Shown here in pieces: positions 1 to 39,214 of a stretch of DNA of 39,214 nucleotides (position 1 is its first letter; each line of letters begins with the position of its first letter). Under the pieces are notes generated by a model. It saw only the letters and a program-made list of their open reading frames with translations. It did not search any database and was not told the DNA's origin. The position numbers were made by a program, and so were the translations under genes. Source of the stretch: Bacteroidales bacterium (GTDB taxonomy: Bacteria > Bacteroidota > Bacteroidia > Bacteroidales > 4484-276); the NCBI GenBank assembly GCA_046542305.1, contig JBKHBQ010000003.1, positions 1 through 39,214 on the forward strand, read 5' to 3'.

Positions 1-60
1 CCGGTAGTGCGCCCCGATACTTCGGGGAGGCCGCGAGTTCGAATCTCGCCATCCCGACCA
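1..60 (+). tRNA. tRNA-Pro-derived sequence, copy 1 (5' end outside the window; non-canonical anticodon arm)
   Basis: Shows the D-loop end CCGGTAGTGC, T-arm GCGAG-TTCGAAT-CTCGC, and acceptor 3' strand CATCCCG + A + CCA (G72/A73 as in tRNA-Pro). The anticodon arm is CCCCG-ATACTT-CGGGG, a 6-nt loop with no NGG anticodon, so it is probably not a decoding tRNA. Confidence 0.7.
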
Positions 61-61
61 G

Positions 62-89
62 GGTCATCGAATAGCGATGGCCTTTTTTT
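62..89 (+). terminator. Intrinsic terminator after tRNA-like copy 1
   Basis: Stem GGTCATCG/CGATGGCC (8 bp, one G-U), loop AATAG, then T7. Confidence 0.75.
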
Positions 90-91
90 GT

Positions 92-364
92 ATGGGTAAA
101 ACGCTTTACATACTGCAAAGTCAAAAAAATGGTCGCTATTATGTGGGCTCGACGGATAATTTCCAGCGGAGATTCACTGAGCATAATGGCGGGCAAACCA
201 AATCGACCAGAAATGGAATCCCCTGGATAGCTGTTTTTAACTTTGAATTCCAAAACTCCACTCACGGGCTGAAAGCAGAACGGCGGATTAAGTCTTTGAA
301 AAGCAAAAAAATTATTCAGGGTCTGATAAACCATACCATAGCTATTTCTGATTTGGTAGAATAG
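92..364 (+). CDS. Small GIY-YIG nuclease family protein (UPF0213/YhbQ-like), about 90 aa
   Basis: LYIL...YYVGST...RRFTEHN...AERRIK matches the GIY-YIG core (two beta motifs, catalytic Arg, His and Glu). The ATG at 92 is preferred over 77, which lies inside the terminator stem. Confidence 0.88.
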   Translation: MGKTLYILQSQKNGRYYVGSTDNFQRRFTEHNGGQTKSTRNGIPWIAVFNFEFQNSTHGLKAERRIKSLKSKKIIQGLINHTIAISDLVE

Positions 365-433
365 TAGCGCAGCCCGGTAGTGCGCCCCGATACTTCGGGG
401 AGGCCGCGAGTTCGAATCTCGCCATCCCAACAA
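365..433 (+). pseudogene. tRNA-Pro-derived copy 2 lacking the 5' acceptor strand and CCA
   Basis: Begins TAGCGCAGCCCGGTAGTGC (tRNA position 8 onward, D-stem GCGC/GTGC) directly after the GIY-YIG stop codon. The upstream AGAATAG cannot pair with CATCCCA, and it ends CAA rather than CCA. Confidence 0.8.
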
Positions 434-434
434 C

Positions 435-463
435 AAAGGCAGTTCTGAAGAGCTGCCTTTTTT
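435..463 (+). terminator. Intrinsic terminator after tRNA-like copy 2
   Basis: AAAGGCAGTTC-TGAA-GAGCTGCCTTT followed by TTT. Confidence 0.8.
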
Positions 464-538
464 CATATCCGGAAGTCAGAATGGATCGCAGTTTATGCTA
501 AATTATTCCGGAACCATTATTTAATAGCTAATTCAACG

Positions 539-574
539 AAAAAAGGCAGGTCCGTAAAAAACCTGCCTTTTTTT
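539..574 (-). terminator. Bidirectional terminator ending the T9SS cluster transcript
   Basis: A6-GGCAGGT-N9-ACCTGCC-T7, about 20 nt downstream of the stop at 594. Confidence 0.8.
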
Positions 575-593
575 ATGGTATTAAAACCTGTTT

Positions 594-3500
594 TTACCTG
601 ATGATCACTTTTTCGATCAGGCTGGTAGTTTCGTTGGTGAGCTTGATAAAGTAAACACCTTCGGGCTGGCTGCTCAGATCGAGCGTGCTGCTTCCGTTTA
701 TGCGTTCGCTGCGGATGAGCTGACCCTGCGCATTGGTTACCTCAACATCGAAGGTTCCGTTGATGTCGATGTTGAAGAGGCCGTTGCCCGGGTTCGGGTA
801 GATGCTGTAGGCAGCCTGCTGTTCGCCAATGCCGGTGGCGCCGGCTTTCAGGTCGGTGATCATGGAGAGTCCGTTTTCAACGAACAGTCCGTCGTGCTGC
901 GGCAGGTTCATGTTGTAAACTGCCATCACTTCGGTTTCCTCACCCTGGCTGAAGATCCTGTAGCTGATCTTCTCCATGGCTTTCATACCGTCGATTTCGC
1001 CGGTGGTGGCGTCATCGCCGTAAACGGCAAGCGGCAGCGCGGTTTCGTCACCGCCATAGGTAGCCATACCTACACAGATTCCATCGGTATTGAAAGCGCC
1101 AATGACGTCACCGGCTTCAAGTTGTTGCAGCGCGGTCTCAGCAATCGACACGATGTGCTGGTTTCCGGTAGAAACGGCATCGTTCCAGGTGGTATTGTTG
1201 ATTGCCGGCACCGGACGGGATGCATTGCGAATCGCCGGAACGAAGTACTCGAGCGTAACTTCGTAGTTCACCCTGGCAAGATACGCATAGCCCGGGAAGA
1301 GCGTTTCGAGTGAGCCGTTCATTCCCGGCAGGATACCGCCACCCGGCCAGTACACACCGCCGTAGTGAATATCGAACATGAATTCGATGGCGTCGCCCAG
1401 CGGCATAATTACATCTTCAACTGATACCGGTCCTTCGCTTAATACAGGAATGAAGTAGGTTCCAGGCTGCAGCACCACGTCACGGGTTTCAGGATATTCA
1501 CCCGGGAATACAAAATAGGTGTCGTCGTCGAATTTGGCTTTATAGCCTTTATAGGTATCCCATTCGCCGATGGTGTTGATGTTCTGGCCGGGCCAGAAAA
1601 TTCCCTGCTGCCCGAGCATGATCATAAAGTTTTTGTATGCCGGGGCAAACAGTTCTTCGAGCATCATTTTATCTTCAATCACCAGGTTGCTGGAAATTCC
1701 GTTCCAACCTTCTTCGTACCAAACGGGAAGTGCCGGATTTTCGTTGCAGCCCATTCCGGGAGTAGCATACATCCCTTCATCCTCGCTGATGGCAGCCAGG
1801 TAGGTTGATACTGACCAGCTTGCCGGGTCGTTATTTTCCAGTGTCATGTCGCAGTAAGTCAGTGACGGGCCTTCGCCATCGGTCACCGGATACCAGTCGC
1901 CGCCATCGTCGTAATCAACATAGGCGCGTACCTGTCCGTTGTTATCGGTCAGTTCGATGTCTTCACCGCCGTTGCTCAGACCGCCGCTAAACTGGTAGGA
2001 ATTCACTCCGAACAACGCAAGGAATTCATCGGTATTGGCAGAAACCACTACATATTCGCCCGGTGCAATGAAGTGCTCGGGGAAGGTAAAGCTAACACCC
2101 TGGGTGATCTCCCAATCCTGAAGGTTTACAGTGCCTTCGCCGTTGTTGTAGAATTCAACAAATTCATAGTATTGGTAATGATTCGGCGGGTTGTACATGA
2201 TTTCGGTGATGCGTATGTCGATGGGCGGGATGATGGAGAAGAAATCATCGCTGTAATCATCGAGCCCGCCATTGGTGGCAGTGATATGGATCTTGTAGTT
2301 ATCGCCGTAATCCTGTACCACGTTCCATGTATACGAACCGTTATCTACCGGCACTTCGGTGGCGAGTACTTCCACGTCACTGTTGATTTCGTTCACCAGT
2401 TCGATATCGATGGTTCCTTCATAGTCAAAGGCAGACCAGGTGATCTCGAACTCGGTGTTTTGTTCTATCTGTTCGCCGCCATTGGGATTGAGCACGAGCA
2501 ATGACGGAGGAACAACGATATCGTCCAGGCTGCGGCTGGTGATGAAGTTGCCGTTGAAGCGCGAATTGCAGATGCCGGTGATGTTGCTCGGCGCCGGGGG
2601 AACAGGCGTGCCGATATAATTTACATCATAGAAGGTGGTTCTGAAGGTCCCTTCGGCTTTGCTTGCATCGCTGATCGGATATTCGGTTCCGGTTTCAAAC
2701 AGCTCGCCACCATCGGCAAATATCACATCAAGAATCTGAACCAGCTCGGCTTCGTATTCTTCGAAATTGGTCACCATTTCGTTGATGGTGATCACCTCGG
2801 GGGTAATCACATTTCCGGTGGATGTGGGAGCTCCGGGATCGAGCGCCGGAACAAACTGAAGCATGTTTCCGTATTCGTTGAGCGTTCCGATAAGTCCCGT
2901 AATGCCATCACCCACTTCATATGCCGTGGTGATCACACCTGAATTGTCGTCGATCAGAATGGCTGCCGAAGCGTCCTGTACATATTTTTGATTCCTGAAG
3001 TCCTGCTGGAAAGTCAGCACCACTTCGCCGGTTACTTCGTAGTACATCACATCCGATGTAAACATCGCACGCAGTTCGGCAAGGTTGGCCACCTGGGTCA
3101 CATCCTCGAAATTGAGCGTGACTTCGCTTACAAAGCTGGTCTGATATCCGGGGGCGTAGGCAATGGCTTTTACTGTTGTATTGGTGCTAACATTGATCGG
3201 CCCGGTATATTCCATTGAAGTGTTATCCGGATCGGAGCCATCGGTGGTGTAATATATTACCGCATTAGCTGTGGCAGAGGAGATCTCCAGGTCGAAAGCC
3301 GAAAAATAGGTACCTGACGGATGCGAGAATGAAGGCATCTCTGCTACCGGTGTGCCACCGCATACGGCAACGTGGAAACCAAGTTCGCTCCAGTAATCCT
3401 GAGGCTGAACGATCCACTCTGAATTGTCGGCATCTGTACCTGCCGAGCTTGCCCAGTCGGCATTTGGTGCACAGATGGTGGATTTACGTATAAGTGTGTG

Positions 3501-4940
3501 CTCGGCGGTGGCGTTGGATACACCGGCAACTTCCCATCCGCTTCCGGGATCAGGGCCATCCTGTCCGACACCGTCGATGATTTCCCAACCATCAGGTGTG
3601 TTTTTCGACAGGCCTACAGCGTCATCGCCATTATAAAAAGTGAGGGCGCTGGTTTCGTCGGCTCGATCGAGAATGTATGCGTCTGCATTTGCATTGGCGA
3701 TTACATATACATCACCATGGTCGAGGATTCCACTCAGCGGATAAACATTTTCTGTCCATTCGCCGCCATTGGCAATACGGTGCACGTTGTAGTTCGAGAG
3801 ATCAACAGGTGCGCCGGTTCCGTTAAAGATTTCCACATACTTGTTGTTGCTCGAACCTTCGGCATATTCCGAAATGAAAAGATCGGCGGTACCACCTTCG
3901 CAGGGACTACAGGCGGCGTAGCAAACAGGATCGAGAATACTGTTTGCTTCGGGGACAATCAGATACCTGTTAAAACCCAGGGCACACTCGCCCGGTACGC
4001 TTTCATCTTCGCCCCATTCGTCGCCGTTGATGAATTTGTATTCAATGCAGGCGCCCTTATCCAGGGTAGTGGTGTAGGTGTACACGCCATTACCGGCATC
4101 AATCATGGGTGTATCGCCCGGTGCCCAGTTCTGGAAACTACCTACGATGTGCACGCCTTCGGGGGAGACGGTTTCGTTGTTCATATCCACCTGAAAGGTA
4201 ACATCTACGGTTCCGAGGGTGCAATCGGTGCAGCTTGCGAAGCAAACCACATCAACTACAAGGTCTTCATCGGGCACGGACAGGTATCTGTTGCCATTGG
4301 AGTTGCAACATCCTGGCACCGATTCATCTCCACCCCATGCATTTCCGTTGATAAATTTATACTCGATATACTCGCCTACCGGAAGCGATGTGGTGTAGGT
4401 GTACACAGCATCGTAAGCAAGGGTCATTTCGGTAGCGGCAGGATCCCATCCCTGGAAACTTCCGGCGATATGAACCGGACCGGGAACAGTTTGCTGGGCC
4501 ATATTTACCTGAAAAGTAACATCTACTTCGGGAGGTGCACAAACTGTGCAGCTTCCGAAACAAACCGCTTCGAGTACCATGGGGTCGGTGCCTACATTGA
4601 TAAAACGATTGCCGTTCTGGCTACAACCGCCTGGTATATTTTCATCGGAGCCCCATGCATTCCCATTCACATATTTAAACTCGTAATATCCTTCAGGAAG
4701 GGTCACCGTAATGGCATAAACCGTAGTGGCCCCCACCTGGGTAAGTTCGGTGGTGGAAGGATCCCAGTCGCCGGGATAGCCTGCTTCGTCCTGGAAGCTT
4801 CCGGCCACATGCACCCCGTCGGGTGATATTGCATCTTCATTGGCCATGTCAACCTGAAAGGTTACATCGACCTGCGCAAAAGTAAAGGCAGTGAATCCAC
4901 TCACCAGCAAGATGATGATCAAAAGTGAGATTTTTTTCAT
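594..4940 (-). CDS. T9SS type A-sorted protein D (1448 aa): signal peptide, 3x Cys-containing CBM20/48-like repeats, LTD, chitobiase/beta-hexosaminidase C-terminal-like domain, OB-fold-like region, Kre9-type Ig, LTD, GWxGISS module, CTD
   Basis: Signal peptide MKKISLL...AFTFAQ; repeats VTFQVDM..HxAGSFQ.W.P..YKFINGxxWG; LFISEYAEGSSNNKYVEIFN and ITEIMYNP (LTD); IYYTTDGSDP; C-terminal IYPNP...GVYFIKL...KVII. Confidence 0.9.
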   Translation of the reverse strand: MKKISLLIIILLVSGFTAFTFAQVDVTFQVDMANEDAISPDGVHVAGSFQDEAGYPGDWDPSTTELTQVGATTVYAITVTLPEGYYEFKYVNGNAWGSDENIPGGCSQNGNRFINVGTDPMVLEAVCFGSCTVCAPPEVDVTFQVNMAQQTVPGPVHIAGSFQGWDPAATEMTLAYDAVYTYTTSLPVGEYIEYKFINGNAWGGDESVPGCCNSNGNRYLSVPDEDLVVDVVCFASCTDCTLGTVDVTFQVDMNNETVSPEGVHIVGSFQNWAPGDTPMIDAGNGVYTYTTTLDKGACIEYKFINGDEWGEDESVPGECALGFNRYLIVPEANSILDPVCYAACSPCEGGTADLFISEYAEGSSNNKYVEIFNGTGAPVDLSNYNVHRIANGGEWTENVYPLSGILDHGDVYVIANANADAYILDRADETSALTFYNGDDAVGLSKNTPDGWEIIDGVGQDGPDPGSGWEVAGVSNATAEHTLIRKSTICAPNADWASSAGTDADNSEWIVQPQDYWSELGFHVAVCGGTPVAEMPSFSHPSGTYFSAFDLEISSATANAVIYYTTDGSDPDNTSMEYTGPINVSTNTTVKAIAYAPGYQTSFVSEVTLNFEDVTQVANLAELRAMFTSDVMYYEVTGEVVLTFQQDFRNQKYVQDASAAILIDDNSGVITTAYEVGDGITGLIGTLNEYGNMLQFVPALDPGAPTSTGNVITPEVITINEMVTNFEEYEAELVQILDVIFADGGELFETGTEYPISDASKAEGTFRTTFYDVNYIGTPVPPAPSNITGICNSRFNGNFITSRSLDDIVVPPSLLVLNPNGGEQIEQNTEFEITWSAFDYEGTIDIELVNEINSDVEVLATEVPVDNGSYTWNVVQDYGDNYKIHITATNGGLDDYSDDFFSIIPPIDIRITEIMYNPPNHYQYYEFVEFYNNGEGTVNLQDWEITQGVSFTFPEHFIAPGEYVVVSANTDEFLALFGVNSYQFSGGLSNGGEDIELTDNNGQVRAYVDYDDGGDWYPVTDGEGPSLTYCDMTLENNDPASWSVSTYLAAISEDEGMYATPGMGCNENPALPVWYEEGWNGISSNLVIEDKMMLEELFAPAYKNFMIMLGQQGIFWPGQNINTIGEWDTYKGYKAKFDDDTYFVFPGEYPETRDVVLQPGTYFIPVLSEGPVSVEDVIMPLGDAIEFMFDIHYGGVYWPGGGILPGMNGSLETLFPGYAYLARVNYEVTLEYFVPAIRNASRPVPAINNTTWNDAVSTGNQHIVSIAETALQQLEAGDVIGAFNTDGICVGMATYGGDETALPLAVYGDDATTGEIDGMKAMEKISYRIFSQGEETEVMAVYNMNLPQHDGLFVENGLSMITDLKAGATGIGEQQAAYSIYPNPGNGLFNIDINGTFDVEVTNAQGQLIRSERINGSSTLDLSSQPEGVYFIKLTNETTSLIEKVIIR

Positions 4941-4992
4941 ACGTCAGAAATTTTAATGAATAATTAATTTTTTTCGATTGATATTGTTTAGT

Positions 4993-5041
4993 AAAAAAAA
5001 GTGCCGGTAATCCAGTCAATTACTGACCGGATCACCAGCAC
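4993..5041 (-). terminator. Long hairpin plus U8 between genes C and D
   Basis: On the minus strand GTGCTGGTGATCCGGTCA-GTAAT-TGACTGGATTACCGGCAC-T8: 18 bp with three G-U pairs that form only in this orientation. Confidence 0.8.
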
Positions 5042-5049
5042 CATTTCGT

Positions 5050-8000
5050 TTATTTTCTGATAAAATTTAAGGTTTCCTGTACTCCTGAACTACGGTTGAC
5101 AAATTTAATAAAATAATAACCCTTGTTCAGGCTGCTGATATTGATTGCGGCTTGTTGTCCGGCGATTTCGCCACTGTAAACCTTCTGCCCGAGCGACGAA
5201 TAAATCTCCACATCGGTATACACCGCCCCGGAAAGGCTGATATGCAGAACGTCGGCAGCTGGATTGGGCCAGATACTGATGTCGGCATGAGCAGGCTGAT
5301 CGATTCCGGTAGTTCCCATGGTCAGGTTGGTAACGTAGGAAATGCCGTGGGTGGTAAAGTCACCTGCATCGGCATAGCTCAGATCATATTCTGCCAGCAC
5401 TTCAAAAGTCTCGCCGGTTGACTGGCGATAAACAGCAAAGCTGAATTGCTCCTCCTCTGCAAATCCGTCAACATCTGAAGTGTATACATCATCACCCCAA
5501 ACCATCATGGCTGCCTGCTGACCGTTAACTTCCAGAATACCTGCGCAATACCCGTTTTCTGTAAGTGCAGCAATCAGGTCGCCTTCACGCAATGATGCAA
5601 AAGCGGCCTCACTGAATCCGATGGCATGCGATACAGCGGCAGGTGCAACGGGATTCCAAACGGTTTCGGCTTGCGTACTCTGCTGGGGCTGCGGAATGCT
5701 GAATTTTGCAGCACAATCCGGGAACGTAACAACAGTGTTTGCGCTCACTTTAATAAAGTAGGCGTTACCGGGCATAAGGTAATCGAGCGTAAAGATACCG
5801 CCACCGGGCCAGTAAATCTTATCGCTGCCCATTTCTTTCACAAAGATCAGGTCGGTAAGTCCGCCGAACAAGGCTGCGGCATCAACCGGGCATTCGCTCA
5901 GCACGGGCAGTGAGTTCCAGCCTTCATTCAGATCCACGTTCTTATCAGTAACCGTGGGACCATAAATCACATGATAGCGGGGCTCATCCATCTTAAGCTG
6001 GTATCCTTTTTCATAATTCCAGTTTACGATGGTATTCACGTTGTAAAGCGGGAAGTAAATGCTGTTGAAATCCTGCATGACCGTAAGGTCTTCTACGATC
6101 AGATCCATCATAGGTTCGATGGAAGGATCGGTAGGCAGGACGTATGAAGAAATGCCCGTCCATCCGCCTGAGATCAGGATGCCCTGAGCGGGAAGCAGGA
6201 AGTTGGCCGCACCCGGGCTGCCATAAATCGGATACCCTTCGGCATTCAGCACGGTGTTCTGGGTTTCGGCCTTCCAGCTATCGGCGAGGCTGTTGTCCAG
6301 CGCCGGATCGAGCAGTGCCAGCGAGGGACCGTATTCATCCGGAGCTACAGGCCATGCGCCGCCGTCGTCATAGTCTACGTAATCGATTTGCTCGCCCAGG
6401 TGGTTGCGCAGGTCGATGTCTTCACCGCCATTGCTCAGACCACCTGAAGTCCATTCCAAGGCAACCACGCCAAATGTATTAAACATCACATCGGCATCAA
6501 CAGCTACCAGCACATATTCGCCGGCACCAAGCATATAATCGGGGAAAGTATAATTAATCCCCTCAAGGAAATACCATCCCTCGAGGTTAACTGCTACATC
6601 GCCATTGTTGTAAAGCTCGATGTACTCAAGGCTGTCGATACCACTTTCAGGCGGGTTGTACATAATTTCGTTAATGACCACATCCGGAAGTTGTGCAGCC
6701 GGAACGATCGAGAATGTACCATCGCTTTCATCCATGGGTTCGCCGTCTTCAACATCCGAAATACGTATGATATACCCATCGCCGACGACTTGTGTTACGA
6801 GCCAGTCATAACTGCCATCCGTCACCGGCACATTGTCTGCGATAACAGAAGCTGTTGCTTTTTCCGGAGTCAGCAGTTCGATCATAACATATCCTTCGAA
6901 ATTGGCCCAGGTCCATGTAATGTTGAAGGTGCTGCCCTGCTGGATGGTCTCACCACCGTTGGGATCGGTTACCGTAATCACCGGTTCCACCGGGAAGTTT
7001 TCTGCACCCGGGGATCCTCCGTCCTGCAGGCTGGCTGCCCAACTTTCAGGAAGGCTGTTGTCGATGGTGGGTACCAGCAGCGACAGGGAGGGTCCGTCAC
7101 CATCGGGCTCCGTGGGCCAGGGCGAACCATCTTCGTATGATACAATATCCACCAGTTGACCTACCGGATCGAAAAGCCTTACATCATCACCACTGTTACC
7201 AAGGCTCCACTGGGCATCGCCAACGAAATCGGGGGTAAATGGCAGCGGAGGTGCCAGCAATTCGAGCGACACGGTGAAATACTGCCCGGGAGCAATGCTG
7301 TATCCGTCAGGAAAAACTACCGGGATGTGCGAATCATTATCATCGAGGATATAAAATCCCTCCAGGTCGACGGTAAAGGCTTCGTTGTTGTAAATCTCGA
7401 TCCATTCGTTGTCGTAGCTGGGTGTGTTGTACATAATCTCCGTGATCACCAGGTCGGGGGCGGCTGCCGGTTCGATGATGCTGAACGGGGCATCGCTTTC
7501 ATCGGAAGGTGTGCCTGTTGACACATCGGAAATAATTACCGTATAGTTGATGCCCGGGGTTTGATCGGCAGGAATCTCCCACTCGTACGATCCCTGCGCA
7601 GCCGGCACGGAAGCTTCGATCAGTGTAGTTTGTGACCCGTCAGAGAGTTCGATCTTCACATCGCCGCTAAAGAATTCTGAAGTCCAGCTAATGGTATGGG
7701 TGGTTCCCTGCGCCCAAACCTCGCCGCCATTGGGTTCAAGTACGGTAATGGCGGGAACGACAAATTCAACGATTGAAAATACACCGTCACTCTCGTCCAT
7801 GGGCATGCCATCGTCCATATCGGAGATTTTTATTTTGTAATTATCGCCGACAGGTTGATCAGAAGGAACTTCCCAATCCCAGAGCCCGTCGGTAACCGGA
7901 ATATTTTCTGCGAGCACTTCGCGGTTTTTTGTATCGGTGATCAGTTCGATTTTGATCAACCCGTTAAATCCGAAATAATCCCAGGTAATGGATACCGAAG

Positions 8001-10383
8001 AGCCCTGTTCGATGGTTTCGCCTCCATTTGGATAGGTAACGGTAAGCCCCTCTACACCCACAACCGAATTCACTGCTCCGGGCGTGCCGTTATCCACGAT
8101 GCTGGCAGCCCAGCTTTCGGGGAGGCTGTTGTCGAAAGTTACATCGAGCAACTCCAGCGATGGTCCTGATCCATCAGCTTCCGCTGGCCATGGAGCCCCA
8201 TCGTCATAAGTAACCATATCCAACGTGTTGCCGTCGAAATAATTCAGCTCAACAGTTTCACCCGAGTTCCCCAGGTTACCGCTGGTCCATTGCAGCACAT
8301 CGGTAATTCCGTAATGTTGCATGACAGAATCGGCATTTTTGGCTATGACCATGTAGGTACCATCGGTAAATACGGTTCCCTGCGGGAAGATAAACTCAAT
8401 GCCCTGAGCGAAATACCAATTGCTCATATCCACATCGAATCCACTGTTGTTGTATAGCTCCAGGTATTCGAAATCATCATCGTTGCCAAGGCTTGTGGAT
8501 GGATTATACATAATCTCGTTGATCACAATGTCAGGAACCGGCTGTGGTTCGATAATGGAGAAATATTCATTGCTCACGTCCTGCGGATCGCCGGAATTAA
8601 CACCTTTCACGCGGATTTTGTAGTCATCGCCGGCAGCTTGCGAAGCGGGAATTGTCCATTCGTAGAATCCTGTATTCACAAGGTCGTTCACGATGGTATT
8701 AGGCGTTCCGAACGGGCCTTTCAGCAGAGCAATATCCACATTTCCTGAAAAATCGATATTCTGCCAGGTAATGGTATAGGTAGATCCCTGAACCCACATT
8801 TCATATCCGTCAGGGGAGGTCACAATAATTGTGGGCTCCTGTGCAACAGGTACAATATCTTCCGAGAAACGGCTGGTGAAAAAATCTCCGTTTACACGCG
8901 AATTGGGGATGCCTGTAAGGTTTACTTCTCCCGCCGGAATCGGCGTGTAAAGGTAATCGGCATCGTAGAAGTTGGTCCTGAAATATCCGGTTGAATCCGA
9001 ATTATCTGTAATTTCATACACCGAACCCTCCTGAAAATTTACTCCGGCATCTTCAAATACTGCAGCCTCGATGGTGATCAGCTCCGATTCGTAGGATTCG
9101 AAATCGGCGTAAAGCTCGGCAATGGTAACCACCTCGGGATCGATGATGTTACCGGCCGAAGTAGGATCGCCCGGGTCTTCGGAAGGTGAAAATTGCAGCA
9201 TGTTTCCATATGTATTCAGAACTCCTTTGATGCCGGTTATGCCATCGCCGATTTCATAATCGCTGGTGATCACACCAGGATTGTCATCGATAAGAATGGC
9301 GGCCGTGGCATCCTGTATGAACTTCTGATTTCGCCATACCTGCTGATAGGTGAGGACTACCTCGCCCGAAAGGATGTATTCGTTGCCGAGTGTACCGGCC
9401 CTGAGTTCGGCGATGGTTGAAACCGTGGGTAAGCCTTGTGTGGTGGCACTGGCAGATGGTACGGTACCATCAGTTTTATAATCTACATTCGGACCGGAAT
9501 TGGTATAGGCGTAAATTTCAAAGAAAAATTCGGTGTTGGTAGGTAAGGAAGAAAATATGTAGGATTCCTCTCCATAAACAACGTTTATCGCACCGTTGCC
9601 ATCACTAAAATCCAAATCGTTAACTTCAAATACTCCATCTACGGGTGGTGTGATGGTTGAACTTGTACTTGCCTTGATCAGGTAAGCATCAGGTAACTGT
9701 GTGCCGGTGGCATCGGTCCAGCTAAGGGTAATTTCGATGCCATTCGCTGAAGCAGTAAAATTTGTCGGGTGATTCGAAGGTTCCGGATTAACCGTCCCGC
9801 CACATTCAGCAACATGATATCCAAGGTTATCCCAATAGTTTTGATCATAAACAATCCATTGGGAATCGTCGGCATTTGTTCCTGCAGAAGCAGCCCAGTT
9901 TGTTGTTGGCGAACATACATCAGGCTTTCTGACAATGGTATGGTCCTGAGTTCCATTTTCCAGCCCTGCCACAGGCCAAAATGAACCGGGATCTTCTCCT
10001 TCTACACCTATCACATCTATTAACACACCATCCTTAAACAATCCCACCGCATCATCACCATTAAAATTGATAACGCTGCTGCTGGTAACATCTGCCAAAG
10101 CAAGAATTGAAGCATCGGCTGAACTATGGGCGGCAATATATACATCCCCGTCAGCAAGGATGCCGCTTAGGGTTAATGTATTGCCATAGGGATTCCCATT
10201 ACTGCCTAGTTTTATTTCATAAGCAGATAAATCTACAGTATTCCCGGTCCCATTATAAATTTCTACATATTTATTAAAGCTGCTTCCCTCGGAATATTCC
10301 GAAAAAAACAAATCGGACGCCTGTCCGAAACTAAAATATGTGACAGTAAAAAATAGTACTGTCAGAAACGTAAATCTTTTCAT
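5050..10383 (-). CDS. T9SS type A-sorted protein C (1777 aa): signal peptide, LTD, Fn3-like, OB-fold-like region, 4x Kre9-type Ig interleaved with 3 more LTDs, GWxGISS module, CTD
   Basis: FFSEYSEGSSFNKYVEIYN; three (I/V)xEIMYN..E(Y/W)xE(L/I)YN..WP..xDxxGPSL units; four PxGxExxxQG..I.W units; C-terminal IWPNPA..GYYFIK. Confidence 0.9.
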   Translation of the reverse strand: MKRFTFLTVLFFTVTYFSFGQASDLFFSEYSEGSSFNKYVEIYNGTGNTVDLSAYEIKLGSNGNPYGNTLTLSGILADGDVYIAAHSSADASILALADVTSSSVINFNGDDAVGLFKDGVLIDVIGVEGEDPGSFWPVAGLENGTQDHTIVRKPDVCSPTTNWAASAGTNADDSQWIVYDQNYWDNLGYHVAECGGTVNPEPSNHPTNFTASANGIEITLSWTDATGTQLPDAYLIKASTSSTITPPVDGVFEVNDLDFSDGNGAINVVYGEESYIFSSLPTNTEFFFEIYAYTNSGPNVDYKTDGTVPSASATTQGLPTVSTIAELRAGTLGNEYILSGEVVLTYQQVWRNQKFIQDATAAILIDDNPGVITSDYEIGDGITGIKGVLNTYGNMLQFSPSEDPGDPTSAGNIIDPEVVTIAELYADFESYESELITIEAAVFEDAGVNFQEGSVYEITDNSDSTGYFRTNFYDADYLYTPIPAGEVNLTGIPNSRVNGDFFTSRFSEDIVPVAQEPTIIVTSPDGYEMWVQGSTYTITWQNIDFSGNVDIALLKGPFGTPNTIVNDLVNTGFYEWTIPASQAAGDDYKIRVKGVNSGDPQDVSNEYFSIIEPQPVPDIVINEIMYNPSTSLGNDDDFEYLELYNNSGFDVDMSNWYFAQGIEFIFPQGTVFTDGTYMVIAKNADSVMQHYGITDVLQWTSGNLGNSGETVELNYFDGNTLDMVTYDDGAPWPAEADGSGPSLELLDVTFDNSLPESWAASIVDNGTPGAVNSVVGVEGLTVTYPNGGETIEQGSSVSITWDYFGFNGLIKIELITDTKNREVLAENIPVTDGLWDWEVPSDQPVGDNYKIKISDMDDGMPMDESDGVFSIVEFVVPAITVLEPNGGEVWAQGTTHTISWTSEFFSGDVKIELSDGSQTTLIEASVPAAQGSYEWEIPADQTPGINYTVIISDVSTGTPSDESDAPFSIIEPAAAPDLVITEIMYNTPSYDNEWIEIYNNEAFTVDLEGFYILDDNDSHIPVVFPDGYSIAPGQYFTVSLELLAPPLPFTPDFVGDAQWSLGNSGDDVRLFDPVGQLVDIVSYEDGSPWPTEPDGDGPSLSLLVPTIDNSLPESWAASLQDGGSPGAENFPVEPVITVTDPNGGETIQQGSTFNITWTWANFEGYVMIELLTPEKATASVIADNVPVTDGSYDWLVTQVVGDGYIIRISDVEDGEPMDESDGTFSIVPAAQLPDVVINEIMYNPPESGIDSLEYIELYNNGDVAVNLEGWYFLEGINYTFPDYMLGAGEYVLVAVDADVMFNTFGVVALEWTSGGLSNGGEDIDLRNHLGEQIDYVDYDDGGAWPVAPDEYGPSLALLDPALDNSLADSWKAETQNTVLNAEGYPIYGSPGAANFLLPAQGILISGGWTGISSYVLPTDPSIEPMMDLIVEDLTVMQDFNSIYFPLYNVNTIVNWNYEKGYQLKMDEPRYHVIYGPTVTDKNVDLNEGWNSLPVLSECPVDAAALFGGLTDLIFVKEMGSDKIYWPGGGIFTLDYLMPGNAYFIKVSANTVVTFPDCAAKFSIPQPQQSTQAETVWNPVAPAAVSHAIGFSEAAFASLREGDLIAALTENGYCAGILEVNGQQAAMMVWGDDVYTSDVDGFAEEEQFSFAVYRQSTGETFEVLAEYDLSYADAGDFTTHGISYVTNLTMGTTGIDQPAHADISIWPNPAADVLHISLSGAVYTDVEIYSSLGQKVYSGEIAGQQAAINISSLNKGYYFIKFVNRSSGVQETLNFIRK

Positions 10384-10426
10384 GATGTAATGTTTTTAGG
10401 TTAGTAAATATCCTCCTTAACTAAGA

Positions 10427-10470
10427 CAAAAATAGCTGTACCGAAAGAACTGAATGCTTCCGGTACAGCC
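10427..10470 (-). terminator. Hairpin with short U-tract between genes B and C
   Basis: Minus strand GGCTGTACCGGAAG-N9-CTTTCGGTACAGCT-ATTTTTG (14 bp). The tail also reads TATTTTTG, a Bacteroidota -7 promoter box. Confidence 0.6.
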
Positions 10471-10478
10471 GTAATATA

Positions 10479-13400
10479 TTATTCAATAATCAATCGTTCA
10501 ATAGCATAATCACCTTCAACACTGAAAAGCCTGATGATGTACATTCCTGCATCGAGGTTTCTCAGGTCGAGCTGGTTTTGATATCCCGAAAGCGCTGTCG
10601 AAAGGATCAGGCTGCCGGTAAGATTATATACTTCTGCCCTGTTGATCTGCACTTTGCTGCTGAGGTTAACCAGTCCGTTGCCGGGGTTTGGATAAACAGC
10701 AATAAGCTTTTCGTGAAGCTTTTCGCCTACCGAGGTGGTTTCGGATACCAGGATGTTGTCCACTTCCCAGGTAGAAGCTTCTTCGGTGGTGGAATGATAT
10801 ACAAATGCAATGTAGAGCATGCCGTCAGCATAATCACTAATGTCGATGTTACCGGATTCCGTCCATTCATAGTCTCCCGGCGACCATGCAGCCATTGCAG
10901 TCAGGTCGGTCCATGTACCTGCGGAAGGATCACCGGAGCCGTCATAATCGGTCGACACCATCAGTTCGAGCTGCGGGCCTTCAAATTTCATGGCAGAATA
11001 GAAGTTGAGTATTTCGCCGGATGAATTGGTAAGGTCGATGGCCGGTGAAATCAGCCAGTCTTCATTTTCAAACGCTCCGCCGGAATAGCCGCTCATTTTG
11101 GCGCAGGGCGAATCTTCGATTCCATACTGGTCGGTGCGCACCCATTCCTGATCTCCGGTCACGCTAACCGGTGTCCATCCGCCCCAATCCTGGTTAAAGT
11201 CCGTAAACAGGATGTAGGGAGATTCGCCGGTGATGGCCTGTGCCATGGGCGGTGTACCATCGGTTTTGTAATCTATCTGCGATCCCGAATTCGTGTACGG
11301 GAAAATTTTAAAATAATAGGTGGTGTTCTCCATCAGGCTGACAAACTGGTAGGCCTGCATGCCCTGCGGAATATTTATTGCTCCCGAACCGTCGGCGAGG
11401 TTAGTATCGTCGGCCACGGGGGTTCCGTCCTGCGGCAGTGCAATGTTGTCTTCATCGCTTGCCAGGATCAGGTAAGCTTCAGGCAGAACCTCTCCGGTAG
11501 CATCGGCCCATGAAAGGTCAATCTTCAGTTCCTCGGCCACAGCCGTAAAAACAGTGGGATAATTGGTCGGCTCCGGCATGGCTTCTGATTGTGTAACTTC
11601 GATGTTGTCAACTTCCCAGGTAGAAGCCTCCGATGTATTTGAATAATAAGTAAACGCGATGAAAATGGTATTGCCCGAATAAGCTGAGATATCGATGGTT
11701 CCCGATGGTACCCAATCGTATCCGCCATCAGACCACGACGCCAGATCAGTAAGATCGCTCCAGGTGAAATCATTTGGATTGCCTGATCCGTCGTAATCCG
11801 TTGAAACGCGCAGTTCGAGTTGGGGCCCGGGGAAATTCATTGCCGAGAAGAACTCAAGTACTTCATTGCTGGTGTTGGTCAGATTTATGGCCGGCGAAAT
11901 CAGCCAGTCCTCATTATCCTGTGCACCTCCGGAATAGCCGCTGATGCGGGCACAGGGCGAGTCTTCGATGCCATACTGCTCGGTACGTTCCCATACCTGT
12001 TCGCCAGTTACATTCACCTGCGTCCATCCACCCCAGTCTTCATTAAAATCGGTAAAGAGAAGGTACGGTGAAGATCCTGTGGTAGCTTCTGCCGAAGGTG
12101 CTGTGCCGTCGGTTTTAAAATCGATATCCGAGCCTGAATTGGTATACGGATAGATCATGAAATAATAGGTGGTGTTCTGCATCAGATTTGCAAACTGATA
12201 GGATTCCACACCTGCCATTACATTTACGGCTGCGGCGCCATCGTTCAGGTTTGTATCGTCCGAAACGGGTTCGCCGTCCTGAGGAATGTCGAAGGTGTTG
12301 TCGTCGCTGGCCAGGATCAGATATCCTGTGGGAATAACCGCGCCGGTGGCATCCGTCCACGAAAGTGTGATGTCGAGGTTGTTGGCCGTGGCTGCGAAAT
12401 CGGTGGGATAGTTGGTGGGCTCACCCACAATTTCCGACTGGGTTACTTCCACGTTGTCGATTTCCCAGTTTGCCGCACCGGCAGTGGTGGAATAATAGGT
12501 GTAGGCAATGTACACCATATTTCCTGAAAAGCCAGCCAGATCAATACTTCCCGACTCGGTCCATTCAAAACTGCCTTCCGACCAGTTGACCTGCGAAGTA
12601 AGATCGGTCCAGGTAAAATCGTTGGGATTGCCCGAACCGTCATAATCTGTTGACACGCGCAGTTCGAGCTGCGGCCCGTCGTAACTGGTAGCCGAATAAA
12701 ACTTCAGGGTTTCTCCATTGGTAGCCGTAAAGTCCAGTACGGGAGAAATCAGCCAGTCCTCGTTGTCGAGGGGGCCGCCGGAATATCCGCTCATCAGGGC
12801 GCAAGGCGTGCCGTTGATACCATAGGTGTTGTCGCGGCTCCATTCCTGATCGCCGGTTACACTATAGGTCATCCATCCGCCCCAGTCGTCGTTGAAATCG
12901 GTGTAAAGCAGATAGGGTGAATCGCCGGTAGTAGCCTCAGCATAGGGTGCAGTGCCGTCGGTTTTATAGTCGATGGAAGAGCCCGCATTGGTGTAGGGGA
13001 AGATCATGAAATAATAGGTAGTATTTTCCATCAGGTTGCTGAACTGGTAGGCTTCCGTGCCCGCCATTACATTTATGGCGGCGTATCCGTCGCTCAGGTT
13101 CGGGTCGTTGGAAACCGGTGTGCCGTCAACGGGCAGGTCGATATCATCATCTTCGCTGCCGATAAGCAGGTAACCCTGCGGAATCACCTCACCGGTGGCA
13201 TCCGTCCAGCTAACCGTAATATTTAGATTACTTCCGTTGGCTGCAAATGCAGTAGGATAATTTGTGGGTTCCGGAAGCACCGTACCACCGCAATTGGCAG
13301 TATGCATGCCCAGGTCATCCCAATAGTTGATATCATTCACAATCCACTGCGAATCGTCGGCATTGGTACCCGCCGAAGCTGTCCAGTCGGTGGTGGGCGA

Positions 13401-13868
13401 GCAAACATCAGGCTTCCTGATCAGGGTATGATCTATTGTTCCTTCCACACCGGCAACCATCCAGGCAACTCCCGGATTTTCACCTTCCACACCGATTACG
13501 TCGATCAGGGTTCCGTCCTTGAACAGCCCCAAGGCATCGTTTCCATTGAAATTGATCACCGAACTGCTGGTAAGGTTTGCAATGGCAAGAATCTCATCCG
13601 AAGCCTGCGCATGCGAAACCACATACACACCGCCATCTTCGAGGGTTCCTTCAAGTGTGACGGAATTTTCCATGAGATTGCCGTTGCTGCCGATCTTGAG
13701 TTCGTAAATGGTTAAATCCACCGGTGCTCCGGTTCCGTTGTATATTTCGATGTATTTATTGTAGCTACTTCCCTCGGCATATTCCGAGATAAAAAGATCA
13801 GTAGCCTGTCCTAATGTCGTTGTGGCTGAAATCATGATTGCCACCATTAAAAAGAAAAGTTTTTTCAT
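10479..13868 (-). CDS. T9SS type A-sorted protein B (1129 aa): signal peptide, LTD, 3x [Fn3-like + choice-of-anchor-J/cleaved-adhesin-like], CTD
   Basis: LFISEYAEGSSYNKYIEIYN; three EPTNYPT..YYFxIxPYTN units, each followed by NEDWLISP..WE(I/V)DN; C-terminal VYPNP..GMYIIRL. Confidence 0.9.
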   Translation of the reverse strand: MKKLFFLMVAIMISATTTLGQATDLFISEYAEGSSYNKYIEIYNGTGAPVDLTIYELKIGSNGNLMENSVTLEGTLEDGGVYVVSHAQASDEILAIANLTSSSVINFNGNDALGLFKDGTLIDVIGVEGENPGVAWMVAGVEGTIDHTLIRKPDVCSPTTDWTASAGTNADDSQWIVNDINYWDDLGMHTANCGGTVLPEPTNYPTAFAANGSNLNITVSWTDATGEVIPQGYLLIGSEDDDIDLPVDGTPVSNDPNLSDGYAAINVMAGTEAYQFSNLMENTTYYFMIFPYTNAGSSIDYKTDGTAPYAEATTGDSPYLLYTDFNDDWGGWMTYSVTGDQEWSRDNTYGINGTPCALMSGYSGGPLDNEDWLISPVLDFTATNGETLKFYSATSYDGPQLELRVSTDYDGSGNPNDFTWTDLTSQVNWSEGSFEWTESGSIDLAGFSGNMVYIAYTYYSTTAGAANWEIDNVEVTQSEIVGEPTNYPTDFAATANNLDITLSWTDATGAVIPTGYLILASDDNTFDIPQDGEPVSDDTNLNDGAAAVNVMAGVESYQFANLMQNTTYYFMIYPYTNSGSDIDFKTDGTAPSAEATTGSSPYLLFTDFNEDWGGWTQVNVTGEQVWERTEQYGIEDSPCARISGYSGGAQDNEDWLISPAINLTNTSNEVLEFFSAMNFPGPQLELRVSTDYDGSGNPNDFTWSDLTDLASWSDGGYDWVPSGTIDISAYSGNTIFIAFTYYSNTSEASTWEVDNIEVTQSEAMPEPTNYPTVFTAVAEELKIDLSWADATGEVLPEAYLILASDEDNIALPQDGTPVADDTNLADGSGAINIPQGMQAYQFVSLMENTTYYFKIFPYTNSGSQIDYKTDGTPPMAQAITGESPYILFTDFNQDWGGWTPVSVTGDQEWVRTDQYGIEDSPCAKMSGYSGGAFENEDWLISPAIDLTNSSGEILNFYSAMKFEGPQLELMVSTDYDGSGDPSAGTWTDLTAMAAWSPGDYEWTESGNIDISDYADGMLYIAFVYHSTTEEASTWEVDNILVSETTSVGEKLHEKLIAVYPNPGNGLVNLSSKVQINRAEVYNLTGSLILSTALSGYQNQLDLRNLDAGMYIIRLFSVEGDYAIERLIIE
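10735..13277 (-). repeat. Three tandem 849-nt (283-aa) intragenic repeats in gene B
   Basis: The Glu codon of EPTNYPT falls at 13269, 12420 and 11571, each 849 nt apart. Confidence 0.9.
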
Positions 13869-13903
13869 GTGATTCCGTTTTTTATTTTAATTTATATAAA
13901 TGT

Positions 13904-14659
13904 TTAATTAATAATCAGCTTGTTGGTTACTATTTCGCCGGTAAGCTTGTTGGTGATGTGCAACAAATAAATTCCCGGCATTTTGTCCCTCAGGTCGATA
14001 AGCATTTCGTTACCTGTAGTTTGATCTTCAAAGATCAACTCTCCTGTGAGGTTGTAAACTTTTACAAATCGGCTGTCCGTATTCCCAAAATCCACTGAAA
14101 ACAAGCCTTCCCCCGGATTGGGATAAATTGAAAGCATTGTCCGGGGAGGTTCGTTCACCCCTATAAATTCGCAAAACTCTCCCGGAGTAGCGAACAGATC
14201 CTGCCCCTGCGAATTCTGCCCAGCTAAAGACACAGACGCATACCATAGTTCACCCACGTTATTATCTTCGGTTGGGTAACAGAAGGTGAGCGAAGGCCCG
14301 TTGCCATCAGGTTCGAGGGGCCAGGGTGCGGCATCCGAATATTCCACCTGGTCGATAATGTTTCCGCTCAGATCCATGATCTGTAACAATTCTCCGCCAT
14401 TGCTCAATGCTCCGTCGGTCCATTGTTCGGCTTCAATACCAAAGGCATCCTGGAAAGCATCGGCATTTTTGGCCACCAGGAAAAATTCGCCTGCACCAAG
14501 CACCACCGGCGGAAATTCAAACTCTATCCCGTCAGAAAAATACAAGCCGCCCAGGTTTACCGAAGATCCGAAATTGTAGAGTTCAATAAATTCGAGAACA
14601 TCCTCGCCACTTTCCGGCGGATTGTACATGATTTCGGTGATCACAAGGTTGTAATCCAT
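13904..14659 (-). CDS. C-terminal part of protein A: LTD + T9SS type A CTD
   Basis: LVITEIMYNPP..EFIELYN..WP.EPDGNGPSL and SIYPNP..GIYLL..KLII. There is no signal peptide and it is in frame with the upstream ORF. Confidence 0.7.
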   Translation of the reverse strand: MDYNLVITEIMYNPPESGEDVLEFIELYNFGSSVNLGGLYFSDGIEFEFPPVVLGAGEFFLVAKNADAFQDAFGIEAEQWTDGALSNGGELLQIMDLSGNIIDQVEYSDAAPWPLEPDGNGPSLTFCYPTEDNNVGELWYASVSLAGQNSQGQDLFATPGEFCEFIGVNEPPRTMLSIYPNPGEGLFSVDFGNTDSRFVKVYNLTGELIFEDQTTGNEMLIDLRDKMPGIYLLHITNKLTGEIVTNKLIIN

Positions 14660-14785
14660 TACTTCCAGAACCGAAATATAGTCCGTTTTAGTTTCGGTTG
14701 TGGATCCGTTCTGGTTGGAAACGGTGAGCGATACGTCGAAGAGGCCTGCAGAATTATAGGTTATCTGCCCCGGATTCTGCTGGTT

Positions 14786-17700
14786 CTACCCGGACGGTGT
14801 GCCGCCCTCGAAGGTCCAATCCCAGCTTGTAGGATTTCCTGCAGACTGATCGGTGAAGGTGATGCTTTCGCCGACAAAAATGGTAGTTTCGCTGGCAGTG
14901 AAGGCTGCCTGCGGCGGCGGGATCACCTGCACGGTGATGTAATCTGCCTTGACTTCGGTATCCGAGCCATAGGCGTTGGTAGCTGTTAAGGTCACATCAA
15001 ACGACCCGGCGGTATTATAAGTGATCCCGGTCGGGTTTTGTACCGTAGACGAAGATGGTGTGCCGCCTTCAAAGGTCCACTGCCATGAGGTGGGCACGTT
15101 TGTGGAAAGGTCTGTAAAATCGATGCTTTCACCTACATAGATAGTGGTGAGGTTTGCGGCAAAATTGGCTGCCGGTGGTGGCGGCAATTCGAATACCTCG
15201 ATAAAATCCTCTTTTGTTTCGGTGCTTTGCCCGTAGGCATTGGTTACGGTAAGCGAAACATCATAGGTTCCGGCGGTGTTGTAAACGACCGCCGGTGGAA
15301 TCTGTCCGTTGAACGTGGACGGTGTGCCTCCCTGGAAGGTCCATTCCCAGTTGGTGGGGTTACCGGTTGAAAGATCGGTGAAATTCACACTTTGCCCTTC
15401 CTGAATGGAGGTGTTGTCGGCGGTGAATTCGGCAAATGGCAAAATGGCACATCCGGTTCCGGGTGTTGCCCAGATGGTATCGTTGGCAGTGTTTACGGCT
15501 GCAAATTCGGTTGAGATGGTCCAGTTTTCAGCAATGTTGTTGTCCAGATCAGGATTGCAGAAGGTAAGCGAGGGGCCGTAACCATCTGCAAGTGTATCCC
15601 ACGGAAGTTCAGGGCTGTAATCCACCATGTCGACCAGGTTGCCAAACTTGTCCATGAGTTGGACATCTTCGCCGCCGTTGTTCAGCGCACCGTTGGTCCA
15701 CTGGTAGGCCGTTACCCCGAAAGTATTGTACATAGCCTGTGCATTGACGGAAACCAGCAGGTATTCGCCCGGATTGATCGTGGCAGCGGGAAACGTAAAT
15801 TCAATACCCTCTGAGAAATAATAATCCGTCAGATCTACCGCATTTATATCGTTGTTGTAAATCTCAAGAAACTCCAGAGAATCGTTGCCTGCTTCAGGCG
15901 GGTTGTACATAATTTCCGTGATCACCAAAAATGGAACTTCCACGGGTTCGATAATCGAGAATACATCGTCGCTTTCATCCATCGGATCTCCATCCTCGGC
16001 ATCAGAAATTTTAATTTTATACTGATCACCGGTAGGCTGACCTGCGGGAACAAGCCAGGTCCATTCGCCAAGGCTTACGTCTACGGCATCGGCCAGAACC
16101 GTGCTGCCGCCGTTGATCAGTTCGATTTTAATATCGCCGTCAAAATTCAGGTAGCTCCAGGTAATGTCATAGGTTTCGCCCTGCTGGAAATATTCACCGC
16201 CATTGGGATAAACCACCGTAAGAACCGGTTCGGCCGGGAAATTCAGTTCACCCGGTGTACCAAAGTTTTGAAAGCTGGCAGCCCAGTTTTCGGCCACATT
16301 GTTGTCGAGCTCAGGATCGAGCAGCGAAAGCGACGGCCCGTTTCCATCGGGTTCAGTGGGCCAGGGGGCATTGTCGCTGTAGATCACAATATCGATCTGA
16401 TTTCCTGCGGCATCTGCTAATTCCACGGTTTCGCCCCCATTATTGAGCGCACCACCGGCAAAAGGTCCCACCAAATTGGTGATGCCATAAAAACTGGCGA
16501 TGCTGTCGGGTACGCGGGCAATCACCAGGTATTCGCCGGCGCCGATCACCGTTCCCGGTTCAAAAGTAAATTCGATACCATTGCTGAAATACCAGTTGCT
16601 AAGATCTACCGTTTCGTTCTCATTGTTGTAAATCTCAAGGTATTCCCAATAGTCGTCATTGCCGAGCTCCGGAGGAGGGTTATACATAATCTCGTTGATA
16701 ACAATATCGTAAATCGTCGGCGGCTCAATCACTGAAAAGATGCCGCTATAGCCGGTGACATCGGCTGCCACATCGGTAATGCGGATCTGGTAATCGTTGC
16801 CGGGTTCCTGACCGGCCGGAATATCCCACGCCCATGAACCTGCATTGGCTACCGCAGTTCCCAGCGTGGTCCAGGTTGGGGTGCCGGCAGAGGCGTTATC
16901 GGTCACTTCGATGGTTACATTGTCGAGCGTGTTGAGGGCATTCCAGGTGATGTTGTAGCTGTTGCCCTGGATCCATGCGGCGCCTGCTGCGGGAGTGATC
17001 ACCGAGATGATCGGTGTGGCGCTGCCGCCTGCCGTAATCTGTATTTCGTCCACCTCCCAGGTGGCTGCTTCCAGGTTATCGGAAACATATTTAAAGGCAA
17101 TGTGCACGTTGTCACTTTCAAATCCCGAAACATCAAGGTATTCCGAGAAGGTCCATTCCCAAAAAGGATCGCCGCTGGCCAGCACCGGATTCAGTTCGGT
17201 CCAGGTGGCAGCATTGGGATCGCCGCCGCCGTCATAGTCGGTGGAAACCAGGACCGAGAGCTGCTGTTCGGTAGTGGGATAGCCCACGGCCGTGTAAAAG
17301 CTGAGGATTTCGTTGTCGTACTGCGTGAAGTCGAAGGAGGGAGAAATCAGCCAGTCTTCGTTTTCCTGGGCGCCTCCTAAGAACCCACTCATTTTTGCAC
17401 ACGGCGTACCGCCAATCCCGAACGAATTATCGCGGTCCCAAACCTGATCGCCAATCACGCTCACGGTTTCATATCCGCCCCAGCTTTCATCAAACCCTTC
17501 AAAATGTATGGTGATAACGTTAGAAGTGGTAGCCTGTGCCGAGGGTGGTGTACCATCGGTTTTATAATCCACATTGGGTCCGGAATTGGTGTATGGAAAT
17601 ATTTTGAAATAGTAAGTAGTATTGGCCGGAAGGTTGGCAAAGGAGAAGTTTTCCTGTCCAAAGGCTACGTTGGCAGCGCCTTCGCCATCGTTCAGGTCTA

Positions 17701-18412
17701 AATCGTCCACGACAAAGGTACCATCTGTCGGAGGAATGATGTCGGGGTTGTCGAGGGCAAGGATCAGGTATGCGTCGGGTAACTGCGCACCTGTGGCATC
17801 TATCCAGCTCAGGTCGATGTTCAGGTTGTTGGCACTGGCTGCAAAGGCCGTGGGGTAACTGGTAGGTTCCGGGCTGGTTCCGGGCCAGGTTTCGAATCCG
17901 CCATTGGCTACCGGCAGGGGATTGCCCACAGGACTTTCAAAGGTTACCGCATCGATATATTGGGTTTCCGGGGCTGCAAATCCACTCACGTCGTAAGCAC
18001 GGATGCGCAGGTAAACGCCGGTGACACCTTCCGGTACCTCGCTTTCAAAAACAAACTCTTCCCAGTCGCCGGTGGTGGTGGGGCCGGCATAGTTTGGCGA
18101 GTAAGTGGCACCGGAGCCTACCCAGTCGAAAGCTGCGCGCATCCGCACATGCTCGCTGGTGAAATACCAGAATGACACCTTAAAGGTTTCGCCGGCGGTA
18201 ACGGGGATTTCAACCAGGTTCGAAAGGTCGCAATCGGCCTGGATGCCCGTAGTTACCTCGATGCCGCAACTGTAGGCACCTTCGTAAATCATCGTACTTT
18301 CCTGGAAGGTGTTGATGTCGGTATCGTCCTGCCAGTCGGTGGGAACCTGGGCTGCAAGGGTACCAAAGCAAAACAGGAACATAATCATTCCCGAACGTAA
18401 AAAAGCATTCAT
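14786..18412 (-). CDS. N-terminal part of protein A: signal peptide, CBM4/9-like, Fn3-like, choice-of-anchor-J-like, 2x [Kre9-type Ig + LTD], PKD repeats
   Basis: PEPTSYPT; NEDWLISP; INEIMYNPP and ITEIMYNPP; FTDxS..PT.W.WTFxGGTPS three times. Confidence 0.85.
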   Translation of the reverse strand: MNAFLRSGMIMFLFCFGTLAAQVPTDWQDDTDINTFQESTMIYEGAYSCGIEVTTGIQADCDLSNLVEIPVTAGETFKVSFWYFTSEHVRMRAAFDWVGSGATYSPNYAGPTTTGDWEEFVFESEVPEGVTGVYLRIRAYDVSGFAAPETQYIDAVTFESPVGNPLPVANGGFETWPGTSPEPTSYPTAFAASANNLNIDLSWIDATGAQLPDAYLILALDNPDIIPPTDGTFVVDDLDLNDGEGAANVAFGQENFSFANLPANTTYYFKIFPYTNSGPNVDYKTDGTPPSAQATTSNVITIHFEGFDESWGGYETVSVIGDQVWDRDNSFGIGGTPCAKMSGFLGGAQENEDWLISPSFDFTQYDNEILSFYTAVGYPTTEQQLSVLVSTDYDGGGDPNAATWTELNPVLASGDPFWEWTFSEYLDVSGFESDNVHIAFKYVSDNLEAATWEVDEIQITAGGSATPIISVITPAAGAAWIQGNSYNITWNALNTLDNVTIEVTDNASAGTPTWTTLGTAVANAGSWAWDIPAGQEPGNDYQIRITDVAADVTGYSGIFSVIEPPTIYDIVINEIMYNPPPELGNDDYWEYLEIYNNENETVDLSNWYFSNGIEFTFEPGTVIGAGEYLVIARVPDSIASFYGITNLVGPFAGGALNNGGETVELADAAGNQIDIVIYSDNAPWPTEPDGNGPSLSLLDPELDNNVAENWAASFQNFGTPGELNFPAEPVLTVVYPNGGEYFQQGETYDITWSYLNFDGDIKIELINGGSTVLADAVDVSLGEWTWLVPAGQPTGDQYKIKISDAEDGDPMDESDDVFSIIEPVEVPFLVITEIMYNPPEAGNDSLEFLEIYNNDINAVDLTDYYFSEGIEFTFPAATINPGEYLLVSVNAQAMYNTFGVTAYQWTNGALNNGGEDVQLMDKFGNLVDMVDYSPELPWDTLADGYGPSLTFCNPDLDNNIAENWTISTEFAAVNTANDTIWATPGTGCAILPFAEFTADNTSIQEGQSVNFTDLSTGNPTNWEWTFQGGTPSTFNGQIPPAVVYNTAGTYDVSLTVTNAYGQSTETKEDFIEVFELPPPPAANFAANLTTIYVGESIDFTDLSTNVPTSWQWTFEGGTPSSSTVQNPTGITYNTAGSFDVTLTATNAYGSDTEVKADYITVQVIPPPQAAFTASETTIFVGESITFTDQSAGNPTSWDWTFEGGTPSG

Positions 18413-18562
18413 AAAAATCGATTTTTTAATGTGTTGACAAAGATGTCAATAATTGTCGGATGAGTAGAAATAATGTATTTAAATTTTTGTTAAGAAAAAA
18501 CAAATAAAGGTAGGAAAAAAAGTCTTGCCGCCCGGCAGTATATTTACAAAAAAAATGAAGAG

Positions 18563-18596
18563 AAAAAAAATCCCGGTGAAAATTCACCGGGATTTT
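18563..18596 (-). terminator. dnaK intrinsic terminator
   Basis: AAAATCCCGGTGAA/TTCACCGGGATTTT inverted repeat, with an A8 run giving a U-tract on the minus strand. Confidence 0.85.
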
Positions 18597-18617
18597 AATT
18601 AAGTATCCAACTAACAA

Positions 18618-20540
18618 TTATTTATCGTCTTTAACTTCTTCGAAATCTACATCTGTCACGTCGTCGTCGTTGCCGCCTTTCTGCTGTTGCTGCTGCTCGC
18701 CGCCGGGCTGTCCGCCCTGCTGCTGTTCACCCTGCTGCTGACCGGCGCTGTACATTTCCTGGCTGGCAGCCTGAAACACGTCGTTGAGCTTTTTGGTAGC
18801 TGCATCAATGGCAGCGATATCTTCATTTTTATGCGCTTGTTTCAGCTCGGCGAGGGCGTCCTCGATCGGCTTTTTCTTGTCGGCCGGAATTTTATCACCG
18901 AATTCCTTAAGTTGTTTTTCGGTCTGGAAAATCAGGCTGTCGGCCTGGTTCATTTTGTCGATCTTTTCCTTTGCTTTTTTATCCTCTTCGGCATTGGCTT
19001 CGGCTTCGGCTTTCATCTTTCGAATTTCTTCATCCGACAATCCGGAGGAAGCTTCAATACGGATGCTTTGCGATTTACCGGTACCTTTATCCTTTGCCGA
19101 TACATTAAGGATTCCGTTGGCATCGATGTCGAAAGTTACTTCTATTTGCGGTATGCCACGCGGTGCCGGCGGAATTCCGTCGAGGTGGAATCGTCCGATG
19201 GTTTTGTTGTCCTTTGCCATGGGACGTTCGCCCTGAAGCACATGAATCTCAACCGATGGCTGGTTGTCGGCAGCCGTGGAGAACACTTCCGACTTTTTGG
19301 TCGGGATGGTGGTGTTTGACGGGATCAGCTTGGTCATTACGCCGCCCAGGGTTTCAATACCCAATGAAAGCGGAGTAACATCAAGCAGCAGTACGTCCTT
19401 TACGTCTCCGCTCAATACGCCTCCCTGAATGGCAGCGCCAACAGCCACCACCTCATCCGGGTTTACGCCTTTGGAGGGTTCTTTTCCGAAGAAATCCTTC
19501 ACAACATTCTGGATGGCAGGAATACGCGTTGAACCACCCACCAGAATCACCTCATCAATATCCGATGCGCTGAGGCCGGCATCTTTCAGTGCTTTTTTAC
19601 ATGGCTCGATGGTAGCTTTGATAAGCTGGTCGGCCAGTTGTTCGAATTTCGAACGGGTAAGTTTTCTTACGAGGTGCTGCGGAATGCCGTCGATCGGCAT
19701 GATGTAGGGCAGGTTGATTTCGGTTTCGCTCGAGCTCGAGAGTTCGATCTTGGCTTTCTCGGCAGCTTCTTTCAAACGCTGCAGGGCCATCGGATCCCTC
19801 TTCAGGTCCACATTATGATCTTTCTTGAACTCCTCTGCAAGCCACTCGATAATCACCTGGTCGAAATCGTCACCACCAAGGTGGGTGTCTCCGTTGGTGG
19901 ATTTTACTTCGAATACGCCGTCACCAAGCTCGAGGATCGAAATATCAAAAGTACCTCCACCAAGGTCGAAAACGGCCACCTTTGCATCTTCCCTTTTCTT
20001 GTCGAGACCATAAGCCAGTGATGCGGCAGTAGGCTCGTTGATGATCCTGCGTACATTCAAGCCTGCAATTTCACCGGCTTCTTTAGTAGCCTGGCGCTGC
20101 GAATCGCTAAAGTAAGCAGGCACCGTAATTACGGCATCTGTTACGGTGGAACCCAGATAGTCTTCGGCAGTTTTCTTCATTTTTTGAAGAACCATGGCCG
20201 AAATTTCCTGGGGAGTATATTGACGGTCCTTAATTTTTACGCGCGTGGTTTCGTTTTCACCTTTTACCACCTGATAAGAAACGCGGTTAATTTCTTTCTG
20301 TACCCTGTCGTAGGGTTCTCCCATGAAACGTTTTATCGAATAAACCGTTTGTGTAGGATTGGTAATCGCTTGCCTTTTTGCGGGGTCACCTACCTTGCGT
20401 TCGCCGCTCTCGGTAAAGGCAACGATAGAAGGAGTGGTTCTGCGTCCCTCCGAATTGGGGATGACAACAGGTTCGTTTCCTTCCATTACTGCAACGCATG
20501 AGTTGGTGGTTCCCAGGTCAATTCCAATTATTTTTCCCAT
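18618..20540 (-). CDS. dnaK: Chaperone DnaK (Hsp70)
   Basis: [37 protein letters not shown], acidic DVDFEEV tail. Confidence 0.99.
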
Positions 20541-20600
20541 GTTTTGATGCTCCTTTTTTATGAATAATTTTTAGATTTTCTTTGTTTGGTGGCAGCTTGG

Positions 20601-20615
20601 TCAATCATTGTGCCA
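20601..20615 (-). promoter_or_regulatory. Putative sigma54 (-24/-12) promoter of dnaK
   Basis: Minus strand TGGCAC-AATGA-TTGA versus the consensus TGGCAC-N5-TTGC, 60 nt upstream of the ATG. Confidence 0.55.
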
Positions 20616-20936
20616 TTTGCATTATTTAGCGGAAAATGATGTCAATATCTAAGATGCCGGTGAAGCACCAACATCCGGTAATCCTGCGTTATTCGCTGAT
20701 TTTTAAACAGAAACCCGGTTTCATCCTTCCGGATGAGCATCCAAAAATTGTACTGACAAATTTTCTGTCAAAAAGGCAGCAGGGATGCACACGGGTGCAT
20801 TTCTATGCAGCATCGTGCATCCTGCTATTCTTTTTAAAATATTTGCGGATGAAGCTGTTAGATTTTGTTAAAATTCTGTGTTAACTATTTAACAAATACT
20901 GCCGCTTCCGGGCGTATCGAAGTGCAATATTTGTTT

Positions 20937-20944
20937 TAATTTTG
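20937..20944 (+). promoter_or_regulatory. Bacteroidota primary-sigma -7 box for mutAB
   Basis: TAATTTTG fits TAnnTTTG, about 85 nt before the ATG. Confidence 0.55.
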
Positions 20945-21028
20945 CCCACCCAATAAGAAACATGTTGTTTTTGAGGAAATAAAGTTATACGAATAAAATT
21001 TTCAACCAAAACATAAATCCGGCTGATT

Positions 21029-22924
21029 ATGGATGATTTATCATTAAATAACAAGCAAGTGGAGCTGTTTGGAGAATTCCGCCCGGTTACGACGGAGGAA
21101 TGGGAAAACCAGATCCTGAAAGATTTGAAAGGAGCCGATTATCAGCGAAAGCTGGTATGGAAAACCCGCGAAGGCTTCGATGTACAACCGTATTACCGGC
21201 AGGAACATCTCGAAGGACTGGAATACCTCGATGTTTATCCCGGCGATTTTCCGTTTGTCCGCAGTGGCAGAAAAAACCAGAACAACTGGTTTATCCGTCA
21301 GGATATTCGTGTGGAAAGCATCGAAGCGGCGAATAAAAAAGCGCTCGACATTCTGATGAAGGGAATCGATTCGCTGGGATGGGTGCTCGACAGTTCGCGC
21401 AGATACAGCATCGATGAAATCGAAAAGCTGATGGAAAACATCTACGCACAAATCGTGGAAGTGAATTTCGTATGCGGAAAACAGGCCCCGGAAATTTTCG
21501 ATATTTATTTCGAACTGGTAAAAAAATACAACCGCGACTTGCAAAAGATCCACGGATCGGTAAACTATGATCCGCTTGGCCAACTGATGTCTACCGGAAA
21601 TTTTTACAGTTCTGAAGCTGAGGATTTCGAAACATGCCACCAACTAATCGAGGCATCGAAACATGCGCCGCATTTCAGGACACTGGCTGTAAGCGCTTAT
21701 CATTTCAAAAATGCAGGAGCCAACAATGTTGAGGAACTGGCATTTGCGCTTGCCTGCGGAAATGAATATCTGAGCCGGTTAACCGAAAAAGGGTTGTCCG
21801 TCGACAGCATTGCCCCAAATATCAAATTCCATTTTGGTGTAGGGTCGGATTACTTTCTGGAGATTGCCAAGATCAGGGCAGCACGGCTGCTGTGGGCCAG
21901 GATCGTGAATGCTTACGGGCCTTCGGATGCATGGATTACAAGAACGCATATCCACGCGGTGACGGCCGACTGGAACAAGAGCTTGTATGATCCTTACGTG
22001 AACATGCTCAGAACAACCACCGAAGCCATGTCGGCCATCATTGGCGGCGCCAATTCGCTAACCGTAAGGCCGTTCAACGCCAGCTTCGAAACACCGTCGG
22101 AATTTTCGGAACGGATTGCACGCAATCAGCAGTTGTTGCTTAAGGAAGAATCGCATTTTGATAAGATCGTCGATCCGGCGGCAGGCTCATATTATATCGA
22201 AAACCTTACCAACGCCATCGTGGAGGAAGCCTGGAAGCTTTTCCTGGAAACTGATGAAATAGGAGGTTTTACAGAGGCCTTCAAACAGGGTTTCGTGCAG
22301 GGGCGCATCGGAGCTACCGCGAAAAAACGCGATATAGACATTGCCACCCGCAAAGAGGTGCTGGTAGGGACCAATCAATATCCCAATTTCGGTGAAAAAC
22401 TTGACGAAAGCATCAACCCTGACGTGATGAAACCATCAAATTCATCGGTCACCGGTGCCATTGCCGAACCACTGAAAATTTACCGGGGTGCACAGGCATT
22501 CGAACAGTTGAGAGCTGCTACCGATATTTATGCCCGGGATCATAAACGCCCGGCTGCTTTCATGTTTACTTACGGAAACCTCGCCATGCGCCGCGCCCGT
22601 TCGCAATTCTCGAGCAACTTTTTCGCCTGTGCCGGCTATGAAGCCATCGACAACAACGGATTTACACACATCGATCAGGGTGTAAAAGCTGCCCTCGACA
22701 GCAAGGCCGAAATCGTGGTAATCTGTGCTTCCGATGAGGATTACCCTGCCATCGCACCGGACATCAACGAAAAAATCGGCGATAAAGCCATCGTAGTAAT
22801 AGCCGGTTATCCCAAAGATACGGTTGAGGAGCTGAAATCAAAAGGCATCAGGCATTTCATCCACATGAAATCCAATGTGCTCGAAACCCTGAAGGAATTT
22901 CAGAAGCAACTGGGCATCAACTAA
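21029..22924 (+). CDS. mutA: Methylmalonyl-CoA mutase small (beta) subunit
   Basis: DPYVNMLRTTTEAMSAIIGG, RIARNQQLLLKEES, DPAAGSYYIE; lacks the DxHxxG B12 motif; lies upstream of the large subunit. Confidence 0.93.
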   Translation: MDDLSLNNKQVELFGEFRPVTTEEWENQILKDLKGADYQRKLVWKTREGFDVQPYYRQEHLEGLEYLDVYPGDFPFVRSGRKNQNNWFIRQDIRVESIEAANKKALDILMKGIDSLGWVLDSSRRYSIDEIEKLMENIYAQIVEVNFVCGKQAPEIFDIYFELVKKYNRDLQKIHGSVNYDPLGQLMSTGNFYSSEAEDFETCHQLIEASKHAPHFRTLAVSAYHFKNAGANNVEELAFALACGNEYLSRLTEKGLSVDSIAPNIKFHFGVGSDYFLEIAKIRAARLLWARIVNAYGPSDAWITRTHIHAVTADWNKSLYDPYVNMLRTTTEAMSAIIGGANSLTVRPFNASFETPSEFSERIARNQQLLLKEESHFDKIVDPAAGSYYIENLTNAIVEEAWKLFLETDEIGGFTEAFKQGFVQGRIGATAKKRDIDIATRKEVLVGTNQYPNFGEKLDESINPDVMKPSNSSVTGAIAEPLKIYRGAQAFEQLRAATDIYARDHKRPAAFMFTYGNLAMRRARSQFSSNFFACAGYEAIDNNGFTHIDQGVKAALDSKAEIVVICASDEDYPAIAPDINEKIGDKAIVVIAGYPKDTVEELKSKGIRHFIHMKSNVLETLKEFQKQLGIN

Positions 22925-22959
22925 CCGAATGAGTGGTAAACATTAAAAACATTCAGACA

Positions 22960-25119
22960 ATGAAACCGAATTTCAAGAATATCAATATAAAGTCTTCACC
23001 TGTTTCGGGCCTTAATGCCAGGGAATGGGAAAAAGAAAACAAGATAGAAAACCACTGGACCACGCCTGAGCAAATTCCCGTGAAGCCGGTTTATACCGCC
23101 GCCGACCTGGAAAAAATGGAACATCTGAATTACGCAGCAGGCATTCCGCCGTTTTTGCGCGGACCGTATTCGACGATGTACGTGATGCGTCCGTGGACCA
23201 TCAGGCAGTATGCAGGCTTTTCAACGGCAGAAGAGTCCAATGCGTTTTATCGCCGCAATTTGGCTGCCGGACAAAAAGGACTTTCCATCGCTTTCGACCT
23301 GGCCACGCACCGCGGCTACGACTCCGATCACGAGCGTGTAACCGGCGATGTGGGAAAGGCCGGTGTTGCCGTGGATTCAATCCTCGATATGCAGATTTTG
23401 TTCGACCAGATCCCGCTTGACAAAATGTCGGTATCGATGACCATGAACGGCGCGGTATTGCCCGTTTTGGCATTTTACATTGTAGCCGGATTGGAACAGG
23501 GCGTGAAACTTGAAGAACTAACGGGTACCATTCAGAACGATATCCTGAAGGAATTCATGGTGCGCAATACCTATATTTATCCGCCATTGCCTTCAATGCG
23601 GATCATTGCGGATATCTTCCAATACACTTCCCAAAACATGCCGCGGTTCAATTCCATCAGCATCAGCGGCTATCACATGCAGGAAGCCGGCGCCACCGCC
23701 GACATCGAATTGGCTTATACCCTTGCCGACGGTCTTGAATACCTGCGCACGGGCGTGAACGCCGGAATGGACATCGATTCCTTCGCGCCGCGTCTTTCAT
23801 TTTTCTGGGGCATTGGCATGAATCATTTTATGGAAATTGCCAAAATGCGTGCAGCACGTATGCTGTGGGCTAAACTGGTGAAACGTTTCAACCCGAAAAA
23901 TCCAAAGTCGATGGCGCTGCGCACGCACTGCCAGACTTCCGGGTGGAGCCTCACCGAGCAGGATCCCTTCAACAACGTGGCACGTACCTGTATCGAAGCC
24001 ATGGGCGCCACCCTCGGCCACACACAATCGCTGCATACCAATGCGCTGGATGAAGCCATCGCATTGCCCACTGATTTTTCAGCAAGGATTGCACGAAATA
24101 CGCAGATTTATATCGCCGAAGAAACCAACATCACCAAAGCCGTGGATCCATGGGCAGGATCGTATTACGTGGAAACCCTTACCCACGAAATTGCTCAGCG
24201 TGCCTGGAAACTGATCGAGGAGGTGGAAGAGCTTGGCGGGATGGCCAAAGCCATCGAAACCGGATTGCCCAAAATGCGCATCGAGGAAGCCGCAGCACGC
24301 AAGCAGGCCCGCATCGATTCGCACAAGGATACCATCGTGGGCATCAACAAATACCGGCTCGAAAAAGAAGATCCCATCGAAATTCTCGAGGTGGATAATA
24401 CCGCCGTGCGCAGCGCCCAGATCAGGCGTCTGGAAAAACTCCGCGCCGAGCGCGACGAAGCCGCCGTGCAGGAATCGCTCGAGGCCATTACCAAAGCCTG
24501 CGAAACCGGCGAGGGCAACCTGCTGGAACTTTCGGTTGAAGCAGCAAAGCGCAGGGCTTCGCTCGGCGAAATTTCGCTGGCTTGCGAAAAAGTTTTCGGA
24601 AGATATAAAGCAGTCATCAGATCTATTTCAGGCGTGTATTCATCAGAATCAAAAGGAAACGAAAAATTCAGCAAGGCCTGTGCGCTGGCCGATAATTTTG
24701 CTGAAATGGACGGCCGCCGTCCGCGGATTATGATCGCAAAAATGGGCCAGGACGGCCACGACCGCGGCGCCAAAGTGGTAGCCACCGGCTATGCCGACAT
24801 TGGCTTCGACGTAGACATCGGACCACTCTTCCAGACTCCTGCCGAGGCAGCACGCCAGGCCGTGGAAAACGATGTACACGTGCTTGGAGTTTCCAGCCTT
24901 GCCGCCGGACACAAGACCCTGGTTCCGCAGGTGATCGAAGAATTGAAAAAACTCGGACGTGAAGATATTATGGTGATCGTGGGTGGTGTAATCCCGCACC
25001 AGGATTATCAATTTCTTTATGATGCCGGCGTTGTAGCTATCTTCGGACCGGGAACGGTTATTTCGGAAGCAGGCATCCGGATTCTTGAAATTCTGATCGA
25101 GTCGAGGAAAGAAGATTAA
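22960..25119 (+). CDS. mutB: Methylmalonyl-CoA mutase large (alpha) subunit, B12-binding
   Basis: [40 protein letters not shown]. The ATG start at 22960 (MKPNF) is preferred over GTG 22933. Confidence 0.97.
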
Positions 25120-25125
25120 GCAGAA

Positions 25126-27711
25126 TTACTGCCCGCCGTCGGGAGGCAAAATCAGGATCAGGTTGTCAGGTACTGAATTGTACACCTGATAAGCCTTTCC
25201 CGGCTCAAGGTATTCAAGGGTGAAAATACCCATGGCCGGCCAATAGAGTTTTGTTCCGGCCACTTCTTTTATCATGACCACTTGCGGGTAATCAGCAAAC
25301 ACTGTTTCTATTTCCATGGGTTCGGTAGTGGTAACCGGAAACAGCGACCATCCCGGCGTAATGGTGAGCGGAGCAGGCGGATAACGGACCCAGCCTGTGA
25401 ATGAGAATGTAGCCGCTTCTCTCATTTTTATCCTGTAACCGAAATTGTTGAACCACTCATCGATGGTGTTCAGATTTTCGTCGGGCCAATACACACCCTG
25501 GTCGTTGGTAAGGATAATCATATCGCTTACTACAGGCTCAAGAAGCATCGTAATTTCAGCATTTTCCGGCTGGATGTATGAAGATATTCCACTCCATCCC
25601 TTACTAAGTAAAAACTGCTGTGTATCCTGCTGATACACCACTACCATCGCGGTATCGCTGTAAATCTCATAGCAGCCATTGTTGTAGGTACAATGGTAGG
25701 TTCCCGCATCCTCAAAGCACACTTCCGCAACAAGTAAAGCAGGGCTTTCGCATCCGGAAATAATTTCGCCATTCAAATACCATTCATAAGTTCCTTCAAG
25801 CTGACTGGCAGCCTCAAAAGCAAGTTCCAGGGGTGCCCCGGCATAAAGCACCTGTTCGTCCATCTGGTGGTTAATCACCTCTGGGATATCTATCTGGTAA
25901 ATCACAGTATCCGAATTTCCCGTTTGGCAGGGCCAGGCAGGCATAGCCGTAAGTACCAACTCCACCGAAGAGTTTTCGATATCCTGTTCACCGGCAAAAT
26001 ATACCGGATCGGGAATTGTGGCATTGCTGAATGATCCGTCACCCGTTGTGATCCATAGCATTGAACTGCTGTTTGCAACTTCGCCCTGAAGGGCAGCCTG
26101 ATCGCAGGTGGTGAAGTCAGCTCCTGCATTTGCCCAGGGAAATGGTGCTATTTCGACAAGAAGATCGTCCGAAGCAACAACCTCACAAGGTGAAAGGGGA
26201 AATGCCTGAACCTGGAGCAGAACCTGTCCGTTCTGGATATCATCAGTACCCGGATAATAGACGGGGTTCAGGATTTGTGCACTATCAAAATAACCATCGC
26301 CAGCAGTGATCCATTCAATGTCTGAATAATACATCGCCTCAGCAGAAACCTCGGGGTTGATGCCTGCACAGGTTATTGTATCCGGAGCCGCTGTCAATTG
26401 CGGTTCGGGAACAAAATTTACCAGAATGTACGATCCCGGCACGTGGGTACAGGGCGAAACAGGAAGTGCATTCAATTCGAGAAATACATACCCCCTGGAA
26501 AGATCGAGCGCACCGGGATTATAAACAGGATTGAGAATGGAAGGATTATCAAAGCTGCCATCGCCGTAGGTAATCCAGTATACTGAAGAAAAACCCGATG
26601 CTGCAGCTTCCAGTTGAACCGGCTGTCCGCCGCAGGCCAACTGGCTGGGAACATGAGAGGTGACAGGGTTCTTCTGAATAGTCAACGTAAGTTGGTCGAC
26701 GGCATCATTCAGGCATGGCAATTTGGCAGTTGCAGTAAACTGCAGTTCCACGGTTCCGGCGGATATATCCTCATCTCCGGGCGTATACACAGGATTTACC
26801 GTGTAAGGATCACTAAAAACGCCATCCCCGGATGTGGTCCAGAAACTATTCTCATGATGGGCTGCAAAACCTTCAAGTTGCAGCACTTCGGTTTCACACA
26901 GCAGGGTATCGCTTCCGGCATTAACCACCGGCTCCCGTACAATGTCCAGATTCATACAATTTGCATGGGGAGCCGCACAGGGAGAAATCGGATATGCAAC
27001 CAGGCACAGTGCGGCATTGCCATCGGCAATATCTTCGGAACCCGGCACATATACAGGATTCAAAATCGTGGCATCGCTAAAATAGCCATCACCGGTGGAT
27101 GACCACAGCAGCGAGGCATAATGCTCGGCCTGGCCCGAAAGCGGTGCAATGGAACCTTCACAAAGTTCGATATCCTCCCCGGCATTGCTTGATGGCGCCA
27201 CAACAATGGATATTTGTACACTGTCGACAATGGAATCATTCTGGTGCGTTAAAGACCATCCCTTCAGGTAAAACTTGAAATTACCGGTGGCAATGTCGTT
27301 GTATCCCGGATAGTAAAATGTATTTAGTGTGTTGGCGTCGTCAAAAAACCCATCTCCGCTGGTTTTCCACAAAAGGAACGAGTAATTAGCTGCATCGCCC
27401 CAGGTATAAAAATAAACCCCGTTGAGGCAAAGGGAGGAATCAGCACCTGCATCAATCCATAAACCTGTTGAATCTAGAGGCGCTTCCGGTTTTTCTTTAT
27501 AAGATGATGTGGTTTCAAAAACCCTGTCGGTTTCTGCCTGATCTGCAAAAGCAATATCTTCCTGGAAGATAATTCCTTTCGAAGGTGAAGCAACAGGTGC
27601 AGCGGAAATGAACCGAATGCCCTTCAGGCTTTGTCCCGTGGCGCCGGTACAGGGAATAACGCCTGTCAAAAGGGAGACAACGATGGCTGTTATGGTCAAT
27701 ATACGTTTCAT
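25126..27711 (-). CDS. Secreted repeat protein (861 aa): 6x approx. 88-aa Ig/PKD-like repeats, I-set-like Ig domain, GWxGISS module, no T9SS CTD visible
   Basis: Signal peptide; six C..W..xGDG.F...(N/D)xxY..G..D repeats; YEWYLNG..DAGTYHC; GWSGISSY. Confidence 0.85.
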   Translation of the reverse strand: MKRILTITAIVVSLLTGVIPCTGATGQSLKGIRFISAAPVASPSKGIIFQEDIAFADQAETDRVFETTSSYKEKPEAPLDSTGLWIDAGADSSLCLNGVYFYTWGDAANYSFLLWKTSGDGFFDDANTLNTFYYPGYNDIATGNFKFYLKGWSLTHQNDSIVDSVQISIVVAPSSNAGEDIELCEGSIAPLSGQAEHYASLLWSSTGDGYFSDATILNPVYVPGSEDIADGNAALCLVAYPISPCAAPHANCMNLDIVREPVVNAGSDTLLCETEVLQLEGFAAHHENSFWTTSGDGVFSDPYTVNPVYTPGDEDISAGTVELQFTATAKLPCLNDAVDQLTLTIQKNPVTSHVPSQLACGGQPVQLEAAASGFSSVYWITYGDGSFDNPSILNPVYNPGALDLSRGYVFLELNALPVSPCTHVPGSYILVNFVPEPQLTAAPDTITCAGINPEVSAEAMYYSDIEWITAGDGYFDSAQILNPVYYPGTDDIQNGQVLLQVQAFPLSPCEVVASDDLLVEIAPFPWANAGADFTTCDQAALQGEVANSSSMLWITTGDGSFSNATIPDPVYFAGEQDIENSSVELVLTAMPAWPCQTGNSDTVIYQIDIPEVINHQMDEQVLYAGAPLELAFEAASQLEGTYEWYLNGEIISGCESPALLVAEVCFEDAGTYHCTYNNGCYEIYSDTAMVVVYQQDTQQFLLSKGWSGISSYIQPENAEITMLLEPVVSDMIILTNDQGVYWPDENLNTIDEWFNNFGYRIKMREAATFSFTGWVRYPPAPLTITPGWSLFPVTTTEPMEIETVFADYPQVVMIKEVAGTKLYWPAMGIFTLEYLEPGKAYQVYNSVPDNLILILPPDGGQ

Positions 27712-27747
27712 TTTTCACGAGGTTGAGGGTGACAAACAGATTTCCTG

Positions 27748-27778
27748 TAAAAGTACATATAACTTTTACCGAAACAAA
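27748..27778 (-). promoter_or_regulatory. Bacteroidota -33/-7 promoter candidate for the 861-aa gene
   Basis: Minus strand TTTG-N19-TACTTTTA. The spacing fits the consensus and the -7 box is a G>A variant. Confidence 0.45.
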
Positions 27779-27838
27779 GCTCCGCTAAAACTTTTTTTCA
27801 GTTTTATAATCCCCCCTGGGGTTCCTGAATCAAAAGAA

Positions 27839-28909
27839 TTAATTAATCAGCTCCACACGGATAATCACCGGGTTATGATCGGAATATCTGAAACCCAGGT
27901 CGGGGGTTTGCACTTCCAGCGGTTTTATGTTGGGTGAAACAAGAAAAAAATCGATGGTGGTGGTTTTCGTGGTTGCTTTTTTATAGGGCCTGTTCACCCA
28001 TCTGTTGCTGGGGACGGTTTCATCATGCATCCAGGTCCATCCTTCCGGCATAAAATCCATTGGAATATTTCCCATATCAATATTCACGGCAGTATCACCG
28101 GTAAGAATTTCCTCCGGATCATATTCCGGAGGGTTGCGATTCCAGTCGCCACCAACGATCACATAATGCCCTTTGCTGTATTCTTCAAGAACAGCCTCCC
28201 GAAGAAATTCGAACTCCTGCCGGCGCAGTCGCCCGTCGTCGAATGCCGAATTGTGGGTGTTGACCACCGCCAGCAATTTGCCCTGTGCCGTTACATACCG
28301 CTGAATGATAAAACAACGGTCGAGCATGAACAGCCTCTTGGGAAAACCATATCCACCCGGATAATCAATACGTTCGCTGGTAGTGGCATCGTACACAGAG
28401 AAATTCATCAGGCCGCTTTCCACCCTGCCCATTGGATTATTAACCGGTACCGGAACAAACATGACATCATAATTTCGGGCAAAAATGCTTTGGAAGCCGT
28501 TCAACAGGTTTCGCAAAAATTCCACCTGATTTTGACGGTGCGATCGTCTTGCTGTTTTGTCAACCTCCTGCAAAAGCATAAAATCCAGCGTATCCATTTT
28601 TTGCAAAAATTTGGTGATACCACTGAAATACTCCCAGTTAAGCTGTTTGGGAGGGCGCACATTTTCTCCGCCATCATAAAAGAAATCCATGTCACTGCCG
28701 AGTCCGGCGTACCCGATATTCCAGCTCATGATGCTGATGCGCGATTTTTCAACTACGCTCTTCCCGGGATTGCCTTCCGGTGCAAGGATGGCATGTGGTG
28801 GCGGGTTAAAGTCGGTAATAACAGCTACCAAAACAGCTACAATTAAAAAAATGAAAACCAGGGCGATTGCCACCCCTACTGCCCGCAACACGATCCTGAA
28901 TGCTTTCAT
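27839..28909 (-). CDS. Endonuclease/exonuclease/phosphatase (EEP) family protein with N-terminal membrane anchor
   Basis: SWNIGY, LQEVD, NTH, GGDWN, IDFF and SDH motifs; hydrophobic N-terminus. Confidence 0.9.
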   Translation of the reverse strand: MKAFRIVLRAVGVAIALVFIFLIVAVLVAVITDFNPPPHAILAPEGNPGKSVVEKSRISIMSWNIGYAGLGSDMDFFYDGGENVRPPKQLNWEYFSGITKFLQKMDTLDFMLLQEVDKTARRSHRQNQVEFLRNLLNGFQSIFARNYDVMFVPVPVNNPMGRVESGLMNFSVYDATTSERIDYPGGYGFPKRLFMLDRCFIIQRYVTAQGKLLAVVNTHNSAFDDGRLRRQEFEFLREAVLEEYSKGHYVIVGGDWNRNPPEYDPEEILTGDTAVNIDMGNIPMDFMPEGWTWMHDETVPSNRWVNRPYKKATTKTTTIDFFLVSPNIKPLEVQTPDLGFRYSDHNPVIIRVELIN

Positions 28910-28995
28910 TTTCAGGTGAATTGATTATTTAATCATTAAAAAACAACCTGTTGAGAAACAATAATTTGCTATCTCAATCCGATAAAAAAAATTTA

Positions 28996-29003
28996 TATTT
29001 TTG
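28996..29003 (+). promoter_or_regulatory. -7 box for the GH3 gene
   Basis: TATTTTTG, 45 nt upstream of the start. Confidence 0.5.
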
Positions 29004-29048
29004 CCGCGAAGATAAAGATAAATCGAACGAACTAAAACGAGACAAATA

Positions 29049-30611
29049 TTGCCAATCATTGGTTCAATCATAAAACGCGCCATCGAGCTCAGAAGCCTGA
29101 GCAACAAGGAAAACCAACGTAACTTCGATGGCTGCCAGGCGCAAAGGAACATGCTGAAGAAACTTTTGCGCAAAGCCCAGTTTACCCATTTTGGCGAAAC
29201 CTATGGATTCAGTGAAATACTCCGCTCCCGCAATATCGTTGAAGAGTTTCAGCGCAACGTGCCGGTACACGATTACAACACCATCCATAAACGCTGGTGG
29301 TATCGTTCGCTTAATGGAGAACCCTATGTTACCTGGCCGGGAAAGGTAAAGTATTTCGCCCTGAGTTCCGGAACTTCGGAAGCTTCGAGCAAATATATTC
29401 CGGTAACCAACGACATGCTGAAGTCCATTAAAAAAACCAGTGTCAGGCAATTGCTTTCGCTGGCCCAATACAACTTTCCTCCCGAATTCTTCGAGAAAGG
29501 CAAGGGCATTCTGATGCTGGGCGGCAGCACACACCTGCAATTTAATGGTACGTATTATGCCGGCGACTTGTCAGGAATTACCACTGGAAACATTCCGTTC
29601 TGGTTTCAGGTGTTTTATAAACCGGGAAAACGCATTTCGAAGGAACGCGACTGGCCCACCAAACTCGAGGAGATTGTACGCAAAGCCAAAGACTGGGACA
29701 TCGGGGTGATTGTAGGAGTGCCGGCATGGCTGCAAATACTGCTCGAAAAAATTATCGCCCGGTACAACCTGAAAAATATTCACGAAATCTGGCCCAACCT
29801 CTCCATTTATGTTCATGGCGGCGTTTCGCTTGCTCCTTATGTAAAAGGATTTGAAAGGCTGCTGGCCAAGCCGCTGACTTACATGGAAACCTATCTTGCT
29901 TCCGAAGGTTTTATTGCCTATCAGAAGCGCCCGCACGTCGACAGCATGCAGATGTCGCTGGATACCGGGTTGTTTTTTGAGTTTATTCCTTTCAACAGAA
30001 AAAATTTTGATGAGGAGGGAAATCTGGCAGAGAATCCCGAAACCCTCACACTTGATGCCGTTGAAGAAGGAAAGGAGTATGCCCTGCTGATCAGTTCCAA
30101 TGCAGGAGCATGGCGGTATCTCATCGGCGATACCATCAAATTTACTTCGAAAAAGCTCAACGAAATCCGCATCACCGGACGTACAAAACATTACCTCAGC
30201 CTTTGCGGTGAACATCTTTCGCAGGAAAACATGAACCGGGCAGTAGAGATGATGTGCCACGATCTGAACATCGAAGTGAGGGAGTTTACAGTGGCAGGTA
30301 TCAAGCATGGATCCATGTTCGCACACAAATGGTTCCTTGGTACCGACGACAACCTGGATGCTGCGGTAGCCCGCGAAAAAATCGACAGTAACCTGAAATT
30401 GCTCAACGACGATTATCGTGTGGAACGCATTGCCGCCATCAAGGATGTGATTGTGGAGGTGCTTCCTACAAAAATTTTTTATCAGTGGATGCGTGATCAC
30501 GGCAAGGAAGGCGCACAGAACAAATTCCCCCGTGTCATTAAAGCACGTCAGCTTGAGGAATGGGAGAATTATGTGAAAAACTTCAGGGAATCCGGGGCCG
30601 GCAAGGCTTAA
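29049..30611 (+). CDS. GH3 auxin-responsive-promoter family protein (acyl-adenylate-forming, acyl acid amido synthetase-like)
   Basis: FALSSGTS..SKYIP, YLASEGF, WRYLIGDTI, GRTK, QNKFPR; TTG start. Confidence 0.9.
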   Translation: MPIIGSIIKRAIELRSLSNKENQRNFDGCQAQRNMLKKLLRKAQFTHFGETYGFSEILRSRNIVEEFQRNVPVHDYNTIHKRWWYRSLNGEPYVTWPGKVKYFALSSGTSEASSKYIPVTNDMLKSIKKTSVRQLLSLAQYNFPPEFFEKGKGILMLGGSTHLQFNGTYYAGDLSGITTGNIPFWFQVFYKPGKRISKERDWPTKLEEIVRKAKDWDIGVIVGVPAWLQILLEKIIARYNLKNIHEIWPNLSIYVHGGVSLAPYVKGFERLLAKPLTYMETYLASEGFIAYQKRPHVDSMQMSLDTGLFFEFIPFNRKNFDEEGNLAENPETLTLDAVEEGKEYALLISSNAGAWRYLIGDTIKFTSKKLNEIRITGRTKHYLSLCGEHLSQENMNRAVEMMCHDLNIEVREFTVAGIKHGSMFAHKWFLGTDDNLDAAVAREKIDSNLKLLNDDYRVERIAAIKDVIVEVLPTKIFYQWMRDHGKEGAQNKFPRVIKARQLEEWENYVKNFRESGAGKA

Positions 30612-30675
30612 TAAAAATTTAACGGCGAACTATACAGGCGCCCACGCCTGAACGATCTATGCTTATAATAATTTT

Positions 30676-30683
30676 TAAATTTG
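30676..30683 (+). promoter_or_regulatory. -7 box for the LysE gene
   Basis: TAAATTTG. Confidence 0.5.
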
Positions 30684-30761
30684 CAGGCTCCTTTATCCTG
30701 GTAGGGCATCTCCAACAGGATATGCTTGCCGGCTGATTCGTTTGCACGGAAGATTTACATT

Positions 30762-31397
30762 ATGAATCCATTTTTAGAAGGGGCAATTTTTGGATTAACC
30801 ATCGCGGTATTGCTGGGGCCGGCACTGTTTGCGCTGGTTCAAACAAGCATCCATCGCGGATTCGGTTCGGGTGTTTTGCTGGCTGCGGGTATTTTTCTCA
30901 GCGATCTGACCCTGGTGGTTTTAACCTTTATCGGTGCCAACCAAATTCTCTCGAGCGACAGCAACAGACTCTTCTTCGGCATTGTCAGCGGATTTATTCT
31001 TATCGGTTACGGAGTAGTTACATTTCGCCGCAAAGTAGCTATGAATAAAAACGGCGATTTGATTGAAGAGAAAAAGCCCGGATGGTACACCTATATTTTA
31101 AAGGGATATTTCCTCAACATTGCCAACCCTTTTGTGTGGCTGTTCTGGATGGGCATAACCGTGGGCATTACCTCAACTTATGGCGATGATACCCGCCTGG
31201 CTGTATTTTTCTTTTCAGGTGCCTTGTTCACCATTTTCGTCACCGACCTCATCAAGGCGTATATTGCCAAACGAATCAAAAGCCTGCTCAATCCGGCCAA
31301 CATCCGGCGCCTCAATCACATTGTGGGAATTATTCTGGTATTTTTTGGTGTGGTGCTGATGGTAAGGGCGTTAATGGTTCACCTGCACTGGATTTAA
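30762..31397 (+). CDS. LysE/RhtB family exporter
   Basis: GP(A)LFALVQTSI.RGF.SG...GIFLSD, KGYFLNIANP, about six hydrophobic segments; ATG at 30762. Confidence 0.88.
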   Translation: MNPFLEGAIFGLTIAVLLGPALFALVQTSIHRGFGSGVLLAAGIFLSDLTLVVLTFIGANQILSSDSNRLFFGIVSGFILIGYGVVTFRRKVAMNKNGDLIEEKKPGWYTYILKGYFLNIANPFVWLFWMGITVGITSTYGDDTRLAVFFFSGALFTIFVTDLIKAYIAKRIKSLLNPANIRRLNHIVGIILVFFGVVLMVRALMVHLHWI

Positions 31398-31408
31398 CTG
31401 GTAGCCGA

Positions 31409-33187
31409 TCATTCGTCGTAATACTCTTCCACCTGGTCATGGTCCTTGATGTCCTTGATATTTAGCTGTAGCGACACATGACCGTTCCACTCGTTTTCCT
31501 CCACATGATAGCAAATTGTAAATGGTTTCCCGCTTTGGATGATGGGAAGTTTGTTTCCCTGTTGAAAAGCGATGGCGGCAACCGGGAATCCGGAAATATC
31601 GGGATGGATCACGCTCAGCTTCAGGTGATTTTTACCTACAATACAACCATAGCCTGTATCCACCACCCTTTCGGTTAAAAATACCGGCGCCATGTTTTCC
31701 GGGCCGTAAGGCGCAAATTGTTTCAGTATGCGGTAAAACTTTGTTGAGATGTTGTTAAGCTTGATTTTTGTATCGATTTCAATTTCAGGCACCAGCATAT
31801 GATCTTCGATGGTGTTGGCCACGATTCGCTCGAAACGCTCGCTGAAAGCCTCGAAATTTTCAGGCTTCATCGACAGGCCTGCGGCATATTTATGTCCTCC
31901 GAAATGTTCGAGCAGATCGTAACACTGATCGATGGCATTGTACACATCGAAATCCTTCACCGATCTGGCCGATCCGGTAATCAGCCCGTTCGACTGGGTG
32001 AGGATGATGGTGGGGCGGTAATAGGTTTCGGTGAGGCGCGAAGCCACAATTCCCAGGACCCCTTTATGCCAGTCGGGGTTATACACAATTGTGCTTTTGC
32101 GTTGCTGATGCTTTGTATCGGAAGCCAATACCTCCAGGGCGTGTTGGGTAACCTGCATGTCGAGGTGGCGGCGCTCGGTGTTGAACTGATTGATCTGCTC
32201 GGCTTTTTCGATGGCAGTTTCGATGTTTTTGCTGATGAGCAGTTCAACCGAATTTCTTCCGCTCTCCATGCGTCCAGCGGCATTAATGCGTGGTCCGATC
32301 AAAAATACCAGATCGCTGATGGTAAGCTTACGGTTAAATACAAACTCCTCCTCCACATATTGAAAATCGCTTTTCTTTTTGATGTTGCTGTAATGGAGGA
32401 TGGCTGTAAATCCGGGTCGTGGATTTGAATTGAGCAGTTTAAGCCCGTAATATGCCAGGATGCGGTTTTCGCCGGTAATAGGTACGATATCTGAAGCGAT
32501 GCTTACCACCACCAGGTCGAGAAACTTCTCGAGCCGCTTGAACGGCATATGGTTCTTTTTCGAAAAAGCCTGAACCAGCTTAAATCCAAGCCCGCAGCCC
32601 GAAAGCTCCTTGTATGGATAATTGCAGTCCGGCCGCTTGGGATCAAGAATGGCATAAGCCGGTGGCAATTGATCGCCGGGCCTGTGATGATCGCAAATAA
32701 TAAAATCGATGCCCATTTCGCCGGCGTAGCGAATGTTGTCGATGGCTTTTATCCCGCAGTCCAGTGCGATAATCAGCGTAAAATTGTGATTTCTGGCAAA
32801 TTCCACACCCGATTTGGAAATGCCATAGCCTTCGCTATACCGGTCGGGGATATAGAAATCCACTTCCTTGTAGAGCGATTTCAGAAAAGTATACACCAAA
32901 GCCACAGCCGTTGTGCCATCTACATCATAATCGCCGTACACCAGGATCTTTTCGCGGTAGCGGATGGCGTTTTCAATGCGATGGACGGCGCGGTCCATAT
33001 CCTTCATCAGAAAAGGATCGTGCAGTTGCGTCAGCTTCGGCCGGAAAAACGCTTTCGCTTCTTCAAAGGTGGTAATCCCCCGCTGCACCAGCAAATTGGC
33101 AAGCAAAGTGCTGATGTTAAGCGATCGCGACAGCTCCATCACTGCTGCAGGATCACCCTTTTCCTTTATCACCCAGCGTTTTTCCAT
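31409..33187 (-). CDS. recJ: Single-stranded-DNA-specific exonuclease RecJ
   Basis: YGDYDVDG, DCG, DHH, PRINAAGR, GSARS, FGGH..AAG; start MEKRW at 33187. Confidence 0.97.
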   Translation of the reverse strand: MEKRWVIKEKGDPAAVMELSRSLNISTLLANLLVQRGITTFEEAKAFFRPKLTQLHDPFLMKDMDRAVHRIENAIRYREKILVYGDYDVDGTTAVALVYTFLKSLYKEVDFYIPDRYSEGYGISKSGVEFARNHNFTLIIALDCGIKAIDNIRYAGEMGIDFIICDHHRPGDQLPPAYAILDPKRPDCNYPYKELSGCGLGFKLVQAFSKKNHMPFKRLEKFLDLVVVSIASDIVPITGENRILAYYGLKLLNSNPRPGFTAILHYSNIKKKSDFQYVEEEFVFNRKLTISDLVFLIGPRINAAGRMESGRNSVELLISKNIETAIEKAEQINQFNTERRHLDMQVTQHALEVLASDTKHQQRKSTIVYNPDWHKGVLGIVASRLTETYYRPTIILTQSNGLITGSARSVKDFDVYNAIDQCYDLLEHFGGHKYAAGLSMKPENFEAFSERFERIVANTIEDHMLVPEIEIDTKIKLNNISTKFYRILKQFAPYGPENMAPVFLTERVVDTGYGCIVGKNHLKLSVIHPDISGFPVAAIAFQQGNKLPIIQSGKPFTICYHVEENEWNGHVSLQLNIKDIKDHDQVEEYYDE

Positions 33188-33372
33188 TAAAGTTAAATTT
33201 TTGTAAAGATAAAAATAATAGGTTAAGGCCTGAAGGGTAAAAACAACTTTTGCAATATGCAAAAAAACTTCAGCCACAAAATCCACTGAGCCTCATGCAA
33301 CTTATAACCTGAAAGGAGGTTAAAAAAAAGCCGATAAAGATTTTATCATGGTATGCAGGCAAATAACCAGGC

Positions 33373-34620
33373 TTATATTCCAAACCTGATCGCTTCTACC
33401 GGATCGAGCCGGGAAGCTACCCATGCGGGTACAAATCCCGATATCAGCCCGATGGCCGTGGAGATTCCGAGACCGATGAGGATGTTTTGCTGGGTAAACA
33501 TCAGTTCGAAGGGAAGGCTGTTTTTGAAGATCAGGATGCCTGCATAGATCAGGATCAATCCAATGATCCCTCCCATGAGGGAAAGAAATACCGCTTCGAA
33601 CAAAAACTCCAGAAGGATAAAATAATTCTTTGCGCCAATGGCTTTTTGAATGCCGATGATATTGGTACGCTCACGCACCGACACGAACATAATGTTGGCA
33701 ATTCCGAAGCCGCCCACCAGCAGTGAGAAAGCCCCGATAATCCAGCCGATAGCCGCCAGGCCGCTGAAGAAGGACTGTAATCCCTGATTGATAACGCTGA
33801 CTTCGTTCAGGGCAAAATCGTTTTCATCGCCCGGGGGTATTTTCCTGAGCGACCGCATTACACCGGTTAATTCGTCGTTGAGCTGCTGATTGGACACATT
33901 GGGATGCGCTTTAACCATAATGGTAGTCCCTACATTGCGGAGGTTTACAAAATTTCTCGAAAAATTTACGGGGAGATAAACCTGCTCGTCGGTGGTATTG
34001 CCGAATGTTCCCTCGCCCTGACGCGCCAGCACCCCGATTACAGTGGCTTTGTTGCCGAAAACCTTGATGCTTTGCCCGAGCGGATAACTGTTGGGAAACA
34101 GGTTGTCGGCAATGTCAGCGCCGATAATGGCCACGTTCCGGCCCGCCAGCGATTCCACATGGGTAAAGTACCGCCCTTCTTGGATGTTGAGCGGCATCAC
34201 GCGGTCATAACCCTGTGAAACCGACACCACGCTCACACTTTCATAACTGTTGTTCAGATGCTTTACCGTCCGTGAATTTTCAAACATAAACGCCACGGCT
34301 TCCGCCGCAGTGCTGCGCCGCTCTATTTCTTCCATTTCCTCATAGGAAGGTTCGGGCCGGTTTATATATTTCCACCAGGGATAGCTGCCACCGCCCATCG
34401 CCCAGGGCCATTTTTGTATAAACAATACATTGCTGCCCAGCTCGTTAAGGCTGCTGCGAATGCTCGTTTCCAGCGAATCGAAAACCGACAGCACCGAAAT
34501 CACCGAAAATATCCCAATGGTAATCCCTGATAATGAGAGCAGGGTCCTCACCTTGTTGACAATGATGGCCTGAAATGCAAACAGGTAGCTCTCACGGATA
34601 AGTTTTAGCAGCAGGATCAT
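33373..34620 (-). CDS. MacB/FtsX-like ABC transporter permease
   Basis: RTLLSLSGITIGI, GGFGIANIMFVSVRERT..IGIQKAIGA, PA..ASRLDPVEAIR; start MILLLK at 34620. Confidence 0.92.
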   Translation of the reverse strand: MILLLKLIRESYLFAFQAIIVNKVRTLLSLSGITIGIFSVISVLSVFDSLETSIRSSLNELGSNVLFIQKWPWAMGGGSYPWWKYINRPEPSYEEMEEIERRSTAAEAVAFMFENSRTVKHLNNSYESVSVVSVSQGYDRVMPLNIQEGRYFTHVESLAGRNVAIIGADIADNLFPNSYPLGQSIKVFGNKATVIGVLARQGEGTFGNTTDEQVYLPVNFSRNFVNLRNVGTTIMVKAHPNVSNQQLNDELTGVMRSLRKIPPGDENDFALNEVSVINQGLQSFFSGLAAIGWIIGAFSLLVGGFGIANIMFVSVRERTNIIGIQKAIGAKNYFILLEFLFEAVFLSLMGGIIGLILIYAGILIFKNSLPFELMFTQQNILIGLGISTAIGLISGFVPAWVASRLDPVEAIRFGI

Positions 34621-34768
34621 ATGGCAAACAGCACTATCAAAATTATTTTGTAAAAGTAAGGTTTTCATTCGGAATATTGTTCCTGTAATAGTTTTTTGCA
34701 CCACGCCCCGGGCCGTGAATTATTTTGATGTTCGGGATTTAAAAACAAAAACTCTGATAATTTTTCTA

Positions 34769-34776
34769 TATTTTTG
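34769..34776 (+). promoter_or_regulatory. -7 box for purH-mre
   Basis: TATTTTTG, about 50 nt before the purH ATG. Confidence 0.5.
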
Positions 34777-34827
34777 CAGCCTTTAGGGGCTAATTCTTTT
34801 ATAATAAAACAGATACTTGCAGCGATC

Positions 34828-36354
34828 ATGGCAGGACAGAAAAAGATTAAGTCAGCACTTATTTCGGTATTTGATAAAAGCGGGCTCGACAGCCTGGTGC
34901 ATGAACTGCACCGGCAAGGCATCAAAATATATTCCACCGGCGGCACATACAAATACATACAAACACTCGGGGCGGAAGCCACGAGGGTTGAAGATCTTAC
35001 CAGCTATCCTTCCGTTTTCGGCGGGCGCGTAAAAACGCTTCATCCGCTGATTTTCGGCGGTATTCTCGGTCGGCGCGACAACCCTGAAGATGTGAAGCAG
35101 TTCGGCGAATATCAGATTCCCGAAATCGACATGGTGGTAGTTGATCTGTACCCGTTCGAAAAAACCCTCGCCTCCACTGATGACGAATCAGTGATCATCG
35201 AAAAAATTGATATCGGCGGCATCAGCCTCATCCGGGCCGCAGCCAAAAACTTCAGAGATGTACTGGTGGTTCCTTCAAGGGATTTGTATGAAGAAGCCCG
35301 GATCCTGATCCGCGAGCATCCGCAAGGAATTTCGCTTGCCGACCGCAAACGTTTTGCAGCACATGCGTTCAACGTATCCTCCCATTACGACACGGCTATC
35401 TTCAGATATTTTAACAGGCAAGCCGCCCTGCCAGGATTCAAAACCAGCCATTTGCACAGCGAGGTGCTCCGGTACGGCGAAAATCCTCATCAGCAGGGGC
35501 TTTTCCATGGCCGGCTTTCCGATGCATTCGATCAGCTTCACGGAAAGGCCATTTCGTACAACAACCTCATCGACCTGGATGCCGCCATCAGTCTGATCGA
35601 GGATTTCAGCGAAACCACATTTGCCATCCTTAAGCATAACAATGCTTGCGGGCTGGCATCCCGCACCAATCTGACAGACGCCTGGAAAGATGCCCTGGCC
35701 GGTGATCCCGTGTCCGCTTTTGGCGGGGTGTTAATCACCAACAGAACCGTAGACGCCGGTACCGCAGAAGAAATAAATAAATTGTTTTTCGAGATCATCA
35801 TGGCCCCCGGTTATGACGAAGGAGCGCTGGAACTGCTAAAATCGAAGAAGAACAGGATCATCCTGAAGAAAAAAGATTTCCGGTTGCCGGAAAAAATCTT
35901 CAGGACATCGATAACCGGTGTGCTGGAGCAGGAACGCGACGCGAAGGTGGAAACCGAAGCCGATCTGAAAACCGTTACGGACATTCAGCCCAAAGCCGGG
36001 CAGATACCGGATCTGCTGTTCGCCAACAAGGTGGTAAAACACACCAAATCCAACGCCATTGTGCTGGTAAAAAATCAGCAACTGATTGCCAGCGGCGTAG
36101 GACAGACCTCCAGGGTGGATGCCCTGAAGCAGGCCATCGAAAAAGCCCGTACATTTGATTTCGACCTTCAGGATGCCGTGATGGCATCGGATGCCTTTTT
36201 CCCGTTTGCCGATTCGGTGGAGATCGCCCACAAGGCCGGAATATCTGCCGTGATCCAGCCGGGAGGTTCGGTACGCGATCAGGATTCGGTCGATTACTGC
36301 AACGGGCGTGGCATGGCCATGGTGTTTACGGGCTTCAGGCATTTTAAACACTAA
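34828..36354 (+). CDS. purH: Bifunctional AICAR transformylase/IMP cyclohydrolase
   Basis: [53 protein letters not shown]; ATG at 34828. Confidence 0.98.
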
Positions 36355-36433
36355 AAACGTAATTTATTATAATTCAAGCATAGGATTAACAGTTAATCAT
36401 TCACCAATCATTTCAAACTGCAGATAAGAAACC

Positions 36434-37456
36434 ATGGGAATGTTTTCATTTTTTACCAGAGAAATTGCCATCGACCTTGGTACCGCCAATACCATTATCA
36501 TATACAACGACAAAGTGGTTGTTGACGAGCCTTCTATTGTCGCCATCGAACGAAGCACAGGCAAGATCATTGCCGTGGGCAAACGTGCACAGATGATGCA
36601 CGGCAAGACCCACGAAAACATCAAGACCATCCGGCCGTTGCGCGACGGGGTGATTGCCGATTTTCAGGCCGCGGAATTTATGATCCGCGAAATGATCAAA
36701 ATGATCGGCATCCGGCAAACCATTTTTCCCCCGGCACTCAAGATGGTAATTTGCATCCCTTCGGGCATCACCGAGGTGGAAGAGCGGGCGGTGAAGGATT
36801 CGGCCGAGCAGGCCGGCGCCCGCGAGGTAAGGCTGATCCATGAGCCTATGGCTGCGGCCATCGGTATCGGCATCGATGTGCTTGAACCTACAGGCAACAT
36901 GATCATCGATATTGGCGGCGGAACCAGCGAAATCGCTGTAATTGCACTGGGCGGGATCGTAAACAATAAATCCATCCGCATTGCCGGCGACGATTTCAAT
37001 GCCGACATCGAAGAATACATGCGCAAGCAGCACAACATTAATATTGGTGAGCGTACCGCCGAGCGCATAAAGATTGAAGTGGGCGCCGCATTGCCTGAAC
37101 TCGACAACCCGCCGGACGATTTTGCCGTGCACGGCCGCGACATGCTTACCGGAATTCCCAAGGAAATTACGGTAAACTACGCCGAAATTGCCCACTGCCT
37201 GGATAAATCGATCTCCAAAATTGAAACCGCCGTGCTGCAAGCCCTGGAGATGACGCCACCGGAGCTTTCTGCAGATATCTTCAGGACGGGAATCTACCTG
37301 GCCGGCGGCGGCTCAATGCTGCGCGGCCTCGACAAGCGCCTCCACCTGAAAACCAAACTGCCGATACATGTGGCCGAAGATCCGCTCAGAGCCGTGGCAC
37401 GTGGCACTGGCATTGCGCTGAAGAACTTCGATAAATTTACGTTCCTGATCAAATAA
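36434..37456 (+). CDS. mreB: Rod shape-determining protein MreB
   Basis: IDLGTANT, RPLRDGVIAD, EPMAAAIG, DIGGGT, GGGSML. Confidence 0.98.
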   Translation: MGMFSFFTREIAIDLGTANTIIIYNDKVVVDEPSIVAIERSTGKIIAVGKRAQMMHGKTHENIKTIRPLRDGVIADFQAAEFMIREMIKMIGIRQTIFPPALKMVICIPSGITEVEERAVKDSAEQAGAREVRLIHEPMAAAIGIGIDVLEPTGNMIIDIGGGTSEIAVIALGGIVNNKSIRIAGDDFNADIEEYMRKQHNINIGERTAERIKIEVGAALPELDNPPDDFAVHGRDMLTGIPKEITVNYAEIAHCLDKSISKIETAVLQALEMTPPELSADIFRTGIYLAGGGSMLRGLDKRLHLKTKLPIHVAEDPLRAVARGTGIALKNFDKFTFLIK

Positions 37457-37513
37457 ATCCGGCCGGCTACGGTGGGCCTGCCGTATACCGGTAAATAACC
37501 GGGACCAGTTTGT

Positions 37514-38344
37514 ATGCGAAACCTGTTCACATTCCTCTGGAAAAATTATTTCTTCCTGCTGTTCATTTTGCTGGAAGCGGTAGCCTTCGTGCTGATTTCA
37601 AGGAATAATTATTACCAGCGAACGGTGATGATCAATTCGACGAACGACTTTACGGGAACACTGCTCGAAACCTACAGCGGCTTTACCGAATACTTCCACC
37701 TGAAAGAAGCAAACCGGGAACTGGCCGAAGAAAATGCAAGGCTGCTCAACCGCCGCCCCGAAGCATTTATTATAACCGACACGAACATCTTTTTCGTCGA
37801 CGACAGCCTGTACAACCGGCAATTTTCATACATGCCTGCGCGGGTGATCAGCAACAGCATAAACCGCCGCAACAATTACATGAAACTGAACAAAGGAAGC
37901 ATACATGGCGTGCAGCCTGATATGGCAGTAATTGCCCCCGGCGGAGTGGCCGGGCAGGTGATAGAGGTATCGCCGCATTTCAGTTCGGTAATGTCGGTGA
38001 TCAACATGAACACCCGGCTGAGCGCACGGCTGAAAACTTCAGGACAAGTGGGAACCCTGAAGTGGGACGGTGAGAATTACCGTACCGGATTGCTGGTGGA
38101 CATTCCGTCGCACGTAAGTATAAATGTGGGTGATACCGTGGTGACCAGCGGGTTTTCACAGATTTATCCCAGGAATGAAATGATCGGCGTGGTGGAAGAT
38201 TTCAGCATCGGACAGGGAGATAATTTTTACCGTGTGAAAATTCGCTTTGCCGTGGATTACAACCAGCTCCGCCACGTGTTCATCGTGAAAAACCTTTTTC
38301 AGGATGAACTGATGATGCTCGAACAAACAGAAATAACCGAATAA
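37514..38344 (+). CDS. mreC: Rod shape-determining protein MreC
   Basis: N-terminal TM segment, coiled coil LAEENARL, GDTVVTSG; follows mreB. Confidence 0.95.
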   Translation: MRNLFTFLWKNYFFLLFILLEAVAFVLISRNNYYQRTVMINSTNDFTGTLLETYSGFTEYFHLKEANRELAEENARLLNRRPEAFIITDTNIFFVDDSLYNRQFSYMPARVISNSINRRNNYMKLNKGSIHGVQPDMAVIAPGGVAGQVIEVSPHFSSVMSVINMNTRLSARLKTSGQVGTLKWDGENYRTGLLVDIPSHVSINVGDTVVTSGFSQIYPRNEMIGVVEDFSIGQGDNFYRVKIRFAVDYNQLRHVFIVKNLFQDELMMLEQTEITE

Positions 38345-38850
38345 TGCTGATAAGGAACGTCATAAGATTTGTGGTGCTGGTGCTTTTTCAGGTGCTGGTG
38401 ATCAATAATATTGCCTTCAACAGCTACATTTATCCGGCATTCTATGTGTATTTCATTCTGCTGCTGCCTTTCGAAACACCCGGTTGGCTGCTGCTGATGT
38501 CGGCTTTTATGCTGGGTCTCAGCGTGGATTTCTTTACAAACAGCCTGGGAGTAAATGCCGCAGCTACAGTTTTTGTGGCCTTTTTGCGGCCTGCTGTTTT
38601 TCGCCTTCTGAAGTCGAAAAAAGAATACGAACCCGGCATAATTCCCGGCATCAGGGATCTGGGATTTCGCTGGTTTTTCTTTTATGCTCTCATTCTTATC
38701 CTGATCCACCATTCCACCCTGTTCTTGCTTGAAGTTTTCAGCCTGAAGCATCTCACACAAACACTGAACAGGATTGCATTCAGCTCAGGGGTAACCCTGC
38801 TCCTGACGCTGCTGGCGCAATTTGTTTTCCTGAAACAAGATAAAAAATAA
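38344..38850 (+). CDS. mreD: Rod shape-determining protein MreD
   Basis: Hydrophobic 168 aa, GLSVDFF..SLG, TAATG coupling with mreC. Confidence 0.9.
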   Translation: MLIRNVIRFVVLVLFQVLVINNIAFNSYIYPAFYVYFILLLPFETPGWLLLMSAFMLGLSVDFFTNSLGVNAAATVFVAFLRPAVFRLLKSKKEYEPGIIPGIRDLGFRWFFFYALILILIHHSTLFLLEVFSLKHLTQTLNRIAFSSGVTLLLTLLAQFVFLKQDKK

Positions 38851-38887
38851 AATACCGTTCTATTCATTCAAATCAATCAAAAATTTA

Positions 38888-39214
38888 ATGAGAACAATGA
38901 TGAAAAAAACACTGATGTTGTTGATGATCGCAGGATTGTTTTTTGCATGCAACAGCAATGATGATAACCGTTTTAGGGTGGAAGCCGATATGGAAGGCGT
39001 TGCAGACGGATGGGTAGTACTTACGAAAGTGGTGGAAGAAAACATGACGCCAGTGGATTCGGTGAAAGCGCAAGACGGAAAGTTCAGCTTTAGCGGAACC
39101 ATTGAAAACACCGAGATGTACTATCTCGACTTCAAGGAAAACAAGATGTTTCACCGTTTCTTTATCGAGCCAGGAACGATTACCATTAGCGGAAGCCTGC
39201 AGGAACCGGTTTTT
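38888..39214 (+). CDS. Lipoprotein with DUF4369-like N-terminal domain (often TlpA/AhpC-TSA fused), truncated at the window end
   Basis: My translation: MRTMMKKTLMLLMIAGLFFAC-NSNDDNRFRVEADMEGVADGWVVL..VDSVKAQDGKFSFSGTIENTEMYYL..FFIEPGTITISG. Lipobox FFAC; open to the end; not in the supplied ORF track. Confidence 0.8.
   Translation, partial: MRTMMKKTLMLLMIAGLFFACNSNDDNRFRVEADMEGVADGWVVLTKVVEENMTPVDSVKAQDGKFSFSGTIENTEMYYLDFKENKMFHRFFIEPGTITISGSLQEPVF

What the first reader, a model, noticed from the sequence alone, without database searches (positions are those of the whole stretch)
1..463. GIY-YIG nuclease embedded between tRNA-Pro-derived direct repeats: candidate tRNA-associated mobile or tandem unit
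Seen: the layout is tRNA-like copy, terminator, 90-aa GIY-YIG gene, tRNA-like copy, terminator. The nuclease stop codon abuts tRNA position 8 of copy 2, so the gene occupies the place of the 5' acceptor strand. There is a 55-bp exact repeat with a 373-bp period and no integrase or transposase in view. Established: integrative elements duplicate tRNA 3' ends but encode tyrosine or serine integrases, and GIY-YIG domains drive homing and nicking. Inference: a minimal selfish unit [tRNA body + terminator + nuclease] that expands in tandem behind a tRNA gene by nick-stimulated recombination, or a nuclease paired with a tRNA-mimic RNA. The window starts inside copy 1, so this may be the last unit of a longer array.
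Basis: partly seen in the sequence, partly recalled or inferred. Interest (0 to 1): 0.8.

Follow-up and report, generated by a model that had tools for sequence, protein, structure and literature searches.

The report
Tandem nuclease cassette behind proline tRNA
A 373-base unit made of a tiny GIY-YIG nuclease gene and a disabled partial copy of the neighbouring proline tRNA gene is repeated head to tail behind that tRNA gene, and it belongs to a widespread, apparently undescribed kind of selfish DNA that lives in bacterial tRNA genes.

Summary
Window 1-55 equals 374-428 exactly, with a 373-nt period. A 90-aa GIY-YIG gene (92-364) ends where tRNA position 8 of a 5'-truncated tRNA-Pro copy begins. 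In that copy a 6-bp/tetraloop hairpin replaces the anticodon arm.

The window starts at a contig end of a k=55 assembly, so "copy 1" is the closure of a cycle in the assembly graph. The intact tRNA-Pro(CGG) lies at the end of contig C101. The cycle is real: contigs from four public runs carry the diagnostic junction, at 2-9 times the depth of the flank. That means several copies, most likely tandem.

The same design recurs elsewhere. A complete relative genome has eight tandem units behind tRNA-Pro(UGG). An intact tRNA gene lay within 300 nt of the homologue in 48 of 66 genome loci and, same-strand, in 33 of 42 metagenome loci, across several phyla. A sister genus shows filled, empty and decayed versions of this tRNA-Pro(CGG) site.

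My best reading is a selfish cassette that is spread and amplified by nuclease-stimulated recombination between tRNA-derived repeats. The closest known systems are phage SegB and the Ssn nuclease-hairpin pairs. Five literature searches found no description of it. This scan has noted the same class before on other DNA.

The parts
1..373 (+). One full turn of the 373-nt repeating unit as written by the assembler: hairpin-bearing tRNA piece, CCA, terminator, nuclease gene, start of the next tRNA piece.
   Evidence: Exact 55-nt repeat at period 373. A 403-nt cycle contig is present in 4 of 4 runs laid, at 2-9x flank depth.
1..58 (+). 3' part of a hairpin-bearing tRNA-Pro-like copy, ending in ...CCCG-A-CCA (the element-type 3' end). 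Bases 27-81 are identical to the last 55 nt of contig C101, which carries the intact tRNA-Pro(CGG).
12..27 (+). Signature hairpin CCCCGA-TACT-TCGGGG in place of the anticodon arm (first occurrence).
   Evidence: The same stem with different tetraloops occurs in G002 and G019.
60..91 (+). Element-borne intrinsic-terminator-like hairpin (60-84) and T-run. The nuclease start codon follows directly.
   Evidence: The same tight layout is seen in homologous loci.
92..364 (+). Single-domain GIY-YIG nuclease gene, 90 aa (an alternative upstream ATG at 77 lies inside the terminator stem). Stop codon at 362-364.
   Evidence: Conserved Y6, Y17, R27, H31, N32 and E63. dN/dS is about 0.15-0.16 against the G002 and G019 orthologues.
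365..428 (+). 5'-truncated tRNA-Pro copy covering tRNA positions 8-71: D-arm, hairpin instead of the anticodon arm, variable region, T-arm and 3' acceptor strand.
   Evidence: Comparison with the C101 tRNA-Pro(CGG). ARAGORN 'tRNA-???'. Folds as three hairpins, z-score -1.2, not significant.
385..400 (+). Signature hairpin CCCCGA-TACT-TCGGGG (second occurrence). In the 373 contigs of G000 this exact hairpin occurs only in the unit.
429..466 (+). Exit from the array: a trailer (ACAACAAA-type) and a second, different terminator (435-460). Read as the displaced native 3' flank of the tRNA-Pro gene.
   Evidence: The trailer matches that of the empty tRNA-Pro(CGG) site of G013 and resembles that of G002. 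Terminator. The reading is an inference from 8-9 nt.

Best explanation
The locus is a selfish cassette resident in the tRNA-Pro(CGG) gene.

Components:
(i) a 90-aa single-domain GIY-YIG nuclease gene;
(ii) a partial copy of the host tRNA gene whose anticodon arm is replaced by the cassette's own palindromic hairpin (CCCCGA-N4-TCGGGG);
(iii) a tRNA 3' end plus terminator of its own, so that the host keeps one intact tRNA gene.

Layout, inferred from a 55-nt contig overlap: promoter, intact tRNA-Pro(CGG) on contig C101, then [CCA-terminator, nuclease gene, hairpin-bearing tRNA piece] repeated n times, then the native trailer and terminator. By depth n is about 2-9.

Shown:
- the anatomy;
- multi-copy status;
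- recurrence of the design in many genomes;
- presence, absence and decay at the same site in a sister genus;
- purifying selection on the nuclease.

Inferred:
- The nuclease is expressed by read-through from the tRNA promoter, since it has no promoter-like site of its own and starts right after the terminator T-run.
- It cuts DNA at or near tRNA-gene or hairpin structures, probably as single-stranded DNA as in the Ssn family.
- The break is repaired by homologous recombination using the tRNA-derived segments as homology arms. This copies the cassette into empty tRNA genes (homing-like) and, by unequal exchange between the direct repeats, expands or contracts the tandem array.
- The hairpin is the nuclease's cognate site or an immunity mark on the disabled copy.
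For: Nuclease:
- Pfam GIY-YIG E 1e-12.
- The invariant columns of the 9-sequence alignment include the positions equivalent to the residues mutated in SsnA (Y6, Y17; E63 here against E64 there).
- Nearest solved proteins are the small UPF0213 proteins 1ywl and 1zg2.
- dN/dS is 0.15-0.16 between orthologues. Array paralogues in G051 have dS up to 0.5 with dN at most 0.047.

Multi-copy unit:
- The 403-nt cycle contig against the downstream contig has depth 56.6 vs 6.49, 21.7 vs 2.8, 8.36 vs 2.64-3.0 and 6.76 vs 3.4 in runs X1, X4, X2 and X3.
- G051 (1 contig, listed as 100% complete) has eight tandem units of the same design, period 343, behind tRNA-Pro(UGG).

Association with tRNA genes:
- Same-strand tRNA gene within 250 nt in 32 of 41 genome-contig loci.
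- Intact tRNA within 300 nt in 48 of 66 loci, of which 38 also have partial copies. Breaks fall at stem-loop borders, about 26-28|44-46, 13-22 and 53-58.
- 33 of 42 metagenome loci.

Hairpin:
- Same stem, different tetraloop, in G002 and G019.
- A YCCCG...CGGGR palindrome is present in 22 of 57 loci. It clusters on the protein tree with 9 changes against 17.6 in shuffles, and 0 of 500 shuffles were as low.

Gain and loss:
- In the sister genus the tRNA-Pro(CGG) site is filled in G002 and G019, empty in G013, and holds only the 3' remnant of the gene in G018.
- Homologues occur in 22 of 61 related genomes.
- The protein tree mixes phyla.

Native and element ends:
- The distal trailer matches the empty-site trailer.
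- The proximal end encodes CCA, as only 3 of 26 tRNA genes of this genome do.

Precedent:
- SegB recognises a tRNA T-arm motif (PMC2330249, abstract).
- SegB drives tandem repeats of a 718-bp tRNA + segB unit (PMC13096335, passages and section 10).
Against: - No cleavage, expression or transfer has been observed.
- Contigs cannot tell a chromosomal tandem array from a 373-nt circle, nor from identical units elsewhere. Depths of 2.6-3.4 in three runs are noisy.
- The intact tRNA next to the cassette keeps a normal anticodon arm. A simple model of 'target = anticodon arm, hairpin = immunity' would therefore have the nuclease cut its own host's gene.
- The closest relatives have the mirror layout, with a 5' fragment plus a duplicated promoter upstream of the gene. 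One fixed insertion mechanism is therefore not evident.
- The hairpin stems are invariant in the three closest loci, so there is no covariation and no way to tell DNA-level from RNA-level function.
- The protein is only a catalytic domain, and sequence-specific double-strand cutting by such a protein is not established.
- The tree rests on 84 columns with few supported branches, and related rows share labels.
- The join of C101 to C12 rests on a 55-nt overlap.
Confidence: 0.6

Rival explanations
1. Domesticated host nuclease. The small GIY-YIG protein serves the cell, for example by restricting incoming single-stranded DNA as proposed for SsnA, or by processing structures at highly transcribed tRNA genes. 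On this reading the tRNA fragments and repeats are by-products of its occasional cutting.
For: - Purifying selection.
- Placement behind strong tRNA promoters.
- SsnA modulates natural transformation (PMC11893778, abstract and sections 7, 8, 10).
- No tblastn match at E <= 1e-3 in 50,697 phage records or 72,556 plasmid records.
Against: - Patchy presence, in 22 of 61 related genomes.
- Filled, empty and decayed states of one site within a genus.
- Tandem amplification with differing depth ratios between samples.
- A protein tree that mixes phyla.
- The cognate hairpin is not dispersed in the genome: this exact hairpin occurs only in the unit, and there are 4 SRM-pattern matches in 3.85 Mb.
Confidence: 0.15
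2. Circular form. The 373-nt unit exists mainly as an excised circle that integrates into, and excises from, the tRNA gene by recombination across the tRNA-derived homology (Campbell-type). On this reading the high depth reflects circles rather than a long array.
For: - The unit assembles as a closed cycle in four runs.
- A single crossover 3' of the hairpin between such a circle and the tRNA gene would give exactly the layout here.
- A crossover 5' of the hairpin, with a circle carrying promoter and 5' part, would give the mirror layout of G002 and G019. This is formal reasoning, not a test.
Against: - A tandem array gives the same cycle in a de Bruijn graph.
- A finished genome shows eight units in the chromosome.
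- No replication function fits in 373 nt.
- Contig C12 links a hairpin copy to chromosomal flank through a 56-mer.
Confidence: 0.1
3. Nuclease plus tRNA-mimic RNA. The hairpin-bearing tRNA-like transcript is a partner, decoy or antitoxin-like RNA for the nuclease.
For: - The tRNA piece keeps D-arm, T-arm and 3' strand, and is followed by a terminator.
- The hairpin stem is conserved.
Against: - There is no acceptor stem here.
- The 5' border of the piece varies: position 8 here and about 12-17 in G051.
- In the closest relatives the piece is instead a 5' part cut in the T-arm.
- The fold z-score is -1.2.
- The characterised relative SsnA did not interact with RNA (PMC11893778, section 8).
Confidence: 0.07
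4. Assembly artefact, or a scar of an integrase-borne island. On this reading the repeat is a chimeric contig start, or the usual att-site duplication of a tRNA 3' end.
For: - The window begins at a contig end, and the first 55 nt equal the assembler's k.
- Integrative elements are known to duplicate tRNA 3' ends (established knowledge).
Against: - The junction is present in contigs built independently at k=31 from four runs.
- No integrase domain in the 4 flanking proteins scanned.
- The duplicated piece carries a non-tRNA hairpin, and the design recurs with the nuclease in dozens of genomes.
Confidence: 0.03

Closest known systems
Phage T4/T6 SegB, a free-standing GIY-YIG homing endonuclease in the tRNA gene cluster (PMC2330249 abstract; PMC13096335 abstract, passages, section 10)
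   Same: - A GIY-YIG nuclease gene sits among tRNA genes.
- Its recognition site includes a conserved tRNA T-arm motif.
- It promotes inheritance of itself and the flanking tRNA genes.
- In T6 it drives tandem repeats of a 718-bp unit of tRNA-Tyr plus segB, through recombination between tRNA and gene sequences.
   Different: - SegB is a phage protein. That it is larger and has DNA-binding parts is recalled, not tested here.
- The protein here is a 90-aa catalytic domain on a bacterial chromosome, with no tblastn match at E <= 1e-3 in 50,697 phage records.
- The published neighbourhood analysis covers phage genomes only.
- No signature hairpin replacing a tRNA arm is described in the parts I read.
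- The amplified tRNA copies here are disabled.
Ssn family of single-domain GIY-YIG site-specific ssDNA endonucleases with flanking NTS/SRM hairpin repeats (Chenal et al. 2025, PMC11893778; abstract, sections 7, 8, 10, 17 and passages)
   Same: - A single GIY-YIG domain of about 90-94 aa.
- The gene is flanked by its own hairpin-forming palindrome.
- Many nuclease-hairpin pairs with differing sequences.
- Tyr/Tyr/Glu positions are conserved.
   Different: - The published SRM pattern is absent from window 1-700 and occurs only 4 times in the genome.
- The hairpin here is not a dispersed repeat. It sits inside a partial tRNA gene copy.
- The paper's main text has 0 occurrences of 'tRNA'.
- Membership of cd10448 could not be tested with these tools.
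UPF0213 / YhbQ-like small GIY-YIG proteins (PDB 1ywl, 1zg2)
   Same: These are the best sequence matches among solved structures (E 7e-5 and 2.5e-4), of similar size and with the same motif order.
   Different: - They are uncharacterised structural-genomics proteins.
- No tRNA-fragment context is on record in what I searched.
- The genome's own UPF0213-like paralogue on C104 has no tRNA or hairpin beside it.
tRNA-gene-targeting integrative elements (tyrosine or serine integrase islands, prophages)
   Same: They duplicate part of the tRNA gene and supply a replacement end, so the tRNA stays intact.
   Different: - No integrase here.
- The unit is 373 nt.
- The repeats carry a foreign hairpin in place of the anticodon arm.
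- Tandem arrays form.

Membership tests
GIY-YIG nuclease superfamily (Pfam PF01541) | Profile match above the curated cut-off | tested here: met
   E 1.1e-12, 48.5 bits against a cut-off of 22.6. Whole-genome search gave 48.2 bits.
GIY-YIG nuclease superfamily (Pfam PF01541) | Conserved catalytic Tyr, Tyr, Arg, His/Asn and Glu in order | tested here: met
   Y6, Y17, R27, H31, N32 and E63 are invariant in 9 aligned homologues. Their catalytic roles are recalled from I-TevI and taken from the SsnA mutants in PMC11893778 section 8.
GIY-YIG nuclease superfamily (Pfam PF01541) | The GIY-YIG three-dimensional fold | not tested
   No structure prediction was run. There are sequence matches to the solved UPF0213 proteins 1ywl and 1zg2.
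Ssn family (cd10448) | Assignment to CDD cd10448 / the Ssn clade of the GIY-YIG tree | not testable with these tools
   No CDD library and no SsnA sequence were on hand. NCBIfam gave only a sub-threshold group I intron endonuclease match.
Ssn family (cd10448) | Single-domain protein of about 94 aa | tested here: met
   90 aa, with the GIY-YIG domain spanning residues 9-77 of the 95-aa reading.
Ssn family (cd10448) | Gene flanked by SRM-type hairpin repeats matching the published degenerate pattern, with many copies in the genome | tested here: not met
   0 SRM matches in window 1-700 on either strand, and 4 in the 3.85-Mb genome. The gene's own hairpin is confined to the unit. A different hairpin does flank the gene on both sides within the array.
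Ssn family (cd10448) | Site-specific cleavage of single-stranded DNA only | not testable with these tools
   Needs a biochemical assay.
Free-standing homing endonuclease gene (SegB-like) | Presence/absence polymorphism of the gene at one conserved site between related genomes | tested here: met
   The tRNA-Pro(CGG) site is filled in G002 and G019, empty in G013, and holds a remnant in G018.
Free-standing homing endonuclease gene (SegB-like) | Nuclease cuts the allele that lacks the gene, and the gene is then copied in | not testable with these tools
   Needs cleavage and cross or transfer experiments.
Free-standing homing endonuclease gene (SegB-like) | Sequence homology to SegB beyond the shared catalytic domain | tested here: not met
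   No tblastn match at E <= 1e-3 in 50,697 phage records and no PHROG family. In the PDB search I-TevI scored only E 0.38.
Canonical tRNA gene (for copy 2, 357-431) | Cloverleaf with acceptor stem and 7-nt anticodon loop | tested here: not met
   ARAGORN calls it 'tRNA-???' with a 2-base anticodon. There is no 5' acceptor strand and no Rfam tRNA match above 16 bits.

The most novel reading that the evidence does not exclude
The unit is a minimal autonomous mobile element of a new kind. It would be a 373-nt module that needs only a 90-aa hairpin-specific single-strand DNA nuclease and host recombination. It would parasitise tRNA genes across bacterial phyla by using tRNA segments as portable homology arms. 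It would excise and re-enter as a circle or single strand, and mark the disabled tRNA copy with its own recognition hairpin. Copy number would be a rapidly varying trait in natural populations.
Probability: 0.25. Interest if true: 0.85.

Novelty: new variant of a known kind. Interest (0 to 1): 0.7.

Why it matters
If the reading is right, several things follow.
- Essential bacterial tRNA genes host a very small selfish element that has gone unnoticed. In my samples it occurs in Bacteroidota, Patescibacteria, Verrucomicrobiota, Planctomycetota and other groups.
- It would link the recently discovered Ssn-type single-strand DNA cutters to a concrete genomic niche.
- It would extend SegB-type, nuclease-driven tandem amplification from phages to bacterial chromosomes.
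- It would explain many pseudo-tRNA calls, tRNA-like fragments and contig breaks next to tRNA genes in metagenome assemblies.
- The many nuclease-hairpin pairs could be a source of new site-specific ssDNA nucleases.

What this window adds is a gene-bearing unit caught as a multi-copy cycle, with different depth ratios in different samples.

Tried and rejected
- Rfam scan of 1-700 at E <= 10 gave only chance-level matches and a 16-bit tmRNA-3'-end match. No known RNA family applies.
- The SRM pattern of the Ssn paper was not found at the locus.
- PHROGs gave no family. NCBIfam gave nothing above cut-off.
- tblastn against phage and plasmid collections gave no match at E <= 1e-3.
I used the single protein instead.
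- The metagenome-contig scan found no close relative (best 50% identity), so it could not resolve this array.
- Only Logan contigs were on hand, not raw reads, so starts, ends, exact copy number and rare empty-site alleles could not be read. No contig showing an empty site was seen, which proves nothing.
- A search for the same protein in earlier findings of this scan found none.
- The genome's other small GIY-YIG gene (C104) shows no tRNA context, so the association is not a property of every small GIY-YIG gene.
- I considered that the hairpin derives from the tRNA-Pro anticodon loop, since both share TTCGGG. I set this aside because the same hairpin core sits in tRNA-Val and other tRNA copies that do not share it.
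- Supplementary files of the three papers were not seen. Those of PMC11893778 (lists of homologues and flanking motifs) and PMC13096335 (neighbourhood tables) might mention tRNA contexts that the main texts do not.
Full report
**1. The observation**

- Bases 1-55 and 374-428 are identical. Over 58 nt there is one mismatch. The spacing is 373 nt.
- Between the two copies lies an ORF, 77-364. Homologues start at the equivalent of ATG 92, giving 90 aa. The ORF matches Pfam GIY-YIG at E 1.1e-12.
- ARAGORN sees only a 'tRNA-???' at 357-431 with a two-base anticodon.
- Rfam offers nothing better than a 16-bit match to the 3' end of tmRNA.
- Terminator-like hairpins with T-runs follow each copy, at 60-84 and 435-460.
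- Pfam scans of the four flanking proteins show an APP1-like phosphatase and three large type-IX-secreted LTD-domain proteins. There is no integrase or transposase.

**2.

The window is the first 39 kb of contig C12 of a 373-contig metagenome-assembled genome. 60 of 746 contig ends have an exact terminal match of precisely 55 nt elsewhere in the assembly, so it was built on a de Bruijn graph with k=55.
- The first 55 nt of C12 equal C12 374-428.
- The last 55 nt of contig C101 equal C12 27-81.
- C101 ends in a normal tRNA-Pro(CGG) with its promoter.

Copy 1 is therefore one traversal of a cycle in the graph. The entry to the cycle is the intact tRNA-Pro on C101. The exit is at 428/429.

Comparison with the intact gene shows that copy 2 corresponds to tRNA positions 8-71. 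The nuclease stop codon lies directly before position 8. The 17-nt anticodon arm is replaced by a 16-nt hairpin, CCCCGA-TACT-TCGGGG.

**3. Is the cycle real?**

Seven public runs from three studies hold part of the stretch, all kept as Logan contigs. I laid four of them.
- In X1, X2 and X4 a 403-nt contig covers 26-428. That is 373 nt plus the 30-nt k-1 overlap.
- In X3 the same 403-nt contig is circularly permuted.
- All four contigs contain the junction 'hairpin copy, then GACCA and the internal terminator', which exists only if units follow each other or close on themselves.

| Run | Cycle contig depth | Downstream contig depth | Ratio |
|---|---|---|---|
| X1 | 56.6 | 6.49 | 8.7x |
| X4 | 21.7 | 2.8 | 7.8x |
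| X2 | 8.36 | 2.64-3.0 | about 3x |
| X3 | 6.76 | 3.4 | 2x |

The low depths are noisy. One run may be the source of the window. Contigs cannot separate a tandem array from a circle. The duplication is nevertheless not an assembly artefact, and the unit is multi-copy.

**4. Relatives**

Among 61 genomes of the same family and order (G000 included), 22 have a homologue at E <= 1e-8.

G051 is a single-contig genome listed as 100% complete. It has eight tandem copies with a 343-nt period, directly after two tRNA-Pro(UGG) genes.
- Each unit is terminator, nuclease gene, then a tRNA piece starting in the D-loop.
- The gene's stop codon is the TAG of the D-loop.
- A short hairpin replaces the anticodon arm.
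- The T-arm and 3' end are identical to the local tRNA.
- The array ends in a truncated ninth gene.

The two closest homologues (64% and 63% identity, G002 and G019) sit at tRNA-Pro(CGG) too, but in mirror layout. The order there is a duplicated promoter plus tRNA positions 1-28, the same CCCCGA...TCGGGG stem with tetraloops TTGG or TCGG, a truncated T-arm, the nuclease gene, then promoter and intact tRNA.

In the same genus:
- G013 has the tRNA-Pro(CGG) site without any cassette.
- G018 retains only the last codons of the nuclease gene.

The trailer after the tRNA in G013 (ACAACAAA...) is the one that follows our distal copy at 429-437. Our internal copies and the intact gene are followed by CCA and a different terminator. 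Only 3 of 26 tRNA genes in this genome encode CCA. I infer that the distal 3' part and terminator are the displaced native end, and that the end now completing the intact tRNA came with the cassette.

**5. Generality**

- In 41 loci from one-genome-per-species contigs, 32 have a same-strand tRNA gene within 250 nt of the nuclease gene. These loci span Bacteroidota, Patescibacteria, Verrucomicrobiota, Planctomycetota, a PVC-group bacterium, Ignavibacteriota and Pseudomonadota (including Micavibrio). The nearest tRNA is upstream in 19 and downstream in 13.
- I pooled these with 25 loci from relatives, after dropping 4 overlapping loci. Of the 66, 48 have an intact tRNA within 300 nt. Of those 48, 38 also carry partial copies of that tRNA, almost always in the same orientation. 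Breaks fall at about 26-28|44-46, 13-22 or 53-58, which are the borders of the arms.
- An independent sample of 42 metagenome loci gives 33 with a same-strand tRNA within 300 nt.
- By a rough estimate of mine, a few dozen tRNA genes in 3-5 Mb would give about 1% by chance.
- Protein clades keep to particular tRNAs: Pro(CGG) here, Phe(GAA), Val(UAC) and Ala(GGC) elsewhere.

**6. The hairpin**

- A palindrome with the core YCCCG...CGGGR lies within 400 nt of the gene in 22 of 57 loci. Ten rows were left out, 4 with stops in the match and 6 with short matches.
- It sits in copies of different tRNAs, so it is not derived from the tRNA.
- On the protein tree the label needs 9 changes against 17.6 in shuffles, and 0 of 500 shuffles were as low. 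The tree has only 84 columns and related rows share labels, so this is suggestive only.
- Other clades carry other palindromes, for example a 20-nt CCTGCC...GGCAGG type in D- or T-loop positions.
- In our genome the hairpin occurs only in the unit. The SRM pattern of the Ssn paper is absent from the locus.

**7. The protein**

- Y6, Y17, R27, H31, N32 and E63 are invariant in nine homologues.
- The nearest solved structures are the UPF0213 proteins 1ywl and 1zg2.
- dN/dS is 0.15-0.16 between orthologues.
- The eight G051 paralogues differ by dS up to 0.5 with dN at most 0.047, so the copies are kept functional.
- The start codon follows the terminator T-run directly, here and in several homologous loci. 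The only promoter-like matches lie inside the ORF. I infer expression by read-through from the tRNA promoter. In the mirror layout a duplicated tRNA promoter precedes the gene.

**8. Mechanism**

The best-supported reading is a selfish cassette that lives in tRNA genes.
- The tRNA-derived segments give it homology to any similar tRNA gene.
- Its own tRNA end keeps the host gene intact.
- Its nuclease makes the break that triggers copying into empty sites, and unequal exchange between the direct repeats. That exchange would account for the arrays.

Every step after the anatomy is inference. It leans on two experimentally studied systems.
- SegB of T4 recognises a site containing the conserved T-arm motif and drives its own inheritance (PMC2330249, abstract). 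In T6 it generates tandem repeats of a 718-bp tRNA-Tyr + segB unit (PMC13096335, abstract, passages, section 10).
- The Ssn family consists of about 94-aa single-domain GIY-YIG enzymes that bind their flanking hairpin and cut single-stranded DNA beside it (PMC11893778, abstract, sections 7, 8, 10, 17).

Unresolved points:
- The intact tRNA keeps a normal anticodon arm, so what is cut is unknown.
- Two mirror layouts exist.
- Array and circle cannot be told apart here.

**9. Novelty**

Five full-text searches found no description of a chromosomal, tRNA-embedded mini GIY-YIG cassette with hairpin-substituted tRNA copies.
- The Ssn paper's main text never mentions tRNA.
- The SegB neighbourhood analysis covers phage genomes only.
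- Supplements were not available.

Earlier AI notes of this scan describe the same class on other DNA, including Bacteroidota and Patescibacteria. They gave me the leads to the Ssn and SegB papers, and I checked those claims only as far as stated here.

This window adds:
- a gene-bearing unit caught as a multi-copy cycle in several samples;
- the filled, empty and decayed series at one site;
- the evidence on the native trailer.

Noticed in passing
window 594-13868 (- strand): Three consecutive very large genes (1448, 1777 and 1129 aa). Each carries lamin-tail (LTD) domains and a type IX secretion C-terminal sorting domain. The first also has starch/glycogen-binding modules.
   Followed up: partly
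G000 contig C104:4396-4635 (L084 1250-2050, - strand): A second small GIY-YIG gene of the UPF0213 type with a C-terminal extension. It has no tRNA gene, tRNA fragment or signature hairpin beside it.
   Followed up: partly
L075 1400-1724 (G018): The tRNA-Pro(CGG) site holds only the last codons of the nuclease gene, partly duplicated. The neighbouring tRNA has several mismatches in the T-arm, so it looks like a decaying cassette and possibly a damaged tRNA. The contig ends there.
   Followed up: partly
L007, L009, L028, L029 (relatives G055, G031, G016): A different palindrome of about 20 nt, the CCTGCC...GGCAGG type, sits inside D-loop or T-loop positions of tRNA fragments next to other clades of the same nuclease family.
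   Followed up: partly
L013/L027 (G023), about 200-1940: A dense run of tRNA-Val-like copies with 6-nt 'anticodon' loops, each carrying a TTCCGT...ACGGAA hairpin. They are interleaved with two intact tRNA-Val genes, a 'tRNA-Phe(AAA)' call that is probably another such copy, and two nuclease genes.
   Followed up: no
L006/L025 (G051 C1:3903987-3906700): The eight tandem nuclease paralogues differ by dS up to 0.5 but dN at most 0.047. One has an internal TAG. The first of the two intact tRNA-Pro(UGG) genes has an ACAACAAA-type trailer, and the second has the cassette-type trailer.
   Followed up: partly
L007, L028 (relatives): In some loci the nuclease ORF runs into the first 15-21 nt of the intact downstream tRNA gene and takes its stop codon from the D-loop.
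   Followed up: no
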